In this document: in pieces, positions 1-64,000 of the stretch
How the letters are laid out: the number at the start of each line of letters is the position of its first letter
Position numbering within the stretch: the first letter of the stretch is position 1
Origin: a virus
Lineage: Duplodnaviria; Heunggongvirae; Uroviricota; Caudoviricetes
IMG/VR virus record: IMGVR_UViG_2939521961_000009
Length of the DNA: 64,000 bases
Reading direction: 5' to 3' (one strand)
The notes under the pieces: generated by a model
The model's database searches: none
Seen by the model: only the letters and a program-made list of their open reading frames with translations
What the model was told of the DNA's origin: nothing
Made by a program: the position numbers and the translations under genes

Positions 1-1201
1 TCCAGTTGCCATCTCCCCGTGATTCCGCACCATAATACCCGGCAGAAGCGATATCCGGGTCGTGCTCCGGCAGGTTGGTCGCGGTTTTATTACCGAACTC
101 ATCGTGCATCAGTGGAACAAAGTGAATGTTCTCGGAAGCCCGGTTTTTATATCCGCTATAAATGGTTTCATATGCCGCCGGGTTCTTCTCTTTCCAGTCA
201 TAGGTTGTGTCACCACATAACCACGGCACACTGTCTGATGAACCACCAATACACTGACCGGAGAAAGCACCAAGATCCGCACGGAATTTTTTCACCATCG
301 CAGTAAACTGGGCACCATGCTGGGCCGGGGTCGCTTTAAGGTCTCCTTCCCCCTGAATCCATACGACAGATAACAGCACATTCTTTGGATTCGCCTCAAG
401 TGCCGCTTTAGTTCGACTGACAAGATCCTGATACAGTGGGGTATCCACTCCCCAGCGTAGTGACGCCTCGGCTGCACCACTTGCCGGATCGAATGAGCCA
501 ACTGCGCCGGTTGTAAAAGCAGAGCCGCCACGGGCACAGGGAACCAGTAAAATCCCGGCATCAGCAGGAATCACCGGTAATACTTTTTTCGCAATATGAA
601 GTCCCTGCCCCACACAACCATACTGCCCTTTTTTCAGGTCTGCTTTTGGATGGTTCAGCAGACTCATATTCTGAACATCATGAAGGCAGTGATCTGCTGG
701 AATGATTTCATTGTATTTGCAGGGAATACCTCCGGGGGTTTGTGTATTCCTGCGTGCCAGCTGCATAATACGTGGATCAGGACGATCATAAGAATCCGGA
801 AGGGGCAACCCTTCACCATAAGATGAAGCATTGGACTGGCCGGCTATAACAATCACGTAATACCAGGAAGGGGAGCTGGAAGCAGTTTCATTTCCTGACG
901 GACGGGTATGTGTTTCAGCATTATCCCAGTCTGACGGTTCAGCAGTACCGGCAACATCAGCACTTAACGGAATGACCGCACCAATACCCGCTCCGGTAAT
1001 TTCCACACTCGGATCACCGGATACTGGCCTTACCCACAGGCAATCCCGTGTATTAAAACTGATGAGACAGTCAGCAAATGTCATTCCTCCTTTTGTTTCG
1101 GCCGGAGGAAAGGGAGCCTCAAGAAATGCCGCTGTACCACCGGAAACTTTAACAGTAAAGTTTCCGGGCATTGATGATAGTTGAACCCATTTGGACGTCA
1201 T
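1..1201 (-). CDS. SASA/DUF303-family sialate O-acetylesterase-like protein (NanS-p-like), N-terminal ~400 aa; continues beyond window start
   Basis: Manual translation from ATG at 1201 (MTSKWVQLSSMPGNFTVKV...) stays open to position 1; absent from ORF track because no stop in window; contains VIVIAGQSNASSYGEG resembling the GQSN catalytic block of SASA esterases. Confidence 0.5.
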   Translation of the reverse strand, partial: MTSKWVQLSSMPGNFTVKVSGGTAAFLEAPFPPAETKGGMTFADCLISFNTRDCLWVRPVSGDPSVEITGAGIGAVIPLSADVAGTAEPSDWDNAETHTRPSGNETASSSPSWYYVIVIAGQSNASSYGEGLPLPDSYDRPDPRIMQLARRNTQTPGGIPCKYNEIIPADHCLHDVQNMSLLNHPKADLKKGQYGCVGQGLHIAKKVLPVIPADAGILLVPCARGGSAFTTGAVGSFDPASGAAEASLRWGVDTPLYQDLVSRTKAALEANPKNVLLSVVWIQGEGDLKATPAQHGAQFTAMVKKFRADLGAFSGQCIGGSSDSVPWLCGDTTYDWKEKNPAAYETIYSGYKNRASENIHFVPLMHDEFGNKTATNLPEHDPDIASAGYYGAESRGDGNW

Positions 1202-1300
1202 AATAATCAGCCTGTTCCTGAATAAACTGAATTATCATATCCACAGACCGATAAACGCCATTTTGCGTTAATTCAGTAAAGGCCCAACAAAGAGAGCGTC

Positions 1301-1861
1301 TTATTTTTCCGAAACGCTCGCAGGATAATAACGATAAAGGGTTGAAAGACCGATATCAAAAATAAGTGCCACCTGTCTTCGACTGACACCCCCGGCCAGT
1401 AAACGCCCGACCTGCTCGTATTGTTCCTGCGTGAGACGGCGGGGTCTGCCGCCGGTTCGTCCCCTTTCACGGGCAGCTGCAAGACCAGCCCGTGTCCGTT
1501 CGACAATTAATTCACGCTCCATTTCTGCCAGCGCACCCATTATGTGAAAAAAGAAACGCCCCATGGGGGTTGACGTATCAATGTTGTCAGTAAGACTACG
1601 AAAATTTATCCCCTGTTGCTGTAATTCATCTGTCAGCGCAACAAGGTGGCGCATACTGCGCCCCAGCCTGTCCAGTTTCCAGACCATCAGTGTGTCACCG
1701 GGTTTTAGTTTCTTCAGTGCCCGCTTCAGTCCCGGCCGCTGTGTCGTTTTACCACTCATTTTGTCTTCAAAAATCTGCTCACATCCTGCACATTCCAGCG
1801 CATTTCTTTGTAAACCGGTGTTCTGGTCATTTGTTGATACGCGTATATAGCCAATCAGCAT
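1301..1861 (-). CDS. pin: DNA invertase, Pin/Gin/Hin-family serine recombinase
   Basis: 186 aa, MLIGYIRVSTNDQNTGLQRNAL... with catalytic Ser motif and C-terminal HTH; near-identical in pattern to e14 Pin / Mu Gin as recalled. Confidence 0.9.
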   Translation of the reverse strand: MLIGYIRVSTNDQNTGLQRNALECAGCEQIFEDKMSGKTTQRPGLKRALKKLKPGDTLMVWKLDRLGRSMRHLVALTDELQQQGINFRSLTDNIDTSTPMGRFFFHIMGALAEMERELIVERTRAGLAAARERGRTGGRPRRLTQEQYEQVGRLLAGGVSRRQVALIFDIGLSTLYRYYPASVSEK

Positions 1862-1916
1862 GTATTTACCTTCCTTAAAAAGAGGTGAAAATGCCTTTTA
1901 AAACAGATATACGGTA

Positions 1917-1942
1917 TCCCTGAAAACCTCGGTTTACGGGAA
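1917..1942. other. gix/pix-like recombination crossover site (left)
   Basis: Reverse complement reads TTCCCGTAAACC GA GGTTTTCAGGGA, closely matching the Mu gix site as recalled (TTCCTGTAAACC GA GGTTTTGGATAA). Confidence 0.6.
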
Positions 1943-2083
1943 ACGGTAAATAAGGCGGCGAATGCCCTGCCATCGAACGGAACGGCTGTTGCAGCGAATA
2001 AACTCGCCACTCCAAGAAATATTAATGGTGTCCCATTTGACGGAACGCAGGATATAAATATTACATCGGGGATGACGCAGTCT
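1931..2083. repeat. Inverted repeat, left copy (~155 bp) of invertible segment
   Basis: Plus-strand 1931-2083 is near-identical to reverse complement of 3152-3304 (e.g. shared GGTTTACGGGAAACGGTAAATAAGGC). Confidence 0.8.
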
Positions 2084-2287
2084 GTGGCTGACTCACGTTA
2101 TGTTCAAAGCATTCGAAGAGGTTCAAGGTCAACGATTGGAATGCAATATAATATTTTTGAAGTTCCTGACGGATGCGTACTTACAGGGCTTGATGTCGCT
2201 GGTGATGGTAATGCAACGGTAACCGCATATTATCGACCTGTTCAGTTTCTGATAGATGGTTCGTGGAAAACAGCTTCCAGCGCATAA
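1931..2287 (+). CDS. Alternative tail-fibre C-terminal segment (S'v-like), no own start, silent in current orientation
   Basis: Open frame through the left repeat into unique sequence ...SVADSRYVQSIRRG...YYRPVQFLIDGSWKTASSA; parallels the expressed fibre tip. Confidence 0.55.
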   Translation, partial: GLRETVNKAANALPSNGTAVAANKLATPRNINGVPFDGTQDINITSGMTQSVADSRYVQSIRRGSRSTIGMQYNIFEVPDGCVLTGLDVAGDGNATVTAYYRPVQFLIDGSWKTASSA

Positions 2288-2366
2288 AAGTGCAGTAGTT
2301 CAAAAAACAGATTATCTGAATAAATATATGATGATTTTGTCTTTTCAACAAAAACAAGGTGAAATA

Positions 2367-2888
2367 ATGGAGCTTATTAACGTAAAACGATATTACCCGG
2401 AACACAAACCCTATGGTGAGGATGTTCAGTATTTCCAGAGTGAGGACGGAAGGGATTTTTATGAATCTATCCCGCTTTTCACAAAGAAATACAAACTCTG
2501 TATTTCGCCTGTAACGGGTATTATCTGCTCTGTTGCTGAAGATGTCTCTGCTTTATATCCGGCAGGTTTTACTGTTGTTGAAGTGGACGAACTGCCGGAA
2601 GGTGTGAATATTGACGGTAACTGGCAGTTTTCTGATGGCCTGATATCAAAGGTGCCGGTAAACTGGAAGACGGTTGCTGAAAAGCGTCGCTCATCGCTGC
2701 TCCAGGAAGCCAACGAAACCGTGGATGACTGGAAAACAGAATTAAAACTGGACATGATTAGCGATGAAAATAAATTACAGCTGACGCGCTGGATGGCGTA
2801 TATCCGACAGCTTAAAGAAATGCACTTTAATGATATTGCCAGTGAGGGGCATTACCAGGCGATTCCCTGGCCGGAAAAACCGGAATAA
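2367..2888 (+). CDS. Tail fibre assembly protein (Tfa/U-like), in the currently inverted (non-expressed) orientation
   Basis: MELINVKRYYPEHKPYGEDVQYF... typical Tfa N-terminus; AAGGTGA Shine-Dalgarno 5 nt upstream of ATG at 2367; ORF track lists a longer 2256 start. Confidence 0.8.
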   Translation: MELINVKRYYPEHKPYGEDVQYFQSEDGRDFYESIPLFTKKYKLCISPVTGIICSVAEDVSALYPAGFTVVEVDELPEGVNIDGNWQFSDGLISKVPVNWKTVAEKRRSSLLQEANETVDDWKTELKLDMISDENKLQLTRWMAYIRQLKEMHFNDIASEGHYQAIPWPEKPE

Positions 2889-2922
2889 TTCAGAGGGTGC
2901 ATTCAGCACCCTTTTCTGTGGT

Positions 2923-3834
2923 TTACACTGAACTTACCGTTCTCCAGGCATTATTAATATAAATCTGAACCGGGCGATAATAGACCCCACCGATATTGTC
3001 CGCAGACCGGGAGCCGGTTTCCTGCACGTTAATACCGGAAAGCATACAACCGGAAGGTGCGCTGTAATTCCATGATATTTCATTGCCTCCGGGTGAATGA
3101 TAGCTCTGTGCTCCAAGCTGAACATTCTGTACATACCGGCCATCTGCGGTTGACTGCGTCATTCCTGACGTGATGTTGATATCCTGCGTTCCGTCAAAAG
3201 GAACGCCATTAATATTTCTTGGGGTGGCGAGTCTGTTTGCTGCCACGGCGGTTCCACCCGATGGCAGGGCATCAGCAGCCTTATTTACCGTTTCCCGTAA
3301 ACCGACGTTATCGATAAAAGCGCCTTTATCCGGAATGTCTGCGCCGTTCTGCTCCCTGCGCAGGTAACGGTTATCACCTTCGCTTTTGCTGTAAACATCC
3401 AGATTATTACGGGCGGTTCCCGCATTCTCCAGGTCGGCAAGGTTCTGATCCTTCGCCAGAGCATTAACGTCACCGGGACCAAGACTGTTTTTTGTGGCAA
3501 GCGCCCCAAGACCAAGATAACCACGGGCAAGACGCTGGGCTTCCGCACCGGCATCAGCAATTTCTTTCAGGTTGTTTTTCCGGGAAAAGGCATTCGCAGC
3601 GATAATGGCTTTAATGGACAGCGTAAGCTGGTTTAACTGCGCCTTATCCGGCTGAATACTGGCTTCAGCCAGAATATTCAGCAGTTCGGCCTGGAGAATA
3701 TTCAGCCAGTCCTGACCAATCCAGCTGATACCTTTTTGTCCGTCACCTTCGGTAAACCAGGTGGTGGTATTACTCTGCGCCGGTGCCAGCGCAGGCATAT
3801 TCGCCACGCCGGAATTATTATCAACATGAAACAT
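2923..3834 (-). CDS. Tail fibre protein (Mu S-like); constant N-terminus fused to the currently expressed variable tip
   Basis: 303 aa; C-terminus crosses the gix site and right inverted repeat; start overlaps stop of upstream gene at 3834. Confidence 0.8.
   Translation of the reverse strand: MFHVDNNSGVANMPALAPAQSNTTTWFTEGDGQKGISWIGQDWLNILQAELLNILAEASIQPDKAQLNQLTLSIKAIIAANAFSRKNNLKEIADAGAEAQRLARGYLGLGALATKNSLGPGDVNALAKDQNLADLENAGTARNNLDVYSKSEGDNRYLRREQNGADIPDKGAFIDNVGLRETVNKAADALPSGGTAVAANRLATPRNINGVPFDGTQDINITSGMTQSTADGRYVQNVQLGAQSYHSPGGNEISWNYSAPSGCMLSGINVQETGSRSADNIGGVYYRPVQIYINNAWRTVSSV
3152..3304. repeat. Inverted repeat, right copy of invertible segment
   Basis: Reverse complement matches 1931-2083; encodes the conserved ...ATPRNINGVPFDGTQDINITSGMTQ stretch in both tail-fibre variants. 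Confidence 0.8.
3292..3317. other. gix/pix-like recombination crossover site (right)
   Basis: TTCCCGTAAACC GA CGTTATCGATAA on plus strand; shares the 12-bp half-site with the left site in inverted orientation. Confidence 0.6.
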
Positions 3835-4394
3835 TAAATAGTCTCCTCTTCATGGCTGTTTGCATACACGTAAATAAACGTCTGCCATGCAGGCTTATAA
3901 CGGTTCAGAATACATTCCAGCGCACCGCCTTCATAAATACGCAGCGGCGTGAGAATATCATCCAGCACATTCATATTCCGGTAGCCGGTTTCACTGTTAA
4001 TCGTGACAATACTGACCCACTGTGAATCCGGTGATGGCTGAATATCTATTTCATAACCAAACTCTGCCGCAAACCGGATATAAAATTCACGGTTAAGAGA
4101 GGGTTTCATCCGGTATTTATTCCCGGCATAACGCTGACGCTCCTGAATGGTTGCGCCGGTCATATCACATTCCGGTAACCCCAGATAACGCTCCCAGTCT
4201 TCCAGCAGCAGACGGGATGAATCAGGAAAACGTTCTGCCAGCATCTGGTTACCGGTCCAGGAAACACGCTCCGTGGAATGACTGAGGCCCAGGCACAAAG
4301 CCGCAAGAACGGATGACGGCCGCTTATCCCATGCCAGCCCGTCAGGCAGCAACTGCAACAGGGCACGCTGATGCGGGGTCAGGGTTACAGCCAT
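3834..4394 (-). CDS. Tail protein, Mu gp48-like (DUF2313 / YmfQ-like)
   Basis: 186 aa; position between baseplate J-like gene and tail fibre; family resemblance from memory. Confidence 0.7.
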   Translation of the reverse strand: MAVTLTPHQRALLQLLPDGLAWDKRPSSVLAALCLGLSHSTERVSWTGNQMLAERFPDSSRLLLEDWERYLGLPECDMTGATIQERQRYAGNKYRMKPSLNREFYIRFAAEFGYEIDIQPSPDSQWVSIVTINSETGYRNMNVLDDILTPLRIYEGGALECILNRYKPAWQTFIYVYANSHEEETI

Positions 4395-5470
4395 GTGATT
4401 TCCCCCACGGTCAGCAACTCTGTATCTCCGGCCATCACGGACTTCAGCGGGCTGCGAACTTCAAAATCCTCCAGTCCTTTCACCCCTGCAACAGCCCGCC
4501 AGAATGATGAAGGCAATACAAGTCCACCCGGCCGCGATTCGTTATAAAGCAGGTCCGTTAATGCCTGTTTTACGGCAGCCTGATTTTCCGGCGTTTTGGG
4601 TACAATCCTGATCTCAAACGCCACCGGCTTATTGGTCAGCTTAAACACGCTGATTGTCGGCCCAAGTGGCTGACCAACGGGCTGGCCCGTCGCCGGATCA
4701 TCATGACTGCGGATATAATCCGCCACCCGCTTCACATCACCTTCTCCGGGGAAAATGTCAGGGTTATTATCCTGAACAAAAGTCACACCAACACTACCCG
4801 CCTCAGGCCATTCAGGCTTACACCATGCCCGCGTCACGCCCGGTACTTCCCGTGCCCAGCGTTCAAAATCATACTGTGTTCCCCCTGATGGCGGGTTCTG
4901 TACCCGGAATACCAGCCTGGACAGCAACTCCGGCACCGTTTCCACATCCGCACCACCGGTGAGTCCCGTGCCGGTGACCGTGGCTGTCTGGTTGATGCCC
5001 GCCTGTGGCGTGATAAAGGACAGGCGGGTTCCGGTCGGGGTATTTCCAGCGCGCCCCGCACTTTCCGCCTCCACATTAACATTCAGTGTTCCGGCTTTTC
5101 CGGTCGCAGAGCCGGTGATGCGGTACACAACACCATCGCTTCGCTGAAGGAGTACGCCTTCCGTGATCCCTGCATCCGTGGTCAGCATCAGTTGTACCGG
5201 TCCGTCAGCGCGGGAAGCCGGTTTACGGATGACACCCCAGAATGCGCAGTGTTTCAGGAGTTCGGCTTCATCAGCTTCTGTCGGAATTATCTGCCGGGAG
5301 ATCCAGGCCAGATGTTCATGCTCCTGTGCTGACAGACCCGCCAGTGCATACGCAATGGCATTCAGGGTGGTTTCATTCACGCCCGGCTGCGAACCGGGCA
5401 GGCGCTGGCTGATATCCTGTTGTGTCTGTGTGATCAGTTGCGCCAGTGGTAAGGGCTGATAAGGCATCAT
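4385..5470 (-). CDS. Baseplate J-like protein (Mu gp47-like)
   Basis: 361 aa; synteny in Mu-type baseplate cluster. Confidence 0.8.
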   Translation of the reverse strand: MMPYQPLPLAQLITQTQQDISQRLPGSQPGVNETTLNAIAYALAGLSAQEHEHLAWISRQIIPTEADEAELLKHCAFWGVIRKPASRADGPVQLMLTTDAGITEGVLLQRSDGVVYRITGSATGKAGTLNVNVEAESAGRAGNTPTGTRLSFITPQAGINQTATVTGTGLTGGADVETVPELLSRLVFRVQNPPSGGTQYDFERWAREVPGVTRAWCKPEWPEAGSVGVTFVQDNNPDIFPGEGDVKRVADYIRSHDDPATGQPVGQPLGPTISVFKLTNKPVAFEIRIVPKTPENQAAVKQALTDLLYNESRPGGLVLPSSFWRAVAGVKGLEDFEVRSPLKSVMAGDTELLTVGEITWL

Positions 5471-5904
5471 TCCCCCTTCATATCAGCATAAAAAATCATC
5501 GGATGTCTGCTTCCGTCCGGCAGGGTGATTTTCACGGAAAGCGAAAGGCGAGCATGCCCCACACGCATGGCATGGCATACCACGGATGTGGCAGCACCGC
5601 TTTTATGCAGCCACGCCAGCGCTTCATCAGCATAGGCCTGTGCACGGCTGACCACGGAGGACAGCGTCTTTTCACGGCTTAACAGCCAGAGACGGGAGCC
5701 AACGGGGCGCTCCCGGAAACTGTCTCCCCACCATCCCCGACGGTCACGGGTGCCGTCAGGGATTTCATCGGAATCCAGCGCCCGCCTGTCCGTAAACAGT
5801 GAAATAATGACCGCAGTCAGCAGGCTGTTATCCGTCAGAAGATCTGCGCCGTTCAGTTGCAGGGAACCGCAACCCTGATCCCAGACGACAGCAATATCAG
5901 CCAT
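5467..5904 (-). CDS. Baseplate protein, Mu gp46-like
   Basis: Start placed at MADIAVVWDQ (ATG 5904) to avoid 220-bp overlap with upstream gene; ORF track start 6117 probably spurious. Confidence 0.7.
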   Translation of the reverse strand: MADIAVVWDQGCGSLQLNGADLLTDNSLLTAVIISLFTDRRALDSDEIPDGTRDRRGWWGDSFRERPVGSRLWLLSREKTLSSVVSRAQAYADEALAWLHKSGAATSVVCHAMRVGHARLSLSVKITLPDGSRHPMIFYADMKGE

Positions 5905-6511
5905 TCTCTGGTCCTCCCGTTTTGCTGCCTTCACCGTTATCGTGATGCACATGACCTGAATAGGTGATCCCGGCAATAACCGCTTCGGACATCGTGAACG
6001 TCCCCTGTGATCTTCCGGTGCCGTCAATGGACACATTGCCTTTGACATGCAGGTTCTTATCCACTGTGACATTACCGGTAAAGTGAGCCTCCGGTGTATC
6101 CACCTGAACACCTTCATCGGCGTAAATCTCCAGCGTCTTACAGGTCACAATGATCCGGCCGTTCTTTGTCAGACGTATACGGTGCCCCTCATGGTGATAC
6201 ACGCCGGTATCTCCGGCGGTAAGTCCGGTCGGGCGACTGCGGCGGTCTTCCACCACAAGCACCACGGCCTGATCCCGTTGTCCGCCAGCACAGGCCAGAA
6301 AAACTTCCGCACCAGGCAGGGGGACGCTGATTTGCCCGTACTGCTGGGGGCGTTCAACGTCATCAAAGGTTTCACCATCCATACCGGTGATTTGCACATT
6401 CTGGATTTTCAGCGTGTCCGTTGTGCCGGTCAGTACACCACGCCCGAACAGCAGACGAACACCCCGCATTACGGGGGCCAGAAGGCGGCTGATGACTTCG
6501 TCATTCATCAT
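5897..6511 (-). CDS. Baseplate assembly/spike protein (gpV-like, Mu gp45-like)
   Basis: 204 aa; synteny and size. Confidence 0.75.
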   Translation of the reverse strand: MMNDEVISRLLAPVMRGVRLLFGRGVLTGTTDTLKIQNVQITGMDGETFDDVERPQQYGQISVPLPGAEVFLACAGGQRDQAVVLVVEDRRSRPTGLTAGDTGVYHHEGHRIRLTKNGRIIVTCKTLEIYADEGVQVDTPEAHFTGNVTVDKNLHVKGNVSIDGTGRSQGTFTMSEAVIAGITYSGHVHHDNGEGSKTGGPENG

Positions 6512-7625
6512 TGAATTTAATCCCCTGTTTTTTCATCTGTGCCCGCACGAAGGCGTCCACGTCACCCGCATTTCCGCTTCCGCTGTTTCCCGGCTCTGCC
6601 GGAACAATAAAGCCGTCACGGGGTGCCAGAATCAGACGGGTGGTTTCGCCGTGATTTGCATCCAGCGAAAACTCCACCTGACAGACAAGAAGATCACGCT
6701 CTTCCACTCCGGTGCGGGGAGCCGTGACAGCCGTCAGCAGGTTGATATCCCACAACTGGCCGTTCTCCCGAAACCAGTGCCGCACGGTGGCTGTCAGGCG
6801 CACAGAGCGGGCAACCGCCCGGCGCATTTCCCGGACAGCCCTCTGGCGTGCACCGTCTGCATCAACAGCATGATCCGCCAGCACAATTTTCGGTCTGTAA
6901 CGGTGGATGGCACTGTCTGTCACCGTACCAACGGGTGCGGCCAGCGTTCCGGCTGTCAGTGCATCCCCGGCATGACCACCACCACGCCCGTGCCCCCGTA
7001 CACGGTATTCACTGTGGCGCAGACGGTGATCCACGTTGTGATCCAAATCCAGCAGATTTTCGCCCAGCGTCAGCGTGTCGCCACGCTGACTGCCGGCCTG
7101 AGTGAAAACCAGTTCACCGGCGGCATTACTGGTTACCAGGACGCCTCTGTGTCTCGCGGCCCGTGTCAGCGCATCTGCCACGGTTTCTGAGTTTTCCAGT
7201 GTGAAGGTGGAAAAGGGCCGGGCTGCCGTTGCATCATTTACCTGCCAGCGCACCGTGACCCCGAACGGAGCACACAAATCTGAAGCAATGTGCTCCAGCG
7301 TGCGGTTCCTCCACTGGCTGCCCGGATGAATGGCTGAACAGTCCACCAGGTCACCGGTTTTATCCCGTCCGCTGAGCGTGATCTGAAAACGCGTGGCGCT
7401 GATGCGCTGCCGGACCTGATCCAGCCAGCCAGTGATCACAGGCTGACCGTCAATGCGCAATTCCAGAGACTGACCGGCACGGACGGATGACGGAAGGCGT
7501 ACACCGGGCATCATTACCCCCAGTTCAAAGGAGCCCGCCAGATGTTCAAGAGAGCGACGAACACTCACCGTCAGCCAGCCGGAAAAAATCTCACCGCCCA
7601 GATACAGTTCAACCCTGCTGCTCAC
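6501..7625 (-). CDS. Baseplate hub / late control D-like protein (Mu gp44 P-like)
   Basis: 374 aa; synteny downstream of DNA circularisation protein. Confidence 0.75.
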   Translation of the reverse strand: MSSRVELYLGGEIFSGWLTVSVRRSLEHLAGSFELGVMMPGVRLPSSVRAGQSLELRIDGQPVITGWLDQVRQRISATRFQITLSGRDKTGDLVDCSAIHPGSQWRNRTLEHIASDLCAPFGVTVRWQVNDATAARPFSTFTLENSETVADALTRAARHRGVLVTSNAAGELVFTQAGSQRGDTLTLGENLLDLDHNVDHRLRHSEYRVRGHGRGGGHAGDALTAGTLAAPVGTVTDSAIHRYRPKIVLADHAVDADGARQRAVREMRRAVARSVRLTATVRHWFRENGQLWDINLLTAVTAPRTGVEERDLLVCQVEFSLDANHGETTRLILAPRDGFIVPAEPGNSGSGNAGDVDAFVRAQMKKQGIKFNDE

Positions 7626-8979
7626 TAATCACCTCCACTGAATGGCCTCCGGGAATGAACAGCGGATCAACAATACCGTTACGGCGCACAAAACGTTGCC
7701 AGCCGGTACTGTTCCCGGTGGCACGGTACAGGGTCACCAGTGCAGGCTCGGTGGTACGTACAGTCACTACTGTTGCACCGGGTAGCTGAACTCCCCGTGT
7801 ATTCAGATCCTCTGTCAGTGCCAGTCTGGCATCACGAAGCGTCAGCGCCGTGGCGGTATACCCCTGCCCGGACAGTGTCATCACCTGCCGTTCGAGCGCT
7901 TCGCTTAAGTCACGGTTAATGCGCTGAAGATCAACTGAACTTTCCAGCCAGACAGGCCAGGTACGGTGGGCTGCGTCACTGTCCGGCAGGGTTTCCTGAC
8001 TGAGAACCTGATCCAGCAGTTTTCCCACGGTCTGTGCCTGGGCCACCACGGCAGCACTCTGCATTACCGCCCGTATCAGACGAATATTCTTTTGTGCTGC
8101 CGGTGTCAGACCGATGAGAGTCTGCGGATTATCCTGCTCATCCAGCACGTAACGCAGGGAAGATAATGTCCTGTACAGTTGCGGCATTCCCTGAGAGACG
8201 GCGGATGTCGTCCGGCCGATACTGCCACCGGGCCGGGTATTCAGGCCTCCTGAAGACAGTGACGGCAGCGATGGCAGGGTGATCAGGGCACTGAAAAGCC
8301 CCGCAAAAGATGAGGCCATGCGGGAAGGTGCTGTCAGTAATGCCGTGGCATTCCCTTTCAGCGCCGTGAACGTGGCAGTAAAGGCACTGATATCCTGTAC
8401 AATCCCCATGCCGGAAACGGCATTTTCCAGGGCGGACACCTTATCGCTGATGGTTTCGGTCATTGCCTGGACATCGTGCATTCCGTCAGAAATCACCGTC
8501 CAGCCCGCTTCCAGGGTTTCAAAAACCTTCCCGAGCGCGGTGGTACTCTTCTGCTCCAGAATGGCGGCCGTGTCCTGTGTGACAGCAGGTGCGGTATCAT
8601 CACTTACCGGCGTGACATTAATGGTGAACTCAACCACGCCCTGTTCAGCAGCGTTATAACGACTTTCAAAGCTGTTTATCAGCACATTTAACGTGCCGTA
8701 ATCCGGGTGAAGCAGCTCCCCGGCACCGGGAGCACGAAGGGCATCACGCAGACGATTTCGCTGTGTCTGAACATCATCCCCCATCACAAGTACACTGAAC
8801 GTAAATTCAGCCAGTTTAGGTCCCAGATCGTCTGCACCACCGGTTTCCCGTAACGGATATTCCCGACGGACAATGTTTCGCCCGCCACGTTCGCGCTGCT
8901 CACGCCAGACGAGGAACGGCACACCACGGAACGCACCACGACCGTCACCAGAGGCCATAATTCCCTCCGTTCCAGACAT
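7609..8979 (-). CDS. DNA circularisation protein N-like (Mu gp43-like)
   Basis: 456 aa; immediately downstream of tape measure gene. Confidence 0.75.
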   Translation of the reverse strand: MSGTEGIMASGDGRGAFRGVPFLVWREQRERGGRNIVRREYPLRETGGADDLGPKLAEFTFSVLVMGDDVQTQRNRLRDALRAPGAGELLHPDYGTLNVLINSFESRYNAAEQGVVEFTINVTPVSDDTAPAVTQDTAAILEQKSTTALGKVFETLEAGWTVISDGMHDVQAMTETISDKVSALENAVSGMGIVQDISAFTATFTALKGNATALLTAPSRMASSFAGLFSALITLPSLPSLSSGGLNTRPGGSIGRTTSAVSQGMPQLYRTLSSLRYVLDEQDNPQTLIGLTPAAQKNIRLIRAVMQSAAVVAQAQTVGKLLDQVLSQETLPDSDAAHRTWPVWLESSVDLQRINRDLSEALERQVMTLSGQGYTATALTLRDARLALTEDLNTRGVQLPGATVVTVRTTEPALVTLYRATGNSTGWQRFVRRNGIVDPLFIPGGHSVEVISEQQG

Positions 8980-11020
8980 TCACATCCAGTCCGTGACCGG
9001 ACGTGTCATCAATATCAATACTGCGAGCCTGCCACCCTTCCGGGGCAACCAGCTCCACACGGGCAGAGGCTTTTTGTACCGCCTGTCCACTGCTTTCATC
9101 ATCACTGCCCCGTAATTTCTGCCAGGCTTCAGTCAGCCATCCCCCCAGATAGTTACCGAGATAGCTGCCCACCGTAGAACCAATGGCAATCCCCACAGGT
9201 CCGGCTGCCGCCCCCAGCGCACCACCGGCAATACTGCCTGCAAGAGAGCCGACCGCTTCTCCCTTGTCTGTGGCACTGGCGCTGCCATCCAGCAGAACCG
9301 GGGCTGCCATCGCGCCAGCCCACAGGGCACCTCCACCCAGCCGGCCGGCCAGTCCACCGGCACTGCGGAAAAAGCCGGAGAAACGCCCCAGCCCCATGCG
9401 GCTACCGACAGACGAAAGTAACCCACCGGCGCGCCCCATCATGCGCCCCCAGAACCCTGCCCCACCAGAAGAGGGAGACGGTGGCACTGGGGACGGTGGC
9501 AGGGGAGGCGTGACCGGTCTTCCGCGCCCCGGTCCGCGTTTCCTGCGGCCCCGCCCCTGACGTCCGCCTGAGGATGTATCGGTCGCGCCGGTGCCGGACA
9601 GTCCTCCTGTGGGCCAGTTTGTTACAAGTACTGGCTGAACGGCTGCCGGATTTACCCCGGTAAGAAAGTTTATAAAACGTTGCCCTCGTCCCTGAGATGT
9701 GCCTGGTGGTGTTCCGGCCGGAGGAGAGCGCCGGAAAGGTGAAGTCAGGAAGGCCGCCGCTGATAATCCGTATCCCAGCAATGCAGCACCCGGACGTATA
9801 ATCCCCGTTCCGACAGCCCGCGCCATTTTCAGGGCACGGGTGGCGAGATACATGTACAGCAGGTATTTCGCGGCAGTCTGTGCCCCCTGACCAATGCGAT
9901 CCAGCGCATCACCATAGCCCGCATCCCGCAGAGCCTGAAGCGTGTCGCGTACCTTTCTGATCGCCTGATAAAACCCTGTCACTGCATCACGGGCATACTC
10001 AAAGCCCTGGTTCATGGCTGATGCCGTGCTTTCCGCCAGGGAATGGTAACTGCCATCAGATTTGGCACTGTCAACCCATGAAAGAAATCCCCTGAGATTA
10101 CCCTTCAGTTTTTCAAATGGCCCACTGTCCATCACATCCCGGGCAAACTGGTCCCAGACGTCACCCATCATGGCCGTCAGGCCACTCCAGGAATTCATTG
10201 CGTCCTTTTGTGCTCCCCTGGCCTGTTCCGCCAGCGTCTGAAATAACAGGCGAATACTGTCCGGCCCAAGCAGCCCTTTTTCACCAAGTTTTCTGACCAC
10301 TTTCTGGTCCACACCCAGACGATCAGCCAGCACGCGGTAGGCATTAATGCCGTAGGTGGCAAGAATATTTGCATCCGCCGCCTGAATACTGCCTCTTGCA
10401 TACATCTGTTTCAGTTGCAGGGATGCCCCCTGTGCATCGGACAGTGACCAGCCGCCCACGGCCCCCTGATCCTGAAGCATGGTGACAAAATTTCGGGCCT
10501 CCCTGTCACTCATACCAAAGCCCAGACTGGACGTATATTCCTGCATGACGCCAGCCAGCCCCCAGGTGGTTTCCTTCGCATTCTGTATTGCCCACCTGCG
10601 GACATCATCCGTTTTCGCCCGATCCCCTTTGTAAAGGGAGTTCAGGCGAATCATATAGGTTTCCATCTCCGCTGCCGGGCGAATAAATCCCCGGTTAAAG
10701 CCATATACAGCAGCACCACCGGCCAGCATTCCGTAAAGATTGCTGATCCGCCCGATGGTGCCGGTAATACTGCCCTGAAGACGGTCAAAATCAGAAGTGA
10801 CATGGCGGATACTGCCCCGCACCCCGGCCAGCGTGCGCTGCATCCTGCTTCCGAGTACATCTGTTTCCTGCCCGGCACGGCGGGCAGCATTTCCCAGGCC
10901 ACCCAGCCCCGCCTGGCCGGAGCGTGAGAATGCCCCCAGCTCCTGTGACCACTGGCGGGATTTGGCTGAGATATTGCCGAGCAAATCAACTATCAGAGAT
11001 GCTCTGAGATTTCGGGCCAT
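8945..11020 (-). CDS. Tail tape measure protein
   Basis: 691 aa, Gly/Ala-rich C-terminal region, position between tail chaperone and baseplate genes. Confidence 0.85.
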   Translation of the reverse strand: MARNLRASLIVDLLGNISAKSRQWSQELGAFSRSGQAGLGGLGNAARRAGQETDVLGSRMQRTLAGVRGSIRHVTSDFDRLQGSITGTIGRISNLYGMLAGGAAVYGFNRGFIRPAAEMETYMIRLNSLYKGDRAKTDDVRRWAIQNAKETTWGLAGVMQEYTSSLGFGMSDREARNFVTMLQDQGAVGGWSLSDAQGASLQLKQMYARGSIQAADANILATYGINAYRVLADRLGVDQKVVRKLGEKGLLGPDSIRLLFQTLAEQARGAQKDAMNSWSGLTAMMGDVWDQFARDVMDSGPFEKLKGNLRGFLSWVDSAKSDGSYHSLAESTASAMNQGFEYARDAVTGFYQAIRKVRDTLQALRDAGYGDALDRIGQGAQTAAKYLLYMYLATRALKMARAVGTGIIRPGAALLGYGLSAAAFLTSPFRRSPPAGTPPGTSQGRGQRFINFLTGVNPAAVQPVLVTNWPTGGLSGTGATDTSSGGRQGRGRRKRGPGRGRPVTPPLPPSPVPPSPSSGGAGFWGRMMGRAGGLLSSVGSRMGLGRFSGFFRSAGGLAGRLGGGALWAGAMAAPVLLDGSASATDKGEAVGSLAGSIAGGALGAAAGPVGIAIGSTVGSYLGNYLGGWLTEAWQKLRGSDDESSGQAVQKASARVELVAPEGWQARSIDIDDTSGHGLDVNVWNGGNYGLW

Positions 11021-11146
11021 ACTTACTGCTTCGTTCTGATGATTTTTTCTGTCTGTCGGCAGTGCCGGTAAAGTTGCGACAGGGGGAGGTTAAGCGCCCA
11101 TTCCGGACCGCTTTTTGTCACCATCCCCAGGATAATTGCCGCTTCT

Positions 11147-11641
11147 TCAATCTGATCCCGACACTGCGCCTGATCGCCCCCGGTCAGCTGCCAGCTTTCC
11201 GGCAAGCGCGGTATCCAGCAGGCTGACCGCTGCCATCAGGCGGGAGAGATCGCGCTCGCTTAACTGTCCAATCTGACGGGGTGACAACGGACCTTCAATG
11301 TCTCCCACTGCGGCAATCTGACGGCGCAGCAGTGCAACACCGCGTAACGACGGAGACGCTATCAGCATCGGGCCATTGTTTGTCTCCACCACGCGCTCGG
11401 CTTCTGCTTCTGCGTCAATACTGTCTTTCGCTGTCAGTTCCCGGAACGTGACACGATATTCACGGGTCTCACCAAACGGCAGACCATCAAGCAGATCCAC
11501 ATATCCCTTTGCCAGTTGCTCTGTCAGCCCGGCAGTGCGTGGATCAGCCCCCTCAAGTGCTTCCCGGATTGCCTCCATCACGGCTGCCTCGGAAACTGCC
11601 GTTTTTTTCTTACGTGTGGTCATTTTATTTTTCCTGATCAC
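11147..11641 (-). CDS. Tail assembly chaperone-like protein (Mu gp41-like); start may be the internal MTTRKKK at ~11623
   Basis: Acidic ~160 aa protein between tail tube and tape measure genes. Confidence 0.6.
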   Translation of the reverse strand: MIRKNKMTTRKKKTAVSEAAVMEAIREALEGADPRTAGLTEQLAKGYVDLLDGLPFGETREYRVTFRELTAKDSIDAEAEAERVVETNNGPMLIASPSLRGVALLRRQIAAVGDIEGPLSPRQIGQLSERDLSRLMAAVSLLDTALAGKLAADRGRSGAVSGSD

Positions 11642-12003
11642 TGAACACGGGTACTGGTGGCGCTGGCGAACTTCACGGAGATCTCCCCGCCACCGTCAAG
11701 CGAGGCCGGTTCACTGCTCCAGGCCTTCGTCATCATGTGGACTTCGCCGGTATCCGCCACAAACTCGATAGTGACCGCAGTCCAGTTGTTGATTTCATCA
11801 GCGGCTGGTGAGCCTTCTCCGCCTGCCGGAAATTTGCAGTCCAGCGTCGCTTCACGTGGTTTCTGGCGGTAACCATAGACTTTCGCGCCTTTCACCACTT
11901 CACGTTCAAAACCTGACGGAGAAAATGTAGCCCCCTCAAGCGTCTCGTATTCCTGACCGTTCACACGGATAGTGGCCGTGCCCTGATACTGTTTTCCGCT
12001 CAT
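11638..12003 (-). CDS. Tail tube protein (Mu gp40 M-like)
   Basis: 121 aa directly downstream of sheath gene. Confidence 0.8.
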   Translation of the reverse strand: MSGKQYQGTATIRVNGQEYETLEGATFSPSGFEREVVKGAKVYGYRQKPREATLDCKFPAGGEGSPAADEINNWTAVTIEFVADTGEVHMMTKAWSSEPASLDGGGEISVKFASATSTRVQ

Positions 12004-12011
12004 GCCTTACC

Positions 12012-13514
12012 TCACAAAATGAAACGGATCTGTGCTGCCAGGAAGCGGAACTGGTTAACCAGATCCGGCGTGCATAACACGTCAAGACGGTTTCGATCTG
12101 ACGCATTACGCTCCACAAGCAGATTCTTTTTAAAGGTGTCCAGATTTTCGACCAGCCCGAGTTCCACCCACTCTTCACCCAGCGAAATTAACTGAAGCTT
12201 CATGATCTCCGGCGTCACGATATTCTGACCGGCACGAACGGGCGTCCCGTCATCAGCCAGTTTATGGCGCGGAAAACGTTGTGTGATAAAAGTACGCAGG
12301 GAATAACGCAGCCAGGAGAGGGTGTAGATGGTTTCCACATCCAGATAGCTGGGATCACTTTCGCCGTACACGTTCTGGCGATACATGGTCACCTGACGTT
12401 CGATCTGAACCACATCACCGGCAGCCACACTGACCGTGGCAATCCCTCCCCACAGCAGACTGTTACGCTCTTCACGCGTCAGACGATCGGCCGGAGCCGG
12501 GGCCATGCGTGACGGAAGCGCCAGCGTCTGAAGCGGACGCGCAGGATCTGCTCCCAGAGAGGGTGCACAGGTGGCACAGACCGCCGCTGCCCAGAGGTAA
12601 TCCGGTTCAGGGGCTTTGGGAATGGATGTGCAGGTCGCCAGAAAATCATTGCGTTTTGCCCCGAATGCCTGCACCTCACCAAACGTGCCGGTATGTGCCA
12701 GCCACAGCACGCCGTCAGACATTTTGGCCGGTCCCCAGCGTTTCAGAAGCTCATCACTGATGATTTTCAGGTTTGCATCATCCTTATAGGGCATGACGAC
12801 ATAGTTGTACTGGCGATCGCCCATCCCCGCCACGCTTCGGGTGATATCCGGGTTAGCCGCTTTTTGTTTCGGATAGGCTATAGCGACCTGTATTCCTTCC
12901 GGGGTTGCTTCCCCGTCGTGATAGTTCAGGCGCACATCATGAACGGAGCATTCACCGGTAAAGCGGGCGGTGATCCCCAGAGACCCTTTCAGACCTGCGC
13001 CATTATCACCACTTCCTGCACCAGAGGAGGCCGTGAAGGGCGCGTCAGGATCGGCATTGATCAGCGCGGCCAGCTCGTCGGTCAGTTCTTTGCCTTTCTT
13101 ACCTTTTGGTGCCGGGAGTGTATAACGCCGCCCCCCCACGCAGGCATAAACAATCCCGTCACGGGTGACCGTTCCGGTCAGATTCATGGCCGCAGCCGTT
13201 GCCTGTCCGGTGCCGTTCCCCTGAGCAATGGCATACAGTTCAGCATCAGGATTGATGGCGATAAATTCCGCCACCATCAGGGCAATCATGGAACCGCGCC
13301 CCCAGAGTTCTGTTGCCTGAGACGCACGGGTGATCCTGACCGGAACATCCAGAACACCGGCACCGTCCACGGCATTCTCTTTCATTCTCGCCTGACCAAA
13401 CAGCAGCACACACTGACGCTGTGCCGGAGTGCCGGTGACAGCCATGGAGTTATTAAACTCAACCTCAATCAGCGGTATACGGCGGTCATTACCGATCCCG
13501 TCAAAATTAATCAT
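12012..13514 (-). CDS. Contractile tail sheath protein (Mu gp39 L-like)
   Basis: 500 aa; sheath-sized ORF followed by tube gene. Confidence 0.9.
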   Translation of the reverse strand: MINFDGIGNDRRIPLIEVEFNNSMAVTGTPAQRQCVLLFGQARMKENAVDGAGVLDVPVRITRASQATELWGRGSMIALMVAEFIAINPDAELYAIAQGNGTGQATAAAMNLTGTVTRDGIVYACVGGRRYTLPAPKGKKGKELTDELAALINADPDAPFTASSGAGSGDNGAGLKGSLGITARFTGECSVHDVRLNYHDGEATPEGIQVAIAYPKQKAANPDITRSVAGMGDRQYNYVVMPYKDDANLKIISDELLKRWGPAKMSDGVLWLAHTGTFGEVQAFGAKRNDFLATCTSIPKAPEPDYLWAAAVCATCAPSLGADPARPLQTLALPSRMAPAPADRLTREERNSLLWGGIATVSVAAGDVVQIERQVTMYRQNVYGESDPSYLDVETIYTLSWLRYSLRTFITQRFPRHKLADDGTPVRAGQNIVTPEIMKLQLISLGEEWVELGLVENLDTFKKNLLVERNASDRNRLDVLCTPDLVNQFRFLAAQIRFIL

Positions 13515-13756
13515 TGCGGTTTCTCCTTATCGGATGCCGGTTGGGCGACCGGTTTTTCTGTCGCAGTCGTTGCATCCGCAGATACAGCCGGAGCCTCTTC
13601 AGCGGCTTTTTCAGCCTGAATGACATCGCCGTCATCAAGACGCCGACACCAGAACGGCGTAAAGGGCTTTTCCTCCCCCTCCTGTGCCAGCGGGCGCATT
13701 GTGTCGGGATCACGAATCAGGCGTCCCGGCGCGGGTTTGATAAAGATGGTTTTCAT
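13511..13756 (-). CDS. Small protein, Mu gp38-like (DUF2635-like)
   Basis: 81 aa, synteny upstream of sheath. Confidence 0.55.
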   Translation of the reverse strand: MKTIFIKPAPGRLIRDPDTMRPLAQEGEEKPFTPFWCRRLDDGDVIQAEKAAEEAPAVSADATTATEKPVAQPASDKEKPQ

Positions 13757-14317
13757 TTACAGTTCCTCCGGCGGTTCGACCGCCGTTGTCGTGTTCCCCG
13801 GCAAATCAATATGTGCCTCAAACGGCGGCGTACCGGGCGGCTCCACAAAGGTTTCGTAATGACGCAGGAAGTCGTCCAGCGAGCTGGTATCGGTCAGCGG
13901 TGCGATCATTTCCTCGCAGGAGAAATAAAGCGCATACATCACCGCACCACTGTCCGCCTGGGTTTCGGTGTAACCGTTGACCGCCTTTTCAAAGTAAAGC
14001 GGTGAGGTTTTTTCTGTTCTGAAGCCGTTAAGCACGGCAATCAGCCGGGCCACAATCTGATACAGTCCGGGACGGCTGGCCTCACGCCCGTTGAGCATGT
14101 CGCCGATGACGTAGAACACCCAGTGACTGACCAGGCGACCACGGGTACGGCCTTCACCGGCACCCAGCCAGGCAACGTAGATCGCCGGGGCGTTAATCAG
14201 CATGGTGCGCAGTACGCTGTCGCTCCAGTCGCCGGGATGCGTGTCAACAGACACCAGTTCATTCCCGAAATACTCACGGATACGGGCGATGTATGCCTGT
14301 TCGGTTTCCGTAATCAT
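13757..14317 (-). CDS. Tail/neck protein, Mu gp37-like
   Basis: 186 aa, synteny. Confidence 0.55.
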   Translation of the reverse strand: MITETEQAYIARIREYFGNELVSVDTHPGDWSDSVLRTMLINAPAIYVAWLGAGEGRTRGRLVSHWVFYVIGDMLNGREASRPGLYQIVARLIAVLNGFRTEKTSPLYFEKAVNGYTETQADSGAVMYALYFSCEEMIAPLTDTSSLDDFLRHYETFVEPPGTPPFEAHIDLPGNTTTAVEPPEEL

Positions 14318-14733
14318 ATGAAGCCCTTCTGGTTGCGCCCGAATACCGCTGCATCAGACTGAACCTGTGGTAAATCCCCGGATTCAGGGGCCGCACCGTT
14401 CGTATCCACACCGACCGGCACATTGCCGTTCATGACATCTTTCAGCCAGGCCAGCGCTTCACGGTAACGGTCACGCGCCTGATCGGAGGCTCGCTGATCG
14501 CACAGGTAATAAAAGGCAATCGCGCAACAGTGCTGAACAAGAACGGCCGGAATAACCTCCAGCGGCAACGTGTAACGGGCGGACAGATAGCTGTCGATAA
14601 GGGCTGACGCATCTGTCAGCGCCCGGTTCAGCTTGCGCGTGTCCGGCTCATCCGAACGGGGCACAGCCAGTAACGGCCTGAGCAAATCCTCGCGGTAACG
14701 CGCCCGCATATCGGTTTCAGTGGCGTAATTCAT
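14314..14733 (-). CDS. Head-tail connector protein, Mu gp36-like
   Basis: 139 aa, synteny. Confidence 0.55.
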   Translation of the reverse strand: MNYATETDMRARYREDLLRPLLAVPRSDEPDTRKLNRALTDASALIDSYLSARYTLPLEVIPAVLVQHCCAIAFYYLCDQRASDQARDRYREALAWLKDVMNGNVPVGVDTNGAAPESGDLPQVQSDAAVFGRNQKGFI

Positions 14734-15083
14734 GCGCGGGCCTTTTTCGCCTGTTTCGCTTTGTTACCGGTCTTTTTCCGGGGAGTATCCTGTCCGGCTT
14801 CGGCTAAATCTGTACCGGCCACTGCATGAACCACACCCGCCACGCTCCCCGCATCATCAGCAGGCGTCTGTAGTATTCGCACAGTGAGGCATGGCTCCGC
14901 CTCCAGTCGGGCAAGCTGCTCCGGGGAGACCTCAACCTGCTGACGTCCACGCGTGAACAGGAACCCCGCACGACGAAACGCCGAACGACTGCAACGCACT
15001 TCTGCCAGCACTGTGACAGAATTGTCACCACTGACCTGAAGACCTGAATCATCTGTTGCTGCCACAGTGTGATGTTCATTCAT
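14730..15083 (-). CDS. Hypothetical head-module protein (Mu gp35-like), basic C-terminus
   Basis: 117 aa downstream of major capsid gene. Confidence 0.5.
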   Translation of the reverse strand: MNEHHTVAATDDSGLQVSGDNSVTVLAEVRCSRSAFRRAGFLFTRGRQQVEVSPEQLARLEAEPCLTVRILQTPADDAGSVAGVVHAVAGTDLAEAGQDTPRKKTGNKAKQAKKARA

Positions 15084-15126
15084 ATTTGCCCTCCGCAGGG
15101 GCCGGGCCGTAAGCCCGGCTCACCGT

Positions 15127-16074
15127 TTACAGATAATCCGCGACAACCAGCTCCAGCTTGCCCTTCATCTCGTTAGAGACGGTTGCGTTTCCGTCTGCGA
15201 ACAGTTCACGCTCCAGCAGCTGCACCGCCTGTTTTTCCAGCGAGGTGGGGACAACAATATGGGTGGGTTTGATGCCGAGTTTGCGGCCACCGTCAGCGGT
15301 AAATTCGCGCATGGCTGACCAGCCGTGCCACAGTGCATCCAGCGTCAGCGGTGACTGCATCATGTAGGCCATCTGCCAGAAGCCGTAGCCCACATTGCGA
15401 CGGGCGGATGCACCAAACACAAATTCGTTATCGGTGAATGCGCGACCTTCATCGACTTTGGTCTGGGCAACCAGTTCAGCCTTACGGCGATCCTGATAAA
15501 TCAGCGGTTTGATTGCGCGTGAACAGTCGAGCAGATACCAGGCAGGACCGCTGTAATCCGCTTGTGCACCGACAGAGCCGGTTTTTGCCACAAACATATT
15601 GCTGACCATCTGCGCATCCCCGGAGCCATCCACTTTGGGGTAAACAGGATGTTCGGTATCAAAGAAGTTCTGGCCGTCATAGCAGGCCGCATTAATCCCG
15701 TCACGAAGAGCAGCAAAGACCAGTTCATCCGGTTGTGCCGCAGCAGCGCGCCCCATCTCCTGGAACAACGGGGAATAAATACCGAGGTTATCGTCTTCGA
15801 AGTCATCGCGGTTAATGGCGACGGTGCCTTCAAAGGTTTTGTTCACGATGGCATAGCCATAGGCCTTCATCTTCTCGATGACGCGGGAGCCGATCCACTC
15901 ACGGAACTGCGGGAACTGCCCCAGCCAGCCGTAGGTGTTGGATTTCGACGTGGACGGTACGGTCATCGCAATTTTTTTGTACTGCGACGGGGCCATGGAC
16001 ATCCCGGCCTGAAAATCAGAACGGTAGCCCGTCATCAGGGCGGTGATCATCGCCGGTGTAATCGGGGTAGGCAT
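15127..16074 (-). CDS. Major capsid protein (Mu T-like)
   Basis: 315 aa; downstream of protease/scaffold gene. Confidence 0.85.
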   Translation of the reverse strand: MPTPITPAMITALMTGYRSDFQAGMSMAPSQYKKIAMTVPSTSKSNTYGWLGQFPQFREWIGSRVIEKMKAYGYAIVNKTFEGTVAINRDDFEDDNLGIYSPLFQEMGRAAAAQPDELVFAALRDGINAACYDGQNFFDTEHPVYPKVDGSGDAQMVSNMFVAKTGSVGAQADYSGPAWYLLDCSRAIKPLIYQDRRKAELVAQTKVDEGRAFTDNEFVFGASARRNVGYGFWQMAYMMQSPLTLDALWHGWSAMREFTADGGRKLGIKPTHIVVPTSLEKQAVQLLERELFADGNATVSNEMKGKLELVVADYL

Positions 16075-17198
16075 TATTGCATTTCCTCTTTCATTTTCAG
16101 GAACTCGGCTTCGGTTTTACCCAGCAGTTTGGCGGCCGCGATATCTTCAGCCGACAGCACAGCGGTGGCAGTCTTTTTATCCGGCACGGTCACGGTGTCG
16201 GTCTGAAGGCCGGTCAGGGCCGCAACCGGCTGGCGGGCGTCAAGCTGTGCAGAAAGTGCCGCAACGCCAATCTGCCCGCCCAGTTGTTCCAGATAGCCGC
16301 GTTCGCTTTTGAAGATGCGCCCTTCGGATTCAGCCTTGTCCAGCACCTGCTCCAGCGTGGTGCTGCCGTGCTGCGCCGACAGCGCAACGTATTCGGTACG
16401 CAGGGCGTTATACGTTTCAACGGGCACGTATTTCGTCAGATCAATACTGCCGCCAGCCGGTGTGCCTTTTGCGGTTTCCAGCTCTGCCGACAGACTGGCG
16501 ACCTGTGTTTTCAGGTTGTCGTGTGCATCCGCACGGGTTTTGATCCCGGTGAGGGCAGACAGCGCCGCCGTGCCCAGCTCCGGCGTAAATTCGTCACCGT
16601 CAGCCACGGTCAGACCGAGCGCCGTCAGCAACTGGCGTAATTGCTCATTCATGGAGGTATCCTTTAAAGGAGGGTTTAAGGCGTTATAAAGGTCATCCGC
16701 CGACAGTGCGGCGACAGGATTCATGCCGGTCAGACCGGGGTCACCGGTAATAGCCAGCATCCGAAGTTCGACAGGTTCGCCGGTGCTCTCGTCATAGCCA
16801 ATCACCGGTGAAAACCAGGGGAATTCGTTATTACGCAGATGTTCAAGGGCCGGAGGGTTCCACTTCGGGCGCACCTCGAAACCTCGCTCTTCACTGAAGC
16901 GAAAATTCTCCGGTGAGGCCATCACAAAACCGGCAGCCGGTGCCGGATGTCCCTCAATCAGGGTCTGGTGGTTGTAGTCAATTTTCACCGGCTGATTGAG
17001 CGCCACAACACGGGAGACCATGCGCTCAACGGCTGCATGGTTGATCAGCCAGCCCTCGGCCGGTTTTTCCGGGCGACCGTCACGGGCCTTTACCCGACCG
17101 GCTGGCATGATCTGACACCAGTCACCGTCCCCGTCTGCGGACAGGCTGATGGCATTCAGAATGGCATAAGCAAGTTTGGGCGTGTTTTTCGTCTTCAT
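16074..17198 (-). CDS. Head maturation protease/scaffold (Mu I-like)
   Basis: 374 aa with Ala/Leu-rich scaffold-like C-terminal half. Confidence 0.8.
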   Translation of the reverse strand: MKTKNTPKLAYAILNAISLSADGDGDWCQIMPAGRVKARDGRPEKPAEGWLINHAAVERMVSRVVALNQPVKIDYNHQTLIEGHPAPAAGFVMASPENFRFSEERGFEVRPKWNPPALEHLRNNEFPWFSPVIGYDESTGEPVELRMLAITGDPGLTGMNPVAALSADDLYNALNPPLKDTSMNEQLRQLLTALGLTVADGDEFTPELGTAALSALTGIKTRADAHDNLKTQVASLSAELETAKGTPAGGSIDLTKYVPVETYNALRTEYVALSAQHGSTTLEQVLDKAESEGRIFKSERGYLEQLGGQIGVAALSAQLDARQPVAALTGLQTDTVTVPDKKTATAVLSAEDIAAAKLLGKTEAEFLKMKEEMQ

Positions 17199-17374
17199 TC
17201 CGGCAGCATAGGCCGGGAATTTTCAGGGCGGGTTTTGCGGGATTTCAGGAAGTGCTTCCAGGGGAAAAATACAAAGGCGCTTCACGCAGATTTTAAAGCC
17301 CGTTAAATACAGGTTAGAAAATCACGACACGCGCCTGAAGGGGGTAAGGTAATGCATTTGCATACCTTAAACAA

Positions 17375-17848
17375 TTAAGGCGTTTCTGTGGCCTTTTTAA
17401 AGCGTTTTCTGATTTCGTCCATGATCTCCTGCTCTGCCACCTGATCAAAGCCCATATACGGACGTGCACCAATGGCCGCCGGTCCCGGCGGCATACCTGG
17501 CAGGCCACCCCACTGATGAATGGCCGCATAAGGCTCATTTGATCCAATCAGCGCCCAGGTGTCGCCATAATCCGTGGTCAGGCGTCGGGCCAGATCGCCG
17601 TTCAGCGTCAGGATTTTGCCGGGCATGTATCCCTTACGGGTACGCCACTTGCGGTAAGGATCTGACCAGTCATGCCAGCGTTCGCCGTCCGGCTCTTTTT
17701 CCTGTTCAAACGCCATTTCTGACGATGACAGAAGGCTGGACGCCACACTGCGGGCCAGGTCTTTTCCGCCACCCACAAACTGAAGCCGGGCAAAGACCCG
17801 CTGGAGACGCGTAACGTCAACAACGACGGCGGCATCAATGGATGACAT
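17375..17848 (-). CDS. Virion morphogenesis protein (Mu G-like)
   Basis: 157 aa between F-like and I-like genes. Confidence 0.7.
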   Translation of the reverse strand: MSSIDAAVVVDVTRLQRVFARLQFVGGGKDLARSVASSLLSSSEMAFEQEKEPDGERWHDWSDPYRKWRTRKGYMPGKILTLNGDLARRLTTDYGDTWALIGSNEPYAAIHQWGGLPGMPPGPAAIGARPYMGFDQVAEQEIMDEIRKRFKKATETP

Positions 17849-17969
17849 ATTGCCTCCGTATAAAATATGAATATAAAATAAGCAGGCGGTCAGTGTACGC
17901 TTAACTGGTAAAGTCGGTGCCTGCCTCCGGGTGGATCATGTATGCGGGTTCGACCCCCGCCACTGACCG

Positions 17970-19301
17970 TTAATCAATATCTCCTTCCAGTACCTCAAGC
18001 ATTCCGCCCCGGATATCCGATTTCAGCTTATCCATATTGATAACCCGGTAAGCATTAACAATCACATCCAGTTTATCCGGCTGACGCTTCAGGCTGTACG
18101 GTGCATTAACGGCAATCTGCACACTGCCATCCTGATTTTCCACGATATACATCAGATTGTTGTGCCGTTTGTCCCACAGTACCGCTTTTGGCCTTGCCAG
18201 CATTGCCGGTAAGCGCCCGAAATCCTCCGGTGTCAGGGCGATACCGTCATTCTGATGTTTCATGCTGTCCGCATGGAGCACATTTTTACCGCTCATCGCC
18301 AGCAGGCGGGCCGGTGGCGTTCCCGTCCGGCTTTCCACCGCCTGCGCAATGCTTTCGGTCATAAAGCCCAGCGTGCGGATATCGTTACCGCCTCGCCGGG
18401 TTTTCATGATGTTTTTTGCCCAGATGCGGAACGCCAGCTGCCGCTCCGGGCTGTTGTTCATCTCCTGAACCACCATTTCCCGTAACGCCGGGCTTTTCAC
18501 CTCGATCAACTTGCGGAGCAGCGCCTGGTCTGTGCCGAACGCCGCCGAACCGGGGTTATATGACCAGCCCACATCCGGTGTCATGGTTCTGGTGCCATCT
18601 GAATATGTGGTCACCGGCATTTCTCTGACTTCTCCGGTCTGCTTATCCACGCCAGCCTCAACATTGCGGGTGGAAAGATGATCCTGACCGGATGAAACGG
18701 ATAACCCCATTGCATCCAGACGGGTCTGAGACAATGGCCGGACACGGCAGCGGCAGTTCCAGCCATTGGGTGGGTAGTGTGTATTCCAGAACGGATCGTC
18801 ATAGCGGAATACCAGACCGTTAAGGGCGGAATGCGCCGGGCGGGTGCGGCTGTCCATCACCGCCACATACTGCCAGAACGGATGCGTGTCCGTGTTGTTC
18901 ATCATCTGCGTGTAACGCCCGGCATTGTAAGCCACGCGGGTGTTCACGTTGTAAATCAGCGCCAGACGGCGGGGACAGCCCAGCTGCACTTCTTCTGCGT
19001 TACCGGCGCTGTCCACCACAATCTGCTTTCCCCACCATCCCAGCTTTTGCAGGCGGGGGGTCAGTGTGCGGATAAATGCTTTCTGTGAAATCCCCTCATC
19101 AATGGCCCGTTGCACTTCCGCCTGTAGTGTGGTCAGTACGTCCAGGCGTGCCACTTTTGCCGCCGTGAACGAACGGGCATGAACATCCGCGTCTGTTTCG
19201 AACCAGTTCCAGCTGATATGCGCCCCTTTGGCGCGGAAGTATGCCACCGCCTCTTTTGAGGGAAGCGTGGCGGCATAACCTAAATCAATCCCCTGTGCCA
19301 T
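17970..19301 (-). CDS. Head morphogenesis protein (Mu F-like)
   Basis: 443 aa downstream of portal. Confidence 0.8.
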   Translation of the reverse strand: MAQGIDLGYAATLPSKEAVAYFRAKGAHISWNWFETDADVHARSFTAAKVARLDVLTTLQAEVQRAIDEGISQKAFIRTLTPRLQKLGWWGKQIVVDSAGNAEEVQLGCPRRLALIYNVNTRVAYNAGRYTQMMNNTDTHPFWQYVAVMDSRTRPAHSALNGLVFRYDDPFWNTHYPPNGWNCRCRVRPLSQTRLDAMGLSVSSGQDHLSTRNVEAGVDKQTGEVREMPVTTYSDGTRTMTPDVGWSYNPGSAAFGTDQALLRKLIEVKSPALREMVVQEMNNSPERQLAFRIWAKNIMKTRRGGNDIRTLGFMTESIAQAVESRTGTPPARLLAMSGKNVLHADSMKHQNDGIALTPEDFGRLPAMLARPKAVLWDKRHNNLMYIVENQDGSVQIAVNAPYSLKRQPDKLDVIVNAYRVINMDKLKSDIRGGMLEVLEGDID

Positions 19302-20883
19302 CCAGCATCCCCTTCATTTCCGCAGCAAACATGGCATCACTGAGCAGCGTCATCAGGCGGGAATCATCCATTTCACGGTAAAGGGCAGGCAGGTCTGCCA
19401 GTGCCTCCGCCAGCCCCCGCGTTCTGATGGCATCAATGACCGGCTCCAGTACCGGGTCGATGGCCTCCTGTAACCGGCGGGCAGGCACCGCATCCCCCAT
19501 GTCGTCCAGTTCATCTCGGGGGCTGCTTTTCGCTTCCGGCAGTCTGGCAGCCAGCGCTGTCTGCTCTGTCTTCTCCTGTTTTTCCGGTGGCATCTCTTTG
19601 TCTGTCTGAGCAGGTTCATTGCCACTCTGACGGACACGGAAGATGGCTTCACCGGGGGCAGGCTGTGGAATACCGGTCTGCTCCCGTACCCAGGGATCAG
19701 GAATATCCATCCCCGTACTGAGCTGCATCACCGCACTGGTGATTTTGGTGATATCCCCCGGCTCTTTTGTCTGGAAACAGATACGCGGCAGGCGACGGAT
19801 ATCAATGGCGTGGGCGGTGTTCAGGGCATACAGCGGATACACCAGATCGCGGTTCAGCGTGGCGGCCAGCTGACGTAAATCAGAATCCCTGATTTCCCGG
19901 CGCACCTCGTTATGCACTTCACCCAGCGAACGTGCGCCCTTGTCTCCGGCTTCCGTGGTCAGCGTGCCGCCGAGGATAGCTTTGGAGATGGAACGCTCCC
20001 CCCACGAAATCATGGTTTCAAACGGATCGGCCTGACCGTTCGCTGCCGCCTGAAACTCCAGCGACATCCCGGCCGGGATGATCCCGCCTGTACGTCGCCC
20101 GATATCCATCACCGCCCGCATCAGGGCGCTTTTCTGCTCCGGTGTTGCCCCGGAGGGGTATTTACCGACCTTCATCGGCAGGCCGTACACCTCCAGAAAT
20201 TCAGCCAGATCGCGCACGGAATAGTTTTTGAAAATGAACGGCCAGATAAGCGTTCTGACAAGCCCCGTCGCACCACCGTAGCCGGTGCGTGAACGTGACT
20301 GATGCACTATCCAGCCAAAGGGCTGAAACGCCACCCCGGCATGGCTGCCGTCACGCAGCCGCAGTTCGCTCAAATCATCCGGGTTAAGGCAGAAATGCCC
20401 GCTGTCACGCCAGCGGATGGCGCGGATGATGTGCATTTTACCGAGCATCCCGTGCTCAATCTCCATGCAGGAATAGCCTTTCAGGATGGCATCGGTGGCA
20501 TCAAACAGCATGGCATCAAACCAGTCGGCGGAATGCAGATATTCGTCGAGCATTTCCGCGTCCTTTTTCTCATTCGCGCTGGCGTTCGGGGGCGGCTCAA
20601 TACTCCAGGGCACGCCCTGAATGGCAAGACGTCGCTTGCCCAGCTCTGCAAAAAGGTGGGTATCCTTTTCTTCAATGTCAGCGGCCAGATCGGACTGGGC
20701 AATCAGATCGCCACGTTCAGCCCCGCGAAGGCACTGTGCCGCCCGGTTCGGGGTGATACCCGAGGCCGGATGTTCAATATAACGGCTGGCAATCTGCGGA
20801 ATATCCAGCGCGGCGCTCTGCATCTCCGGGTCAAAGGAGAAAGGTTTTCCGTCAAGATCAATTATACGTCCCACTACCAGCAC
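19285..20883 (-). CDS. Portal protein (Mu gp29-like, DUF935)
   Basis: 532 aa following terminase large subunit. Confidence 0.85.
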   Translation of the reverse strand: MLVVGRIIDLDGKPFSFDPEMQSAALDIPQIASRYIEHPASGITPNRAAQCLRGAERGDLIAQSDLAADIEEKDTHLFAELGKRRLAIQGVPWSIEPPPNASANEKKDAEMLDEYLHSADWFDAMLFDATDAILKGYSCMEIEHGMLGKMHIIRAIRWRDSGHFCLNPDDLSELRLRDGSHAGVAFQPFGWIVHQSRSRTGYGGATGLVRTLIWPFIFKNYSVRDLAEFLEVYGLPMKVGKYPSGATPEQKSALMRAVMDIGRRTGGIIPAGMSLEFQAAANGQADPFETMISWGERSISKAILGGTLTTEAGDKGARSLGEVHNEVRREIRDSDLRQLAATLNRDLVYPLYALNTAHAIDIRRLPRICFQTKEPGDITKITSAVMQLSTGMDIPDPWVREQTGIPQPAPGEAIFRVRQSGNEPAQTDKEMPPEKQEKTEQTALAARLPEAKSSPRDELDDMGDAVPARRLQEAIDPVLEPVIDAIRTRGLAEALADLPALYREMDDSRLMTLLSDAMFAAEMKGMLDGTGD

Positions 20884-22538
20884 CCCCGATCAAATTCATG
20901 ATATGCCTCATCGTCATCACGATAACCGCCCTCCATGGCCCGCGACCGCTCCGGCAGCGCCTGACAGGCTGATTCATCCAGGATGAAGCCCTCCATGTAT
21001 GACGCCCGGTTTGCCATACAGAGCGCCACGGCAAAATCGCCATGGCGGCGGGCGTTCACAGCCGTTGCGTTCTGGTCCTTCGTACGCCCCTTGTCAATTT
21101 GCGGGATACCGTTCACCACCTTCACATGGCGCAAATCATCAAGCGTGGTCTGATGGCGGGCGACGAGGATATTCTGATCCTCAAACTCGGCCTTCAGTTT
21201 TGGCATCCACTCGCCGTACCACTTCGGCGATAACATCACGCAGTCGATGATGTCCGGGCCAAAGGCCAGCAGCGCGGCTTCGGCCAGATAGCCGCCGTTA
21301 CCGGTGGCGTCGAACGCCGCACCGACCAGCGCCGGAACGCGGGTCAGGATGTACATCATCACCTGCTCCTGCTGGGCATACGGCAGGTTGCGCAGCTCCA
21401 CGCGAAACACCTCGCGTTTTGCCAGGGATTCAGTGATTTCCAGCAGCACAAAGCAGGAGAGGTCACCGATGCGGGCAAAGTCTTCCCCGAAGCTGAAGCG
21501 GGAACGGGGATTTAACGCCTCTAAAAGCGGTTTTAAATGTTCTTCACACCAGGTTAAAACCTCCGATTCACGCAGCCATGCGGCACGGCTGATGAAGTCG
21601 TCCGGGGCTTCAAACGTCAGAATCGGGATGTCGCGGAGCATCGCCATTTCAATAAGCGCGTGAGGAATATAGGCACCGCCGGATTTTTTCGGGATACAGC
21701 CGTATTCCTCGTCGGCATCCTCACGGGTCGGGGCGTTTTTGTAGAGATCATCACGCCACTTCTGCTCGCTTTCCGGTGACCATTCGCGGCCGGTGACATA
21801 ACAGATACGACGGTACAGCCCGTCCGCAATGGCATCATCCAGGGTAATGCGGTGGACGCTGTAATCCTTGCGCCCCTCGCGGGCTTCCTGAATGTACTGA
21901 TTAAACAGATTATCGACGCCGTTATGCGTGGAGATAATACGCACGCGCGCGCCCCACATGGTGAGCGCCATTGCCGCCTTGAGAAGCTCATCCAGTGACT
22001 CGTGGAACGCGGCTTCATCAATCACCACATCCCCCTGAAGGCCGCGCAGGTTTGACGGACGGGAAGACAGTGCCTGAATTTTGAATCCACTGTTCGGAAA
22101 GCGGATCATGTAGGTCAGAATTTCTTCTTTTTTATCCCGATCCCAGAAGGTCTGCTCATACACATCAGCATCTGCCAGCTGGTTAAAGGCACGGGAGAAC
22201 AGTGCGCAGGCAGAAATATATTCCAGCGCCATCTCCTGCTTTGACCCCACATAAAACACATTGCGGCCACCACGCCGCTTAGGCTTTGCGGCGGTAATGA
22301 CGTTACGCCCGGCTTCCGCCCAGGTAAGCCCGGTGCGGCGGGATTTTTCCGCGATGCAGACCTCGCTTTCATCCTCAAACCAGCGGGCCTGATAATCCAG
22401 AAATACCGGCATATCACCGGGCAAATCAAGGCTGTCCGGCACATCCACGCCCAGCAGGGCTTTTTCACCGGCCAGATCAATTTTGCGGGTGGAGACGGTA
22501 TTCGTCAGTAAGGGGGAGAGTTCTTCGGCGTTATTCAT
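20874..22538 (-). CDS. Terminase large subunit (Mu gp28-like)
   Basis: 554 aa; terminase-sized ORF between small subunit-like gene and portal. Confidence 0.85.
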   Translation of the reverse strand: MNNAEELSPLLTNTVSTRKIDLAGEKALLGVDVPDSLDLPGDMPVFLDYQARWFEDESEVCIAEKSRRTGLTWAEAGRNVITAAKPKRRGGRNVFYVGSKQEMALEYISACALFSRAFNQLADADVYEQTFWDRDKKEEILTYMIRFPNSGFKIQALSSRPSNLRGLQGDVVIDEAAFHESLDELLKAAMALTMWGARVRIISTHNGVDNLFNQYIQEAREGRKDYSVHRITLDDAIADGLYRRICYVTGREWSPESEQKWRDDLYKNAPTREDADEEYGCIPKKSGGAYIPHALIEMAMLRDIPILTFEAPDDFISRAAWLRESEVLTWCEEHLKPLLEALNPRSRFSFGEDFARIGDLSCFVLLEITESLAKREVFRVELRNLPYAQQEQVMMYILTRVPALVGAAFDATGNGGYLAEAALLAFGPDIIDCVMLSPKWYGEWMPKLKAEFEDQNILVARHQTTLDDLRHVKVVNGIPQIDKGRTKDQNATAVNARRHGDFAVALCMANRASYMEGFILDESACQALPERSRAMEGGYRDDDEAYHEFDRGCW

Positions 22539-23119
22539 CAGGCTTTACCCAACAGAATCCCCTTAATACGGGACTCAAGCTGTTCACTCATCCCGTCCAC
22601 GCCGCGCAGCTCGTCGGTGACGGCGTTTGCCATCTCTTCAGCAAATGCAGCCCGGATTTCTTTTTCACGCTTAATGCTGCGCTCGGCGGCACTTTCCGCA
22701 CGCTGTGCTGACAGGAGGATGTCCTTAATAAGACGCATATCCACGTCGCTGTCACTGTTCAGGGATTCGGTCGCGGCACGCAGACGGCGGTACATCAGGG
22801 CGCGGGACATCTCCAGAATCAGCGCTGTGGTTTCACCGGTTGGCTTGTCTCCCAGTTCGGCCATCATGGCTTTTGTCTGCTCGCGTAAATCACGCAGGTT
22901 ACGGGCAATCAGCTCATTACGGGAGGCTTCCCGGCTGATGGCCGCCGGTGAAAGCTGCTGCTCTTCCGGCAGGCCCGCCTCACGGATCAGACGGTTGATT
23001 TCCTCGCGTATCTGGACCTGCGTCAGACGTTTTTCACGCAGCATTTCCAGCAGTGGCTTACGGATGCTGTCGGGGAGCAAATCCACCTTGCGCACGCGTC
23101 CACGCGTCGGCTTGTCCAT
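22538..23119 (-). CDS. Terminase small subunit-like protein (Mu gp27-like)
   Basis: 193 aa basic/acidic protein immediately upstream of large terminase. Confidence 0.65.
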   Translation of the reverse strand: MDKPTRGRVRKVDLLPDSIRKPLLEMLREKRLTQVQIREEINRLIREAGLPEEQQLSPAAISREASRNELIARNLRDLREQTKAMMAELGDKPTGETTALILEMSRALMYRRLRAATESLNSDSDVDMRLIKDILLSAQRAESAAERSIKREKEIRAAFAEEMANAVTDELRGVDGMSEQLESRIKGILLGKA

Positions 23120-23121
23120 CG

Positions 23122-23412
23122 TTACCCCCTTGCGCGTGGTTTCTTCACACCCGGAACGCTGGCGCGACCTTCCGCCACATCCTGACCCCGGCCGGTCAGT
23201 TCGGCGATGAAATAACCGTTAACGAGCGTGCGCTTACGCACCAGTCCCTGCTCGGCAAGCCAGGCAATGTGGGTGTGAACGGTGTCGCGGGACACGCGGT
23301 GGCCGTAATCATCCAGACAGTCCTGGAGCACGGATTCACCCAGTTCACCGTTGTAATCTGCCAGCGACCGCAGAATGACCAGACGCTGATCTTCAGTAAT
23401 GAAATCACTCAT
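23122..23412 (-). CDS. Hypothetical late protein (Mu gp26-like)
   Basis: 96 aa, synteny. Confidence 0.5.
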   Translation of the reverse strand: MSDFITEDQRLVILRSLADYNGELGESVLQDCLDDYGHRVSRDTVHTHIAWLAEQGLVRKRTLVNGYFIAELTGRGQDVAEGRASVPGVKKPRARG

Positions 23413-23717
23413 TGCGTTTTTTTCCTTACAGCCTGCTCCAGCAGCAGTTCGTTCTGATAGGAGACAGAGCGGAGCGTGGCGTTCGTGGTTTTCAGTTCAC
23501 CCCGCAGGGTCACGATTTCCACATTCAGACGGTTGACCTCGGCTTCTGTCGGCAGTGACGACAGGCGGGTTTCCACCTTCTCAACGCGGTCGGAGAGTTT
23601 TTCAAAGGCCTCGCGGGGGACAAACGTTTTGCGCATCAGCGCCATGAATATCCCGCCAGCGGTTGCCGTCGCCGAAAGGATCGGCACAACATAATCTTTA
23701 ACGATGCTGACCCACAT
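23409..23717 (-). CDS. Small membrane protein (Mu gp25-like)
   Basis: 102 aa with N-terminal hydrophobic helix VPILSATATAGGIFMALM. Confidence 0.5.
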   Translation of the reverse strand: MWVSIVKDYVVPILSATATAGGIFMALMRKTFVPREAFEKLSDRVEKVETRLSSLPTEAEVNRLNVEIVTLRGELKTTNATLRSVSYQNELLLEQAVRKKTQ

Positions 23718-23991
23718 GACGGGCCTCCATGATGTTCTGGCAGTTCACACAACGGATGGCATCCGGCACAGCAACAAGACGTGCGGCGGGGATCTCTCCG
23801 CCACAGTCCGCGCAGACACGTCTGCCCGGAGCATCCATTGCCCGGCGCTTACGTGTCAGCCGGTTACAAAGGGCGCGTTCTGATCCCCGCTCCATCACAG
23901 CCTGAGCACGATCTGAATCATCCATACCTTTTTCCTTACTTCGTCTTTCCTGCCGGAACAGCAGGCGTTCCGGCCATATCAGTAAATTCAT
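23698..23991 (-). CDS. TraR/DksA-family C4 zinc-finger protein
   Basis: CADCGGEIPAARL...IRCVNCQ four-Cys motif. Confidence 0.7.
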   Translation of the reverse strand: MNLLIWPERLLFRQERRSKEKGMDDSDRAQAVMERGSERALCNRLTRKRRAMDAPGRRVCADCGGEIPAARLVAVPDAIRCVNCQNIMEARHVGQHR

Positions 23992-24307
23992 GTTGTCGCC
24001 GCGCCTCCAGACGACGAATACTGGCCTTGTCCACGTTGCAGTTCTTGATCACCGCCAGCAGTTGCAGGTTGTAAGTGACCGATGCCCCAAACGTGAACGG
24101 CTCCGGCGCAGGAGGGACCAGGCAGTCAGCCAGCCATTCAGCGGGGATCGGCACCGGCTTCACAGGCACGTATTTCACAGACGGCCCGGCGCACCCGATC
24201 AGCCACATCATCAGGAACAGGGGCAGAGGCCGCAGGCACTGCCGCCAGCGACCGGCGGACAACGCTCTGCTGCCCCTCGCTGTGCTGAATGTTCTGTTGT
24301 TTTTCAT
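23936..24307 (-). CDS. Putative o-spanin (Rz1-like outer-membrane lipoprotein), overlapping the i-spanin gene
   Basis: Alternative frame within/after Rz-like gene; signal peptide ending in lipobox LIGC followed by Pro-rich sequence; start (MKNNRTF at 24307) uncertain. Confidence 0.5.
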   Translation of the reverse strand: MKNNRTFSTARGSRALSAGRWRQCLRPLPLFLMMWLIGCAGPSVKYVPVKPVPIPAEWLADCLVPPAPEPFTFGASVTYNLQLLAVIKNCNVDKASIRRLEARRQHEFTDMAGTPAVPAGKTK

Positions 24308-24488
24308 TCGTGGCCGCCTCACTGATTTGTGAAATGAGTTGCAGGGTGTGCTGCTGATTTGCCAGCACCTGACGCGCCTCATCCCGCTCACGCACAAGCA
24401 CCTGATTATTGTCTTCAAGGCGCTGCGTCTTCTGGTGCATTCCCCATATAGCGGCAACCAGTACAGCGATAATCCCCAGCGCCGCCAT
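24138..24488 (-). CDS. Putative i-spanin (Rz-like); start uncertain (ATG 24488 or upstream GTG ~24536)
   Basis: N-terminal TM helix AALGIIAVLVAAIWG then coiled-coil-like Gln/Arg-rich region; directly downstream of endolysin. Confidence 0.55.
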   Translation of the reverse strand: MAALGIIAVLVAAIWGMHQKTQRLEDNNQVLVRERDEARQVLANQQHTLQLISQISEAATNEKQQNIQHSEGQQSVVRRSLAAVPAASAPVPDDVADRVRRAVCEIRACEAGADPR

Positions 24489-24600
24489 GCACGCCCCGGC
24501 AATCAGGGCCGGTAAGGCATTATTCACCGCAGCCACAGGACACCCCGTAACAGCAGTACCGCACACAGCAGCGCTATCATGAGCGGTCGCCAGAAGCGGT

Positions 24601-25101
24601 TCAGACTTTCGGCAAGTCGTAGCGACATAACCATTCATCCGCCGAACGGCGGGCCTCAAGGCCGGGGAGTTTCACCCCCTTTGAATAAATCCAGCGGATA
24701 TACTGCTTACAGGACGCGGGCATCTGCCCGGCATTGATCAGGCGCAGAAGCGTGGAGTTGCGAAAGTTCGTTTCACCGGCCCAGAAGATCCACGAAGCCA
24801 GCGCCACCGTCTGACCACGGGTAAGCGGCACCTGAACACGCCGATCAATGGCCGCAAAGGCCCATTTCATGTCCTTTTCCAGTAGTTCCAGGCATTCTTC
24901 ATCTGTCAGGGTCATACCCGGTTTCACATCCGGGCCGGTATGGCCGTAACAGATGGTGGGTGTACCGGTGGGATCGATATACGTGGAGTTTTCTTTCCCT
25001 TCCCAGTAACCGGTGTAATGCGTGGCAATCGTGAACGTCCCGGCACCGGCCAGAACAAGGGCAATCAGCTTTTTACGCAGTGGTGCGGGGAGTTTTGGCA
25101 T
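24601..25101 (-). CDS. SAR endolysin (lysozyme, GH24-like)
   Basis: 166 aa; N-terminal signal-anchor-release-like hydrophobic segment LIALVLAGAGTFTIATHY and lysozyme-like body. Confidence 0.85.
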   Translation of the reverse strand: MPKLPAPLRKKLIALVLAGAGTFTIATHYTGYWEGKENSTYIDPTGTPTICYGHTGPDVKPGMTLTDEECLELLEKDMKWAFAAIDRRVQVPLTRGQTVALASWIFWAGETNFRNSTLLRLINAGQMPASCKQYIRWIYSKGVKLPGLEARRSADEWLCRYDLPKV

Positions 25102-25172
25102 TGTTACGCTGTCTCATGATGTTCTCTGAGTCAGCGTAACGGTGAAGGAGAGGCGGCAGGCTTTGCGGAATA

Positions 25173-25598
25173 TCAGAAAAGTGGCGGTTGCGTTCTTGCC
25201 AGATGCAGACGGCGCTGTTCGCGTATGACGGTATAAATCTGGGTTTCTGACATCCGGTAATGGCGGCGAAGGGATTCAATTTTCTCGCCCCGGTCCCAGC
25301 GCGAAAATATCTCATTGTTTCGCAGCTCGGCAAAGAGAGATTCCCCGACCGGCAGGTAATAACCCCGTCCGCCCATATAGGCTGCCTGAGCCGCAGCCAC
25401 CTTGCGTGCCAGTTTACCGGCCAGTACCGGCTCAATCCCCTGACGCTGAAGTTCTGCGCCGGTGACTTCAACCAGTTCTGACAGGGTCCGCGGCCAGTTC
25501 TTTTTGAGAACATCATCAGGGATGTCATCAAGGCGGTCGATAAGGGCGTGCAGTTGCTCACTGTCACCACCAAACATGCTCATCTGAGTTTCTGCCAT
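25173..25598 (-). CDS. Mor/C-family transcriptional activator (late/middle gene activator)
   Basis: 141 aa with C-terminal HTH-like region, positioned immediately upstream of the lysis/late genes as in Mu. Confidence 0.75.
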   Translation of the reverse strand: MAETQMSMFGGDSEQLHALIDRLDDIPDDVLKKNWPRTLSELVEVTGAELQRQGIEPVLAGKLARKVAAAQAAYMGGRGYYLPVGESLFAELRNNEIFSRWDRGEKIESLRRHYRMSETQIYTVIREQRRLHLARTQPPLF

Positions 25599-25667
25599 AT
25601 CAGCCTCCGGTTCTCGCGTTCCCGGTAAGTTTAAAATAAAAATCCCGCGTTGTGGCGGGATTTGGAG

Positions 25668-26177
25668 TTAACGGGGAAGTGATTTTTCATACTGCCTGCA
25701 AACGGCGTCATACCCCATCAGCGTGCGTTCGGGCATTCCCATCGCGGCCAGCATTTTGCGGCGGTGCCATCGCTTGAGACGCTCCAGCACATCTGAGGCC
25801 AGGGCGGGGTGTTGCTCCAGCCACTGCCAGTTTGCCACACCTTCGCCGCCGTTTTGCGCGGCCGTCTGCGATTTCACCCAGCGGTTAAGGGCGGTTTCCG
25901 CACCATCGGTGATAAAGCCCTGCCGGTGCATCACCTTCCAGATGGCGCGAATTTTGGCGGTCACCGTACCCGGTTTTAAGGCCCGGTTAACCGGGTTCTG
26001 ACGCACTTTAAAACCGCGTTTTTTGAAAACATCCAGCACGCGGGATAACTCATCCGGTGACATATCCCGGCAGCTGGTTTTGCCGGTGGCTGCCAGCAGC
26101 GCGGATGTATAAGTCTCATCATCCAGGGCAAGCTCGCGCTTTGCCACATGAATGGCGGATATCAGTTTTCCTCTCAT
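25668..26177 (-). CDS. GemA-like protein (Mu gp16-like)
   Basis: 169 aa, position upstream of Mor/C-like gene. Confidence 0.65.
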   Translation of the reverse strand: MRGKLISAIHVAKRELALDDETYTSALLAATGKTSCRDMSPDELSRVLDVFKKRGFKVRQNPVNRALKPGTVTAKIRAIWKVMHRQGFITDGAETALNRWVKSQTAAQNGGEGVANWQWLEQHPALASDVLERLKRWHRRKMLAAMGMPERTLMGYDAVCRQYEKSLPR

Positions 26178-26470
26178 ACCGTATTTACCTTTTTACGGAC
26201 ATGGAAAGCCTTTTCTGCCTCATCCCACCGGGCATGGTGTGTTGGTGGAATAATCATTATGTGCCAGCCATCTCTGGTTGTTATCCGGCAGAAAAATTCA
26301 CCGCTATATAACACAATGGCCTGCTGAATGAGCGCATCAGCCGCCCGTTCAACCGGATGTCTTTTATCAAAAAAGCAGATGATTTTTCGACATAACCACC
26401 GGGTAATAACAAATGCGCCGAAAAAGGATGTGATATATAAGCACCAGAACAACAGAGAACTATTGTCCAT
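26174..26470 (-). CDS. Hypothetical small membrane-anchored protein (accessory cassette)
   Basis: 98 aa with N-terminal hydrophobic helix; overlaps upstream gene by 11 bp; AT-rich. Confidence 0.5.
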   Translation of the reverse strand: MDNSSLLFWCLYITSFFGAFVITRWLCRKIICFFDKRHPVERAADALIQQAIVLYSGEFFCRITTRDGWHIMIIPPTHHARWDEAEKAFHVRKKVNTV

Positions 26471-26657
26471 TATCTTTCTCCTTATTCAGTCTTCTGCGAC
26501 ATTCGGCACAGTCATCAGGGCTTTCAAATGTATCCGGCTCGCGATTATGAGCCAGATATAACCACCGCCTACATATACTGATATTATCGCCAGTTTTAAA
26601 AAAATGATGCTTCTTAGCCATCAGAGGGCGCGCCCATCCAGCGGGTAGACTATTCAT
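26460..26657 (-). CDS. Hypothetical small protein (accessory cassette)
   Basis: 65 aa; overlaps neighbours at both ends. Confidence 0.45.
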   Translation of the reverse strand: MNSLPAGWARPLMAKKHHFFKTGDNISICRRWLYLAHNREPDTFESPDDCAECRRRLNKEKDNGQ

Positions 26658-27024
26658 TTGCTTTATCCTCCATACTGGACAAAATCATCTGTATTAATGT
26701 CGGGCGTGGAGATATACGCATTTCATTAAGCGTCTGAAGGGCAGCAACAGCTGCCTGTTTATCGGTGCCTTTGGCAATTTCCGCAAGAGAATGCACAATC
26801 CATAACGGACTTAACGCCACGACTGAATCCAGAATCATGTCATCCATAATAATTTCTGACACATCCCGCTTATCACATTCCTTATCCATAAAAGAAACGA
26901 TTTTTTCCACATCTTCCGGTTTCATGCCTCCGGCGATAAGAAATTTGCGATACTCATAAGACGATCTTAATTCAATACTCATATTCATCTCCTGTAACTC
27001 TGACAAGGACGTGATTTTTCTCAT
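26650..27024 (-). CDS. Hypothetical acidic protein (accessory cassette)
   Basis: 124 aa; ATG overlaps stop of the restored upstream small ORF (ATGA). Confidence 0.5.
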   Translation of the reverse strand: MRKITSLSELQEMNMSIELRSSYEYRKFLIAGGMKPEDVEKIVSFMDKECDKRDVSEIIMDDMILDSVVALSPLWIVHSLAEIAKGTDKQAAVAALQTLNEMRISPRPTLIQMILSSMEDKANE

Positions 27025-27118
27025 TTATGTTTTCCAGTAATACGGATATATATGTCGATAAGAAGATTCATAATAAACAGGAAGAGCGACATCCTGATAA
27101 AGAACCAAATATCTGGCA

Positions 27119-27205
27119 TCATGGACAGGTTTCCTGTAATCGCAAATATAACCCCCCCCCCAACACCGGAACGAAAATTGCGAAAAATACAAGTCTCTTT
27201 ATCAT
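27119..27205 (-). pseudogene. Small membrane-protein ORF interrupted by G10 tract (28 codons as sequenced; 61 aa to 27021 if tract is G11 or G8)
   Basis: ATG 27205 overlaps stop of upstream gene; MIKRLVFFAIFVPVLGGG then frame exits; restored frame is hydrophobic and ends in ATGA overlap with next gene. Confidence 0.45.
27152..27161. repeat. Homopolymeric tract, C10 on plus strand (G10 on coding strand)
   Basis: Ten consecutive C at 27152-27161. Confidence 0.95.
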
Positions 27206-27753
27206 GGCGTTAACTCCCGTAATACAGCGTCCTCGGCAGTCCGGCGATGGTGATAAATAAAATTCACCGTACTCTCGGATAATTCAAATTTCTCGCCTAT
27301 TTCCCGGAAGGTAAGACGTCGTGGTGATTCAGCATCCCGTAATTCACGAATAAGATGAACATCATCGTCAGGTATACGGGTGAAGGGCAGCAATTCTCCG
27401 TATTTTTTCATGCTTACGCCAATATATCGCGCCCGATTGTGGACAGAATCCCGGTCTCGCCCCAGATATTCTCCTATTTGCTTACCGGTCATCGTTCTGG
27501 CATTTTTTCGGATAAATTTATCTTCATCATGTTTAAATCTTGGACGTTTGCATTTGAGCAACTCCGGGTAAGTACCGCGTAATAAAACAATCCGGTTATG
27601 TACACCCCAGAAACTTCTTTTTACCCTGACAGCAATATCCTTAACCGGGGTGGATGGATAAAGCGCAATCAGCAGCGCATCTTCTTCAGGTGTCCACGCA
27701 CGGACATGAGCAGGTGCCTGACCTTTTCGCCCCATGGGTTGTAAAATCATCAT
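27202..27753 (-). CDS. Hypothetical protein, possible DNA-binding regulator
   Basis: 183 aa basic protein with repeated helix-rich segments; function not recognised. Confidence 0.5.
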   Translation of the reverse strand: MMILQPMGRKGQAPAHVRAWTPEEDALLIALYPSTPVKDIAVRVKRSFWGVHNRIVLLRGTYPELLKCKRPRFKHDEDKFIRKNARTMTGKQIGEYLGRDRDSVHNRARYIGVSMKKYGELLPFTRIPDDDVHLIRELRDAESPRRLTFREIGEKFELSESTVNFIYHHRRTAEDAVLRELTP

Positions 27754-27756
27754 ACA

Positions 27757-28272
27757 TCACCCCCTGACTCGCTTTTCAGCAGCATAAAACTCATCAGACA
27801 GAATTTCGGTCATTTTCTGATTTGCGGGTTTTACGCCGCACTCAAGGTAAATCACATCGTCAACGCAGAACCACTTCACAGGGCCAAACATGATTGCCGA
27901 GAAATCAATACCCAGCCAGAACAACAGTGCATCGGTTCTGGCATACGTGACGGGCGAATATTCACGCCACAGACTGTTAAGTTCGTCAGAGGCAACGCGC
28001 AGGGCTTTGGGAATACGTGATGTGCGCGGTGTGCAGCTCCAGCCATTCGACGCAGTCGGTTTTCGCCATAAGTCGCGATGAAAAGGATATTTGTCATCCA
28101 TAAAGCGCAGCCCTTTAAAACAAAAGCCACTGATACCGGATACAAATACCGACCGGCACGCAACATTCAGCACGGCCTCAAGGCGTTTTGCCTCATCCTT
28201 AACTTTCTGGCAGTCCTGCTGATATTTTTGCCACGCGGCCAGCGCGGAAGGGTTTGATGTTTTAAAGAACAT
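27757..28272 (-). CDS. Hypothetical early-region protein
   Basis: 171 aa ORF, tightly packed with neighbours. Confidence 0.5.
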   Translation of the reverse strand: MFFKTSNPSALAAWQKYQQDCQKVKDEAKRLEAVLNVACRSVFVSGISGFCFKGLRFMDDKYPFHRDLWRKPTASNGWSCTPRTSRIPKALRVASDELNSLWREYSPVTYARTDALLFWLGIDFSAIMFGPVKWFCVDDVIYLECGVKPANQKMTEILSDEFYAAEKRVRG

Positions 28273-28805
28273 TACGCCACCTCCGCAGATATCCCGGCAG
28301 GCGCGGCCGTCCGGTCAACAATCAGGTAACGCAGAACGCGCGAGGTGATATTCCAGCCGCTTAAACCGCAGATAATGACACCCAGGCGTATGTCGATATA
28401 CGCCATCACAAACTGGGGCACGCCTTCTTTCATGGCCTGCTCATCAACTTCAGCCACCACATAAACGGTTTCACAGGTCAGAACGCCCTGAGCAAATTCC
28501 CACGCCATTGACGGAATATCATGCCCCTCAATCCACGGCAGGGATTTTCTGAAGCTGCACCACTGAACATCATCAGCCGCACCTTCCTGGCTGCATTTGC
28601 GACGAACCGGCTGCACCGGGCGGGGACGCGGAATATCATAAAAACCGTTACATTCCGTCAGCACCCCGGCATCGACCGCATCACGCAGAAAATAAACCAT
28701 CGAGGATGGCGGCATATTCATTTTTTCAGCCAGAATGCCGCAGGTCAGACGCCCGTAAATACTCAGCCAGTTTTTAACCCCTTCAAGCACTTTTGCATCA
28801 ATCAT
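28272..28805 (-). CDS. Hypothetical early-region protein
   Basis: 177 aa ORF, start overlaps upstream stop. Confidence 0.5.
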   Translation of the reverse strand: MIDAKVLEGVKNWLSIYGRLTCGILAEKMNMPPSSMVYFLRDAVDAGVLTECNGFYDIPRPRPVQPVRRKCSQEGAADDVQWCSFRKSLPWIEGHDIPSMAWEFAQGVLTCETVYVVAEVDEQAMKEGVPQFVMAYIDIRLGVIICGLSGWNITSRVLRYLIVDRTAAPAGISAEVA

Positions 28806-28808
28806 GAA

Positions 28809-29351
28809 TTATTCCTCCGTCAGCGCCACATATTCAGAATGTTTAATCTCCTGGCATTCTTCAGGAATACCCCCTTTTATTTCCCTGCCATAAGCGCCTA
28901 CTTTAAACACCACGCACAGGGCATCACGGGAGAGCGACGGGGTCCACCAGGAGTCCATGTTAAACATGGAGGGGATTCTCATTACCCCCAGCTTTTCACA
29001 GAGCCAGACAAGGAAATCAGGACGCTTTCTTAACTCGCGTTCAGCGGCTTCAATCATTGCGGCAATCGCCGGTCCTTCAGGGCATGACTCATCAGGTCTG
29101 GCAATAAAGCACGGTCCGTCCCCGATAAAAGCCACATCATCGCGCTTACGCCAGCCCGCAGGCAGAGCACCAGAAAAATAAAACTCACTGATTACGTCCA
29201 TGGCAAACGGCTTTAAGCGCAATCCGGCAGCGCCTGTATTTTTCAGTAATGCCCGAAGAATACTGTTGCGTAGCGGTAAAACAGTCTGTTGATATTTGGT
29301 GAAATATTTATTTGTCTGCACACGGTCTAATTTGAAATAAAAATATGCCAT
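28809..29351 (-). CDS. Hypothetical early-region protein
   Basis: 180 aa ORF. Confidence 0.5.
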   Translation of the reverse strand: MAYFYFKLDRVQTNKYFTKYQQTVLPLRNSILRALLKNTGAAGLRLKPFAMDVISEFYFSGALPAGWRKRDDVAFIGDGPCFIARPDESCPEGPAIAAMIEAAERELRKRPDFLVWLCEKLGVMRIPSMFNMDSWWTPSLSRDALCVVFKVGAYGREIKGGIPEECQEIKHSEYVALTEE

Positions 29352-29448
29352 ATATCCTGTTCCTTATTTTCAGTTTACAGGCGCAGGCAGTCCCCTGACG
29401 CGAGCGCCATACTTAAAACGATGTGATATTTAAAGATTTAATGCGGTG

Positions 29449-29979
29449 TTATTTATTCAGTCCGGCGTCCTGTTCAAAAGGCTCGACATAAAAACTTTCA
29501 GCGCCTTTATTCACCTTAATACCGGCAATGCCTTTCACTGCATCCGGCTCCGCCAGGACCGCTTCCTTGTTCACTTCCTCTTTCGTGCGGATGAATCGCT
29601 CAAGCCCCATACGGCGCAGCATTTCAATCACACCTTCCACATCACGGCTGACGCTGCATGATGGATTTCCCAGCCGCCATGATACTGTTCCGGTGGTCAG
29701 ATTGGCTGTTTTGGTTTTGCCGCCGTTCGTCAGCTCATCGCGGTTGGTTTTGCACCAGTCCTGAATCCCCTTAAAAAGCACTTTGATTTCTTTTTTAAGG
29801 TTTTCAATCTGCGGCGTATAACGGGCGGTGATTTCTGCCACTTCATCATTCATCGCCGTTTCCAGCCGCAGCGCCTCTCGCTGAATATCGCCCAGGGTAC
29901 GGATATCGCGGCTGACTTCTTCGCGGGTCTGCGGTGCAGCCTCGGCTGCGGCCTTTAATTTTGTAACACGTTTAGCCAT
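29449..29979 (-). CDS. gam: Gam-like host-nuclease inhibitor protein
   Basis: 176 aa, coiled-coil-rich, Mu Gam-like sequence and position. Confidence 0.75.
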   Translation of the reverse strand: MAKRVTKLKAAAEAAPQTREEVSRDIRTLGDIQREALRLETAMNDEVAEITARYTPQIENLKKEIKVLFKGIQDWCKTNRDELTNGGKTKTANLTTGTVSWRLGNPSCSVSRDVEGVIEMLRRMGLERFIRTKEEVNKEAVLAEPDAVKGIAGIKVNKGAESFYVEPFEQDAGLNK

Positions 29980-29990
29980 TTTGTTTTTCC

Positions 29991-30284
29991 TTATTGCAGT
30001 GTGCCTGATGCTTTATGCACGCGGTGGCGTTTAATGATGGCATCCGCCCCAAAAGCCTGTACAGATGCCTGAAATTCCGCTGAGAGAAACTGAATAATTT
30101 CAGGACTGTGATACTGGAGAATACTTGCATAAACGTCACAGAGTGACGTCGGCCTGTTATTCGTATCACGTTCTGTTTTTACATCCACACCAATCTTTTC
30201 ATGCACTTCAACACAGTCATTGCCTGCCGGTTTTTCGTCATGCGAAACATGCTTAAATTCAAAAATAACGCGTACTTTGCTCAT
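29991..30284 (-). CDS. Hypothetical small protein, paralog A (start at MSKVRVIFEFKHV)
   Basis: N-terminus parallels the adjacent upstream gene product. Confidence 0.45.
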   Translation of the reverse strand: MSKVRVIFEFKHVSHDEKPAGNDCVEVHEKIGVDVKTERDTNNRPTSLCDVYASILQYHSPEIIQFLSAEFQASVQAFGADAIIKRHRVHKASGTLQ

Positions 30285-30288
30285 GGAA

Positions 30289-30561
30289 TTACCCCTGCTG
30301 ATTAAATTCATTACCTTTAATAACCCCGGAACGCATGCTCATATCTTTCATGAGCGCACTGGCTTTCATTGCCACAAGTTCAGCAAAGTCTCTGCTTTCC
30401 GCGAGCATAACCACCCCAAAAATCATGGCGGGTCCATCACCTTTCTGCTTTATCCCGGTTGAACGTATGTCCAGACTTACCCCCATGCGCACTGTTCCAT
30501 CAGCGTTTTTATGGATAACGTGCTCCTTGTATTCGAAAATAATGCGTACGACTTTACTCAT
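30289..30561 (-). CDS. Hypothetical small protein, paralog B (MSKVVRIIFEYKEHV...)
   Basis: 90 aa; N-terminal similarity to paralog A. Confidence 0.45.
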   Translation of the reverse strand: MSKVVRIIFEYKEHVIHKNADGTVRMGVSLDIRSTGIKQKGDGPAMIFGVVMLAESRDFAELVAMKASALMKDMSMRSGVIKGNEFNQQG

Positions 30562-30839
30562 CCTCTGGTCCTCGTTCTGTTTGGATAACTGACCCGGCGT
30601 CTGACCTCACGGCAGAACCGAATCATGGCATTAAAGGCTTCTTCCTCCGTCACCGCTTCCGGTATCCCCGGAACCAGTAACTGCTCCTGTTCATCACGTC
30701 CATGACGCGCCATAACCTCAATCACATGCCGTACCGTGGCAGGCTTTCCGGCAACTATCGGCAATGCACCTTCCGGCAGGACGTAACCAAACTCAATAAG
30801 ACCACTCGACCACGCCCATGCAATGAGATTTTTTTTCAC
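30558..30839 (-). CDS. Hypothetical early-region protein
   Basis: 93 aa ORF. Confidence 0.45.
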   Translation of the reverse strand: MKKNLIAWAWSSGLIEFGYVLPEGALPIVAGKPATVRHVIEVMARHGRDEQEQLLVPGIPEAVTEEEAFNAMIRFCREVRRRVSYPNRTRTRG

Positions 30840-30840
30840 C

Positions 30841-31107
30841 TCACACCTCCCAGTAAACCGTGCAGCCGCTGATGCGGGTGGCCTTCACACGGCGGCGCAG
30901 GCCGTTGGTCTGTATGGTGATTTCAATTTCACCGGTTCCCTGCACGTTGCCTACCGGCGGCGTGGTTTTCAGTGCAAAACGTTGCGGATAGCGCTTACTG
31001 CGTTCCAGTACCGCACCGGCAAGTTCGGTCAGACGGCGCGCGCTGTTCAGGGAGTCGAATAAATTCATTTTGTTACCGCAGGATTGCATATTCATATAAC
31101 ACCTCAT
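30841..31107 (-). CDS. Hypothetical early-region protein (start uncertain)
   Basis: 88 aa ORF. Confidence 0.4.
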   Translation of the reverse strand: MRCYMNMQSCGNKMNLFDSLNSARRLTELAGAVLERSKRYPQRFALKTTPPVGNVQGTGEIEITIQTNGLRRRVKATRISGCTVYWEV

Positions 31108-31335
31108 TTAGCTGACTTGTTTCGCACCAACAGAACGGCATATTCCGCTGTAAACGTCTGTCGCACCTTCGCGATCAAGTCCGGCAGATATCACCATTCG
31201 TGTGCGGTCATTAAATTCAAAAAGAAAATCGCCACATTCTTTATTTTCGGCCAGTGAAATCACCTTCACGTTATCGAAATTAACCAGGTAAAAGCGTCCG
31301 TAAATATCAGGAATATTAAATACCGCCATAATCAC
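31108..31335 (-). CDS. Hypothetical small protein directly downstream of B (Kil position)
   Basis: 75 aa ORF overlapping B stop. Confidence 0.4.
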   Translation of the reverse strand: MIMAVFNIPDIYGRFYLVNFDNVKVISLAENKECGDFLFEFNDRTRMVISAGLDREGATDVYSGICRSVGAKQVS

Positions 31336-32264
31336 ACCTGTGAGAGTAATTCAGGGTTGGTATAAACCTCTTTAAAGGCCGCATTAATATGTTTTTCTGT
31401 CAGCGCCGCGCCTTCACCGCTGGCGGTGAGCCACGCCTGGTTAAGCGTATGTGTCAGAACGCGTAACGCTCCCGGCTTTTCAGCGATAGCCTGCATGACG
31501 GCCAGCTCGGCCTCACCACTGATCCCCCACGCCCTGGCAATGGCCAGCACATCCGCCTTTTTGGCCTTGCGAAGTTGTTTTGTACGGGCAAGACGGCTGA
31601 ACAGGCGCGATAAATCATCAAAGGCGCGGCGTCCACCTTTAAACAATCCGCGCGGGTTACCAATAAGCACCATCCCGATCCCCGTGGCGTCCTGAATTGC
31701 CCGGAGTTGCTCCAGACCGTCAATACCAAGATGATCCGCCTCATCCACAATCACCAGTCCACGCGTTCCCATCAGGCGACGGCGGATGGCGCGGGATAAT
31801 GCCCCTTTGTTCGCGCGGGTGTAATCAATCCCCAGCGCATCGGCCAGCTCCAGCAGACACTCCGTGACGCTGGAGTGCGCGGGTGACAGGGTGATCATCC
31901 AGGTGTTTGGTTGCTCCTGGCAGTAATTACGGGCAGTGGCCGTTTTACCCACACCCGGTACGCCCACAATAACGTTAATACAGCCCATCAGACGAACCGC
32001 CTGAAACAGTGCGCGCAGCTCCTGGACTGTCTGCGTTTCCACAAACTGCGGCGGTTCCGGCAGTGCGCTTTGTTTATTCCAGTTCTCATACCAGGAACGC
32101 AGGGAAGCAGCCACAGCAGCGTTATCGCCTTTATATTTTCCCTTACGGAAAGCCGATAATGTGCCGTCGGAAATTCCCGCCTCTCTGGCGATGGCATACT
32201 GCGTCAGTACGCCGCCATCAATAAGTTCATCAATGGTCTTGATTACATCGTTAATATCAGTCAT
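31332..32264 (-). CDS. B: Transposition ATPase MuB-like
   Basis: 310 aa; N-terminal HTH, Walker A GVPGVGKT. Confidence 0.9.
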   Translation of the reverse strand: MTDINDVIKTIDELIDGGVLTQYAIAREAGISDGTLSAFRKGKYKGDNAAVAASLRSWYENWNKQSALPEPPQFVETQTVQELRALFQAVRLMGCINVIVGVPGVGKTATARNYCQEQPNTWMITLSPAHSSVTECLLELADALGIDYTRANKGALSRAIRRRLMGTRGLVIVDEADHLGIDGLEQLRAIQDATGIGMVLIGNPRGLFKGGRRAFDDLSRLFSRLARTKQLRKAKKADVLAIARAWGISGEAELAVMQAIAEKPGALRVLTHTLNQAWLTASGEGAALTEKHINAAFKEVYTNPELLSQV

Positions 32265-32335
32265 ATTATTAACCTCTCATTTGATACCTTGTTTAATCAA
32301 ATAACCTGAGTCGCCGCTCGGGTTATTTTTTTATT

Positions 32336-34426
32336 TCAGGCCAGCGGGTCATTTTCTTTTAATTTCGCTTCCAGCAACTGCAATCCCCGCTGGAAATTAC
32401 GCTCGTATTCTTCATCAGGTTCATCGTCAGCGACCGGTTGCTGAACGGTCACCGTATTACCCACAGGGCGGTATATGTTTTCCAGCCAGGGCTCCTGCGG
32501 CTTGTGCTCCAGCACGTTGACAACCTCATCCTCGGCATCACGGATTTTTTCCTCTGCGCGTTTACGCATGCCTTTAAGGCGTTGCTGCTGTTTGTAGTAT
32601 TCCGCGCTAACCGGGAAGGCTTCGCGTTTATTACCGTCCCATACCGCCTCGCAAATCACGCTGCCATCCAGGCGACGTACGGTAATTCGTTCGGCATCAT
32701 GAATGTCATAGCTGATAAGCACCTTACGACCATGCTCGTCACGCAGCTCGGGCGCGTAGTAAATATTATTCAGCCAGCGTATTTCACAGCGTCTTACAGG
32801 GCGTTCCACCATCGGCCGGAACATATCCCGCAGCTCAACATCGGACAGCCATTCAATTTCCGTGTCCTCTTCCGCCAGGCGTTTTTTTCTGAACTCCGCC
32901 GGGCTGTAATGCTTGCCGTTCGGCTTCACCGGTAATTCATCGTGCGGCCGGTTGTTGTACCACTCAACACCGTCACGAATGGCATCAATCAGTTCAGACC
33001 AGGACGGTAAATCACGCATCGCTGACTGCTGCCGGGCGTTCAGCCGTTTGCCCTGTTGCAGGGCAGTAAATGCCGAGCGTAAATCGCGGTTGGTTTTGCG
33101 TAACGTCTCGCGATCTGCACCTTTCCCGAAATAGGTGCGGTATTTACGGGCTATGCGCATCGGTAATGTGCGGTTAAGCCGTTCGATAATGCCTCGTCCC
33201 TGCGGATTACCGGCAATCCCGGTCGGGTGATTAATCCCCAGTCGCGGCAGTATCCCCACAACCTCCTTATCCAGGATGTCGGCGGTTTCCCCGGAGCCGT
33301 TATCCGAGTAATACAGAAACGGTTTGCCGTGATGGCGAATGCCGTGCTGTATGGCACCGGCTACGGCGAAAACATTTTCAGCCAGGTCAAGGCTCCAGCC
33401 CACCACAAAGCGCGTGCCACCGTCGATAACAAAGGTCACTTCCGGTGCAAATGGCCGACCGTGAACCGGGTGTGCGCATTTCAGCTTCATGCCGTGACCG
33501 TCACCAATCCAGACATAATTCACCGGCATTCTGGACCAGTCGCGGCGCGTGAATCCCTCAAGCTGGCGGTATTCACTGCCGGTCACCCGGCCTTTTTGTT
33601 TCACCACTTCCGGCAGTTTCTTCATTGCGCGGCGAATGGTGTCATAAGACGGCATGATATCGAGCATATAAGGCTCATCAGCGTGCCGGTGCTGCCATTC
33701 AGCGACAAAATCCTCGTAAGCCTCGGTCATTGGTCGGCCGTTTGACTGGCGATACTGCGCCAGAAATTCGGGCAGCCAGTTAATATCTTCAGCTTTTATT
33801 TCCTGGCGCTTACCCGGTGCCAGTAAAAGCAGGCGTTCAGCGGCGTTCTGCGCCTTGTTAAAGGCCGCAATCCAGCGTTTCAGCGTTATTTCACTCAACG
33901 CACGGCTGTTTCCCTTTTTGGCGTTCGCCGTCTCAACCATTGCCACAATGCGCTCGTCCAGTTGCGAACGTGCCAGGTTGTCAACGATAAACCGGATAGC
34001 TTTCGCACAGCTGAAACCGGGTTGTTGCGCGACTTTCATCACTTCGCTGACGATCGCAATTCGTGCATCAGCCACCTGGCGCTGGTTTTCAGTCAGGGCA
34101 TTAAGGCGTTCAACCATCAGTTGTGGTGATCCGCGATATGCCTCCACCGCATCAACCACGGCAGGCGAGCGTCTGGCCTTTGTCACCACCGGAGCCGGTG
34201 ATTCATCAGCTTTTTGCGTCATCAGTTGAAGGGCATAACGTTCACGCAATACTTGTTGCGCGCCAGAAGGCAAACAATCGATATTAAATTCGATTGCTTT
34301 TGTCCCCTTACGTTTGCGTAACATGGCTGCATTTCCCGCAGCTGCTTTTGTGAGTCGATGGCGAATGTTATGTTCCATCATTGGTAAATCAGGAAGACCA
34401 ACACATTCTTTTGCTGTTACCCACAT
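32336..34426 (-). CDS. A: DDE transposase MuA-like
   Basis: 696 aa; N-terminus WVTAKECVGLPDLP parallels Mu A WVSPKECANLPGLP; followed by B. Confidence 0.9.
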   Translation of the reverse strand: MWVTAKECVGLPDLPMMEHNIRHRLTKAAAGNAAMLRKRKGTKAIEFNIDCLPSGAQQVLRERYALQLMTQKADESPAPVVTKARRSPAVVDAVEAYRGSPQLMVERLNALTENQRQVADARIAIVSEVMKVAQQPGFSCAKAIRFIVDNLARSQLDERIVAMVETANAKKGNSRALSEITLKRWIAAFNKAQNAAERLLLLAPGKRQEIKAEDINWLPEFLAQYRQSNGRPMTEAYEDFVAEWQHRHADEPYMLDIMPSYDTIRRAMKKLPEVVKQKGRVTGSEYRQLEGFTRRDWSRMPVNYVWIGDGHGMKLKCAHPVHGRPFAPEVTFVIDGGTRFVVGWSLDLAENVFAVAGAIQHGIRHHGKPFLYYSDNGSGETADILDKEVVGILPRLGINHPTGIAGNPQGRGIIERLNRTLPMRIARKYRTYFGKGADRETLRKTNRDLRSAFTALQQGKRLNARQQSAMRDLPSWSELIDAIRDGVEWYNNRPHDELPVKPNGKHYSPAEFRKKRLAEEDTEIEWLSDVELRDMFRPMVERPVRRCEIRWLNNIYYAPELRDEHGRKVLISYDIHDAERITVRRLDGSVICEAVWDGNKREAFPVSAEYYKQQQRLKGMRKRAEEKIRDAEDEVVNVLEHKPQEPWLENIYRPVGNTVTVQQPVADDEPDEEYERNFQRGLQLLEAKLKENDPLA

Positions 34427-34436
34427 ACATCCCCCA

Positions 34437-34703
34437 TCAAGCCACTTCTCTGGCGTCCACCTGGTATCTGCTGGGCCAGATTACAGCAGGTTCAACCCCT
34501 ATTTTTTCGGCGATGGCGGCTTCGTATTTACGGCACTGGCGGTAAAACACATTGCGCATTGATCCGCTTTTTAATCCTAACTCCCTTTCCAGTTCAGGGA
34601 GGTCTGTGCCTTTGTTTTCAAGGGCTGCATATACCGCTTTAGCAGACCAGTCACACCCCTCTCGAACAAACAAATTATTCGATGCTTGTCTGGATACCCT
34701 CAT
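34437..34703 (-). CDS. ner: Ner-like DNA-binding protein
   Basis: 88 aa ending ...VIWPSRYQ as in Mu Ner. Confidence 0.8.
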   Translation of the reverse strand: MRVSRQASNNLFVREGCDWSAKAVYAALENKGTDLPELERELGLKSGSMRNVFYRQCRKYEAAIAEKIGVEPAVIWPSRYQVDAREVA

Positions 34704-34859
34704 TGTGTGATCCTCTCATGTTTACCTGAACCGATAATCAAAACCGGTTATCGATTTAGGTAAATCATAATCGCAAAATAATTCGATATCAACGGTTTTT
34801 TGCGAGCATATCGAAATTAAATGCGATGTCGATAATTTCTTTGTTTTATAGGGGGTTAT
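34704..34859. promoter_or_regulatory. Divergent early promoter/operator region between repressor and ner
   Basis: AT-rich intergenic region with repeated CGAT(A/G)TC-containing motifs between divergent genes. Confidence 0.5.
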
Positions 34860-35471
34860 ATGGATAAGGCAGAAAAAACCGTATCCAGTGCGGAACGGTT
34901 TATTGATATGGAAGGAATAAACCGATTTTCAGAACGCTTAGCTATGGCTATGGGAAACATGACAAACGTCGAACTGGCGACCCTTTGTGGACTATCTGAA
35001 GCCACAGTAAGAAATTACAGGAAGGGGAAAAACTTCCCTCCTTTGGATAAACTGGCCTTAATAGCTAAAGCCTGTAATTGTTCACTCGAATGGTTGGCCA
35101 CAGGCAAGAACGAAGATGAATGCGGAAAAATCGAAAACAATTGCGATTCAGGTTCGGGTATTGATCAGGCGCTTAGCTCTCTAAGCCCCCAAGAGAAGCA
35201 ATTAATCCTTACATTCATCAGGCGAGAAGGTACTAATAACCTTGTCAGGCTGGCAGCAATGAATACATCTACAATCAGCCAGGATGCGGTAGAAAGCATC
35301 ATTGATGCCTTGCCATTACGTCCCGTACTAAAAAATGCAATAAAGATAGGAATGGCGGGAAGTGAAGAAACAGACAAAGAGATTTTGCGCGTTATTGAGA
35401 AGTACAACTCGAGCAATAACGCCACCCAGGAATCAGGGGCAGTGACAGTAAAGAAAAATGTTGTTGGTTAA
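34860..35471 (+). CDS. HTH (XRE-type) repressor, Mu c-analogue
   Basis: 203 aa; N-terminal HTH NVELATLCGLSEATVRNYRKG; divergent from ner at the prophage left end. Confidence 0.7.
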   Translation: MDKAEKTVSSAERFIDMEGINRFSERLAMAMGNMTNVELATLCGLSEATVRNYRKGKNFPPLDKLALIAKACNCSLEWLATGKNEDECGKIENNCDSGSGIDQALSSLSPQEKQLILTFIRREGTNNLVRLAAMNTSTISQDAVESIIDALPLRPVLKNAIKIGMAGSEETDKEILRVIEKYNSSNNATQESGAVTVKKNVVG

Positions 35472-35617
35472 GCGCCATCGCTATCATGAGGTGGTGCTGT
35501 AAATACATATAGAGATCATATGACTCATCCCAAGATAATCACGCTATTGAATAGTAATTCATGATGATTATCATACTGATTATAGTTAGATCGATTATGT
35601 GAGCATTTTGGCAGTTT

Positions 35618-35650
35618 GAAGATGTTTTGAAGATGTTTTGAAGAAGATTT
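35618..35650. repeat. Tandem direct repeat (GAAGATGTTTT unit, ~2.5 copies)
   Basis: gaagatgttttgaagatgttttgaagaag read directly. Confidence 0.8.
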
Positions 35651-35654
35651 TAAG

Positions 35655-35838
35655 GGTAAATTAGCAGTATCAAATGTGTCGCCGTTTTTTGATCTTTTGA
35701 CTATTTGTTGAGCAGTCGGTATCAAAAAGAGTTTTCCGTCCGAAGTATACATCACCTGTTTTATTTCAGCATCTTACAGGTGATTTCACCTCCTTTCACT
35801 AAAACCCTTGTCGGTATCAAATGATTCACCTGGTTACA
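35655..35838. repeat. Mu-like left-end (attL) with three transposase-binding repeats and terminal TG
   Basis: Minus strand reads TGTAACCAGG TGAATCATTTGATACCGACAAG (like Mu L1 TGATTCACTTGAAGTACGAAAA); further TTTGATAC(C/T)G copies at 35707-35729 and 35655-35678. Confidence 0.55.
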
Positions 35839-35985
35839 CTGGTCGGCAGTTCGGTTCTCCCGTCGGGCTTTGTGTGTCCGCGTCGTTTTTACGGCCTCAT
35901 AAGCCTGGATCACCGCACGGGAACGCAGCCTTGCCGCTTTCCATCCTGGTGAAAAAACGCCAATCACATCATCAAGAATTGCCAT
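35839..35985 (-). pseudogene. Lambda-family portal protein, N-terminal 49 codons only (truncated by Mu-like insertion)
   Basis: MAILDDVIGVFSPGWKAARLRSRAVIQAYEAVKTTRTHKARRENRTADQ then frame runs into Mu-like end; follows W and terminase A in lambda order. Confidence 0.65.
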
Positions 35986-36203
35986 CAGAACCTCGCCAGC
36001 CGGTACCCGGGATGCCCCCGTCGTCGTGTAATCAGAGCCGCAAGGCGGCGCTCCCACTCCTGCCGTCCCTGCCGGATCTCAGATAAGTTTTCCATGGTCA
36101 TCTGCTGACCATTAAAGGTGACGGATTTTCCGTCCAGCACCGCCATTTCAGCTTCCGTATAACGCTGAATCATGGCTTCGATATCATTCTGGTTCATAAC
36201 CAT
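35985..36203 (-). CDS. Head-tail joining protein W-like
   Basis: 72 aa ending ...RRRGHPGYRLARF, located between terminase A and portal. Confidence 0.65.
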   Translation of the reverse strand: MVMNQNDIEAMIQRYTEAEMAVLDGKSVTFNGQQMTMENLSEIRQGRQEWERRLAALITRRRGHPGYRLARF

Positions 36204-38293
36204 CCTCCGGAAGTCAGCCAGGGGTTAACATCGTCAGTTACTGTTTTCTTCCGTTTTTGTTTTTTAACAGGCGTGGATACCGGTTCCGGTGAGGATGACG
36301 GTTCGGTACTGTCCTGGACACACTCCAGCCAGGTCTCCCGGCTCGCCCACTCCGGTGCATCCGGCCAGCGGATCTTTTCGTATCCATGCAGAATGACCAG
36401 AGCCTCGGCATACACCATCAGGTCAAAAGCTTCGTTGGCACCGCGACCCGGCTTACTCCATTTCCCGTCACTGCTCCGCTCTTCATACGTCAGTTCGTCG
36501 TAAAACCAGCTCCCCAGCCAGTCAGGGAAATGCACATAGCCTGGACCTGGCGAGTCACGCCATAACGCGTTATTCACCCGGTCTTTCAGGGCATCCGTCT
36601 GAAGAAGCCAGAGCGGCACATCACCTGCGGCCTGCGCCCGGCGGCCCGTTCGTCCGGTGTTATCAGGGAATGTACGGCTGATCAGTTTTGCGCGCCGGAT
36701 GCTGTCACCCTTAAACAGGTAAATACGTTTACCAAGGCCATCACGACGGCAACGACGCCAGAATTTATAGGCATTATCAGTGACCCCGTCTTCACCGCCG
36801 GAGTCCACCGCCATTGCCATCAGTCGCATTTGTTGAGAAGGATCGGAGGCCAGCGGCCAGCTTTTATGAAAAACATCCGTCAGCAGGACATCCCAGTCTT
36901 CCGGATAGCTGGCCGGATCAATTCGCTGGCTCTCCCCGTCGCAGTCACTGCGCAATGACTGCGTGATGTTGTAACGATCAATAATCCAGCGTTCGCCACG
37001 ACTGCCATAGCCCGTTACCTGAACCACAAAACGGCGATGACGTCCCGCCTGCACATCCACTGTCGCCACAAGGAAATTAACGCCATCCGGCACACTGCGG
37101 GAAGGAACTGGCTCTGCCCGCTGCTCAAGCAGTTCACTTTTTCGTTGCTCCATGCTGGCACGAGGAAGATAAGGCAATCCCCAGTCGGTGTTGATAACCG
37201 CCCTGAGTGTTTCTTCGCTTCCTGTCGCTTCATACTCCTGTTCTGCAGTCAGTAATTTGTAAACCAGTTGCGCCCAGGTCTGATACGCAGCAGCTGGCCC
37301 TTCCATCCAGAAACTGGCGATACGGGAGCGGCGCGGTTCACCGGAAACGTTGCCGTTACGATCAATGACCTGACCTTCACGCAACCAGACTCCTGCACTA
37401 TTGAGCTCACGCTTTTTCTCCGCAGTGATAATGCCGCTGCAGTGCGGGCAAAGTAGATACGCCGCCTCACTGGCTTTAAAGGGATCCGGTTCATTACGGT
37501 AGCCGGTCATGGCATCCATGGCTGGCTGAAAATATTCACCGCAGTGCGGACATGACCAGTACCAGCGGCGGCGGTCACCACGATTGTAAAGGGAAAGAAT
37601 ACCAGTCGTCGGTGGCGCTTCATGAGGCGACTTACGTCGCCATTTGCTGTCGCAGATGTCACGTCCCGGCGAGCTCTCCACCAGAGTCATCCCAGCGGAC
37701 ATAAATGTGGTGGTACGTTTTGAGGCCAGGGAGAAACCATCACCCTCGCTGTCGATATTCTCCGGAAAACGGTCGTAATCGGTTAAGGCGACAAACCGGT
37801 AATCCGACGACGACATAATGTTGACCGAGGGCCAACCAATTTTAAGGAACGAGCCATCCCTGAACGTCTTATCATGGACATTATTGTCGTTACGACGTGG
37901 ACTCATTCTTTTCTTTACCGCCGCACTGCTTCTGAACGTTCTGTCGAGGCGCTTTTTAGAATGCTCGCGGGCCTTATCTTCGGTCATCTGCACAACGAGC
38001 ATGTCCGAAGGATCGCAAACGATGGTATAGACAATCCATCCATCGATCAGACCAATGGTCTTCCCTGTTCGCGCAGGACCAACAAAAATCACCGCATCGT
38101 ATTCACGCGATGCCAGGCAGTTCATGGGCTCAATGATGTAGGGTGTCAGTTCAGGATCCCATGGCACCGAGTTACCAGCCCCCTTGGGAACACGCATGAA
38201 TTTTTTAACAGCCTCCGAAATCGGCATGCGACGTGGTGGGGAAAATCCTGCCGATATGTCCCTTCCCAAATTTCGGGCTGATGAAAAACCCAT
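36194..38293 (-). CDS. Terminase large subunit (lambda gpA-like)
   Basis: 699 aa; Walker A GPARTGKT. Confidence 0.9.
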   Translation of the reverse strand: MGFSSARNLGRDISAGFSPPRRMPISEAVKKFMRVPKGAGNSVPWDPELTPYIIEPMNCLASREYDAVIFVGPARTGKTIGLIDGWIVYTIVCDPSDMLVVQMTEDKAREHSKKRLDRTFRSSAAVKKRMSPRRNDNNVHDKTFRDGSFLKIGWPSVNIMSSSDYRFVALTDYDRFPENIDSEGDGFSLASKRTTTFMSAGMTLVESSPGRDICDSKWRRKSPHEAPPTTGILSLYNRGDRRRWYWSCPHCGEYFQPAMDAMTGYRNEPDPFKASEAAYLLCPHCSGIITAEKKRELNSAGVWLREGQVIDRNGNVSGEPRRSRIASFWMEGPAAAYQTWAQLVYKLLTAEQEYEATGSEETLRAVINTDWGLPYLPRASMEQRKSELLEQRAEPVPSRSVPDGVNFLVATVDVQAGRHRRFVVQVTGYGSRGERWIIDRYNITQSLRSDCDGESQRIDPASYPEDWDVLLTDVFHKSWPLASDPSQQMRLMAMAVDSGGEDGVTDNAYKFWRRCRRDGLGKRIYLFKGDSIRRAKLISRTFPDNTGRTGRRAQAAGDVPLWLLQTDALKDRVNNALWRDSPGPGYVHFPDWLGSWFYDELTYEERSSDGKWSKPGRGANEAFDLMVYAEALVILHGYEKIRWPDAPEWASRETWLECVQDSTEPSSSPEPVSTPVKKQKRKKTVTDDVNPWLTSGGWL

Positions 38294-38301
38294 TATTCCT
38301 C

Positions 38302-38859
38302 CTAGAGACTCTCTCCTTCCTCATCAGGAATTAATTCAGCAGCACAAGCCTCGTAGGATTTTTCCTGAAGAGTGTATCGCAGGTCATCAATGGCCTGCTG
38401 TACAACGCCGACGGCCTGAGGAGTCAGGGCGCAATCGCGTTCAAGAACATCCGGAATTGTCTCCAGAACCTGGACGACAGCCTTTCTCATGGACGAATAG
38501 ACGATGACTACTTCATCAACGGGGATGAGTTTTCGCTGCTCCTTTTCCAGCTTGATCCTTTCATTTTCAGATTGGTACCAGTCCTTTCTCTCTTTCGGCT
38601 CCATACGGGATGGATCATGAACAGAGTCTGCTGCCTCATGCTTCACACTAAACAGGGCTGGCCCGACATGCTGCAGGGCGTAAACGGGGTTCCCCCTGAC
38701 AGTCGCAGCCACAGGAGTGTTAGCCGCGAGGAGCCGTTTTTTTACTGTGTCCCGGTGAAGCCCAAAGGCCTCAGCGATTTTAAAAACACTCCAGTAATAA
38801 GCATCACCGATCCCGCTCACATTTGACATAAGCAACTCCATCTGGCAGGTGAAAATCAT
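38302..38859 (-). CDS. Terminase small subunit (Nu1/NohA-like)
   Basis: 185 aa, N-terminal HTH, upstream of gpA. Confidence 0.8.
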   Translation of the reverse strand: MIFTCQMELLMSNVSGIGDAYYWSVFKIAEAFGLHRDTVKKRLLAANTPVAATVRGNPVYALQHVGPALFSVKHEAADSVHDPSRMEPKERKDWYQSENERIKLEKEQRKLIPVDEVVIVYSSMRKAVVQVLETIPDVLERDCALTPQAVGVVQQAIDDLRYTLQEKSYEACAAELIPDEEGESL

Positions 38860-39008
38860 GTTTATTTATATATTTCAATTAATTGCAAACTGGTCTAATG
38901 ACAGGGAGAAAGAAATATTGTACAGGTGAAAAGAGAAATAACTTTTAATTATCAATAAATTACCAAACATGCTGCCGCCGCCATGGAAATGCAAAAACTA
39001 GCCTTTTT

Positions 39009-39026
39009 CCGCGACGCTCCCGCCCC
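39009..39026. other. Putative cosN-like cohesive-end site
   Basis: Minus strand reads GGGGCGGGAGCGTCGCGG ~150 bp upstream of Nu1, resembling lambda GGGCGGCGACCTCGCGGG. Confidence 0.4.
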
Positions 39027-39050
39027 GTGGCAGGGGCCCCCACCGGGAGG

Positions 39051-39075
39051 ACCCGACAGCCTGACAGCCTGACAG
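39051..39075. repeat. Triple direct repeat GACAGCC adjacent to putative cos
   Basis: gacagcctgacagcctgacagcc. Confidence 0.7.
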
Positions 39076-39213
39076 CCGTGATGAGCATCTGATACAGCGC
39101 TTTACATAATGGCATAGGAATAATTCAGAAGGACATCACAGCATGCCCACACAAATTAGTGTGAGTGTCCTGTTTCTTCCTACGCACAGGACTGACGAGC
39201 ATGAGGGGAAAAT

Positions 39214-39384
39214 ATGCGAACCATAAATGCCTCATCTTCAGCAATGCAACCGGCATCCGAACAGGACGATATTGTAAATTCACCTAATTACGAGGACATT
39301 GCAGTAGTTGAATTGCAGCTCTGTATTAGCCTGACAGTGACAGAATGCGATATTGACTCTGTCACAGGTGAAATAGTTTGAATG
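39214..39384 (+). CDS. Hypothetical small protein (56 aa)
   Basis: ATG preceded by GAGGGG; below ORF-track size cutoff. Confidence 0.3.
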
Positions 39385-39401
39385 ATTAGCAGTTATGGTG
39401 C

Positions 39402-39608
39402 TCAGTCAACCACCAGGGAATAATCCTTCGAATTCTTATCGTGCTTCACCAACGCTGCCTCAATTGCCCTGAATGCTTCCAGAGACACCTGATGTTCTAT
39501 ACATGCAATTACAACATCCGGGTAACTCATAGAAATGGTGCTATTAAGCATATTTTTTACACGAATCAGATCCAACGAGACTTCATCAGCAGATTGTTCT
39601 TTATTCAT
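39402..39608 (-). CDS. YbcW-like small protein
   Basis: 68 aa [39 protein letters not shown]... Confidence 0.6.
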
Positions 39609-39908
39609 TTTGTCGCTCCATGCGTTTGCTCGTCATCTAGCGGTTAAAATATTACTTCAAATCTTACTGCATAAAAGAGGAAAAGTATGAAAGTTTGAGT
39701 ACATCGACCTTACATACATCTGTCGGTTGCATATCCCTCCTGGATGCCAGCAAGGCTCAATTTTGTTACGCAATCAACACTATTCATTAAAAACAGGCTT
39801 AATATTTGACATAAATCATCAACAAAACACAAAGAGGTCAGACCAGATTGAAACAATAAACACGATAATGCTAACTACGCGCCATCGTATCACATGGAAG
39901 GTTTACCA

Positions 39909-40319
39909 ATGGCTCAGGCTGCCATTTTTAAAGAAATATTCGATCAAGTGCGTAAAGATTTAAACTGTGAATTATTTTATTCTGAGCTAAAACGTCACAA
40001 TGTCTCACTTTATATTTACTATTTAGCCACAGATAATATTCACATTGTGTTAGAAAACGACAACATAGTGTTAGTAAAAGGACTCAAAAAGGTTGTAAAT
40101 GTTAAATTCTCCAGAAACAAACATCTTATAGAGACCTCCTATAATAAGTTGAAATCAAAAGAAATCACATTTCAACAATACAGGGAAAATCTTGCTAAAG
40201 CAGGAGTTTTCCGATGGGTTACAAATATCCAGGAACACCAAAGATATTACTATGCCTTTGATAACTCATTACTATTTACTGAAAGCATCCAGAAAACTAC
40301 ACAGATCTTACCACGCTAA
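39909..40319 (+). CDS. DUF1398-family protein (YdfO/YbcV-like)
   Basis: 136 aa from [11 protein letters not shown]...; ORF track start at 39894. Confidence 0.65.
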
Positions 40320-40470
40320 ACCATAACGTCCGGCTTCTCTCACTCCTGAGCCGGACTGCATTGGTTTAATAAAAACCATCAACAATTGTGATTTAGATAT
40401 TCGGAACCATTCAAATATAACAAAACCCCGAAAAAACGAGGTTTATGGATAAATTTTATTATTGAATACA

Positions 40471-40644
40471 TCAGATTAAATTAATCTTGACATCATAGCT
40501 TTCAAGACCCGTCATTTTTTCCCGTGCGGTAAACTGAATACTGGTAACTTCTTTCCCGGTCTTTTTCTTAAGTTCAATAATTTTTTTTGTTATATATTCA
40601 GAAATATCTGCTTCTGCTTTTGTTTTTAAGTTTTCAATATTCAT
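40471..40644 (-). CDS. gnsB: GnsB-like small protein (57 aa)
   Basis: Manual translation MNIENLKTKAEADISEYITKKIIELKKKTGKEVTSIQFTAREKMTGLESYDVKINLI; below ORF-track cutoff. Confidence 0.65.
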   Translation of the reverse strand: MNIENLKTKAEADISEYITKKIIELKKKTGKEVTSIQFTAREKMTGLESYDVKINLI

Positions 40645-40815
40645 CATTTCCTCTTTTAGTCTGTTATGACTTTCCAGTTACACAGTAAGTCGATTATATG
40701 GTGCAAACGTGTAAAAGATAAGATGAAACATCGCAATAATCAACATACGATAGTCTAAATTTTACACAAACAGACAAAGAGAATTTTCCTGAATTATCAA
40801 TACAATAGCATCAAA

Positions 40816-41046
40816 TCAACTCAAGAGCCTTATTGCTGCTTCCAGAATTTCTTCTGAAGTAACATGTCGATCCGCGGCTACATAAATGACTTTATGATCT
40901 CCGGTCAGAGATGGAAACCCTGCGGCCATTACAGTAAGGTGTGTTTTTTCGCCATTTGGATATTCACGCATGATGGTGTTAACTCCAGTCATCGCTGGCA
41001 CTACCACTGCTGGTTCAGAGTTAAAAAAAACTATGATTTTTTTCAT
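40816..41046 (-). CDS. Hypothetical small protein (start at MKKIIVFF)
   Basis: ORF track 40816..41088. Confidence 0.4.
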   Translation of the reverse strand: MKKIIVFFNSEPAVVVPAMTGVNTIMREYPNGEKTHLTVMAAGFPSLTGDHKVIYVAADRHVTSEEILEAAIRLLS

Positions 41047-41090
41047 GATGTTACCGTAGTATGTGAGTATCCATCGAATAGATACCAAGC

Positions 41091-41113
41091 AAAAAAGCTC
41101 CCGAAGGAGCCTT
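41091..41113 (-). terminator. Rho-independent terminator candidate
   Basis: Minus strand AAGGCTCCTTCGGGAGCTTTTTTG hairpin plus T-run. Confidence 0.5.
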
Positions 41114-41317
41114 CATTTTCACTTTTTTAAATCCAACGACAGACGGCTGGCATTTAAGTATTGTGAAATATTATCAAATGTAATCATCATTGATTTACAA
41201 AAGATACATTTTGCCCCGAAAGGATTCATGTCAGAAACATCAAAAGATGATGTTCTATACTGGGAACCATGACAACACGGGCATCTAAAGTGAATATGGT
41301 TTGTAATATTGTCTACC

Positions 41318-41530
41318 TCAAAGCGCCACTACATGAACAGCGGCAGGACCTTTAGGTCCGTTCTCAATACCAAATTCAACTTCCTGATTCTCAGTTAATG
41401 TTTTGAAATCGTTGCTCTGAATTGCTGAGAAATGGACAAACACATCTTTGCTGCCATCTTTCGGCGTGATGAAACCAAAACCTTTTTCAGGGTTAAACCA
41501 TTTCACTAAACCAGTCATTTTGTTAGACAT
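41318..41530 (-). CDS. cspI: Cold-shock protein CspI-like
   Basis: 70 aa [42 protein letters not shown]... Confidence 0.9.
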
Positions 41531-41892
41531 AATTATTACCTTTTGAAGAAATTAGCCCTTGGGCAGAATGGTCCGAAAAAAAATATCAGAGAGAAAAACC
41601 AACAAGGAAATCTCAAGAGGTACAAATAATAAAATTATAACAATGACTGCTTCAGATAAATTTGTAACAAACCAGAACACCATTAACGCATGATTAACCA
41701 CCCATAGCAAGGATTACTTTTGTAAAGAAAAACACAGCAATGAAAGAATAGCTTTATTTATTAATAAAACGTGTCATTCTGATTAAGACCTTTTATCTTA
41801 CCCTTAAGATTTCAGGAATTTTGGCTCATGGAAGAGTCCTTTTTATTTAAATTTTACATTCCGCGATGTAAATGTTCCGATTTAATATTACC

Positions 41893-42916
<1,024 letters not shown>

Positions 42917-42920
<4 letters not shown>

Positions 42921-43228
42921 ATATATTTATGATGAGGACGCTCGTGCTTATTGGCAGGATTTTCAATCTTAAAGGAGTACTGATGCTGCAGATAAGACTC
43001 AACTTTTTCTGACAATTTTTCTGCTACTTCCAGGAAGACTTGCCGGACGCTCCTTCTGGCTGCTGCCTCATAAAACTCCAGCGCAGCTCCTTCAACACGG
43101 TCCATGGCGACATCCAGGTCAAAAATTTCACCGTCAAAGCGTTCCTTGTCCTGTAAGGCTACAGTTACCGTAACTTTATTCTCAAAATTACGGACTCCTT
43201 TCACAACCAGTTCATAGTCTTGAGTCAT
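42917..43228 (-). CDS. YdfR-like protein
   Basis: 103 aa between holin and lysozyme. Confidence 0.55.
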
Positions 43229-43232
43229 TGGA

Positions 43233-43448
43233 TTACTCTCCTCTCGCAGCCTTACGCCTGTCTTCTTTAATCTTGAAATAAAGATTTGTCAGATACGTCA
43301 GCAGGCCAAAAACCAGGCTACCCAGCACACCGATTGCAGCCCACTGTGACGGAGTTACTTTATCGAGTAACTGTAATGCCCAGAAACCAGCATTACCCGC
43401 CGATGTGCCATAGGCAACACCTGTTGTTAACTTATCCATTGATTTCAT
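43233..43448 (-). CDS. Holin (EssQ/EssD-like class II)
   Basis: 71 aa from [14 protein letters not shown]... with two TM segments; ORF track start 43526 likely too long. Confidence 0.75.
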
Positions 43449-43667
43449 ATCCTCACCCCGATGTACACGGATGGTGCAATATGTTTGAAAAAGATCGGAG
43501 TCTACGGGGTAGTTTTGACAGCACACGTTGTTCTCAACGGCGCTAAAGAAACATACACATTAAAAATGTGAGTAATTATTTTGAAAGAAAGTCATATATA
43601 AAATAATAATACGAGAAATGTTTTCATATTTAGTGTACTGTATACGGCCATTATACAGGAAAAGCCT

Positions 43668-43838
43668 ATGTCAGAACGTAAAGACTCAAAATCACGCCGT
43701 AATTATCTCGTTAAATGTTCCTGCCCAAACTGCACCCAAGAGTCAGAACACAGTTTTTCAAGAGTACAAAAAGGTGCCCTTTTGATCTGCCCTCATTGCA
43801 ACAAAGTATTCCAGACAAATCTTAAAGCTGTAGCCTGA
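43668..43838 (+). CDS. Hypothetical small zinc-ribbon-like protein (56 aa)
   Basis: CSCPNC...CPHC pairs of Cys; below ORF-track cutoff. Confidence 0.4.
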   Translation: MSERKDSKSRRNYLVKCSCPNCTQESEHSFSRVQKGALLICPHCNKVFQTNLKAVA

Positions 43839-43895
43839 TTGATTTTATTAGTAACAAGTATTTTTTATATTTTAATAATATATTTAAAGCAGATA

Positions 43896-43920
43896 ATAAA
43901 AAACCCGCCTGAGCGGGTTT
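43896..43920 (-). terminator. Rho-independent terminator candidate (possibly bidirectional)
   Basis: CCCGC-CTGA-GCGGG hairpin flanked by A-run/T-run. Confidence 0.45.
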
Positions 43921-44201
43921 GAGATTGTGGTGCTTTTTGTGGGAGTCATCCACTTACGCACTTTGTTTTGCGATGCCAGCAGTTAGCTTCTGCTGTGAAA
44001 CTATTCATGCAGCAAACCTGCACTTCACCACAATGGTTAGCATACTTTTCCTGATTAAGATTTTGCCAAATATGCTAGCCATTGTTTCATGTATTGGACC
44101 TCCTTACTTTTTATTAAAGAGATCCAATATTCACTACTCTGTCCGTATCTCTACTCAGGCATCAGCCTTCTTCGTTATCGTATACAGACGAGCGATGAAT
44201 T

Positions 44202-44417
44202 TTAATCAGTAATGATGACATTTGCTGCTGCAGGACCTTTAGCACCTCTCTCTATAGAGAAGGTAACCTTTTGACCTTCAAATAAGGTTCGATAATTATC
44301 ATTCTGAATCGCAGAAAAATGCACAAACACATCTTTACTACCATCAACAGGAGAAATAAAGCCGAAACCTTTATCAGCGTTAAACCATTTTACTAAACCA
44401 GTCATTTTATTTGACAT
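44202..44417 (-). CDS. cspB: Cold-shock protein CspB-like
   Basis: 71 aa [51 protein letters not shown]... Confidence 0.9.
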
Positions 44418-44717
44418 TCTACATTCCTTAACTTGAGCCTTTCGGCATAAATGGTTTGCATAACAGAAACGACTTCGTACTTAATTGGAGAGACTCAAAG
44501 AAGGAATAAGTGAATAACACCTGAAATGAGAACTGCTTTAGTAAACTACTTCGTATATCGTCTGTTCTTCAAACCGACGCAATCATTAACGCATAGTTGA
44601 ACATATGAAGCAATGTTTATTTTAGACATCCAGCCATCTTCAACCCCATCAAAAAACTATAGCTTTCTTCAGGAACGTGTGTATAGTGCGCCAAGTTATC
44701 AGTATTAAGGAATTTTT

Positions 44718-44930
44718 TTGTCCCGTAAAATGACAGGAATTGTCAAAACCTTTGACGGCAAAAGCGGCAAGGGTCTTATCACCCCATCCGATGGTCGTAT
44801 CGATGTCCAGCTTCATGTTTCAGCGCTCAATCTCCGCGATGCAGAAGAAATTACCACCGGATTACGCGTGGAATTTTGCCGGATAAATGGTCTGCGTGGC
44901 CCTTCAGCTGCCAATGTTTACCTTTCATGA
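44718..44930 (+). CDS. cspF: Cold-shock-like protein CspF/CspH-like
   Basis: 70 aa [27 protein letters not shown]... Confidence 0.85.
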
Positions 44931-45222
44931 GCTATATTAAAGCTTTAATTTCAGGCCCCATCGGATCACACATGGAGAGTTTTTATGAATAACCCCGTCT
45001 GTCTTGATGACTGGTTGATTGGCTTTAAAAGCTTATGCTGTACTTTGGCCGTAATAGCTCTGCTAATAATATAATAAGCAGACTCATTGTGTTTAGGGAC
45101 ATTGTACTGGAAGAAAACATTTTAAACATCAGGCAAATAACCAAGTCACCAGCTAAATAATAAGTTAACAGACATGAGTCCCGGGATGAGATTCAACATT
45201 ACCATTGCCCCATTTAAAGCAC

Positions 45223-45255
45223 AAAACCCGCTCATCAGCGGGTTTTCTACTTTTT
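45223..45255. terminator. Intrinsic terminator hairpin (candidate tR'-type, bidirectional)
   Basis: AAAACCCGC-TCATCA-GCGGGTTTT followed by T-rich run; downstream of Q. Confidence 0.4.
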
Positions 45256-45351
45256 CTTAACGTCGGGTATACAAAGCCCATCGTTGAAAAAATTTTATCC
45301 ATATTTTTTGAAAAATGCAAACATCATGTCGCCATCTTCAGCAAAAATCAT

Positions 45352-46104
45352 TTATCTCGTCACCTTCCTCAATTGCGCTTCCGCGTATGCTTCTTCCTGC
45401 CAGCACTTTGTTACCAGTTTACCAATGACGTCCGCATACCCCTTATACCACTGATAATCGGTCAGGTCTGGTACCAGCTTCTGGACATGACGTCGTGCCA
45501 GCGTGGTCGGTAAACGACTAAACCGGTTTCCATTACAACGCCCACAAATCTTATATACCGGTACGCCATGAAACCGGGTTCTTTTTTCATCCAGAACAAT
45601 CCCTTTACCCTTACACCCTCTGCACGCTGTGCTGACTTCACCCTTACCATGGCAATGCTGACATAGTTCCTTCACCCATTCTTCCTTGATTACAGATTCC
45701 CCGCGTCGGTAGTGTTTCACCACTTCGCGCAATACATTATAAAATCCCGTACCTGAACAATGCTCACAGCGAGCCTTACTTGCCGCAGACCTGGAGTAAT
45801 CAGCAAAGGCAAAATTCACGAGGTAAGGAATAATCTGTAACCGGATTTCTTCACTCAATTTGTTCAATGTCGGGTTATCCAGTGCCATCGCGTAATTTAG
45901 CAGGCCTTCAATCGCAAACTGAGGGTCCTGAACACCAACTTTTGCCAGAAATAAGGCCAACCCAAGTGGTGCTTTCGACTGCACCATCCCCTGCGCTGCC
46001 ATTACATCCGTAATTGTTAAACAACCGGTGCCTGTCGCTGGAGCGTCATCGCTCAATTTTGGAGATTTTGGGGAGTAATATTTTGGTAAGGCTTCAAGGT
46101 TCAT
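45352..46104 (-). CDS. Late antiterminator Q (QuuQ-like)
   Basis: 250 aa from MNLEALPKYYSPKSPKL...; several CxxC pairs. Confidence 0.85.
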   Translation of the reverse strand: MNLEALPKYYSPKSPKLSDDAPATGTGCLTITDVMAAQGMVQSKAPLGLALFLAKVGVQDPQFAIEGLLNYAMALDNPTLNKLSEEIRLQIIPYLVNFAFADYSRSAASKARCEHCSGTGFYNVLREVVKHYRRGESVIKEEWVKELCQHCHGKGEVSTACRGCKGKGIVLDEKRTRFHGVPVYKICGRCNGNRFSRLPTTLARRHVQKLVPDLTDYQWYKGYADVIGKLVTKCWQEEAYAEAQLRKVTR

Positions 46105-46117
46105 GCTCGTTCTCCAC

Positions 46118-47206
46118 TTACGCCAGTACGCCAATTGCCAGCGCGCGATCGATAAAACGAAATATCAGCTCCAGTTGGGAGCCATACTTATCTTCAAATG
46201 CCACTGTATCCGTATGCAGCTCGTTGTGATGCTTTCTGCACAAAGGCAACACAAAGAGATCATGTGCTTTTGTTCCCATTCCGCCCTGCCCGTGACCAAT
46301 CAGATGATGCGGATCGTCGGCTGGCATACCGCAGCAAGCACACGGCTGTGTCTTAACCCAACGTGTGTATTTCTCCTTAACCCAGCGGCGACGTTTAGGC
46401 AGCTTCATGAAAGATTCCGGAGACTCTGGATCAACGGTGATGCTTACCACCGTCTTTTCCTGTGGTGATTTTTGTTGCTGGTGGGCGTAAGGCAACGGTG
46501 CAAGATTTTTTGTGCGTTGTTTCAATATGCTGGTGGCGGTCTGCTCTCCCGGTACGATGTCGCTTTCGCGGTACACCGAGCAGATTTTTTCCGCTGGTAA
46601 TCCCAGCGAACGACGCGATACAGCCTCAGGTAGTGCATCCACCACCTGATTGCAGACCGCCCACCAGGATAATTCAGCCAAAGATAATTCCCGCTCCTGC
46701 GTACCGCTTATTGCGTGACGGATGACGTCAATCACCCATGCTGTCAGATTTTGTTGAGCAAGCAGCTCCAGTGATTCCGATGTCTGGTCACGCAGTTGGT
46801 TGTCGCAGTGCCAGCACAACACCATTGCGCCGGTACCATAACGGTGAATGACTGTTTCAGTGTGATGGTAATCGCCATTAGGCCACTGGCAGGATGTAAC
46901 ATGACGTAATAGCCAGTCGGACAATGCGCCAACGCCGCCAGCAGCACGAATCACCCGTTCGTTACTAAAAAACGGCAGCAATGTTTTGTCTTCCGCCAGC
47001 GGCTGGCGAACGGCAGGAACGACTCCGGATGGCAGATTACGCATGCTTTTTGGTTCCGGTTCCACCAGCACTCGAGGATTATGAAATATCTGTATGGATT
47101 CACGGCCCGGCTTAAGGACCACCAGCCCAAGCTCAGGCACCAGAACAGGTCTAAGTAATACCCGCACGTTACCTCCAGATCCGTTGCTGGAAAGTGCGGG
47201 ACGCAC
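46118..47206 (-). CDS. YdfU-like protein (DUF968)
   Basis: 362 aa with C-terminal Cys/His-rich motif CACCGMPADDPHHLIGHGQGG. Confidence 0.65.
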   Translation of the reverse strand: MRPALSSNGSGGNVRVLLRPVLVPELGLVVLKPGRESIQIFHNPRVLVEPEPKSMRNLPSGVVPAVRQPLAEDKTLLPFFSNERVIRAAGGVGALSDWLLRHVTSCQWPNGDYHHTETVIHRYGTGAMVLCWHCDNQLRDQTSESLELLAQQNLTAWVIDVIRHAISGTQERELSLAELSWWAVCNQVVDALPEAVSRRSLGLPAEKICSVYRESDIVPGEQTATSILKQRTKNLAPLPYAHQQQKSPQEKTVVSITVDPESPESFMKLPKRRRWVKEKYTRWVKTQPCACCGMPADDPHHLIGHGQGGMGTKAHDLFVLPLCRKHHNELHTDTVAFEDKYGSQLELIFRFIDRALAIGVLA

Positions 47207-47447
47207 GTGGTGGGCGTTCGGAATAAGGCAGCCTGACAGAGATTATCCAGTGCCGATAGTCGAGACTGAGAGCTTTCTTAACCTCGAACCCGCGCCTGCG
47301 GTAAGAATGAATCAGCCATTCGGCCTGTTCTGCAGTGCATGGAGGGTGCTGGAACCATTCAGACTTGAATGCGTGAGAATACCGCCCGTGCGTGCAGGCA
47401 AGAACGGGCGAATTATCAGAATTGTAATATTTTGCGTTGCGTGCCAT
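47169..47447 (-). CDS. Hypothetical protein (overlaps start region of YdfU-like gene)
   Basis: 92 aa ORF only. Confidence 0.3.
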   Translation of the reverse strand: MARNAKYYNSDNSPVLACTHGRYSHAFKSEWFQHPPCTAEQAEWLIHSYRRRGFEVKKALSLDYRHWIISVRLPYSERPPRASRTFQQRIWR

Positions 47448-47513
47448 CGGTTTTCTCCGGTGGCACGGTGTTACTCAGCGGGAGTTCAGCCCCGCGCAAG
47501 ATTGTAGATGAGT

Positions 47514-47765
47514 TTATTCTCCTGAAAAAGCAGAAAAGCCAGCTTTTATTCCGATCTCTTTCAATGCCTGTAATGAAGTGACAAACTCACCTTCGCGCAA
47601 GATAAATCCGTCCGTGACCCGAGCATCCACAAAATTAATTAACGCAGCCCCATTCTTTCGCAAACACATAATGCGGTAATGACTAACAAGATTTCCATTT
47701 TCAACGCACACAGCATAGAGGCCATCTTCACAAAAAATTTTACGCAGTTCTTCGATGTTCATCAT
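47514..47765 (-). CDS. Rem-like protein
   Basis: 83 aa, position between Q-side genes and hokD as in Qin. Confidence 0.6.
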   Translation of the reverse strand: MMNIEELRKIFCEDGLYAVCVENGNLVSHYRIMCLRKNGAALINFVDARVTDGFILREGEFVTSLQALKEIGIKAGFSAFSGE

Positions 47766-47884
47766 CAGAATCCTTCCGGATAATTAGCTCTCCCCTTTAA
47801 GGGACCATCCCTCTTATCCCTGCGCGCTACTTAAGTATTTTTGATTCTATTCCGGCACCGTCCAGAACTTCAAACGCGTTGAAA

Positions 47885-47911
47885 ATAAAAACAAAAACCC
47901 GCCGAAGCGGG
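47885..47911 (-). terminator. Rho-independent terminator downstream of hokD
   Basis: CCCGC-CGAA-GCGGG hairpin followed on minus strand by T-run. Confidence 0.55.
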
Positions 47912-47981
47912 TTAAGTGCGGGTGCGTTGAGGATGCCTGCCACATCAGAGGTGGCGAGGGATTTCTCCCCCGCCGGGTCTC

Positions 47982-48137
47982 TTACTCCTCAGGTTCGTAA
48001 GCTGTGAAGACAGCGACCTCCGTCTGGCCGGTTCGGATTCGTACCTCGCAGAGGTCTTTCCTCGTTACCAGTGCCGTCACTATGACGGTTAAACAGATGA
48101 CGATCAGGGCGATTAACATCGCCTTTTGCTGCTTCAT
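47982..48137 (-). CDS. hokD: Hok-family membrane toxin (HokD/RelF-like)
   Basis: Manual translation MKQQKAMLIALIVICLTVIVTALVTRKDLCEVRIRTGQTEVAVFTAYEPEE; 51 aa below ORF-track cutoff. Confidence 0.85.
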   Translation of the reverse strand: MKQQKAMLIALIVICLTVIVTALVTRKDLCEVRIRTGQTEVAVFTAYEPEE

Positions 48138-48208
48138 AGCCTGCTTCTCCTGTCAACGCAAAGCAGAAGTGTCACCTTCGGTGCGAAACAGAGATGTCAT
48201 GCTTTGGT

Positions 48209-48496
48209 TCAGAGAATGCGTTTGACCGCCTCGCTATATACTTCCGAGCGTTCTCTTTTCCCAACAGAAATCACGAAAACGACAACTTTCTCGTCTATAA
48301 CCTGGTATACAAGGCGATAGCCTGAAGACCGGAGCTTAATCTTGTAACAATCAGGCATACCACGGAGCTTGTTTGCTTCAATCCGGGGTGACTCAAGTAC
48401 TTCAACCAGCTTCTTTTTCAACTGTTCACGTACCGTCGAGCCCAGCTTTCGCCATTCCTTTAGTGCCCGCTCGTCAAAATCCAGAAAATACGCCAT
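48209..48496 (-). CDS. relE: RelE mRNA interferase toxin
   Basis: 95 aa MAYFLDFDERALKEWRKLGSTVREQLKKKLVEVLESPRIEANKLRGMPDCYKIKLR... Confidence 0.9.
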   Translation of the reverse strand: MAYFLDFDERALKEWRKLGSTVREQLKKKLVEVLESPRIEANKLRGMPDCYKIKLRSSGYRLVYQVIDEKVVVFVISVGKRERSEVYSEAVKRIL

Positions 48497-48735
48497 CAGA
48501 GTTCATCCAGCGTCACACGTACTGGCTTAGGATTACGAAGCCGTTCTTTCACTATCTCCACAAGTTCAGCATCTTCATCACTCAGGAGTGTCTGTTTGAA
48601 CGGCAAGCGTTCATTGTCAGCGATATACTCGAGCATGAGACGAAGCGCTTCAGAAGGAGTTACACCCATTTTTTCAAGCGCGGCGTAAGAACGCGCTTTA
48701 AGTTCATCGTCAATACGCAGGTTAATGCTACCCAT
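48496..48735 (-). CDS. relB: RelB antitoxin
   Basis: 79 aa MGSINLRIDDELKARSYAALEKMGVTPSEALRLMLEYIADNERLPF...; stop overlaps relE start. Confidence 0.9.
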   Translation of the reverse strand: MGSINLRIDDELKARSYAALEKMGVTPSEALRLMLEYIADNERLPFKQTLLSDEDAELVEIVKERLRNPKPVRVTLDEL

Positions 48736-49217
48736 GTCTTACACCTCTTGTAATTACAAATGTCATTACAAGTATCGCACTACAACATGCTTAGGGCAAG
48801 TCACGAAGGAAGTCAGAAAGTAGTCGTAAGAACGGTGATCACTGTCCGCTTTGTGCCAGGAGCAGCCATTGCTAAGTCCATCCTGTATTGTGCAGGTCAG
48901 CTCGTTTTTAAAGAGTCCGGCCATCATCTTACTGGTACAGACACCATATACTTTGTGACGGTCAGGCTACATATGCACAACTCAACTTATTCATCTATTT
49001 TTTGCTTTAGCATGTCAGTGTTGCTTTCTCGTCGGCGGGTGAGCGGTGACCTGACCTGTCGATAAAGGAACGTAGCACGTTTTATGCAACACCCGCATGC
49101 GGCAGAAAATTATTGCCGAACGTTTACCCCTGTCAACAAGCTTTACTTTCTGAGGCGCGCCAGCCCGCGAGGAAAACAATCTGAACATCAAACAATTAAT
49201 GACACAAGAAATACGAT

Positions 49218-49244
49218 TAAAGATTTTTTTGTGCATGCCGATAG
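49218..49244 (+). promoter_or_regulatory. Sigma-28 (FliA) class promoter upstream of flxA
   Basis: TAAAGATT-N11-GCCGATAG matches TAAAGTTT-N11-GCCGATAA consensus ~25 nt upstream of flxA start. Confidence 0.6.
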
Positions 49245-49267
49245 TGCTTTTTTAAAAGGAGAAATCT

Positions 49268-49600
49268 ATGTCTGTCACAATTCAGGGAAATACCTCAACC
49301 GTTATTTCAAACAACTCCGCCCCGGAAGGAACATCAGAAATAGCCAAAATCACAAGACAAATTCAGGTGCTGACTGAAAAGCTTGGGAAAATCTCATCGG
49401 AAGAGGGGATGACGACACAGCAGAAAAAAGAAATGGCTGCATTGGTACAGAAGCAAATTGAAAGCCTCAGGGCTCAACTGGAGCAGTTGTTAAGGCAGCA
49501 GGCAGAGAAAAAGAATAAAGACGCGACAGTTCAGCCTGATAAAAAAGAAGAGAAAAAAGACGATACAAATACCGCTGGCACCATTGATATTTACGTCTAA
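49268..49600 (+). CDS. flxA: FlxA-like protein
   Basis: 110 aa MSVTIQGNTSTVISNNSAPEGTSEIAKITRQIQVLTEKL... Confidence 0.85.
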   Translation: MSVTIQGNTSTVISNNSAPEGTSEIAKITRQIQVLTEKLGKISSEEGMTTQQKKEMAALVQKQIESLRAQLEQLLRQQAEKKNKDATVQPDKKEEKKDDTNTAGTIDIYV

Positions 49601-49614
49601 GTGACAGCCGTATT

Positions 49615-49640
49615 GTGGCCCTCATCGGGCCACTTTTCGC
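49615..49640 (+). terminator. Rho-independent terminator after flxA
   Basis: GTGGCCC-TCATC-GGGCCAC followed by TTTTCGCC. Confidence 0.55.
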
Positions 49641-49794
49641 CATCAGCCTTTTCTTTAAAGACATATTATCTTTGTATCATTTCTGATAGTTAACATTACA
49701 AGATATAAGTAATGGACGCACTCCCAATTAGTCTATTTAAATCGCCACGAGTTTAACTGACAACCCATGATCAATTATGAATTGCAACTATTTC

Positions 49795-51438
49795 TGTAGT
49801 CACTTTTGTGGGGACAGTCCACAAAACTGCCAACTTCCGCTTCTTGCTCTTAGCGGACATTAGCATAGGCTATTTACCATAACGCCTCATTACGCGCACC
49901 GCCCAGACTGACTCAGCGCGTTTCTGGCATATCCCCGGTAAAACAAGTAACAAACCACCCGAAAATGAACATCAGAAACGCGACTTAAGAATCTACCCTA
50001 TGAATGGATATGCACTCAACCGAATCGATCTTGGTTTCAATCTATTTTATCGGGATCAGGCTTCTTTTTAGGTAACTTCGGGGGCTTAACTTGCTGATGA
50101 CTTTGCGTTCGGCGCGTAAGCCAGGGATGGTCAGCTTTAGATTTAACATAGTATTTTGAGCGTAAATCAATACGGGCATTATCCACTCGTTCATGGACAC
50201 TCTTTTCATCATCCAGTGGTATAGGCTCCGGGCCATCAACATACTTTTCCCAGCCCAGCGCTTTCCCGTCATACAGAACGTTAATTTCACCGTCAAAGTT
50301 CTCACATACAGTAACAACCGAATGCCTAAGTCGATATCCCCGGCCCTCACTGCGTACCTGAAACGCACTGCTTTTGTACTGGAAAGTGAGATTTTTAGAC
50401 AGAACGCGCTTCGCCTGTAGGCTGAAGATATAACCCAGTTCCTCTTCAGAATGGTGCACATCAAGATGAGCATTATCAGTAGTACGAGGCGACGTAGCGA
50501 ACCGGTTGTTATAGGCTTCAATAAAGGTCGGCAACCATGCATTTGCTGTTTCAATATCACTGATATTCTGAAGCCGCATTTCTTTGACCAGCCTGTCCTG
50601 TAGTGTCTGATTGGCGCGCTCTACCCGCCCTTTTGCCTGCGGGCTGTTGGCATGGATTGGCTCGATGCCCAGTGTCTTTATCGCACGAGTGAACTGGGTC
50701 AGCTCACCTTCCCGCTCTGGGTTATTTACCCTGAATATACTGTGTCTATCAGAGTAGAGAGCGAGCGGTACGCCATGATCATTAAGGTAACCCCGGAGGG
50801 TTTCCATGTAAGCCCGGGTTGTTTCAGCAGGCACAAAACGCAACGCCATCAACGCACTGGTGGCATCATCAATGAAAACGATCAGTGTACATCTGGGGCC
50901 TCGATTTTCAAACCAGTCATGAGGTGAGCCATCAATCTGGATCAGTTCACCGTAAGATGGTCGTCGCATGCGGCGTTGATATATACGGGCAATTTTACGA
51001 CGGCGTTCACGCCATAACCCCTCTTCTATCATCCACTTTCTGAGAGTTTCAACGGATAAAGATAAACCGTGTATCTCGCGCAATTTTTCGCACGCAAACG
51101 TAGGTCCAAAATCAGCGTAACGGCCTTTGAGGAGTGAAATTACTGTTGCTCTGAATTCAGTAGAAAAGGAATTATTAGGACGCTTTCCACGTCGGTGGGA
51201 AACCAGACCAGAAGGCCCTTCATTTCTATACCGTTGCACCAGACGTTTAACCTGCCGAATAGAAATGCCAATGCGTGCCGCAGCTTGTTCCTGAGTAATA
51301 TGTCGATTAATTGACTCCTGAATAATCTGAAGTCGGTGGAGTTCCTTATGACTCATCGTAACAGTCTCTTTGATCATGAAAAATCCCCCAGAGAATTGTC
51401 TGGGGACATTTTAGAATGGTTCAAAGGGGACATTACAG
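49795..51438 (-). mobile_element. Insertion sequence carrying single rve-type DDE transposase (IS481/ISNCY-like); boundaries approximate
   Basis: Single 446-aa HTH+integrase-core transposase; candidate TGTA-initiated imperfect ends; no target duplication confirmed. Confidence 0.4.
50037..51377 (-). CDS. DDE (rve/integrase-core) transposase with N-terminal HTH
   Basis: 446 aa; LIQIDGSPHDWF...IDDATS...YSDRHSIF... integrase-core-like D,D,E spacing. Confidence 0.75.
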   Translation of the reverse strand: MIKETVTMSHKELHRLQIIQESINRHITQEQAAARIGISIRQVKRLVQRYRNEGPSGLVSHRRGKRPNNSFSTEFRATVISLLKGRYADFGPTFACEKLREIHGLSLSVETLRKWMIEEGLWRERRRKIARIYQRRMRRPSYGELIQIDGSPHDWFENRGPRCTLIVFIDDATSALMALRFVPAETTRAYMETLRGYLNDHGVPLALYSDRHSIFRVNNPEREGELTQFTRAIKTLGIEPIHANSPQAKGRVERANQTLQDRLVKEMRLQNISDIETANAWLPTFIEAYNNRFATSPRTTDNAHLDVHHSEEELGYIFSLQAKRVLSKNLTFQYKSSAFQVRSEGRGYRLRHSVVTVCENFDGEINVLYDGKALGWEKYVDGPEPIPLDDEKSVHERVDNARIDLRSKYYVKSKADHPWLTRRTQSHQQVKPPKLPKKKPDPDKID

Positions 51439-51830
51439 CTTGGTGTTAACAATAGCCTGCTTCTCCTTGCCTTCCGGCACTCGCGACAGATTATGTTTAG
51501 ACGACTGTCGTAGCGACGTATTTCTCCGTCAGGTAATGACCAGATAAGGTCCGGATCAACCACAGCAGGTTTCTTCACCTTTGCCCTCGAGAGTTTTTTG
51601 CGGGCGTTTTGCCAGTCCTTACGCGCCTGTTCAGACGGGAATAACCCGTAACCAGAGCTGTATACATCGCCACTGGCAACCAGCTCTCTGGCCAGAACGC
51701 TCATCAGATATCTTGTTGCCCCAGTTTTAGCTTCCAGTTGTCGTAACGTCTCGCGCCCACTCTGGCGTACGAGTTCCACCACCTGCCCTTTAATTTTTTC
51801 CCGCTCTTCTTGTGTAAAAACTTTTGCCAC
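51411..51830 (-). CDS. Hypothetical replication-region protein, C-terminus probably altered by IS insertion
   Basis: 139 aa; ORF terminates within ~30 bp of the IS boundary. Confidence 0.4.
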   Translation of the reverse strand: MAKVFTQEEREKIKGQVVELVRQSGRETLRQLEAKTGATRYLMSVLARELVASGDVYSSGYGLFPSEQARKDWQNARKKLSRAKVKKPAVVDPDLIWSLPDGEIRRYDSRLNIICRECRKARRSRLLLTPSCNVPFEPF

Positions 51831-51870
51831 AAGTCCTCCTGAACATTACTTTATACCCTAAAATCAACAC

Positions 51871-52890
51871 TTATCCCCTGAAACCAGGCGGAATTTCTGT
51901 ATCCGGTTCAGAAATATGATTCACACAACGCTGTACAGGTGAACGTCCCAGGCGGATGACCAGTTCGTCCCATTTTTCGCGGAGTTTTGACGGGCTCATG
52001 ATGTTTTTTACCCAGAATTGATCTCGCTGTACCCGACCAAACATTTCGCAAATTTGTCTGTGGCTTCTGCCATCCAGCATCCGCATTGTGCGCACGTCAT
52101 TGGCCCAGGCTGTCCAGTTAGGCTCTTTTGGTCGCATGATCTCTCCATCGTCGCTGGCAGCCTGTTCGTAAAGGTTCACGATCCGCCCCCAAATCCACTG
52201 CGCACACGCCAAATCCTCCCTGCTACCCCACTGGCGTTTTTTCGCACTAAACACAACCGCGTCGGGGTTCCGGGTTAAAAAATCCTGTTCAGCGGTCTGC
52301 TGGTCCGGTTGCGAAGCTTCCGGACGAAAAGTGTTTTTATTCTCTGTAGTAATCTCTGTTGTATTCTCTGTAAGATCATCAGGCCATTTTGACCCGATGA
52401 CATTGGGTCGTTTTGAACCAATGGAGCGTTTCATTTTGACCTCTTCCATCGTGTCATTTTGACCTGATGGAGCGGCGCATTTTAAACCGATGGATTCGCT
52501 CAATTTGCCACCATCTAAAAGCTCGCTCCCGTAGTTGATCGTGTAGAAATTGGTCATATCGCGCTTTGATTTATTGAGCTTTTCACAACGCAAAAGCCCC
52601 AGCGTTTTCAGACTTGCAAACGCGCGCTTTAACGTTGACTCTGACCAGAATGGGAACTGTTCCAGCCATTGTTCCGTTGTGTTGTAAATCCAGCGAACAC
52701 CATCACATTCCATGCCGGAATTGGTATCTCTCAACCAGTAATGCAACTGCTGCAACACAATGGCTTCATTTAAGCCAATCTTCATCGCAAGCTGTGTGTT
52801 TATAACCAGTGGGCGTTCAGCAAAAAGAAGGCTCATAATTCCATCCAGCTTTTTGTTGGTATTGCTGTCGATACGCAAGTTTGAAAGCAA
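51871..52890 (-). CDS. Putative replication initiation / replisome-organiser-like protein
   Basis: 339 aa; N-terminal winged-helix-like segment; position downstream of cro-like gene. Confidence 0.45.
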   Translation of the reverse strand: MLSNLRIDSNTNKKLDGIMSLLFAERPLVINTQLAMKIGLNEAIVLQQLHYWLRDTNSGMECDGVRWIYNTTEQWLEQFPFWSESTLKRAFASLKTLGLLRCEKLNKSKRDMTNFYTINYGSELLDGGKLSESIGLKCAAPSGQNDTMEEVKMKRSIGSKRPNVIGSKWPDDLTENTTEITTENKNTFRPEASQPDQQTAEQDFLTRNPDAVVFSAKKRQWGSREDLACAQWIWGRIVNLYEQAASDDGEIMRPKEPNWTAWANDVRTMRMLDGRSHRQICEMFGRVQRDQFWVKNIMSPSKLREKWDELVIRLGRSPVQRCVNHISEPDTEIPPGFRG

Positions 52891-53338
52891 TTGCTTTTTC
52901 TATAAGTTCGTCAGTTTCACGATCCACTACGGCAGGATCAGCAAAAAGCAGTCCGGACTCCACCACATCGCCATATTCTTTGTTTAACCCGGCGATCATG
53001 TACGTGATGCTTTTTCCGTCACTAATTTCACGATACAACCTGAAATCATTAATCCGAATAGCCTCCATAATTGCAGGCACTAGCGCCGTGAACTTTTCAC
53101 GCTTATCCCTGGTGTCGATAGCCTTCCAGCGTTCGAATATCTTCACTCGATTAACGCCAAGTGCTCGCTGATCAACCGCGCCACCTTCATCTGTGACACG
53201 CTGAACATCGATGTTCGGGCGCTCTTTCAAAGCCCAGAATGCTTCAGTGATTAATATCGTCGCCTGCTCCTGTGTCATTCCTGGTCGACATATCCAGGCA
53301 TCCAGAGCCTCACGAGCCTGTTCAGGAGTGATTTTCAT
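52817..53338 (-). CDS. Hypothetical protein (YdfX/YdaT-position)
   Basis: 173 aa ORF immediately downstream of dicC-like gene. Confidence 0.4.
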   Translation of the reverse strand: MKITPEQAREALDAWICRPGMTQEQATILITEAFWALKERPNIDVQRVTDEGGAVDQRALGVNRVKIFERWKAIDTRDKREKFTALVPAIMEAIRINDFRLYREISDGKSITYMIAGLNKEYGDVVESGLLFADPAVVDRETDELIEKAIAFKLAYRQQYQQKAGWNYEPSFC

Positions 53339-53549
53339 TGTTCAACCGCCCCGCCCGCTTCGTCTTACGATATTCGTCATAAACCTTGGGATCATACAGA
53401 AGCTCGCCGCCAGATGCCTCCTGTAGACGCATCGCGCGACCTTCAGGAACCAGCTCTTGCCATTGAGAAACAGCAGATGGGTCAACGCCAGCAGCTTTCG
53501 CTACTTTGGCTTTCGTACCGTAAAAATTAATTACGTCTGATTTAAACAT
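53322..53549 (-). CDS. dicC: Cro-like repressor DicC-like
   Basis: C-terminus ...LVPEGRAMRLQEASGGELLYDPKVYDEYRKTKRAGRLNNENHS matches DicC as recalled; start at MFKSDVINFYG. Confidence 0.8.
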   Translation of the reverse strand: MFKSDVINFYGTKAKVAKAAGVDPSAVSQWQELVPEGRAMRLQEASGGELLYDPKVYDEYRKTKRAGRLNNENHS

Positions 53550-53626
53550 CGCACCTCCAATATTGAGTTTTCTCAATGCTAATCACTCAAGGAATCTCAA
53601 GTCAAGGGTTATTAAGATATCTAAAT
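53550..53626. promoter_or_regulatory. Divergent promoter/operator region between dicC and dicA
   Basis: Intergenic region between divergently transcribed repressor genes. Confidence 0.5.
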
Positions 53627-54034
53627 ATGAACGAGAAAACTTTAGGTCAACGCATTAGAGAAAGACGTAAGCAGGTAGGCTTAAGTCAAAACGGTTTAAG
53701 CAAAGCTGCTGGCGTATCTGGCTCATCAATTTCATTATGGGAAAGTGACCATACAGCCCCGCGCGGGCAAAATTTGCATCGCCTCGCCGAGGTATTGCAA
53801 TGTTCACCAACTTGGATACTGTTTGGCGACGAGGACAAAACACCAGCTCCCCCTGTTTCACTCGATAGTGCCTTAGACTTATCGGAAGATGAGTTAGAGA
53901 TGCTGCGTTTGTATCGCGCACTTCCTAAATCAGAGCAACAAGCACAACTCAGCGAACTCCGCGCCCGCGTTGAGAATTTTAATCGCCTGTTCACCGAGCT
54001 ATTAGAGGCTCGCAAACGCAACAAGCATCAATAA
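53627..54034 (+). CDS. dicA: CI-like HTH repressor DicA-like
   Basis: 135 aa; ...LAEVLQCSPTWILFGDEDK... and ...RARVENFNRLFTELLEARKR matching DicA as recalled. Confidence 0.85.
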   Translation: MNEKTLGQRIRERRKQVGLSQNGLSKAAGVSGSSISLWESDHTAPRGQNLHRLAEVLQCSPTWILFGDEDKTPAPPVSLDSALDLSEDELEMLRLYRALPKSEQQAQLSELRARVENFNRLFTELLEARKRNKHQ

Positions 54035-54226
54035 TCATCCCTTCACAAAATTTTAAAGCCTTACATTTCAATGTATTGGCTTTATCTTGCGCCAACACTT
54101 GAGTTTTCTCATCAAAAAACCTTGACGAAAAATAATGAGAAAACTAAATTACCTCCATCAAGACACCGCACGGTGTTCTCAGCAAACAGTTCCGCTACCC
54201 CGGCGTTAAGGGGAAATGAGGTCAGC

Positions 54227-54382
54227 ATGGATACTATCGATCTTGGCAACAGCGAATCTCTGGTATGTGGCGTGTTCCCCAACCAGGACGGCACGTTCAC
54301 CGCGATGACGTATACCAAAAGCAAAACGTTTAAAACCGAAAATGGTGCCCGTCGCTGGCTGGAAAGAAACTCAGGTGAGTGA
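54227..54382 (+). CDS. ydfA: YdfA-like small protein
   Basis: 51 aa MDTIDLGNSESLVCGVFPNQDGTFTAMTYTKSKTFKTENGARRWLERNSGE. Confidence 0.8.
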   Translation: MDTIDLGNSESLVCGVFPNQDGTFTAMTYTKSKTFKTENGARRWLERNSGE

Positions 54383-54383
54383 T

Positions 54384-54959
54384 ATGGATTTCAACACAAT
54401 CATGGAAAAGGCTTACGAAGAATACTTCGAAGGCCTTGCCGAAGGCGAAGAAGCTCTCAGCTTCAGTGAGTTTAAACAGGCACTCAGAATAAGAATGTGC
54501 TCTCACAATGACGCGGAGCACAAATATGAGAAGCAAAATCAGACCGCAGAAAATTTTGTTCTGGAACCCGGAGAAACGCTTTTCAAAATTCCCGTTACGT
54601 GCCCCATTTGCGGTTTTACATCAGAAGAACTTGACGACTCCTGTAACAATCAGGAAACAACCAAGTATGTCGAAGATGATACCGAGTGCGCACGAAGAAC
54701 GATTATATCCACGAGTCCAAACTCCAGGACCAATAAATCTCACTATGAGAGGGTGATTAATCCACTCCCCCAAACCAATAAAAAAGATGCCGGAGGACAA
54801 AAAACCCAATGGAACAACGGGATATCTGTCAAAAAAAGACGTTCCATTAAAGACAAACAACGCAGCGCCAACAACTGTAAGCGCTTTATACCAGTAATCA
54901 ATTTTCATGTTCTTAAGCGGATTTATTGGTGGTTGCGACATTGCTTAATGAATCCTTAA
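54384..54959 (+). CDS. YdfB/YdfC-like protein (longer single ORF)
   Basis: Starts MDFNTIMEKAYEEYFEGLAEGEE...; contains CPICGF. Confidence 0.55.
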   Translation: MDFNTIMEKAYEEYFEGLAEGEEALSFSEFKQALRIRMCSHNDAEHKYEKQNQTAENFVLEPGETLFKIPVTCPICGFTSEELDDSCNNQETTKYVEDDTECARRTIISTSPNSRTNKSHYERVINPLPQTNKKDAGGQKTQWNNGISVKKRRSIKDKQRSANNCKRFIPVINFHVLKRIYWWLRHCLMNP

Positions 54960-55218
54960 AACTGTGGTGATTTTAAGGATACCACCTCGCCTGACGTGGT
55001 TAAAAGCAGGCACACAACACGAAAGCGCACGGCGAAGTTCGTCTCACTGTACGGTGTCGTTAAATTTAATTCGACCGTGCGCTTCCGGTTGTGGCAACCC
55101 GCAAAATGGCGCGGCGGTAAGTATGGCGGGGTTATTCCTTCCCCGTTGAGGACACCGGGTTGTCAGGTTGACCATACGCTTAAGTGACAACCCCGCTGCA
55201 ACGCCCTCTGTTATCAAT

Positions 55219-55271
55219 TTTCTGGTGACGTTTGGCGGTATCAGTTTTACTCCGTGACTGCTCTGCCGCCC
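55219..55271 (+). ncRNA. dicF: DicF small regulatory RNA
   Basis: tttctggtgacgtttggcggtatcagttttactccgtgactgctctgccgccc followed by T-run; matches DicF as recalled. Confidence 0.8.
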
Positions 55272-55445
55272 TTTTTAAAGTGAATTTTGTGATGCGGTGA
55301 ATACGGCTAAGCGCACGCGGAACAGTTAAAACCAAAAACAGTGTTATGGGTGGATTCTCTGTATCCGACGTTAATTGTTAACTGGTTAACGTCACCTGGA
55401 GGCACCAGGCACTGCATCACAAAATTCATTGTTGAGGACGCGATA

Positions 55446-55634
55446 ATGAAAACGTTATTACCAAACGTTAATACGTCTGAAGGTTGTTTTGAAATTGGTG
55501 TCACTATCAGTAACCCTGTATTTACTGAAGATGCCATTAACAAGAGAAAACAAGAACGGGAGCTATTAAATAAAATATGCATTGTTTCAATGCTGGCTCG
55601 TTTACGTCTGATGCCAAAAGGATGTGCACAATGA
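55446..55634 (+). CDS. dicB: Cell-division inhibitor DicB
   Basis: 62 aa MKTLLPNVNTSEGCFEIGVTISNPVFTEDAINKRKQERELLNKICIVSMLARLRLMPKGCAQ. Confidence 0.9.
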   Translation: MKTLLPNVNTSEGCFEIGVTISNPVFTEDAINKRKQERELLNKICIVSMLARLRLMPKGCAQ

Positions 55635-55822
55635 ATTCAGCATTTGCGCTTGTTCTGACAGTTTTTCTTGTTTCCGGAGTGCCAGTTGATATTGCAGTCA
55701 GTGTTCACAGGACAATGCAGGAGTGTATGACTGCAGCAACCGAACAGAAAATTCCCGGTAACTGTTACCCGGTCGATAAAGTTATTCACCAGGATAATAT
55801 CGAAATCCCGGCAGGTCTTTAA
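55631..55822 (+). CDS. ydfD: YdfD-like lysis protein
   Basis: 63 aa MNSAFALVLTVFLVSGVPVDIAVSVHRTMQECMTAATEQKIPGNCYPVDKVIHQDNIEIPAGL. Confidence 0.85.
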   Translation: MNSAFALVLTVFLVSGVPVDIAVSVHRTMQECMTAATEQKIPGNCYPVDKVIHQDNIEIPAGL

Positions 55823-55915
55823 AACAGTTCCGTAATAAATATCCGGTTTCATTCTTATATGCCAGCAATGGCAGGGATTTGTTCATCCTTAAATCTGTCA
55901 TGAGGTTAAAACAAA

Positions 55916-58387
55916 ATGAGTAAAGTCTTTATTTGCGCCGCTATTCCTGACGAACTGGCAACAAGGGAAGAAGGCTCTGTGGCTGTAGCCACAGCCATTG
56001 AAGCTGGCGACGAACGCCGTGCTCGAGCAAAATTTCACTGGCAGTTCCTGGAACATTATCCGGCTGCTCAGGACTGCGCTTATAAATTTATTGTCTGCGA
56101 GGATAAACCTGGCATACCCCGCCCTGCCCTCGATTCATGGGATGCTGAATATATGCAGGAAAACCGCTGGGATGAGGAGTCTGCTTCTTTTGTCCCGGTT
56201 GAGACTGAATCCGATCCGATGAACGTCACTTTTGACAAGCTGGCCCCTGAAGTACAGAACGCTGTCATGGTTAAGTTCGACACATGTGAAAACATCACCG
56301 TTGATATGGTTATTAGCGCACAGGAATTGTTGCAGGAAGACATGGCAACATTCGACGGACATATCGTTGAAGCGTTGATGAAAATGCCAGAAGTTAACGC
56401 CATGTATCCGGAGCTTAAGTTGCACGCCATTGGGTGGGTTAAGCATAAATGTATTCCTGGTGCTAAATGGCCCGAAATTCAGGCAGAGATGCGCATCTGG
56501 AAAAAACGTCGCGAAGGTGAACGCAAGGAAACCGGAAAATACACGTCTGTTGTTGATCTCGCCCGCGCCAGAGCCAATCAACAGTACACTGAAAATTCAA
56601 CAGGAAAAATCAGCCCGGTCATTGCTGCCATTCATCGCGAATACAAGCAGACATGGAAAACACTGGATGACGAACTGGCCTACGCTCTCTGGCCTGGTGA
56701 TGTGGATGCCGGAAACATTGACGGCAGCATCCATCGCTGGGCAAAAAAAGAAGTTATCGACAACGACCGCGAAGACTGGAAGCGTATCTCGGCATCAATG
56801 CGCAAACAGCCTGATGCCCTTCGCTACGACCGCCAAACTATTTTTGGCCTTGTCCGTGAGCGTCCGATCGACATTCACAAAGATCCCGTAGCACTGAACA
56901 AATATATCTGCGAATACCTGACGACAAAGGGCGTGTTTGAGAATGAAGAAACAGACCTGGGCACTGTTGATGTTCTCCAGTCATCAGAAACACAAACTGA
57001 TGCAGTGGAAACTGAGGTATCTGATATCCCAAAAAATGAAACCGCGCCGGAAGCTGAACCATCTGTAGAGCGTGAGGGGCCGTTCTATTTCCTCTTCGCA
57101 GATAAGGACGGAGAAAAATACGGTCGCGCAAACAAACTTTCTGGTCTGGATAAGGCACTGGCTGCTGGCGCCACTGAAATCACAAAAGAAGAATATTTTG
57201 CCCGAAAAAATGGCACATACACGGGCTTACCGCAAAATGTAGATACCGCTGAAGATTCAGAACAACCAGAGCCGATAAAAGTTACCGCTGACGAAGTAAA
57301 CAAAATTATGCAGGCAGCCAATATCAGCCAGCCTGACGCCGATAAGTTGCTTGCTGCATCACGTGGTGAATTTGTTGAAGGGATTAGTGACCCGAATGAT
57401 CCGAAATGGGTTAAGGGGATCCAGACCCGCGATTCTGTGAACCAGAACCAGCATGAATCGGAACGGAACTACCAAAAAGCGGAACAAAACAGTCCAAATG
57501 CGTTACAAAACGAGCCAGAAACGAAACAGCCTGAACCAGTGGCGCAACAGGAAGTGGAAAAAGCCTGCACCGCCTGCGGTCAGACCGGCGGCGGCAACTG
57601 CCCTGATTGTGGCGCGGTGATGGGCGACGCAACATACCAAGAAACATTCGATGAAGAGTATCAGGTTGAAGTTCAGGAAGATGATCCGGAGGAAATGGAA
57701 GGCGCTGAACATCCACACAAGGAGAACACTGGCGGCAATCAGCATCACAATAGCGATAATGAAACTGGCGAGACGGCAGATCACCCAATTAAGGTGAACG
57801 GTCATCACGAAATCACATCCACCAGCAGGACGTGTGACCATCTAATGATCGACCTTGAAACCATGGGAAAAAATCCTGATGCCCCGATCATCTCAATAGG
57901 TGCAATATTTTTCGATCCGCAAACCGGAGATATGGGACCGGAATTTAGTAAGACTATCGATCTGGAAACTGCTGGCGGAGTCATTGATCGGGACACCATT
58001 AAATGGTGGCTTAAGCAATCACGCGAAGCGCAATCTGCCATTATGACCGATGAAATCCCGTTAGATGATGCACTGTTACAATTGCGGGAATTTATCGACG
58101 AAAACTCCGGTGAATTTTTTGTTCAGGTCTGGGGAAATGGAGCCAACTTCGACAACACGATTTTGCGCCGTTCATACGAACGGCAGGGGATCCCCTGCCC
58201 GTGGCGTTACTACAACGATCGCGATGTACGCACAATCGTTGAGCTGGGGAAAGCCATAGACTTCGATGCCAGAACGGCTATTCCATTCGAAGGTGAGCGC
58301 CATAATGCACTTGATGACGCCCGTTACCAGGCAAAATACGTTTCAGTTATCTGGCAAAAACTGATCCCGAGTCAGGCTGATTCTTAA
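55916..58387 (+). CDS. YdfE-like protein with C-terminal DEDDh-type 3'-5' exonuclease domain
   Basis: 823 aa; N-terminus MSKVFICAAIPDELATREEG... YdfE-like; C-terminal DLETMG ... WGNGANFD ... HNALDDA motifs. Confidence 0.7.
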   Translation: MSKVFICAAIPDELATREEGSVAVATAIEAGDERRARAKFHWQFLEHYPAAQDCAYKFIVCEDKPGIPRPALDSWDAEYMQENRWDEESASFVPVETESDPMNVTFDKLAPEVQNAVMVKFDTCENITVDMVISAQELLQEDMATFDGHIVEALMKMPEVNAMYPELKLHAIGWVKHKCIPGAKWPEIQAEMRIWKKRREGERKETGKYTSVVDLARARANQQYTENSTGKISPVIAAIHREYKQTWKTLDDELAYALWPGDVDAGNIDGSIHRWAKKEVIDNDREDWKRISASMRKQPDALRYDRQTIFGLVRERPIDIHKDPVALNKYICEYLTTKGVFENEETDLGTVDVLQSSETQTDAVETEVSDIPKNETAPEAEPSVEREGPFYFLFADKDGEKYGRANKLSGLDKALAAGATEITKEEYFARKNGTYTGLPQNVDTAEDSEQPEPIKVTADEVNKIMQAANISQPDADKLLAASRGEFVEGISDPNDPKWVKGIQTRDSVNQNQHESERNYQKAEQNSPNALQNEPETKQPEPVAQQEVEKACTACGQTGGGNCPDCGAVMGDATYQETFDEEYQVEVQEDDPEEMEGAEHPHKENTGGNQHHNSDNETGETADHPIKVNGHHEITSTSRTCDHLMIDLETMGKNPDAPIISIGAIFFDPQTGDMGPEFSKTIDLETAGGVIDRDTIKWWLKQSREAQSAIMTDEIPLDDALLQLREFIDENSGEFFVQVWGNGANFDNTILRRSYERQGIPCPWRYYNDRDVRTIVELGKAIDFDARTAIPFEGERHNALDDARYQAKYVSVIWQKLIPSQADS

Positions 58388-58582
58388 TGTTCAACTGTCG
58401 CCGGTTGTGACTGGTATTCTGCAACCGGCGCTCGTCTGATGTAAGAGATAAAGAAATCGATGAGCGAAGTAATCATGATTGTCTCTCCCGGCAAATGGGT
58501 ATCCGAAGAGCAGTTAATTGCGCTGAAAGGAATAAAAAAAGGTACGTTAAAAGTAAGCGACTCGTCAGAACCGTATTGATAT

Positions 58583-60154
58583 TTACTGAGAGCTCAGATC
58601 AACTTTCCAGGGCAACAGATCGCGTACCCGGTTTGCCGGCCAGTCCTGGATATGTTCAATGACGTAACGCAGCCACTTTTCTGGCTCCACATTGTTCAGA
58701 CGGCATGTGCCGATCAGCGAGTACAACACCGCCGCATGTTCACCACCGCTGTCGGAACCCGCGAACATCCAGTTTTTCCGGCCTACGGCCACTCCCCGTA
58801 AGGCGTTCTCTGCGATGTTGTTGTCGATTTCCACCCAGCCATTACTGCAGTACACGTTCAGTGCATCCCACTGTTTCAGCAGGTATGCGAACGCTTTTGC
58901 CGTATCTGAGTGACGCGACAGTGTTTTCATCTGTTGCTGTATCCAGTCATACAGTGACTGCATCAGTGGCGCGGCTCTGGCTTTTCTTGCCGCCAGACGC
59001 TGTTCTGCTGAACAGCCCCGGACCTCTGCCTCGATGGCATACAGTTCACCGATACGCTGCAGGGCTTCCGTGGTGATGTAGGTGGGCGCTCTTGCATGCA
59101 CATCGTGGATTTTTCTCCGGGCATGAGCCATACACGCGGCTTCCGTTATTCTGCCGGATTCGTATAACGCCCGGTAACCACCGTAAGCATCGGCCTGAAG
59201 CACACCGCTGTAACCGGCCAGGTGATTTTGTGGATGGATACCTTTCCGGTCCGGACTGTACGCGAACCAGACCGCCGGGGGCATCTGTGAACCGGCGTTA
59301 CGGTCATCACGGACGTAGACCCACAGCCGGGCTGTCCGGGTTTTACCGCTGCCCGGCTCCTGGACCGGGACGGGGATATCATCAGCATGGACTTTACCGG
59401 GCATCAGCACATACTGGCGCAGGACGTCATACAGCGGCTCCAGCAGTTCAGCAACAGCACCTGTCCAGCGCCCCAGTGTGGCACGGCTCAGCTCCACTCC
59501 CTGACGACGGTATATTTCTGACTGGCAGTATAACGGCAGATGGTCTGCATATTTCCCGGTGACAACATGGGCCAGAAGCCCCGCTCCGGCATAACTGCGT
59601 GCAATGGGTTTTGAAGGTACTGGTGCCTGCACGATATGGTCGCACCGGCAACAGGCCTGTTTCGGACGTTGTGTTTCGATAACCTTAAAGGCGCTGCTGA
59701 TAAGCTCCAGTTGCTCTGACACATCACATCCCAGAGAACTGAGTTCACCACCACAGGCAGGACAGCATTCCTCTTCCGGCCGGATAACCCGGGTTTCACG
59801 GGGAAGTGAGGCCGGTAACGGTTTACGGGCTGAAGACTGGCGCAGGGCGGATGGCAGTACCGGGTCATATTGCTCACCCAGCGTTTCCGCCATTTCTTCC
59901 TGAAGTGCGCTGATTCGCTCCTGTGCTTCCTGTATCTGCCGTTCGGTTTTTGCACGAAGTTTTTCTGAGCTTTTACCGAACTGCATACGTTGCAGTTTCG
60001 CAACCAGCGCCTTCAGCCGGTTGATTTCGGAAGCATAAGCCGCCACCCGCTGTGAGAGCAGGCGGTTGTATTCAGCCATCTGGCGGATGGTGTCCTGTTG
60101 CGTCTGCAACAGTGCCCGCAGGCGGGCGTTCTCATGAGCAAGTGAGGTGTCCAT
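58583..60154 (-). CDS. IS66-family transposase TnpC
   Basis: 523 aa; leucine-zipper-like N-terminus, CxxC zinc motif, IS66-type DDE region. Confidence 0.85.
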
Positions 60155-60173
60155 ATCCTCACTTTACAACGGG

Positions 60174-60521
60174 TTATATGCGGATTCCAGCGCGTTCCGT
60201 TCGTTTCGGGTGCTTCCAGTTGATACCTTCAAGAAGCATGGATAACTGAGCCGGAGTAAGGTGCACCTTGCCGTCACGGGTGACTGGCCAGACGAAGCGG
60301 CCCCGCTCCAGGCGTTTGGTGAAGAGGCACAGTCCGTCACTGTCAGCCCACAACACTTTTATCTGGTCACCCCGGCGTCCGCGGAAGATGAACAGGTGTC
60401 CGGAGAACGGGTCATCCTTCAGGACGTTCTGAACTTTTGATGCCAGGCCGTTAAAGCCATTTCGCATATCGGTGATACCTGCAACCAGCCAGATACGCGA
60501 ACCTGCAGGGAGAGATATCAT
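60174..60521 (-). CDS. IS66-family Orf2 (TnpB)
   Basis: 115 aa from MISLPAGSRIWLVAGITDMR... Confidence 0.8.
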   Translation of the reverse strand: MISLPAGSRIWLVAGITDMRNGFNGLASKVQNVLKDDPFSGHLFIFRGRRGDQIKVLWADSDGLCLFTKRLERGRFVWPVTRDGKVHLTPAQLSMLLEGINWKHPKRTERAGIRI

Positions 60522-60622
60522 CAGTGGCTGCTCCCTTTTATTTCGCGGATAAGTGTCTGTAATAACGCCGGCGTCAGTTTGAGGTGTACTGGCAATAGCG
60601 GACACTACCATTTGTTCTTTTT

Positions 60623-61441
60623 TTAAGCAGCCATCTGATGATATTTTTCCCTGAAGGCTGCCGGGGAGATATTCCCCAGACGAGAGTGACGACGCTGACG
60701 ATTGTAGAAAATCTCAATGTATTCCCGTATTACTGAGATGGCTTCATCCCGGTTATTAAAACGATAGTGGCTCAGGCTCTCATTTTTCAGCGTTCCCCAG
60801 AAGCTTTCCATCGGAGCGTTGTCGTAACAGTTACCTTTACGCGACATTGATGTTTTCAGACCAAACTGCTCCTGTATGACCCGGTAATCGTATGCGCAGT
60901 ACTGTGAACCTCGATCAGAGTGGTGGATTAGCCCGGCAGGTGGGCGCTGGCTCCTGAGCGCCATAAACAGAGCTTTACCTGTCAGCTCTTTTGTCATGCG
61001 CTCTCCCATGGCGTAGCCGACAATTTCGCACGTATAAACATCTTTGATGCCAGCGAGGTACAACCATCCCTCCTGTGTGGCAACATACGTCAGGTCCGCC
61101 ACCCAGACCTGATTTGGTGCTGTAGGAGCGAACGTCTGGTTCAGCAGATTTGGCGCAACTGGCAGATTGTGGTTCGAGTTCGTAGTCGCTCTGAACTTGC
61201 GTTTCTGCTTACAGCGTAGCCTTAGCTCCTTACGAAGACGTGCCAGTCGGTCACGACCAACGATGATGCCATTCTCTGCCAGCTCCGTCTGGAGCCGCCG
61301 GGTTCCATATGTTTCGCGAGTGCGGATATGTGCCACCTTAATCTCCAGTTTTAGCCGCTCATCACTTTGTTTTCTGTCTGAGGGTTCATGCTGTACCCAG
61401 TTGTAATAACCGCTCCTGGATACACCAAATACCTGACACAT
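60623..61441 (-). CDS. IS3-family transposase OrfB (integrase core)
   Basis: 272 aa; DDE motif region; frame continues upstream into orfA. Confidence 0.85.
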   Translation of the reverse strand: MCQVFGVSRSGYYNWVQHEPSDRKQSDERLKLEIKVAHIRTRETYGTRRLQTELAENGIIVGRDRLARLRKELRLRCKQKRKFRATTNSNHNLPVAPNLLNQTFAPTAPNQVWVADLTYVATQEGWLYLAGIKDVYTCEIVGYAMGERMTKELTGKALFMALRSQRPPAGLIHHSDRGSQYCAYDYRVIQEQFGLKTSMSRKGNCYDNAPMESFWGTLKNESLSHYRFNNRDEAISVIREYIEIFYNRQRRHSRLGNISPAAFREKYHQMAA

Positions 61442-61476
61442 CGCTTCAATGGGAAATTGTTGTCGCCATTGTTCGA

Positions 61477-61779
61477 TTAACGCGTATTTTTCAGCGACTC
61501 CTGTGCAAAATACGCTGTTGCTTTTTTTAATATATCTCGATCAAGGCGAGCTTCATTTAACGCCTTACGCAGTTGCAGAATTTCAGATTCCAGTTCAGCC
61601 ACCGTGCGGGAACCAGGAGTACCGAGCCCTTTTCTGGCGGCGGTAACCCATTGTCCTAAAGTGCCTTCAGGAAGAGATAATCGGGAAGCGCCTTCACTGA
61701 TCGAAAGTTGATTTTCAAGAACCGTTCTGACAGCTTCGGCTTTGAACTCTTTAGAGTAACGTTGGGTTTTTCTGCTCAT
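61477..61779 (-). CDS. IS3-family transposase OrfA (HTH)
   Basis: 100 aa MSRKTQRYSKEFKAEAVRTVLENQLSISEGA... Confidence 0.85.
   Translation of the reverse strand: MSRKTQRYSKEFKAEAVRTVLENQLSISEGASRLSLPEGTLGQWVTAARKGLGTPGSRTVAELESEILQLRKALNEARLDRDILKKATAYFAQESLKNTR
61523..61529 (-). other. A7 slippery heptamer for -1 programmed frameshift OrfA to OrfAB
   Basis: Minus strand TTA AAA AAA GCA in orfA frame; -1 frame reads through to MCQVFGVSR. Confidence 0.7.
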
Positions 61780-61843
61780 TATTAGCTCCTTCTGATGCCA
61801 TTCTATTTCAGGAAGGAGTGTCCGTTAAACTCAGGCTACCTCA

Positions 61844-62465
61844 GTTTACCTTTAAGCCTGAGAGTTCCGGCCGGCAGAACCAGCTCACAACACAGACTGT
61901 CGGACGGTGTATTTATCTGCTCTGGTTCCTGTGCGGGGGCCGGGATTTTATTATCCGGCTCCGGCGTTAACGTCACGGGAAGCAGTGCCGGCATATTTTT
62001 TCCGGAAGGCAGCAGGCCACCTTTCCGGTATTGATGGCGCCAGTTGAAGAGCAGGTTATCGTTGATTCCGTTTTCCCGGGCGATCTGCGCCACACAGGCT
62101 CCGGGCTGCAGTGACTGCTCCACTAAGGCGATTTTAAACTCATAAGGGAAGTTGGGCCGCCGGGGACGTTTTTTTACCACGGGGGCTTCGGATATAACGG
62201 TGCTTTCAGGACGTACGACTGGTACCGTGGAAAATTGTCCGTAAAGGCAGGCATCAAGTTCCTGCTCCGACATGCCTGCGGGCAAAGGCCACGAAAGGCC
62301 AGCTCTCCGAAAGCGCACGAACATACTACAAACTGTTGATTTTGGTACACCCAGGCGACGCCCGGCCACAACCCGGGGTAAATGTTCTTCAAAGTGAAGA
62401 CGTAAAGCTTCAGTGATCCAGGTCCGGTGTTTCATACGATAGTGTCCATTAAAAATGATGGACAT
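61844..62465 (-). pseudogene. IS66-family Orf1 (TnpA-like), C-terminus interrupted by IS600-like insertion
   Basis: Frame would continue across the insertion site to overlap orf2 start once the IS3 element and one GTT are removed. Confidence 0.55.
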
Positions 62466-62704
62466 TATTTTTGTAGAGCCGGAGGAAACAGACCAGACGG
62501 TTTAAATGAGCCGGTTACCGTTAAAAAAGGCCCGGGAAAAATCGTTTATGGAAGGAAGGGAATATAAGCATGTCGCTCATGACGGTATGCCATGGGATAA
62601 CAGTCCATGCTTTTATAACCTGGAAGAAATTGATCGCTGGATTGAGCGCCAGGCATCAGCGAGACCAAGACGTCATCTTACTTGACTAAAAGCCACACTA
62701 ACTA

Positions 62705-64000
62705 ATGAGAGAAGTTGAAATGAAATATCCGACAGGCGTGGAAAACCATGGAGGGAAATTACGTATCTGGTTTGTTTATAAAGGCGTAAGAGTCAGGGAA
62801 AATCTGGGGGTTCCTGACACATCAAAAAACAGGCGCGTTGCAGGTGAACTACGCTCCTCTGTTTGTTACGCAATAAAAACTGGTGTTTTCGACTATGCAA
62901 AACAGTTTCCCTCCTCACGCAATCTGGAAAAATTTGGTGAGGCCCGACAAGATTTAACCATAAAAGAACTGGCTGAAAAATTTTTGGCACTGAAAGAAAC
63001 TGAAGTCGCCAAAACATCACTCAACACATACCGTGCCGTCATCAAAAATATCCTGAGCATAATCGGTGAAAAAAATCTTGCCTCATCGATTAATAAAGAA
63101 AAATTACTGGAGGTTCGTAAAGAGCTACTGACTGGATACCAGATCCCCAAAAGTAACTATATTGTTACACAACCAGGGAGATCGGCTGTAACTGTAAATA
63201 ATTACATGACAAATCTTAACGCCGTGTTCCAGTTTGGTGTTGATAACGGTTACCTGGCAGATAATCCGTTTAAGGGGATCTCGCCATTAAAGGAATCAAG
63301 AACCATTCCGGATCCTCTTTCGCGGGAGGAATTTATCCGTCTTATCGATGCGTGCAGAAATCAGCAAGCAAAAAATTTATGGTGTGTTTCTGTTTATACT
63401 GGCGTTCGCCCTGGTGAGCTGTGTGCACTTGGATGGGAGGACATAGATCTGAAAAATGGAACAATGATGATCAGGAGAAATTTAGCAAAAGACCGTTTCA
63501 CGGTACCAAAAACACAGGCGGGAACCAATCGGGTCATTCATCTTATTAAGCCAGCAATCGACGCTCTCCGGAGTCAGATGACATTAACGAGACTGAGCAA
63601 AGAGCATATCATTGATGTTCACCTCAGAGAGTATGGCAGAACAGAAAAACAAAAATGCACCTTTGTTTTTCAACCTGAAGTGTCAGCGAGAGTAAAAAAT
63701 TATGGTGACCATTTTACCGTTGACTCAATAAGGCAGATGTGGGACGCAGCGATAAAACGTGCCGGACTCCGCCATCGAAAATCATATCAGTCGAGACATA
63801 CTTATGCCTGCTGGTCGCTGACAGCTGGTGCTAACCCGGCATTTATAGCAAACCAGATGGGCCATGCAGATGCGCAAATGGTATTTCAGGTATACGGAAA
63901 ATGGATGTCTGAAAACAATAATGCACAGGTAGCTTTGTTAAATACACAGTTAAGCAAGTTTGCCCCAACCATGCCCCATAACGAAGCAATGAAAAATTAA
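62705..64000 (+). CDS. Tyrosine-recombinase phage integrase (IntQ-like); stop codon at window end
   Basis: 431 aa; C-terminal catalytic region with R...HxxR...Y (RHTYA) pattern. Confidence 0.85.
   Translation: MREVEMKYPTGVENHGGKLRIWFVYKGVRVRENLGVPDTSKNRRVAGELRSSVCYAIKTGVFDYAKQFPSSRNLEKFGEARQDLTIKELAEKFLALKETEVAKTSLNTYRAVIKNILSIIGEKNLASSINKEKLLEVRKELLTGYQIPKSNYIVTQPGRSAVTVNNYMTNLNAVFQFGVDNGYLADNPFKGISPLKESRTIPDPLSREEFIRLIDACRNQQAKNLWCVSVYTGVRPGELCALGWEDIDLKNGTMMIRRNLAKDRFTVPKTQAGTNRVIHLIKPAIDALRSQMTLTRLSKEHIIDVHLREYGRTEKQKCTFVFQPEVSARVKNYGDHFTVDSIRQMWDAAIKRAGLRHRKSYQSRHTYACWSLTAGANPAFIANQMGHADAQMVFQVYGKWMSENNNAQVALLNTQLSKFAPTMPHNEAMKN

Follow-up and report, generated by a model that had tools for sequence, protein, structure and literature searches.

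Gene content of the esterase locus

Analysis of the window, by which we mean the whole 64,000-nucleotide stretch of viral DNA under study, indicated that the minus strand of positions 1..1201 carries 400 codons without a stop, in a frame that leaves the window at its start; the chance of 400 stop-free codons is about (61/64)^400, or ~5e-9. The motif VIVIAGQSNASSYGEG occupies residues 116-131 of this minus-strand frame (window 809-856). Ten complete E. coli records matched window 1-2400 with 100% identity, and the flanking sequence was read in two genomes, O157:H7 strain 380-94 (L001) and strain War (L044), the latter being the sole record of the collection searched with at least 80% coverage of the query spanning the prophage-host junction of the window, at 100% identity. 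In both flanks 282 further codons precede the stop and no premature stop was found beyond the window edge; the complete gene (L001:11153-13201 and L044:8143-10191) encodes an identical protein of 682 amino acids in the two strains. The full 682-aa open reading frame of the window allele was present, at least 99% identical, in 43 of 45 matching records. An earlier note on this DNA had described a large minus-strand gene with a GQSN-type motif, incomplete in the window, and this description was borne out. On the basis of the open frame, Pfam SASA and the PDB entries 3pt5 and 6yp6, the feature 1..1201 (minus strand) was annotated as the 5' 400 codons of a putative 682-codon NanS-p-type sialate O-acetylesterase gene.

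The protein is named by PGAP, the annotation pipeline of NCBI, as WP_044078958, 'DUF6645 domain-containing protein', with a start 10 codons later, at window 1171. Two observations favour the ATG at window 1201 as the more probable start: the 10 residues ahead of the PGAP start are kept in relatives with 62% and 31% identity, and a cluster of 535 sequences has a 682-aa form as its representative. The esterase product then corresponds to WP_044078958 plus 10 N-terminal residues.

The catalytic domain, of the SASA/SGNH type, extends over 1..865 (minus strand) and is cut by the window edge; it was delimited from the 3pt5 alignment and from conservation of the GQSN and (S/T)HFS(S/A)W motifs. The Pfam SASA model PF03629 matched the part in the window with E=4e-14 and 53.1 bits, and the full protein with 51.3 bits, against a gathering cutoff of 24.8 bits. 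The structure of NanS (YjhS), PDB 3pt5, matched the full protein at E=3e-110 over residues 94-419 in PGAP numbering, the catalytic domain being 55% identical over 322 residues. The GQSN serine is Ser123 in the long-start numbering (window 833-835), and His408, found in ...ATHFSSW, sits 8 codons past the window edge. In the alignment with 3pt5 these two residues fall on the Ser and His of NanS; they were invariant, and their motifs conserved, in 22 of 22 distinct alleles. Rangarajan et al. are said to have reported in 2011 that this Ser and His are the catalytic residues of NanS. The C-terminal lectin-like domain lies outside the window and was matched by PDB 6yp6, the C-terminal domain of NanS-p, at E=9e-42 (residues 468-669 in PGAP numbering), and by Pfam DUF6645 at E=8e-26.

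No hydrophobic stretch resembling a signal peptide was found at the N-terminus of the 682-aa protein. PHROG matches of the full protein were to families with no assigned function, plus one weak 'tail protein' hit (E=1e-6), and a single-sequence AlphaFold model of the 400-aa window product gave a pLDDT of 33. Judged by homology, the gene product is predicted to be a NanS-p-type sialate O-acetylesterase. According to reviews, all tested NanS-p alleles of EDL933 and O104:H4 were active on Neu5,9Ac2 and on O-acetyl sialic acids of mucin (PMC8065619; PMC8319020). When compared with any other allele examined, the window allele showed 64-68% identity in the SASA domain and 35-59% in the lectin domain, and on account of these values its substrate or glycan preference could differ from that of the other alleles. 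With 682 amino acids encoded in a Mu-like prophage, the protein is a prophage-encoded NanS homologue longer than NanS itself, and it has the catalytic and lectin domains of NanS-p; DUF1737 and a location in a lambdoid late region, which also characterize NanS-p, were both absent. The earlier assignment to the NanS-p kind of the SASA family is therefore kept for the catalytic and lectin domains and given up for the standard architecture, in which DUF1737 is here replaced by a different domain.

Upstream of the esterase lies a gene for a Gin/Pin-type DNA invertase of 186 aa (1301..1861, minus strand), annotated as 'recombinase family protein' and identified by Pfam Resolvase (E=1e-51) and HTH_7. 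Direct reading of the sequence showed that the two genes are separated by a spacer of 99 nt (1202..1300, minus strand), in which a promoter/terminator scan found no minus-strand terminator; near the spacer the scan gave only 9-of-12 promoter-like matches, no more than in shuffled sequence. Transcription of the esterase by read-through from the invertase gene is possible. The inverted-repeat search further revealed a G-segment-like invertible tail-fibre region at 1922..3312, bounded by 185-nt inverted repeats (1922-2106 and 3128-3312), with a Pfam Caudo_TAP tail-fibre assembly gene at 2367-2888; this region is inverted in strain War relative to the window.

The gene order after the invertase, as read in the flanking sequences, is esterase, DUF1378, DUF826, an opposite-strand ORF, com, mom and the Mu-type end. 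The DUF1378 product has 59 aa with one membrane helix and the DUF826 product 81 aa, while the opposite-strand ORF before com is frameshifted here and intact in strain Sakai as ECs_4996. The com (66 aa; Pfam Zn_ribbon_Com) and mom (245 aa; Pfam Mom, E=7e-77) genes lie ~1.1 kb beyond the esterase stop, outside the window, and were intact downstream in every window-matching genome and in most related loci. Since gin and com are 95 bp apart in Mu, and com and mom are both present here, the esterase module is an insertion of ~3.3 kb between the invertase and com and not a replacement of mom. The placement directly downstream of pin, at the right end of a Mu-like phage, agrees with the earlier note, which had gone on to propose that the esterase stood there instead of com-mom; that proposal falls.

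The Mu-like prophage lineage and its distribution

The annotation of the matching prophage comprises a Mu transposase, an AAA ATPase, Gam, Mor, the gpT major head protein and homologues of the baseplate proteins gp44-48, and the Mu-like prophage fills the window up to ~35,838. Its insertion site was the portal gene of a Qin-like lambdoid prophage in strain War, an adhesin gene in strain 380-94 and sorM in Sakai, such differences between strains being expected of a transposable phage. The lysis genes of the prophage are situated ~23 kb from the esterase.

[quoted passage not shown] In all 34, as far as the contigs reach, the order was baseplate J, gp48, fibre, (invertase), esterase, DUF1378, DUF826, com and mom; in seven of them the invertase gene was not detected and the esterase directly followed the fibre genes. 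Prophage Sp18 of strain Sakai, which has been sequenced since 2001, carries ECs_4993 ('hypothetical protein') in the same slot and has the gene order of the window-type prophage. In a Salmonella enterica Mu-like prophage, a 31%-identical N-terminal domain is fused to a GQSN esterase and located after the invertase of that prophage. Of 5426 complete E. coli genomes, 205 (~4%) contained DNA of the N-terminal domain, at 246 places and varying sites, with up to four per genome, and the carriers among the matches listed were mostly Shiga-toxin-producing strains. The body allele of the window, found in 43 genomes, was never annotated with DUF1737, and the contexts inspected were Mu-like. The esterase slot is a stable feature of the Sp18-type Mu-like phage lineage. 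Sp18 has been described as intact yet not inducible by mitomycin C (PMC2669165), and release of the enzyme would for this reason need spontaneous induction.

A lineage-specific N-terminal domain and linker

The first ~80 residues (962..1201, minus strand) form a lineage-specific domain, predicted to be all-beta, in the place of DUF1737, followed by a Ser/Thr/Pro/Ala-rich linker ending in ...ASSSPSW (866..961, minus strand). The linker was delimited by the point where blastn homology starts, by domain-wise identities and by low pLDDT, which in the AlphaFold model covered residues 80-137. AlphaFold run with a four-sequence alignment predicted residues 1-70 as all-beta with a pLDDT of 68-82, and then a disordered Ser/Pro-rich linker. 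Neither the window nor the full protein had a Pfam match to DUF1737 (PF08410), and no Pfam family matched residues 1 to ~80 even at E<=10. Lambdoid NanS-p proteins aligned from about residue 96 onward only, and the N-terminal segment was 12-24% identical to its lambdoid counterparts.

Searches with this domain returned few relatives. Against 1.84 billion representative proteins, phmmer gave five hits, four of which were Enterobacteriaceae sequences or fragments of the same gene; the fifth, a repeat protein, was judged spurious. Nothing was found when 185,579 species were scanned, each represented by a single genome, a word-indexed protein search returned fragments only, and tblastn of the Salmonella domain against sequenced phages retrieved only two Mu-like insertions, both already known. 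The domain was seen only in Mu-like prophages of E. coli, Shigella and Salmonella. The closest folds obtained by Foldseek against viral models were free-standing, uncharacterised tailed-phage proteins of 85-95 aa (TM ~0.6, E ~4e-3), and PHROGs gave a weak match to phrog_4772 (79 positions, function not assigned); these leads are weak and describe a shape, not a function. An origin of the domain in a fibre or baseplate protein of the same phage was also considered, and rejected, as the domain HMM found no paralogue among the ORFs of the prophage itself.

No co-variation was seen between the type of N-terminal domain and the major capsid protein. Domains of type B (60% identical) are accompanied by capsid proteins with 97-98% identity to that of the window, and one type-A domain goes with a capsid protein that is 92% identical, pairings which lend no support to co-adaptation of domain and capsid.

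Mosaicism of the esterase alleles

Homology to lambdoid nanS-p in blastn begins at query position 436 (~window 865), and the DNA identity of ~67% runs from exactly the first SASA strand to the stop codon. Comparison of type-A genes showed that the N-terminal domain and linker are 97-100% identical, while identity drops to 67% in the SASA domains and to 35-42% in the lectin domains, the switch occurring at ...SSSPSWYYV. The two domains of the Sakai-type body are 81% and 82% identical to those of 933W, as against 67% and 42% to those of the window allele, and the Stx1 phage YYZ-2008 has the lectin domain nearest to that of the window allele (59%). At the same loci DUF1378 is 59% identical and DUF826 96-100% identical, which indicates that the exchanged segment consists of the catalytic domain, the lectin domain and DUF1378. 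Read from these identities, the body has been exchanged among alleles, the N-terminal domain staying with the Mu-like backbone. A sequenced lambdoid counterpart of the window body allele above ~68% identity was not found, and a recent wholesale transfer from a sequenced lambdoid phage was rejected on the best DNA identity of ~67%.

Proposed function and alternative explanations

We propose, with a probability of about 80%, that the locus holds an intact gene for a three-part esterase, at the head of an accessory module shared with lambdoid phages, whose body recombines and whose N-terminal domain stays with the phage backbone. Homology, domain architecture, synteny, mosaicism and the conservation of the catalytic residues carry this reading. 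The phage enzyme would consist of the N-terminal beta domain and a flexible linker, the SGNH/SASA catalytic domain and a C-terminal lectin-like jelly roll. We infer that its substrates are most likely 9-O-acetylated sialic acids, from which it would remove O-acetyl groups with Ser123 and His408 as a nucleophile-base pair, and the C-terminal domain would probably target it to glycans, as has been proposed for NanS-p. Together with the small membrane protein DUF1378 and with DUF826, the esterase forms an accessory module in a fixed slot of Sp18-type prophages, in which the segment from the catalytic domain through DUF1378 has recombined with other alleles and the N-terminal domain has remained with the Mu-like backbone. 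Because the protein is without a signal peptide, the substrate would be reached only upon phage-induced lysis or by the enzyme as a component of the particle. The timing of expression would differ from that of the SOS- and Q-driven lambdoid copies, given that Sp18 is reported not to be inducible by mitomycin C (PMC2669165).

For the role of the N-terminal domain, a precedent is offered by gp84 of phi24B, a NanS-p whose DUF1737 hexamers plug into capsid hexons and whose enzyme has been suggested to be later cleaved off at Ser-Pro-rich linkers (bioRxiv 10.64898/2026.04.10.717836). The position of the domain in the place of DUF1737, the similar linker and the inheritance with the phage backbone would make it, by analogy, an equivalent of DUF1737 that attaches the protein to the Mu-like virion, a suggestion that is the simplest one and the one we prefer, although we give it a rather low probability. 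Extended to NanS-p proteins at large, their N-terminal domains would be swappable plugs, one per phage lineage (DUF1737 for the lambdoid podovirus, the present domain for the Mu-like myovirus), which we consider rather doubtful. If the plug reading were true, the segment comprising esterase, lectin domain and DUF1378 would circulate among unrelated phages by recombination at the linker, the Mu-like N-terminal domain would be a previously unrecognised decoration or attachment domain, and the DUF1378-DUF826 pair would work with the esterase and not in lambdoid lysis.

Alternative explanations were weighed against the proposed three-part esterase. One of them overlaps its conditional part and holds that the enzyme is displayed on the virion, its esterase-lectin body anchored by the N-terminal domain on the Mu-like head or tail, with the phage benefiting first, through adherence to or penetration of mucus, rather than the metabolism of the lysogen. 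The binding of gp84 DUF1737 to capsid hexons (bioRxiv 10.64898/2026.04.10.717836) points this way, as do the different small domain and flexible Ser/Pro-rich linker in the corresponding position, the restriction of the domain to Mu-like prophages, where it keeps to the backbone while the body is exchanged, the location of the gene after the tail-fibre genes on the same strand, and the likeness in fold to free-standing 85-95 aa tailed-phage proteins along with the weak phrog_4772 match. Independence of the domain type from the capsid protein sequence, the lack of a paralogue elsewhere in the prophage and the weak, unannotated character of the fold matches argue against virion display, which we hold to be possible but on the unlikely side. 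A use in adsorption is less probable still. Some E. coli phages have esterase-bearing tail spikes that aid adsorption, and the enzyme might in the same way deacetylate O-antigen, capsule or envelope polysaccharide of the host and open the receptor to the Mu-like phage; such a use would suit a gene located directly after the tail-fibre and invertible host-range module, adjoining the fibre genes in the seven loci where the invertase was not detected, and one relative (P0118) also has a phage tail collar domain. A review raises the possibility for NanS-p generally (PMC8065619). However, the 55% identity to the dedicated sialate esterase NanS and 68% to active NanS-p alleles, the setting of the same module in lambdoid phages, where late regulatory and lysis genes surround it, and the lack of trimerisation or spike-like features, with one weak PHROG 'tail protein' match (E=1e-6), make it unlikely.

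The two remaining explanations concern the history of the locus. That the gene is decaying, non-functional cargo, a pseudogene left over from a lambdoid nanS-p after loss of the N-terminus, might be suggested by truncated or frameshifted copies in a few loci (L008, L020 and L037) and by rearranged remnants, but it is very improbable for the window allele, which is a full-length frame at least 99% identical in 43 of 45 records, with conserved catalytic residues and an N-terminal extension that is a conserved coding domain common to the 62%- and 31%-identical relatives. Least probable of all is replacement of com-mom by the esterase at the Mu right end. The window by itself, with no gene downstream of the esterase, left room for this idea, and it is refuted by com and mom beyond the esterase stop, intact in every window-matching genome and in most related loci.

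The protein already bears the database names 'sialate O-acetylesterase' or 'DUF6645 domain-containing protein', and the call of an enzyme is safe and ordinary; the parts of interest are the domain swap and the shared three-gene module, and the new point is the N-terminal domain in the place of DUF1737. In the literature searched, no paper was found on a nanS-p of Mu-like phages, on ECs4993 or on an alternative to DUF1737. NanS-p esterases, of which several copies occur per strain, are held to give Shiga-toxin-producing E. coli access to O-acetylated sialic acids of mucin as a nutrient, and counts of them, so far tied to lambdoid prophages and the DUF1737 architecture, miss the Mu-like copy. 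This added copy rides on a transposable Mu-like phage that is reported not to be SOS-inducible and is carried by ~4% of complete E. coli genomes. The locus is a natural domain-swap experiment, in which enzyme and lectin domain are kept and the capsid-binding domain of the phi24B type is exchanged; it could tell whether such enzymes are virion components generally, and also what the two small companion genes do apart from the lambdoid lysis cassette.

Comparison with lambdoid nanS-p, NanS and Mu

The window protein shares with lambdoid NanS-p the SASA/SGNH catalytic domain (68% identity) with the GQSN Ser and the His, the lectin-like jelly roll (DUF6645, 6yp6), the lack of a signal peptide and the DUF1378 and DUF826 genes downstream. 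It differs in that lambdoid NanS-p has the capsid-binding DUF1737, whereas the window protein has an unrelated beta domain of ~80 residues, and in its carrier, a transposable Mu-like myovirus instead of a lambdoid phage. The locations also differ. The lambdoid genes lie between Q or stx and the holin gene, while the window gene, being situated between the invertase and com-mom, would not be under Q antitermination. In 933W, YYZ-2008 and PhiR12_2 nanS-p was found after Q or stx and ahead of the holin and lysis genes, and the statement of the earlier note that such esterases are cargo near the tail-fibre genes of lambdoid phages did not hold for these three.

The two companion genes were traced in the lambdoid phages as well. 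Downstream of nanS-p, 933W has in this order a DUF1378 gene (54% identical to that of the window lineage), a DUF826-like ORF, assigned by reading its sequence and missed by tblastn, and the holin gene. In PhiR12_2 the order is Q, nanS-p, a 60-aa ORF, a DUF826 homologue (a tblastn match) and the holin gene, and by size and position we assign the 60-aa ORF to the DUF1378 type. The sensitivity of tblastn with the DUF826 protein did not suffice for a count of lambdoid carriers. The esterase-DUF1378-DUF826 module is common to two unrelated phage backbones, and its retention as a trio in a backbone whose lysis genes are ~23 kb away suggests that the DUF1378 and DUF826 proteins work with the esterase and not in lysis.

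Chromosomal NanS (YjhS; 3pt5), the 9-O-acetyl-N-acetylneuraminate esterase, is an exported enzyme whose gene belongs to the sialic-acid operon. Its 55% identity to the window protein extends across the whole catalytic domain with Ser and His aligned, and its solved chain of 337 residues aligns with that domain only, being without the N-terminal and lectin domains.

The right end of Mu shares with the present lineage the invertible fibre segment, a Gin-type invertase, the Com zinc ribbon and Mom, alike in order and orientation, and in both a transposon end beginning with TG lies beyond mom. The difference resides in the gap between gin and com, which is 95 bp in Mu and ~3.3 kb in the Mu-like lineage, where it holds the esterase, DUF1378, DUF826 and one opposite-strand ORF.

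Insertion site and the adjoining prophage

In strain War, the closest genome, the Mu-like prophage interrupts the portal gene of another prophage, which is lambdoid and Qin-like (loci L044:4624-5988 and L045:1321-1548). The prophage boundary lies at about position 35,838 of the window, and the Qin-like prophage makes up the remainder (about 35.8-64 kb), carrying terminase, lysis genes, cold-shock genes, relBE, hokD, dicB and an integrase. This lambdoid prophage does not carry a separate nanS-p gene. The PGAP annotation of the Mu-like prophage places a 'tRNA-OTHER' at about 17,889-17,968, where the virion-morphogenesis gene lies on one side and the head-morphogenesis gene on the other; ARAGORN found no tRNA at this site.

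Neighbours and architectures of the esterase gene

For the DUF826 homologue adjoining nanS-p in phage PhiR12_2 (L126:3501-3791), the records of the PhiR12 and PhiR5 phages give the name 'head completion protein'. This name is probably an annotation artefact, since phrog_311, the PHROGs family matching the homologue, is listed there as of unknown function; a role in head completion would be of interest if true. The relative P0118 (752 aa) has a phage tail collar domain (PF07484) in addition to DUF1737, SASA and DUF6645, and is a further domain architecture around the same esterase body.

In strain 2014C-3011 (L043) and in three similar records, the right end of the Mu-like prophage survives only as rearranged remnants. 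Here an esterase gene lacking the 5' end is directly adjacent to IS66 elements and a truncated integrase gene beside nleC, and a separate 5' fragment lies about 4 kb away.

The mom position

Between DUF826 and com lies an opposite-strand ORF, located outside the window and read on the plus strand of O157:H7 strain 380-94 (L001:10131-10596). It is intact (154 aa) in Sakai, where it corresponds to ECs_4996, while it is frameshifted in the lineage of the window. Its C-terminal part contains two CPAC motifs and resembles a small zinc ribbon.

In some otherwise similar Mu-like phages, namely Mu_JNE082796 and two IMG/VR contigs (L002, L006 and L011), mom is missing after com. In L002 its position is occupied by a 350-aa ORF (9396-10448) that has a GTPCQAFS motif and resembles a C5-cytosine DNA methyltransferase; if it is one, one anti-restriction modification enzyme would have been swapped for another at the mom position.

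Invertase and the invertible tail-fibre segment

Of the 34 Mu-like loci, seven (L021, L022, L026, L029, L032, L035 and L036) had no detected invertase gene, and in these the fibre-assembly gene is followed directly by the esterase gene; all seven carry the type-B N-terminal domain.

The invertible segment of the window (1922-3312) ends on both sides in inverted repeats of 185 nt with 81% complementarity, and its orientation is opposite to that in strain War. In the window's orientation the expressed fibre gene (303 aa) has no assembly gene downstream. While phage Mu has two tail-fibre assembly genes and two alternative fibre C-termini, the segment contains only one of each, the assembly gene being located at 2367-2888 on the plus strand.

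Follow-up and report, generated by a model that had tools for sequence, protein, structure and literature searches.

One Tfa gene and two tips in the Pin-linked invertible tail-fibre segment of an Sp18-type Mu-like prophage

The G segment of the phages Mu and SfMu carries alternative tail-fibre tips in opposite orientations, which are fused in turn to a constant N-terminal part of the fibre. In Mu, this segment (S–U/U'–S') spans ~3 kb and contains two tail-fibre assembly (Tfa) genes, U and U', each located 2–3 nt past its tip. The P segment of e14 is organized as stfP–tfaP/tfaE–stfE, and a P2-like three-repeat shufflon of EPEC, which provides three C-termini, has been confirmed at the read level (PMC4272514). 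Prophage Sp18, which is induced spontaneously and not by mitomycin C, also has an invertible host-specificity region in its published description (Asadulghani et al., PMC2669165), the accessible part of which makes no mention of a single-Tfa layout. The element studied here, which lies in a window of 64,000 nt (the whole stretch of DNA that was analysed), is an Sp18-type Mu-like prophage of E. coli O157, and its DNA-flipping switch is already known. It matches Sp18 of Sakai (ECs_4989–ECs_4992) at 97.4–98.9% over ~34 kb, and the 2.8-kb switch region is 98.9% identical; neither gene order nor orientation differs between the two. The two elements differ in their insertion sites, which are dacD for the window element and sorM for Sakai Sp18, and in their right-end cargo, where the window-matching strain has a Com and cytosine methyltransferase pair and Sakai has a Mom-like gene. 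The switch itself is ordinary, having already been described for Sp18; only the arrangement of its chaperone is a puzzle.

The locus (Table 1) has several features in common with the Mu and SfMu G segment: the fold family of the constant fibre part (Mu S 1–191), the family of the tips, the ...GL(Q/R)ETVN... motif within which the crossover falls, and homologous gix sites of the TTATCCAAAACCTCGGTTTACAGGAA type. The window Pin is 75% identical to SfMu Gin, and in both cases the invertase lies downstream of, and co-oriented with, the late operon. It differs from Mu as follows: the window segment is 1.38 kb long, it has one Tfa gene after a 79-nt spacer, and its fibre is without ~200 central residues of S. 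The e14 P segment also resembles the window, with a YmfQ/Gp48-family gene before the fibre, an invertase beside the segment (PinE, 72% identical to the window Pin) and gix-like sites at equivalent positions, but its Tfa genes are two in number and convergent, and its tips come from unrelated families (...NYIVRAA and ...NWIAIGY).

Table 1. Features of the switch region, in window coordinates
Feature	Position	Strand	Details
pin, Gin/Pin-family serine DNA invertase, 186 aa	1301–1861	-	Pfam Resolvase E 1.4e-51, HTH_7 E 1.7e-14; PHROG 125
Pin-proximal gix site, 26 bp	1917–1942		TCCCTGAAAACC-TC-GGTTTACGGGAA; crossover core 1929–1930; read from sequence
Left arm, imperfect inverted repeat	1922–2106		encodes the shared GLRETVNKA...NINGVPFDGTQDINITSGMTQS stretch
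Invertible segment, core to core	1929–3305		1,377 bp
Sv', silent alternative fibre C-terminus	1931–2287	+	118 codons from GLRETV... to stop; in-silico flip
AT-rich spacer, Sv' stop to tfa start	2288–2366	+	79 nt; contains a TATGAT hexamer
tfa, tail-fibre assembly protein gene, 173 aa	2367–2888	+	Pfam Caudo_TAP E 1.9e-18; PHROG 136
Terminator-like hairpin between convergent tfa and fibre genes	2892–2914	+	T-run on + strand only
Expressed tail-fibre gene, 303 aa	2923–3834	-	PHROG 1833 tail fiber; 5yvq_A (Mu S) whole-protein E 1.3e-48
Sv, variable tip	2923–3305	-	126 codons
Right arm, imperfect inverted repeat	3128–3312		
Distal gix site, 26 bp	3292–3317		TTCCCGTAAACC-GA-CGTTATCGATAA; inside fibre gene, core in Val177 codon
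Sc, constant fibre part	3306–3834	-	
Mu Gp48/YmfQ-family baseplate protein	3834–4394	-	directly upstream of fibre, late operon; Pfam Phage_Mu_Gp48 E 2e-22

Pin is built like a small serine recombinase: a resolvase catalytic domain forms its N-terminal part and an HTH its C-terminal part. The initial annotation had placed a segment of ~1.4 kb beside pin, bracketed by two gix-like sites with a common half-site, and both points hold. The 14-mer TTCCCGTAAACCGA, which consists of the inner half-site and the 2-bp core, is present in exactly two copies in the window, inverted relative to each other (1929–1942 on the minus strand and 3292–3305 on the plus strand), where none would be expected from 100 shuffles. 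Both sites have 12-bp half-sites around a matching 2-bp core, as in the Gin/Pin/Cin/Hin inversion systems. In the distal site, the outer half-site (CGTTATCGATAA) is degenerate. The sequences of the two sites match those upstream of invertases that are 73–77% identical to Pin; in most of the loci surveyed, a homologous site is found at the same offset from the invertase (-68 to -74). Inverted repeats of ~155 bp had also been reported just inside the sites. These are real but imperfect, covering 185 nt at 81% in a repeat search and 161 nt at 85% by blastn, and their arms are identical only over the first ~28 nt adjoining the cores.

The reverse complement of exactly 1929–3305 was set in its flanks and matched to complete E. 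coli genomes. Five of them contain this predicted flipped sequence at 100.0% over 2,801 nt, and ten contain the window orientation at 100.0%. Counted by assembly, 182 genomes are window-like (10 at 100.0%) and 26 are flipped (5 at 100.0%), while the strains Z869 and 8479 have two copies each, one per orientation. Crossover between the natural orientations is confined to an identical stretch of ~28–30 nt that holds the gix core. Since both orientations exist in public genomes at 100% identity, and both crossover sites are present, we conclude from this cross-genome evidence, as opposed to read-level evidence from a single culture, that the segment inverts at these two gix sites, in line with the Pin-driven inversion that had been proposed.

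Residues 1–198 of the expressed fibre match Mu S 1–191 and residues 228–302 match the Mu S tip (434–503), and the crossover core falls in codon 177 of 303. Flipping the segment in silico replaces the tip and gives an Sc–Sv' fibre of 295 aa. Sv and Sv' are 55–60% identical overall, a value that includes the shared repeat-encoded stretch, and their variable parts are clearly different. Sv belongs to the Mu S/P2 H tip family; Sv' shares 57% identity with the Hafnia phage yong1 tip and 40% with that of Mu S. The Sv reading frame is intact in all nine loci examined, with a dN/dS of 0.107 at a dS of ~1 between alleles, and the corresponding ratio for Sv' is 0.12–0.14. Judged by these substitution patterns, Sv is under purifying selection and functional.

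By sequence, the tfa product belongs to the Caudo_TAP proteins (Mu U/P2 G/lambda Tfa): it scores 67.3 bits against PF02413 (cut-off 22.1) and matches Mu U (5yvq_B) at E 2.3e-15. The gene has the orientation of the silent tip Sv' and is convergent with the expressed Sv, so that a Tfa follows the fibre in the case of Sv' only, past the 79-nt gap. The stop codons of tfa and the fibre gene are just 34 nt and a hairpin apart, and an equivalent of this hairpin is present in locus L007. The initial annotation had described exactly this layout, with the expressed minus-strand fibre ending in one tip without a Tfa downstream, and with the alternative tip and the only Tfa on the plus strand in the OFF orientation. 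A second Tfa gene, which would have contradicted it if present on the minus strand, was found neither in the 64-kb window (tblastn and two Tfa HMMs run with --max in all six frames) nor among the genes that RefSeq annotates across the entire prophage. One Caudo_TAP gene is therefore present where the control loci SfMu and e14 have two, and the one Tfa per tip of the Mu G segment is not seen here. A hidden gene antisense to tfa, acting after Sv, was also considered; the stretch is open for 130 codons in the window, but the longest opening in an O91:H21 variant is 67 codons, and the candidate was rejected. ARAGORN did not confirm a 'tRNA-OTHER' that RefSeq annotates within the prophage. The observed architecture is a G-segment equivalent with two Mu-S-type tips and one Tfa gene.

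Tips of this family are otherwise closely tied to a chaperone gene. Each of the other Mu S/P2 H-family tips examined is followed by a Tfa within 2–15 nt, the range of fibre–Tfa gaps in loci of the Mu, P2, yong1, CR8 and Rac-SA53 types. In the surveyed loci, all 11 Mu-S-type tips outside the window family have an adjoining Tfa, as do the Sv-type tips of P22H1, SfMu (gp52/gp51), CR8, Rac-SA53 and Citrobacter braakii; in the last of these, unlike the window, the Tfa-linked tip (Sv') is the Sv-like one. The closest relatives of Sv and of the window Tfa outside the element are found together in Rac-SA53: the tail1 tip for Sv (65% by tblastn, 56% over 94 aa), and tail2 for Tfa (53%, with a well conserved N-terminal half). 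Only 2 nt separate tail1 from the co-linear tail2, and no invertase or alternative tip lies in the stretch examined. The Tfas beside P2-like and SfMu Sv-like tips are only 28–30% identical to the window Tfa, which counts against its serving Sv. In strain UTME-3, the same Tfa (99% at the nucleotide level) follows a different, Mu-S-like tip, and this type of tip recurs in an O91:H21 strain with a Tfa that is only 64% identical. The pairing of tips and Tfas is therefore loose.

The initial annotation went on to claim that only one of the two states yields a Tfa along with its fibre, the other giving the fibre by itself. This stands for co-transcription in cis only. As biology, four results speak against it, and because of them Tfa probably serves both tips: a Tfa follows every other tip of the family that was examined, Sv is under purifying selection (dN/dS 0.11), the closest relatives of Sv and Tfa outside the element are partners in Rac-SA53, and the same Tfa stands after a different tip in UTME-3. 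We give about an even chance to a switch with one shared Tfa that is made in both orientations. Its first steps are shown: Pin recombines the gix sites, of which the distal one lies within the fibre gene and the proximal one a short way upstream of pin, and thereby swaps the last 126 or 118 codons of a short Mu-S-like fibre. State A, the window orientation, gives Sc–Sv (303 aa), and state B gives Sc–Sv' (295 aa), followed by tfa. The role of Tfa is inferred. The single Tfa would act as the chaperone of whichever tip is fused to Sc; being shared, it must also be made in state A, where tfa would be expressed antisense to the late transcript. Its most likely source would be a promoter carried along by the inversion, located either within the unusual 79-nt spacer or within the coding sequence of Sv'. 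The switch would then alter receptor specificity, as in Mu, rather than toggle between a chaperoned and an unchaperoned fibre. For Xenorhabdus tailocins, it has been proposed that alternative fibres share one chaperone (PMC13280938).

Promoter predictions gave no candidate for this source. In the window, a sigma-70 scan of the strand that carries tfa was empty ahead of this gene, and nothing passed it for a divergent pin-side promoter reading into the segment. The loci L007 and C. braakii (L003) gave only chance-level 9/12 sigma-70 matches. Spacers of three types were compared by local alignment with each other and with ten upstream regions of the prophage, judged against shuffles; they had no motif in common with one another or with the late-operon upstream regions of the same prophage. 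A spacer of 69–120 nt before tfa is specific to the window-type layout, and within this type it is conserved to the same degree as its flanks.

A scan of genome contigs with the constant fibre part gave only one locus, that of C. braakii, and the wider survey was therefore built on invertase homologues from IMG/VR. Single-Tfa segments make up 19 of the 60 invertase loci surveyed, and four of these 19 are the window element. Variants of as little as 82% nucleotide identity keep the layout, as does C. braakii (L003), and it is also found in P2-like segments (IMG/VR loci L032/L061/L063, L021/L027/L029/L034 and L078). Like the window, the other single-Tfa loci have a Pin-family invertase (73–77%), paired gix sites, two to three tips and one Tfa inside the segment, but most of them differ from it in their tip families and in having no spacer before tfa. 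L061 and L063, both P2-like, are two states of one single-Tfa element. Because the P2-like single-Tfa segments have no spacer, a promoter in the spacer cannot be the general solution.

The recurrence of this layout, including the spacer-less element seen in both states, also fits a true functional asymmetry, in which the Sc–Sv fibre of state A folds and works without Tfa and only state B needs the protein as a chaperone or as a bound cap or adhesin. The late strand is without a cis Tfa in state A, which is the commoner state in assemblies (182 versus 26); a homologous fibre of an Alteromonas phage is reported to work without a chaperone, and the Tfa of Mu remains bound at the fibre tip (PMC10579305). 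However, the tips to which Sv is 56–65% identical always have a Tfa directly after them, the sequence of Sv has nothing that sets it apart from these Tfa-linked relatives, and the Tfa present here is of the kind that accompanies Sv-like tips in Rac-SA53. We therefore regard the asymmetry as rather unlikely.

EHEC strains contain many lambdoid prophages, and these carry tfa genes. They are a possible source of Tfa if state A is defective or prophage-dependent, that is, if Sc–Sv misfolds unless Tfa is supplied by another prophage or by rare flipped replicating copies, the layout being the remnant of a deletion from S–U/U'–S'. For Sp18, packaging but not infectivity has been demonstrated (PMC2669165). 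This explanation is nevertheless improbable, given the strong purifying selection on Sv across deep divergence, the conservation of the layout in the variants and C. braakii, and a junction between the tfa and fibre stops that is compact rather than scarred. A use by the host, with inversion setting which fibre fragment a lysogen expresses, for example to block superinfecting phages, has a precedent reported for the e14 P segment and StfE2, in that PinQ-driven inversion in e14 yields a protein that blocks T2 adsorption (PMC12529663), but it is highly improbable for a prophage that is essentially complete, whose fibre lies within an intact late operon, whose relative Sp18 has its DNA packaged, and whose silent Sv' fragment was found on reading the sequence to have no evident start codon or ribosome-binding site of its own.

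Returning to the shared Tfa, one gene in flipping DNA might serve at least three tips (Sv, Sv' and the Mu-S-like tip), being expressed either way or else absent as a cap in one state, and single-Tfa segments, about one quarter to one third of the surveyed Pin-linked segments, would in either case form a distinct, unrecognized design class; we put this forward only tentatively. Were the state-dependent absence of Tfa true, inversion would toggle receptor specificity together with the presence of a Tfa cap; for the tip-bound Tfa of Mu, a contact with LPS has been suggested. Tips and chaperones are usually moved together in the retargeting of phages or tailocins. A Tfa that copes with several tips, or a Mu-type tip that works without one, would gauge how strict the pairing of tip and chaperone is, which also bears on the prediction of prophage host range from sequence.

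Two further observations concern the invertase gene and its surroundings. The invertase genes gin and hin contain a Fis-dependent recombinational enhancer in their 5' portion. In a set of 73 distinct genes of the Pin family, the synonymous-codon entropy is 0.80–0.87 in codons 1–30, compared with 1.27 overall and 1.2–1.8 further downstream; such low values would fit an overlapping cis element but are not specific for one. In the window, a short open reading frame with a strong ribosome-binding site is found at 1891–1923.

A Mu-like prophage fills the window's left 36 kb, with its late operon on the minus strand. Over ~34 kb it matches Sp18, the Mu-like prophage of E. coli O157:H7 Sakai, at 97.4-98.9% identity, and in Sp18 ECs_4989-4992 are the same four genes in unchanged orientation; E. 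coli 2013C-4081 carries a prophage that is 100% identical over the region and there interrupts dacD. The fibre is a shorter version of Mu S: its residues 1-198 align to S 1-191 and residues 228-302 to the S tip, 434-503 (PDB 5yvq_A), and the crossover falls, as it does in Mu, in the GL(R/Q)ETVN motif. The tip fused in the window to the constant part (Sc), Sv, and the silent alternative, Sv', both belong to the tip family of Mu S/S', P2 H, P1 S and Rac Stf, and the tail-fibre assembly chaperone (Tfa) matches Mu U (5yvq_B, E 2e-15). The product is Sc-Sv (303 aa) in the window orientation, state A, and Sc-Sv' (295 aa), followed by tfa, in the flipped orientation, state B.

Features of the invertible fibre region (window positions)
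Feature	Position	Strand	Context or sequence
baseplate J	4385-5470	-	late operon
Mu Gp48/YmfQ	3834-4394	-	late operon
tail fibre, 303 aa	2923-3834	-	late operon
Caudo_TAP gene (tfa)	2367-2888	+	between fibre and invertase
fibre-tip fragment (Sv')	1931-2287	+	between fibre and invertase
serine invertase (pin)	1301-1861	-	further left than fibre
pin-proximal gix site	1917-1942		TCCCTGAAAACC TC GGTTTACGGGAA
distal gix site	3292-3317		TTCCCGTAAACC GA CGTTATCGATAA

Both gix crossover sites were read from the sequence exactly where the initial annotation had placed them. The 64 kb contain their common inner half-site and core, TTCCCGTAAACCGA, in exactly two places, inverted relative to each other (chance expectation, none), and the segment measures 1,377 bp from core to core. 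The inverted repeats proposed inside the sites are real, although imperfect (185 nt at 81% or 161 nt at 85%), and their arms are identical only over the ~28 nt adjoining the cores. The product of an inversion at the cores was built in silico and searched against 5,426 complete E. coli genomes, counting a genome when coverage of the 2.8-kb query reached 80%. The window orientation was found in 182 genomes (ten at 100.0%) and the inverted version in 26 (five at 100.0%); strains Z869 and 8479 each hold two copies in opposite states. Thus the segment inverts, as had been suggested, on evidence that is cross-genome rather than read-level. Since the repeat arms mismatch at 15-19% of positions, the 100% matches to the in silico product place the exchange in the stretch of ~28-30 identical bases holding the gix core; judged from these sequences, the recombination is site-specific and not a general exchange between the repeats. 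Sequencing reads have been reported to show inversion in a Mu prophage and in P2-like prophages of EPEC (PMC4272514). State A, with tfa antisense, is ~7 times commoner than state B in the assemblies, but only 10 versus 5 at 100% identity; the excess may reflect shared ancestry of the O157 strains or a real bias.

In the outer half-site of the distal gix (window 3304-3309, ...AACC GA CGTTAT; other strand ATAACG TC) the core-adjacent base is G/C-swapped, giving AACG in place of the consensus AACC that the related loci L008, L009 and L011 keep. The SfMu authors suspected this gix position of blocking inversion (PMC4406740); nonetheless, both orientations of the G variant were found at 100% identity. 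Among seven close variants, 17.7% of columns vary in the repeat-encoded part of Sv' (1931-2071) and 1.3-1.9% in the variable tip, spacer and tfa (2072-2888). Mosaicism or gene conversion seems concentrated in the repeat arms. On the plus strand at 1878-1923, reading into the segment, a strong Shine-Dalgarno sequence (AGAGGTGA) precedes an ATG at 1891, which opens a 10-codon ORF (MPFKTDIRYP) stopping just short of the pin-proximal crossover core. Pin shares 75% identity with SfMu Gin and 72% with e14 PinE. The recombinational enhancer lies inside gin and hin; across 73 Pin-family genes, synonymous-codon diversity in pin codons 1-30 is about one third below that of the rest of the gene, which would fit such an enhancer but is only suggestive. 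The other defining features of Gin/Pin inversion systems were found wherever they were put to the test, and the element operates as the Mu G segment does.

The element lacks one defining feature of the Mu-type switch, in which each tip has its own Tfa. No second Tfa was found in the window by tblastn or by two unfiltered Tfa HMMs on all six frames, nor in the RefSeq annotation of the whole prophage, while the control loci show their expected pairs (SfMu S-U/U'-S', e14 stfP-tfaP/tfaE-stfE). The cis arrangement is thus as first described, a single Tfa with none downstream of the expressed fibre. In state A, tfa and the fibre gene converge, with their stop codons 34 nt apart, and the intervening hairpin is terminator-like on the plus strand only.

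The functional reading drawn from this layout, that one state makes fibre plus Tfa and the other a fibre alone, is opposed by four results. The first is selection: the two alleles of Sv present in E. coli give a dN/dS of 0.107 (at dS about 1), a value comparable to those for Sv' (0.12-0.14) and for a third type of tip (0.18), and Sv is intact in 9/9 loci examined; by these measures it is not decaying. Secondly, Sv relatives in P2-like P22H1, SfMu gp52, Cronobacter CR8 and Rac-SA53 have a Tfa 2-6 nt downstream, Mu-S-type tips outside this family have one at 2-15 nt or overlapping in all 11 surveyed cases, and in Citrobacter braakii the Tfa-bearing tip is the Sv-like one. Particular to this element is a Tfa-less tip from a family otherwise Tfa-linked in every case examined. 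Thirdly, outside this element the closest relatives of Sv and of the window Tfa are neighbours in Rac-SA53: the tail1 tip (65% by tblastn, 56% over 94 aa) and tail2 (53% over full length), which starts 2 nt downstream. The Tfa beside the closest relative of Sv', in Hafnia phage yong1, is just 32% identical to that of the window, which is thus of the kind that partners Sv-type tips. Finally, tip-Tfa pairing is evidently loose: strain UTME-3 has the same Tfa (99% at the nucleotide level, with the breakpoint at the tfa start) after a different, Mu-S-like tip, and an O91:H21 strain pairs that tip type with a Tfa only 64% identical. The 120-nt spacer of these variants (L007:4669-4788 and L008:4668-4788, minus strand) opens with a ~40-nt remnant of an Sv'-type 3' end, which indicates a recombination that exchanged Sv' for the Mu-S-like tip and left tfa where it was.

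From these four results, we propose that one shared Tfa would serve whichever tip is joined to Sc, in which case tfa must be expressed in state A too. No promoter for this was found, scans of the window, L007 and C. braakii being negative or at chance level. A 69-120-nt spacer precedes tfa only in this layout (with TATGAT in the window and TATAAT in C. braakii); the three spacer types share no motif with one another or with late-operon upstream regions, and within the window type, conservation of the spacer does not exceed that of the flanks. An ORF on the strand opposite tfa was rejected as not conserved. Alternatively, Sv may fold without Tfa, or the state A fibre may rely on Tfa from other prophages or flipped copies; the Sp18 publication demonstrates packaging, not infectivity (PMC2669165).

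The single-Tfa layout is not confined to this prophage. Among 60 IMG/VR regions upstream of Pin homologues (73-100% identical), surveyed with a Tfa HMM that recovers all controls, 34 hold a classical convergent Tfa pair, 19 one Tfa, three two or three in other arrangements, and four none. Four of the 19 are of the window type; in 12 others paired gix sites flank the single Tfa, some with three tips. Among these 12, one P2-like element was seen in both states, as a 463-aa fibre alone (L061) and a 528-aa fibre plus Tfa (L063). C. braakii keeps the window-type layout, as do E. coli variants whose nucleotide identity falls to 82%, so the asymmetry is not peculiar to this window and, from its distribution, is a recurrent design. 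The switch itself is known, the invertible host-specificity region of Sp18 having been published and scored "atypical" (PMC2669165); for the single-Tfa arrangement, no description was found in the literature searched.

The C. braakii locus (L003:9190-11486) has a third gix-like site just upstream of pin and, downstream of pin and outside the segment, an extra 320-aa collagen-repeat fibre that has a Tfa to itself and would be made in either state. In another IMG/VR locus, L078, two oppositely oriented Pin-family invertase genes flank one single-Tfa segment.

Directly after pin, where Mu has com-mom, lies the gene for a 672-aa protein (window 1-1201, minus strand, cut by the window start; full gene L001:3954-5972, minus strand) with SASA sialate O-acetylesterase and DUF6645 domains (PHROG 143, function unassigned in PHROG). 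It presumably resembles the prophage NanS-p esterases of EHEC and could be cargo or a receptor-modifying enzyme. At ~17889-17969, between head-morphogenesis genes, ARAGORN finds no tRNA where RefSeq annotates 'tRNA-OTHER'. Past the prophage end, ~36100-44100 (NZ_CP027573 5238000-5246000) holds the split dacD, an IS1203 copy and P22-like remnants (tailspike, Ant, Arc and an acyltransferase).

What the first reader, a model, noticed from the sequence alone, without database searches (positions are those of the whole stretch)
26174..27205. AT-rich accessory cassette of small overlapping genes in the Mu-like early region
Between gemA and the larger early genes lies a ~1 kb stretch visibly more AT-rich than the flanking phage core. 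It encodes a chain of overlapping ORFs on the minus strand: the poly-G-interrupted membrane ORF, a 124-aa acidic protein, a 65-aa Cys-containing protein and a 98-aa protein with an N-terminal transmembrane helix. Composition, compactness and position in the semi-essential early region fit a horizontally acquired moron. A superinfection-exclusion, anti-defence or toxin-like function is a guess; I recognise none of the proteins.
Basis: partly seen in the sequence, partly recalled or inferred. Interest (0 to 1): 0.6.

Follow-up and report, generated by a model that had tools for sequence, protein, structure and literature searches.

The report
Variable small-gene slot in Mu-like prophage
This AT-rich kilobase is the swappable "accessory slot" at the end of the early operon of an Sp18-type Mu-like prophage of E. 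coli: four tiny genes of unknown function (one broken by a run of G's), a familiar kind of phage feature rather than a new system.

Summary
Window 26174-27205 has 41.9% GC, against 57% in the late genes and 55% for the whole prophage. It carries four tightly packed minus-strand genes: a 61-aa two-helix membrane peptide broken by a G10 run, an acidic helical protein (probably 110 aa, not 124), a 65-aa His/Cys3 mini-protein and a 98-aa membrane-anchored protein. The prophage is an Sp18-like (E. coli O157 Sakai) Mu relative.

Seven related prophages show six different gene sets at exactly this slot, between a conserved HTH gene and gemA. Mu and SfMu carry other small genes there. The genes are under purifying selection (dN/dS 0.11-0.21). 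Nothing above chance marks a promoter or terminator inside the slot, so it is an accessory region of the early lytic operon, not a classical moron.

No function could be assigned from Pfam, NCBIfam, PADLOC, PDB, AlphaFold or fold searches. Counter-defence or host takeover during lytic growth is the best guess. It rests on position, variability and relatives of the 65-aa protein in virulent Pseudomonas phages.

The G10 run is a one-base loss from a rare G11 allele. It is either a real frameshift or a sequencing error. The feature is ordinary in kind, and the genes are already annotated as hypothetical proteins in many genomes.

The parts
27202..27753 (-). o183: 183-aa basic (pI 9.9) HTH DNA-binding protein. 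It is the conserved left border of the variable slot and is still AT-rich (46% GC).
   Evidence: PHROG 323 'transcriptional regulator, D5-like' E=6e-59. Weak HTH Pfam hits at residues 131-167. The C-terminal part is 31% identical to Mu gp9. Present in all 7 Sp18-like loci compared (family F1).
27021..27205 (-). TM61: small two-helix membrane protein gene, frameshifted here. The 28-aa (27119-27205) and 33-aa (27021-27122) pieces overlap as ATGA. The intact form is 61 aa: MIKRLVFFAIFVPVLGGGVIFAITGNLSMMPDIWFFIRMSLFLFIMNLLIDIYIRITGKHK.
   Evidence: Intact and annotated in Sakai (ECs_5772) and in strain 2012C-4502. Hydropathy shows two hydrophobic segments; pI 10.4. dN/dS 0.17-0.21. Weak PHROG 19804 hit.
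27152..27161 (-). G10 homopolymer (C10 on the + strand) that breaks the TM61 frame.
   Evidence: The otherwise identical relatives 2012C-4502 and War have G11 and an intact ORF. Other relatives have interrupted tracts of the same total length. Only 2 of 5426 complete E. coli genomes carry exact G11.
26650..26982 (-). o110: acidic (pI 4.8), predicted all-helical 110-aa protein.
   Evidence: PHROG 1988 E=5e-44, aligned from residue 15 of the 124-aa ORF. RefSeq start at Met15. 36% identical to SfMu gp14. 36-50% identical relatives in E. coli, Shigella and Salmonella Mu-like prophages. AlphaFold2 gives six helices but only pLDDT 64.
26460..26657 (-). o65: 65-aa protein with conserved His18, Cys29, Cys52 and Cys55 (in the window protein's own numbering; the tool's invariant lists label the last two C50/C53); a probable zinc-binding mini-domain.
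   Evidence: PHROG 2358 E=3e-33. H18, C29 and the CxxC pair are invariant or nearly invariant in the alignments and are kept in Pantoea phage PA1 and Pseudomonas phage 14-1 gp85. tblastn hits in 287 phage records, 268 of them Pseudomonas. AlphaFold2 pLDDT 76, pTM 0.60.
26174..26470 (-). o98: 98-aa protein with an N-terminal transmembrane helix followed by a basic stretch and a roughly 65-aa soluble domain. It is the right border gene of the slot in this variant and overlaps the gemA start.
   Evidence: PHROG 17269 E=2e-32. Only one real distant relative (49%) among 1.84 billion representatives. A 28% identical, same-architecture homologue sits at the same position in a Salmonella prophage. Hydropathy.
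25668..26177 (-). gemA homologue: the conserved right flank of the slot.
   Evidence: Pfam GemA E=3e-30. 44% identical to Mu GemA.
25640..25663 (-). Intrinsic-terminator-like hairpin plus T-run just after gemA; the likely end of the early transcript that carries the cassette.
   Evidence: 9-bp stem with 5 GC pairs, followed by TTATTTT.
27757..28272 (-). Mu gp12 homologue: conserved core early gene upstream of o183.
   Evidence: 54% identical to Mu gp12. PHROG 2314 E=1e-85.

Best explanation
The region is the hypervariable accessory slot at the promoter-distal end of the early (Pe-type) operon of an Sp18-like transposable prophage. It holds four independent, exchangeable small genes: TM61 (a two-helix membrane peptide), o110 (an acidic helical protein), o65 (a His/Cys3 mini-protein) and o98 (a membrane-anchored protein).

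Shown: the position, the tight coupling of the genes, the variability between close relatives, the purifying selection, the low GC and the lack of any known domain.

Inferred:
1. The genes are co-transcribed with transposase, Gam and GemA only when the repressor is lifted.
2. They are translated by coupling from one gene to the next.
3. They act early in lytic growth as small binding proteins that modify or block host components (counter-defence or host takeover).
4. Each works on its own rather than as part of a four-gene machine.

In this copy TM61 is split by a one-base contraction of a rare G11 tract. That is either a real inactivating or splitting mutation or a homopolymer sequencing error.
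For: Identity of the element:
- The region is 95.7% identical over 1.2 kb to prophage Sp18 of O157 Sakai and 100% identical to strain 2012C-4502 apart from one G.
- GemA, Mor, Gam, Mu gp11 and Mu gp12 homologues flank it.

Variable slot:
- Between conserved o183 and gemA, seven Sp18-like loci show six gene arrangements drawn from at least ten small-gene families.
- The gp12-gemA span takes at least six sizes among 233 E. coli records: 2552, 3020, about 2110, 2962, 2574 and 3145 bp.
- Against the Mu-like phage inserted in Stx2c phage JNE082796, 18 nt of the window are replaced by 890 nt carrying three ORFs.
- Mu has gp13/gp14/Mu_54 in this slot, and SfMu has gp13/gp14/gp15.

Part of the early operon:
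- Stop and start codons overlap and each start has a Shine-Dalgarno box.
- Promoter-like sites number 5 against 8.1 expected, and terminator-like sites 5 against 6.8.
- A good terminator follows gemA.
- No flanking repeats.

Real genes: dN/dS is 0.11-0.21.

Independent modules:
- o98-like occurs without o110 or o65 in L008.
- o110-like occurs without o65 or o98 in L009.
- o65-like stands alone directly upstream of gemA in a divergent Salmonella Mu-like prophage.

Lytic-phase role: o65 relatives sit among small early genes of Pseudomonas Pbunavirus phages such as 14-1, and of Klebsiella and Pantoea phages. That Pbunaviruses are strictly virulent is my own knowledge.

Precedent: Silas et al. (bioRxiv 10.1101/2023.04.06.535777) describe such variable 'accessory regions' as enriched in counter-defence genes. 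They place one, gnarl2 = Mu E6/Mup07, in Mu's early region.
Against: - All alternative modules of the slot are also of unknown function, so there is no guilt by association with a known anti-defence gene.
- The consensus promoter scan is crude and cannot exclude a weak or non-sigma-70 internal promoter.
- Two of the four products are membrane proteins, which is also typical of superinfection-exclusion factors.
- o110 and o98 co-occur at 41% and 28% identity in a Salmonella relative, which hints that these two could be functionally linked.
Confidence: 0.7

Rival explanations
1. Classical moron or lysogenic-conversion cassette. The genes are expressed from the repressed prophage via their own promoter. 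The membrane proteins TM61 and o98 would then exclude superinfecting phages or alter the cell surface of the lysogen.
For: Low GC. Two small membrane proteins. Gene content varies between close relatives. One weak promoter-like site on the coding strand lies inside o98 (26284-26256, 9 of 12 matches).
Against: Promoter- and terminator-like sites are no more frequent than in shuffled sequence, and none lies upstream of the cassette. The genes are translationally coupled to the upstream early genes. o65 relatives occur in phages without a lysogenic state. The one candidate promoter lies downstream of three of the four genes.
Confidence: 0.15
2. The poly-G tract is a contingency locus. Slippage switches TM61 between an intact two-helix protein (G11) and an off or split state (G10), giving phase-variable expression of an early membrane protein.
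For: - G10 in the window against G11 in two otherwise identical prophages.
- A graded allele series lengthens the G run while keeping the frame: G5TTGG, G6TGG, G9, G11.
- An independent +1 frameshift sits in the same tract in ECP19-798 and in one IMG/VR contig.
- In the G10 form the two pieces overlap as ATGA, so both halves could still be made.
Against: - Most relatives have an interrupted, non-slippery tract.
- Exact G11 occurs in only 2 of 5426 complete genomes, so the tract is not a conserved feature of the gene.
- Only three sequences carry a long run, which is too few to show switching.
- Homopolymer length errors are common in assemblies.
- A gene silent in the lysogen accumulates such frameshifts neutrally.
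Confidence: 0.1
3. The G10 interruption is an assembly or sequencing artefact, and TM61 is intact (G11) in the real genome.
For: The window differs from strain 2012C-4502 by exactly this one base over 2551 bp. It is a 10-11 base homopolymer, the classic site of length miscalls (general knowledge).
Against: A real frameshift in the same tract is annotated in another complete genome, so genuine inactivation of this gene does occur. No read data are available to decide.
Confidence: 0.45
4. The four genes are conserved helper functions of Mu-type replication or transposition (like the old genetic functions arm and lig of Mu's semi-essential region) rather than conflict genes.
For: They lie inside the semi-essential early region next to gam, gp11, gp12 and gemA. 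o110 has homologues at the same place in SfMu, in Yersinia Mu-like phages and in Salmonella prophages. The genes are under purifying selection.
Against: Natural Sp18-like prophages lack three of the four genes (L008) or replace them with unrelated genes (L009, L010). Mu itself has none of them. o65 occurs in non-transposable phages.
Confidence: 0.08
5. The cassette is a single multi-gene system (toxin-antitoxin, abortive infection or defence system) whose parts need each other.
For: The genes are compact and overlapping, and small membrane proteins could be toxic. o110, o65 and o98 travel together in four of the seven loci.
Against: No PADLOC hit. Each gene is found without the others in some relative.
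Confidence: 0.04

Closest known systems
Prophage Sp18 of E. coli O157:H7 Sakai (genes ECs_4956, ECs_5772, ECs_4957-4959) and its relatives in about 230 complete E. coli genomes
   Same: Same gene order and 95.7-100% nucleotide identity over the region. All are annotated 'hypothetical protein'. Sp18 is described as a probably intact Mu-like prophage (PMC2669165).
   Different: The window carries the rare homopolymer allele of the TM61 tract, one G short, so its TM61 is split. Sakai has GGGGGGTTGGTT and an intact gene.
Semi-essential early region of phage Mu, genes gp13 (E14), gp14 (E15) and Mu_54 between gp12 and gemA; SfMu gp13-gp15
   Same: Same slot in the same operon. It is also filled with 55-100 aa proteins of unknown function, one of them Cys-rich, and is also AT-richer than its flanks: 46.5% against 53-55%. 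o110 is 36% identical to SfMu gp14. A Mu gp14 homologue fills the slot in E. coli NCCP 13963.
   Different: None of the four window proteins has a detectable homologue in Mu itself. The window slot overlaps gemA directly, whereas Mu has about a 100-nt gap annotated with a 'semi-early promoter'.
Phage 'accessory regions' of variable counter-defence genes (Silas et al., bioRxiv 10.1101/2023.04.06.535777)
   Same: Conserved flanking core genes, variable small uncharacterised genes between them, and exchange between related phages. Mu's early region already supplied one such gene, gnarl2/Mup07.
   Different: None of the window's genes was found in that study's supplementary files held as text. No counter-defence activity is shown for any of them.
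Morons (extra transcription units in lambdoid prophages, Juhala/Hendrix definition; from my own knowledge)
   Same: Extra genes present in some relatives and absent in others, with deviating base composition.
   Different: Nothing above chance for its own promoter or terminator. The genes are embedded by translational coupling in a lytic operon.
Homopolymer-tract contingency genes (phase variation by slipped-strand mispairing, as in Haemophilus and Neisseria; my own knowledge)
   Same: A G10/G11 run inside the coding sequence, where a length change shifts the frame.
   Different: The tract is not conserved in the gene family, and no population-level length variation has been demonstrated.

Membership tests
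Sp18-like / Mu-like transposable prophage early operon | Flanked by Mu-type early genes in Mu order (A, B, gam, gp11, gp12 ... gemA, mor) on one strand | tested here: met
   Pfam GemA, Mor and Gp11_C hits. tblastn to Mu: gam 57%, gp11 67%, gp12 55%, gemA 44%. Sakai Sp18 is 95.7% identical.
Phage accessory region (variable slot between conserved core genes) | Conserved genes on both sides in related genomes | tested here: met
   Families F1 (o183) and F2 (gp12) on one side and F0 (gemA) on the other are present in all 7 loci.
Phage accessory region (variable slot between conserved core genes) | Different gene content in the slot among closely related genomes | tested here: met
   Six arrangements in 7 loci from at least ten small-gene families. 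At least six span lengths among 233 records. An 890-nt / 3-ORF indel.
Phage accessory region (variable slot between conserved core genes) | Genes antagonise host defence or modify the host | not testable with these tools
   No domain, solved-structure or fold match for any member.
Moron | Own promoter upstream and terminator downstream (autonomous transcription unit) | tested here: not met
   Consensus scan: 5 promoter-like sites against 8.1±3.1 expected and 5 terminator-like against 6.8±2.5. None brackets the cassette. The only good coding-strand terminator follows gemA. The scan covers sigma-70 consensus only.
Moron | Base composition different from neighbouring phage genes | tested here: met
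   41.9% GC against 57.3% (late genes) and 49.6-53.4% (gp12, gp11).
Moron | Expressed from the repressed prophage | not testable with these tools
   Needs transcript data. No paper in the searched library mentions ECs4956-4960.
Phase-variable contingency gene | Long homopolymer inside the reading frame | tested here: met
   G10 at 27152-27161.
Phase-variable contingency gene | Tract length varies between or within strains and switches the frame | tested here: inconclusive
   G10 (window) against G11 (2 genomes). A separate +1 event in a shorter run in 2 sequences. No within-strain data.
Phase-variable contingency gene | Tract conserved across the gene family | tested here: not met
   Most alleles have interrupted tracts (GGGGGTTGGTT and similar). 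Exact G11 occurs in 2 of 5426 genomes.
Known anti-phage defence systems (PADLOC) | Match to a defence-system protein model | tested here: not met
   No hits for the four small proteins at E<=0.1.
Zinc-ribbon / treble-clef mini-proteins (for o65) | Four conserved metal ligands with a CxxC knuckle at a helix start | tested here: inconclusive

The most novel reading that the evidence does not exclude
One or more of the four proteins is a new counter-defence or host-takeover factor. The best candidate is the o65 His/Cys3 mini-protein family, which is shared by Mu-like prophages of enterobacteria and by Pseudomonas Pbunavirus, Klebsiella and Pantoea phages. In addition, the G-run in TM61 could be a true slippage switch that toggles an early membrane protein between a hairpin and two split single-helix peptides.
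Probability: 0.2. Interest if true: 0.55.

Novelty: new member of a known kind. Interest (0 to 1): 0.3.

Why it matters
It gives a cleanly delimited natural "plug-in" site in a transposable phage family that is common in Shiga-toxin-producing E. coli. The site is bounded by o183 and gemA, and at least ten interchangeable small-gene families of unknown function fill it. Such slots are where phage counter-defence genes have repeatedly been found. The slot is therefore a sensible place to screen, and o65, with its reach into unrelated phages, is the most attractive candidate. As it stands, the finding adds no new mechanism. The genes are already annotated as hypothetical proteins in hundreds of genomes.

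Tried and rejected
Domain and defence libraries:
- Pfam, NCBIfam and PADLOC scans of the four proteins and of family alignments gave nothing usable. The scattered weak hits (DUF4473, Kunitz, PRAI) are inconsistent and below cut-offs.
- PHROGs only returned 'unknown function' families.

Structure:
- PDB sequence searches gave nothing, apart from a weak RNF4 RING-tail similarity for o65 at domain E of about 4.
- AlphaFold2 of o110 was too uncertain to use (pLDDT 64).

Other searches:
- An exhaustive HMMER search with o98 found one real relative plus repetitive junk.
- Guilt by association failed, because all alternative slot modules are also unknown.
- There are no flanking direct or inverted repeats, so this is not an IS, integron cassette or transposon.
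- Rfam found no RNA family in the region.
- A search for Mu's left-end sequence found nothing, because the ends have diverged.
- Literature searches for Sp18 gene names and Mu semi-essential genes gave no functional data.
- The Silas et al. supplements do not contain these proteins.

A correction to my own earlier inference: I first concluded from alignment lengths that about 30 close relatives carry G11. A direct 71-nt search showed that only 2 do.
Full report
**What is there.** The window's first ~35.6 kb belong to a Mu-like prophage read on the minus strand. The early operon runs from the repressor/ner end (about 35.5 kb) down to gemA. Homologues of Mu gam (57%), gp11 (67%), gp12 (55%), gemA (44%) and a single Mor/C-type activator are present in Mu order. 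The DNA of the finding is 95.7% identical to prophage Sp18 of E. coli O157:H7 Sakai. Apart from one base, it is 100% identical over 2551 bp to strain 2012C-4502. Sp18 is described in the literature as a probably intact Mu-like prophage (PMC2669165).

**Check of the observation.** The composition claim is correct.
- Window 26174-27205 has 41.9% GC, against 57.3% (sd 1.7) for the late/middle genes and 54.9% for the prophage.
- Only 0.6% of same-size windows in the prophage are as low.
- Per gene, GC is 0.375 (TM61), 0.41 (o110), 0.44 (o65) and 0.44 (o98), against 0.57 for gemA and 0.50-0.53 for gp12/gp11. The dip extends into o183 (0.46), so the AT-rich stretch is about 1.6 kb.

The ORFs are as described, with two adjustments.
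- The membrane ORF starts at 27205 and is broken by G10 at 27152-27161. With one more G it encodes 61 aa with two hydrophobic helices.
- The '124-aa' protein most likely starts at Met15, giving 110 aa with pI 4.8. The evidence is an AGGAG box six bases upstream, the RefSeq starts, the PHROG alignment and SfMu gp14.

Junctions overlap (ATGA, 8 nt, 11 nt, ATGA) and each start has a Shine-Dalgarno box. dN/dS of 0.11-0.21 for TM61, o110 and o65 shows they are genes under purifying selection. o98 has relatives at 49% and 28% identity with the same length and architecture.

**What it is.** I compared seven Sp18-like loci (window; Sakai; FRIK804/2014C-3011; STEC2018-607; AF39; NCCP 13963; the Mu-like phage inserted in Stx2c phage JNE082796). 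gp12, the HTH protein o183 and gemA are always present. The genes between o183 and gemA differ:

| Locus | Genes in the slot |
|---|---|
| Window and Sakai | TM61, o110, o65, o98 |
| FRIK804 | F5, F7, o110, o65, o98 |
| JNE082796 | TM61, F12, F5, F7, o110, o65, o98 |
| STEC2018-607 | F5, o98-like |
| AF39 | F5, F7, o110-like, opposite-strand DUF2513 gene |
| NCCP 13963 | F5, Mu-gp14 homologue, opposite-strand 79-aa gene |

- Across 233 E. coli records the gp12-gemA span takes at least six lengths.
- Against JNE082796, 18 nt of the window correspond to 890 nt with three ORFs.
- Mu fills the slot with gp13/gp14/Mu_54, and SfMu with gp13/gp14/gp15. Only o110 has a Mu-family homologue (SfMu gp14, 36%).
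- In a divergent Salmonella Mu-like prophage an o65 homologue stands alone directly upstream of gemA. In a Salmonella Sp18-like prophage, o110-like (41%) and o98-like (28%) genes sit in the slot with other partners.
- The slot is AT-richer than both flanks in every relative examined: Mu 0.465, SfMu 0.46, Salmonella 0.49, E. coli variants 0.44-0.47.

**How it is expressed (inferred).** Promoter-like and terminator-like sites in 24.5-30.5 kb are no more frequent than in shuffled sequence. None brackets the cassette. The only convincing coding-strand terminator lies right after gemA, at 25663-25640. There are no flanking repeats and no Rfam hit. Together with the overlapping junctions, this points to co-transcription with the early operon after derepression and to translational coupling. 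The autonomous expression that defines a moron is not supported. A weak promoter-like site inside o98 (26284-26256) could at most serve gemA.

**What the genes do.** I could assign no function.
- Pfam, NCBIfam and PADLOC gave nothing for the four proteins.
- PHROGs places each in a family of unknown function.
- No sequence relative has a solved structure.
- o110 is predicted to be six helices, but at low confidence (pLDDT 64).
- o65 has conserved His18, Cys29, Cys52 and Cys55 (window numbering; the alignment tool lists the last two as C50/C53) from E. coli to Pseudomonas phage 14-1 gp85. Its model is fair (pLDDT 76), with a helix starting at the CxxC. Fold searches were insignificant.
- o98 is nearly an orphan: one real relative among 1.84 billion representatives.
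- All alternative modules of the slot are also unknown.

My preferred reading is that these are early lytic-phase binding proteins acting on host targets, in counter-defence or host takeover. It rests on the following:
- their place in the early operon;
- the hypervariability of the slot;
- their small size and lack of any enzyme domain;
- their independence from one another;
- o65 relatives among small early genes of Pseudomonas Pbunavirus phages (virulent, by my own knowledge) and of Klebsiella and Pantoea phages;
- the precedent of Mu E6/Mup07 = gnarl2.

A lysogen-expressed exclusion function is less likely, but the two membrane proteins keep it open.

**The poly-G tract.** Relatives show a series of in-frame alleles of constant length:

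| Tract | Carrier | State |
|---|---|---|
| TGGGGATTGGTTTT | JNE082796 Mu-like phage (L002) | intact |
| TGGGGGTTGGTTTT | four IMG/VR contigs | intact |
| GGGGGGTTGGTTTT | Sakai | intact |
| TGGGGGGTGGTTTT | IMG/VR contig L018 | intact |
| TGGGGGGGGGTTTT (G9) | strain 93_0495 | intact |
| TGGGGGGGGGGGTT (G11) | strains 2012C-4502 and War | intact |
| G10 | window | frameshift (-1) |

- Exact G11 occurs in only 2 of 5426 complete genomes.
- An independent +1 frameshift in the shorter run occurs in ECP19-798, where it is annotated 'frameshifted', and in one IMG/VR contig.
- In the G10 form the 28-aa and 33-aa pieces overlap as ATGA, so both halves might still be translated.
- I cannot tell a real mutation from a homopolymer miscall. 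I give roughly even odds to an artefact and about 0.1 to true phase variation.

**Comparison and novelty.** The closest known things are Sp18 itself (the same genes, annotated as hypothetical), the gp13-gp15 slot of Mu's semi-essential early region, and phage accessory regions in general.
- The feature meets the definition of an accessory region.
- It fails the promoter/terminator criterion of a moron.
- It does not match any defence-system model.
- It only partly meets the criteria of a contingency locus.

It is a new, well-delimited member of a known kind. Interest is modest (0.3). It would rise if o65 or another member proved to be a new inhibitor of host immunity.

Noticed in passing
window 27152-27161; loci L002, L003, L004, L016-L024: The G-rich tract in TM61 shows a stepwise series of T-to-G changes that lengthen the G run (G4A, G5, G6, G9, G11) while keeping the frame. 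There are also two independent frameshifts: -1 in the window, and +1 in ECP19-798 and one IMG/VR contig.
   Followed up: partly
window 25640-25663 (minus strand): A strong terminator-like hairpin lies between gemA and the single Mor/C-type activator gene (25173-25598). Sp18-like phages have one Mor/C homologue (39% to Mu C, 27% to Mu Mor) followed directly by the lysozyme gene, whereas Mu has two activators with gp18-gp20 between them.
   Followed up: no
window 41291-41676 and 44186-44578 (minus), 55220-55271 (plus): Rfam finds two cspA-type thermoregulator leaders and a DicF sRNA. With GC as low as 35-45% in 38-56 kb, this suggests a second, Qin-like defective lambdoid prophage in the right half of the window.
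   Followed up: no
NZ_CP074995.1 (166-kb plasmid) 77573-78774 and NZ_CP074994.1 chromosome, strain 8479: The same Sp18-like early region (99.8% identical to the window) is present on both a large plasmid and the chromosome of one strain, as expected from recent transposition of the prophage.
   Followed up: no
window 26174-27753 versus Sakai locus L003: Synonymous divergence is mosaic. gemA and o98 are almost identical to Sakai (dS <= 0.016), while o65, o110, TM61 and o183 differ at dS of about 0.16-0.2. This places a recombination junction near the o98/o65 boundary.
   Followed up: partly
locus L005 (SfMu NC_027382) 3443-3944: SfMu's homologue of Mu gp12 is split across two reading frames and left unannotated in the record. 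It lies in the about 500-bp 'gap' between its gp12 and gp13.
   Followed up: no
locus L015 (Salmonella) 4444-4863; locus L006 (Klebsiella phage K70PH128C1) 3992-4189 and 6610-7188: Module shuffling below gene level: the first 46 residues of slot family F5 are fused to an unrelated C-terminal domain in Salmonella. The non-Mu Klebsiella phage carries both an o65 homologue and a 'D5-like' regulator annotated like o183 within about 2.5 kb of small early genes.
   Followed up: no
window 1-4000: By extrapolation from Sakai Sp18 coordinates, the prophage's right end lies about 3 kb beyond the start of the window. The window therefore begins inside the prophage. GC drops to 47-49% in the first 4 kb.
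   Followed up: no

Follow-up and report, generated by a model that had tools for sequence, protein, structure and literature searches.

The 64,000-nucleotide stretch of viral DNA that we analyzed (hereafter, the window) carries on its minus strand a run of ten G residues, which probably represents a one-base contraction of a hypermutable run of eleven that arose recently inside a conserved 61-codon gene in the early operon of an Sp18-type Mu-like prophage. As judged from sequence comparisons, the tract is best read as an ordinary unstable homopolymer, a lineage-specific mutational accident and not an evolved operon switch.

A run of ten Gs interrupts a small gene of the early operon

The minus strand has an ATG (27205–27203) that overlaps, in an ATGA arrangement, the TGA (27204–27202) of an upstream ORF of 183 codons (27202..27753). 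A Shine-Dalgarno-like GGGAG motif (27214..27218, minus strand; upstream string ACGCTGTATTACGGGAGTTAACGCC) precedes this ATG by 8 nt and falls within the last part of the upstream gene. That upstream gene, also on the minus strand, encodes a DNA-binding helix-turn-helix (HTH) protein, which matched the phrog_323 transcriptional regulator (E 6e-59). The frame opened by the ATG runs into ten G residues at 27161–27152 (C10 on the plus strand), which shift it into a 28-amino-acid product, MIKRLVFFAIFVPVLGGGLYLRLQETCP, that stops at TGA 27121–27119 (truncated N-terminal ORF at 27119..27205, minus strand, from frame analysis). The original prediction had described this arrangement and had proposed that eleven or eight Gs would restore a hidden gene. 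Rebuilding the gene with 7 to 14 Gs reproduced both products (61 amino acids for G11 and 60 for G8), each ending at TGA 27023–27021, which overlaps ATG 27024, and added G14 as a further in-frame length (62 amino acids). The intact gene, as delimited by the frames and by annotated relatives, occupies 27021..27205 on the minus strand, and the G tract (27152..27161, minus strand) falls on codons 15–18, within predicted transmembrane helix 1. Its in-frame parent is G11, the length found in the two nearest relatives, War and 2012C-4502, whose sequence around the tract is otherwise identical to that of the window.

The tract is the longest homopolymer in the 64-kb window, in which the second G/C run is 7 nt and the remaining runs are all at most 8 nt. 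An i.i.d. model predicts 0.12 G/C runs of at least 10 nt per 64 kb, and long runs are scarcer still in actual E. coli DNA, by a wide margin: the 4.6-Mb genome of E. coli K-12 contains just one run of 10 nt (10.1101/346874). The small gene thus harbors a slippage-prone repeat within coding sequence, the G11 parent of which exceeds any run in K-12.

The Mu-like prophage spans window positions 1 to 35838 and belongs to the Sp18 type, known from E. coli O157:H7 Sakai (PMC2669165). It resembles Sp18 and phage Mu in its succession of repressor, ner-like, transposase A, B, kil, gam, gp11-like, gp12-like, small genes, GemA, Mor, lysis, and head genes. Within its early region the order on the minus strand is Gam (29449..29979), gp11-like (28272..28805), gp12-like (27757..28272), the HTH gene, the small gene, three further small genes, GemA/gp16 (25668..26177), Mor (25173..25598), lysozyme, and the head genes. 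This order places the small gene in the semi-essential early region, between gam and gemA/mor, with its neighbors on the same strand and overlapping by 4–11 nt.

The interrupted gene belongs to a conserved but dispensable family

The proposal that a gene is hidden behind the frameshift was borne out by the annotation of relatives, as more than 50 complete E. coli genomes have the restored 61-amino-acid frame annotated, and this frame shows purifying selection. A 136-nt query spanning the tract matched 56 records from 55 complete E. coli genomes. Homologs of the restored frame, for which we searched in related prophages, were present as an annotated 186-nt CDS in every relative that we opened, labeled 'hypothetical protein' (or, in one source, 'membrane protein'; accessions WP_047381727.1, WP_000595947.1, WP_000595948.1, WP_000621195.1, WP_000595949.1, WP_062899254.1, and WP_046201632.1). 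The ORF was intact in all eight diverged alleles, down to 88% DNA identity, and pN/pS relative to the G11 allele was 0.21 for L011, 0.29 for L010, and 0.40 for L012. Its product has two hydrophobic segments, which AlphaFold, run on the family alignment, rendered as helices at residues 2–27 and 33–57 (mean pLDDT 71). We regard the small gene as real and already annotated, encoding a predicted two-helix inner-membrane protein.

Searches of Pfam, NCBIfam, and PHROGs returned nothing usable for the 61-amino-acid protein, the sole match being phrog_19804, a family of unknown function (E 9e-4). A tblastn search of 50,697 phage records recovered one Mu-like insert only, and no homolog was detectable in Mu, D108, or SfMu, which distinguishes this gene from the rest of the Mu-like layout. 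A profile search of 1.84 billion representatives retrieved only the family's own cluster, and all 16 clusters of the family came from E. coli or Shigella. With a single cluster at 50% identity in a set of that size, the family is an orphan of the Mu-like (Sp18-type) prophages of E. coli and Shigella. The most plausible guess at its function is a non-essential membrane role, such as superinfection exclusion or host-envelope modulation.

The gene has also been inactivated by other routes in other lineages. An independent frameshift allele, G6TTGGTTTT, which carries a +1 change in a short run, recurs in several O157-type assemblies (L002, O157:H7 ECP19-798; L019, GCA_003360035.1; and L028, from IMG/VR), and PGAP annotates it as a frameshifted pseudogene. 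Elsewhere, an IS21-family element (transposase plus IstB) sits in the 5′ half of the gene and leaves only the C-terminal 33 codons (L018/L037, GCA_047308285.1). The recurrent frameshift and the insertion argue that the gene is probably dispensable. In one further assembly (P0015, an NCBI contig of 1.43 Mb), the predicted product is 61 amino acids long with an internal out-of-frame stretch (…VVGGWFYICDYRKPVHDARYWFFIRM…), in which a +1 shift at the tract is compensated by a −1 shift ~17 codons later; this allele is either a true compensated double frameshift or the product of an error-prone assembly.

Tract length varies between near-identical prophage copies

In public assemblies of the poly-G lineage we found tracts of G8, G9, G11 (the mode), G12, and G13, to which the window adds G10. 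The contig with G8 (L023), which encodes exactly the in-frame 60-amino-acid product (P0002), matched the window over 2.58 kb without mismatch except for two missing Gs. The contig with G12 (L034), read at the DNA level, had no mismatches to the window in 1.38 kb, and that with G13 (L016/L035, SRR12341383) differed over 20.1 kb by one SNP and three Gs, such that all three contigs had at most one substitution each in 1.4–20 kb of flanking sequence. Three lengths occurred within a single clone: the window (G10), War (G11), and SRR12341383 (G13) have a common insertion junction and differ by at most one SNP per 20 kb. The same prophage in 2012C-4502, at a different insertion site, has G11. In-frame and out-of-frame lengths are therefore both represented among very close relatives, and this range from G8 to G13 between near-identical copies is what a slippage hotspot produces, in keeping with the slipped-strand variation that had been suspected from the window.

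The products predicted exactly from each length were found on 228 contigs for G11, 21–22 for G12, five for G9, and one for G8, counts that do not represent independent isolates, in that outbreak clones are overrepresented and one sequencing run may have been assembled by both NCBI and Logan. The 28/29-amino-acid products and 54–56-amino-acid TTG-initiated ORFs diagnostic for G7, G10, and G13 were absent from the protein collection. As a control we considered the short-run alleles, each present on at least 1000 contigs; because their +1 product was found on only six contigs, the instability is specific to the long run. A second marker is the 33-amino-acid ORF at 27021..27122 (minus strand), which keeps the original frame and covers helix 2, the C-terminal half of the intact protein; it is called as a gene in assemblies in which the upstream part is out of frame. 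It was found on 117 contigs and is a mixed marker, arising with G13, G6TTGG, G7TGG, G8TGG, slips in T runs, and the IS21 insertion; 15 of the 24 such contigs that we read resembled the G13 contig, with the tract itself seen in one of these (G13). The predominance of G11, an in-frame length, could stem from purifying selection, and hence from some function, rather than from pure neutrality.

Single-base under-calling of long G/C homopolymers is a familiar error mode, and G/C runs of at least 10 nt are the hardest sites for every sequencing platform. We nonetheless lean toward the ten Gs of the window being a real genotype, as opposed to a base-calling error. The competing explanation, in which the isolate carries G11 and base-calling or consensus building dropped a G, is the less probable one, though it deserves serious weight. 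It draws on the G11 of War and 2012C-4502, from which the window differs, as it does from intact orthologs, by a single-base indel inside a homopolymer (PGAP flags a comparable allele as 'frameshifted'), on the tract being the most error-prone site of the region, and on the occurrence of G10 in none of the complete RefSeq genomes. Nor did we see a second G10 assembly among the contigs in which the tract was read, the largest class with the 33-amino-acid ORF being represented there by one contig (G13). Against an error stands the comparison with War, which carries the prophage at the same chromosomal locus: window 3152–64000 differed from it by three isolated SNPs and by one indel, the G of the tract, leaving no other indel in 60.8 kb that include 25 runs of 7–8 nt. 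The assembly is therefore not one with a general tendency to homopolymer errors, although the test is weak in that no other run is longer than 8 nt. Moreover, G8 and G13 in the same lineage are hard to explain as errors, and in their company a real G10 is unsurprising. Although there may be a technical contribution to length differences of ±1, base-calling noise is an unlikely source of differences of 2–3 bases, and because such differences are present we conclude from the assembled sequences that real slippage occurs at the tract.

The long run is a recent product of stepwise substitution

Most alleles of the small gene lack the run. The commonest are G5TTGGTTTT (encoding LGVGF; at least 1000 contigs) and G6TGGTTTT (LGGGF; at least 1000 contigs for its protein), and these connect through G9TTTT (LGGGF, strain 93_0495) to G11TT (LGGGV, War and 2012C-4502; the 228 contigs counted above) and then to the out-of-frame G10TT of the window. 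The series is stepwise, with the reading frame kept at every step before the G10 of the window. More diverged alleles had GGGGGACTGGTTTT (WGTGF, L010), GGGGATTGGTTTT (LGIGF, an insert in an Stx2c phage), or G6TTGGTTTT after GTGT (WGVGF, E2865), and the outgroup residues at this position (WGTGF, WGVGF, LGIGF, and GVVGF) all correspond to an interrupted G-x-G-F. This comparison shows that the ancestral site was interrupted (GGGGGTTGGTTTT, Leu-Gly-Val-Gly-Phe). Because the outgroups are all interrupted, the long run is a recent, derived allele restricted to one sub-lineage. Conservation of the tract across lineages was accordingly poor, with most alleles interrupted by G5TTGG, G6TGG, GGGGGACTGG, or other sequences. 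G11 was present in 2 of the 56 complete-genome records, and none of the seven contigs from our scans of IMG/VR (six contigs) and JGI metagenomes (one contig) had a poly-G copy, all seven carrying interrupted alleles.

The codons changed along the series fall on the most variable columns of the family alignment, 14–17, which suggests weak constraint at these positions. Viewed on the plus strand, each step is an A>C change at the A that borders the C run on its 5′ side (AACCCCC > ACCCCCC, then CCACCCCCC > C9). [quoted passage not shown] One T>G change after another at its border lengthened the run from G5TTGG through G6TGG and G9 to G11. We propose that the substitutions arose from transient misalignment and the length changes from replication slippage. 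Because substitution and indel rates both increase with run length, the process would act as a ratchet, in which each extension raises the chance of further extension and eventually of length slippage. At about eleven Gs, length began to vary between otherwise identical prophage copies (G8–G13). The tract would thereby be an incidental outcome of mutation bias, in a weakly constrained part of a dispensable gene, and not a selected switch.

We weighed this account against one in which the poly-G run is a contingency locus, kept by selection as a reversible ON/OFF switch of the membrane protein and, through coupling, of the downstream accessory genes, as a form of bet-hedging. Several observations are of the kind that such a locus would give: tract length is polymorphic inside one clone, in-frame (G8, G11) and out-of-frame variants both circulate, the target is a predicted membrane protein, and the same prophage already uses DNA inversion for tail-fiber variation. 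We nevertheless consider selection for switching very unlikely, in that most alleles, and every diverged relative, lack the run, a known mutational hotspot explains it without selection, the gene has been inactivated by other routes, and no phenotype is attached to the tract; the behavior of ribosomes at the downstream start, described below, weighs against it as well.

Every tract length is predicted to deliver ribosomes to the next start codon

The original prediction had envisaged an accessory operon gated by the tract. Frame analysis led us to reject such a gate. When the tract length is 2 mod 3, translation of the small gene ends at the TGA overlapping ATG 27024. When it is 0 mod 3, the frame acquires a scrambled tail and ends at TAA 27027–27025, which directly abuts the same ATG. 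When it is 1 mod 3, as in the window, translation ends at TGA 27121–27119, which overlaps a second start, ATG 27122–27120 (ATGA, with AGGA 9 nt upstream); this ATG reopens the original frame to produce the 33-amino-acid half containing helix 2, which again ends on ATG 27024. The small gene thus toggles among three states (intact, with a scrambled tail, or split into 28- and 33-amino-acid parts), with ribosomes predicted to be delivered to the next start in each of them.

The start of the downstream gene bears on how much this delivery matters. The TGA at 27021 does overlap ATG 27024, as had been noted, and from that ATG the downstream gene (26650..27024, minus strand) would encode 124 amino acids. 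The claim needs a qualification as to where the annotated gene begins: PGAP and other gene calls start it 42 nt further down, at ATG 26982 (110 amino acids). This annotated start lies behind an AGGAG Shine-Dalgarno sequence (26993–26989), and PHROG 1988 aligns from residue 15 of the 124-amino-acid reading. Translational coupling at the 3′ end of the small gene is at most possible, and the downstream gene does not require it. The ATGA junction is nevertheless a genuine gene boundary, because in a mosaic lineage a different downstream gene starts at it. The first four codons (MRKI) of the 124-amino-acid reading are common to that different gene, which suggests a putative recombination joint just after the ATGA overlap, in the 26982–27024 region.

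With a restart codon at or beside every stop and a strong ribosome-binding site of its own ahead of the next gene, the downstream genes would be little affected by tract length. The gated operon is contradicted also by the rarity of the long run (2 of 56 complete-genome records and none of seven viral or metagenome contigs). A scan around the tract for an internal promoter or terminator gave no signal above shuffled expectation.

A different way for G10 to be functional would be recoding, in which RNA polymerase slips, or the ribosome shifts frame, on the G run and full-length protein results. RNA-polymerase slippage can occur at long homopolymers, with A/T runs of at least 9 nt being the best documented case, and a G10 template might conceivably yield some G11 transcripts as a minority. 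The annotated homologs, however, are all plain 186-nt ORFs, most of them without any slippery run, and among them we saw neither a conserved out-of-frame architecture nor a stimulatory structure, leaving recoding exceedingly improbable. We also considered a conserved programmed frameshift; its two-ORF architecture was not found, the homologs being single 186-nt ORFs.

Comparison with known phase-variable systems

The original prediction had not recognized a poly-G-gated prophage accessory operon as something described. A slipped-strand switch on an E. coli prophage is in fact already known, according to the account in PMC3046976: neuO on prophage CUS-3 of E. coli K1, a 'mobile contingency locus' (Deszo et al. 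2005, cited there), which provides the precedent on which a contingency reading of our tract could draw. By that account, neuO is likewise a prophage-borne E. coli gene whose frame is switched by replication slippage in a repeat in its 5′ coding region, with repeat number varying among isolates. It differs in that its repeat is a heptanucleotide VNTR of 2–93 copies that is a conserved, defining feature of the gene, with a demonstrated phenotype (capsule O-acetylation) and measured switching. Unlike neuO, the tract described here is a mononucleotide run, present in one sub-lineage, located mid-gene in a predicted transmembrane helix, and known from sequence alone. Our literature search found no homopolymer switch in a Mu-like prophage of E. 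coli, and the systematic survey of phase variation in E. coli concerned inversions only.

The tract also resembles the homopolymeric phase variation of Neisseria, Haemophilus, Campylobacter, and Bordetella, in which a poly-G/C run in coding sequence toggles the frame by ±1 and varies in length among close relatives, as in gonococcal lgt (PMC2192423) and the tracts of B. pertussis (PMC1891110). Those genera, however, have many tracts, conserved at orthologous loci and usually in genes for surface structures, whereas long runs are strongly depleted in E. coli, and the tract here is young and unconserved. Judged against this class, our tract appears to behave alike but lacks the conservation across lineages. 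The allelic series, for its part, bears exactly the signature of the AC3+ hotspot (PMC13250602; 10.1101/346874), in that at every step the base adjoining the C run on its 5′ side undergoes an A:T>C:G change and becomes part of the run. Mutation-accumulation lines in the laboratory served to define the hotspot, whereas here the steps come from natural alleles and their direction from outgroups.

A functioning, naturally born contingency locus, in which a homopolymer switch on a transposable Mu-like prophage reversibly toggles three forms of a small membrane protein (intact, with a scrambled tail, or divided into two coupled peptides of one helix each), is quite unlikely in our estimation. If true, the switch would affect phage exclusion or lysogen fitness and would have been caught at its origin, through a ratchet at an AC-run hotspot. 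Under the reading that we prefer, a contraction of a recent, hypermutable run, the tract reveals no new regulatory principle and has no phenotype attached to it. For mutation biology, the natural series would illustrate how transient misalignment can ratchet a few Gs into a hypermutable homopolymer, of a kind that E. coli normally lacks, and it indicates how a contingency-like locus could arise without prior selection. For annotation, a real gene is dropped by ORF-based tracks and by PGAP protein sets when the tract is out of frame, and the proper label in such cases is a frameshifted copy of the WP_047381727 family, rather than empty space. For genomic epidemiology, the tract is a predictable hotspot of false SNPs and indels in STEC-type genomes that carry the Mu-like prophage.

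Other features of the prophage

The Mu-like prophage is inserted inside a lambdoid prophage, with its c-end at 35838 adjoining a portal remnant and a terminase gene (35830–38300). In 2012C-4502 the same prophage lies elsewhere and truncates an alpha-galactosidase gene, and in strain 8479 it is found both on the chromosome and on a 167-kb plasmid, a double location that suggests recent transposition. In the G13 assembly SRR12341383 (L035), a further SNP (G>A at window-equivalent 28853) coincides with a shorter call (166 versus 180 amino acids) for the gene at 28809..29351. PGAP annotates a 'tRNA-OTHER' at ~17889–17968 on the plus strand (War 2977378–2977457), between the virion-morphogenesis and head-morphogenesis genes, and ARAGORN found no tRNA or tmRNA in window 17000–18800. 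The tail-fiber host-range segment is inverted relative to War and 2012C-4502: window 1925–3312 matches the opposite strand of War at 99.8%, with mirrored clusters of differences at its two edges (1957–2082 and 3152–3277), and a recombinase gene lies at ~1301–1861 on the minus strand. An invertible host-range segment is thus a further likeness to Sp18 and Mu, and the inversion at 1925–3312 is the Gin/G-segment-type switch already known for both.
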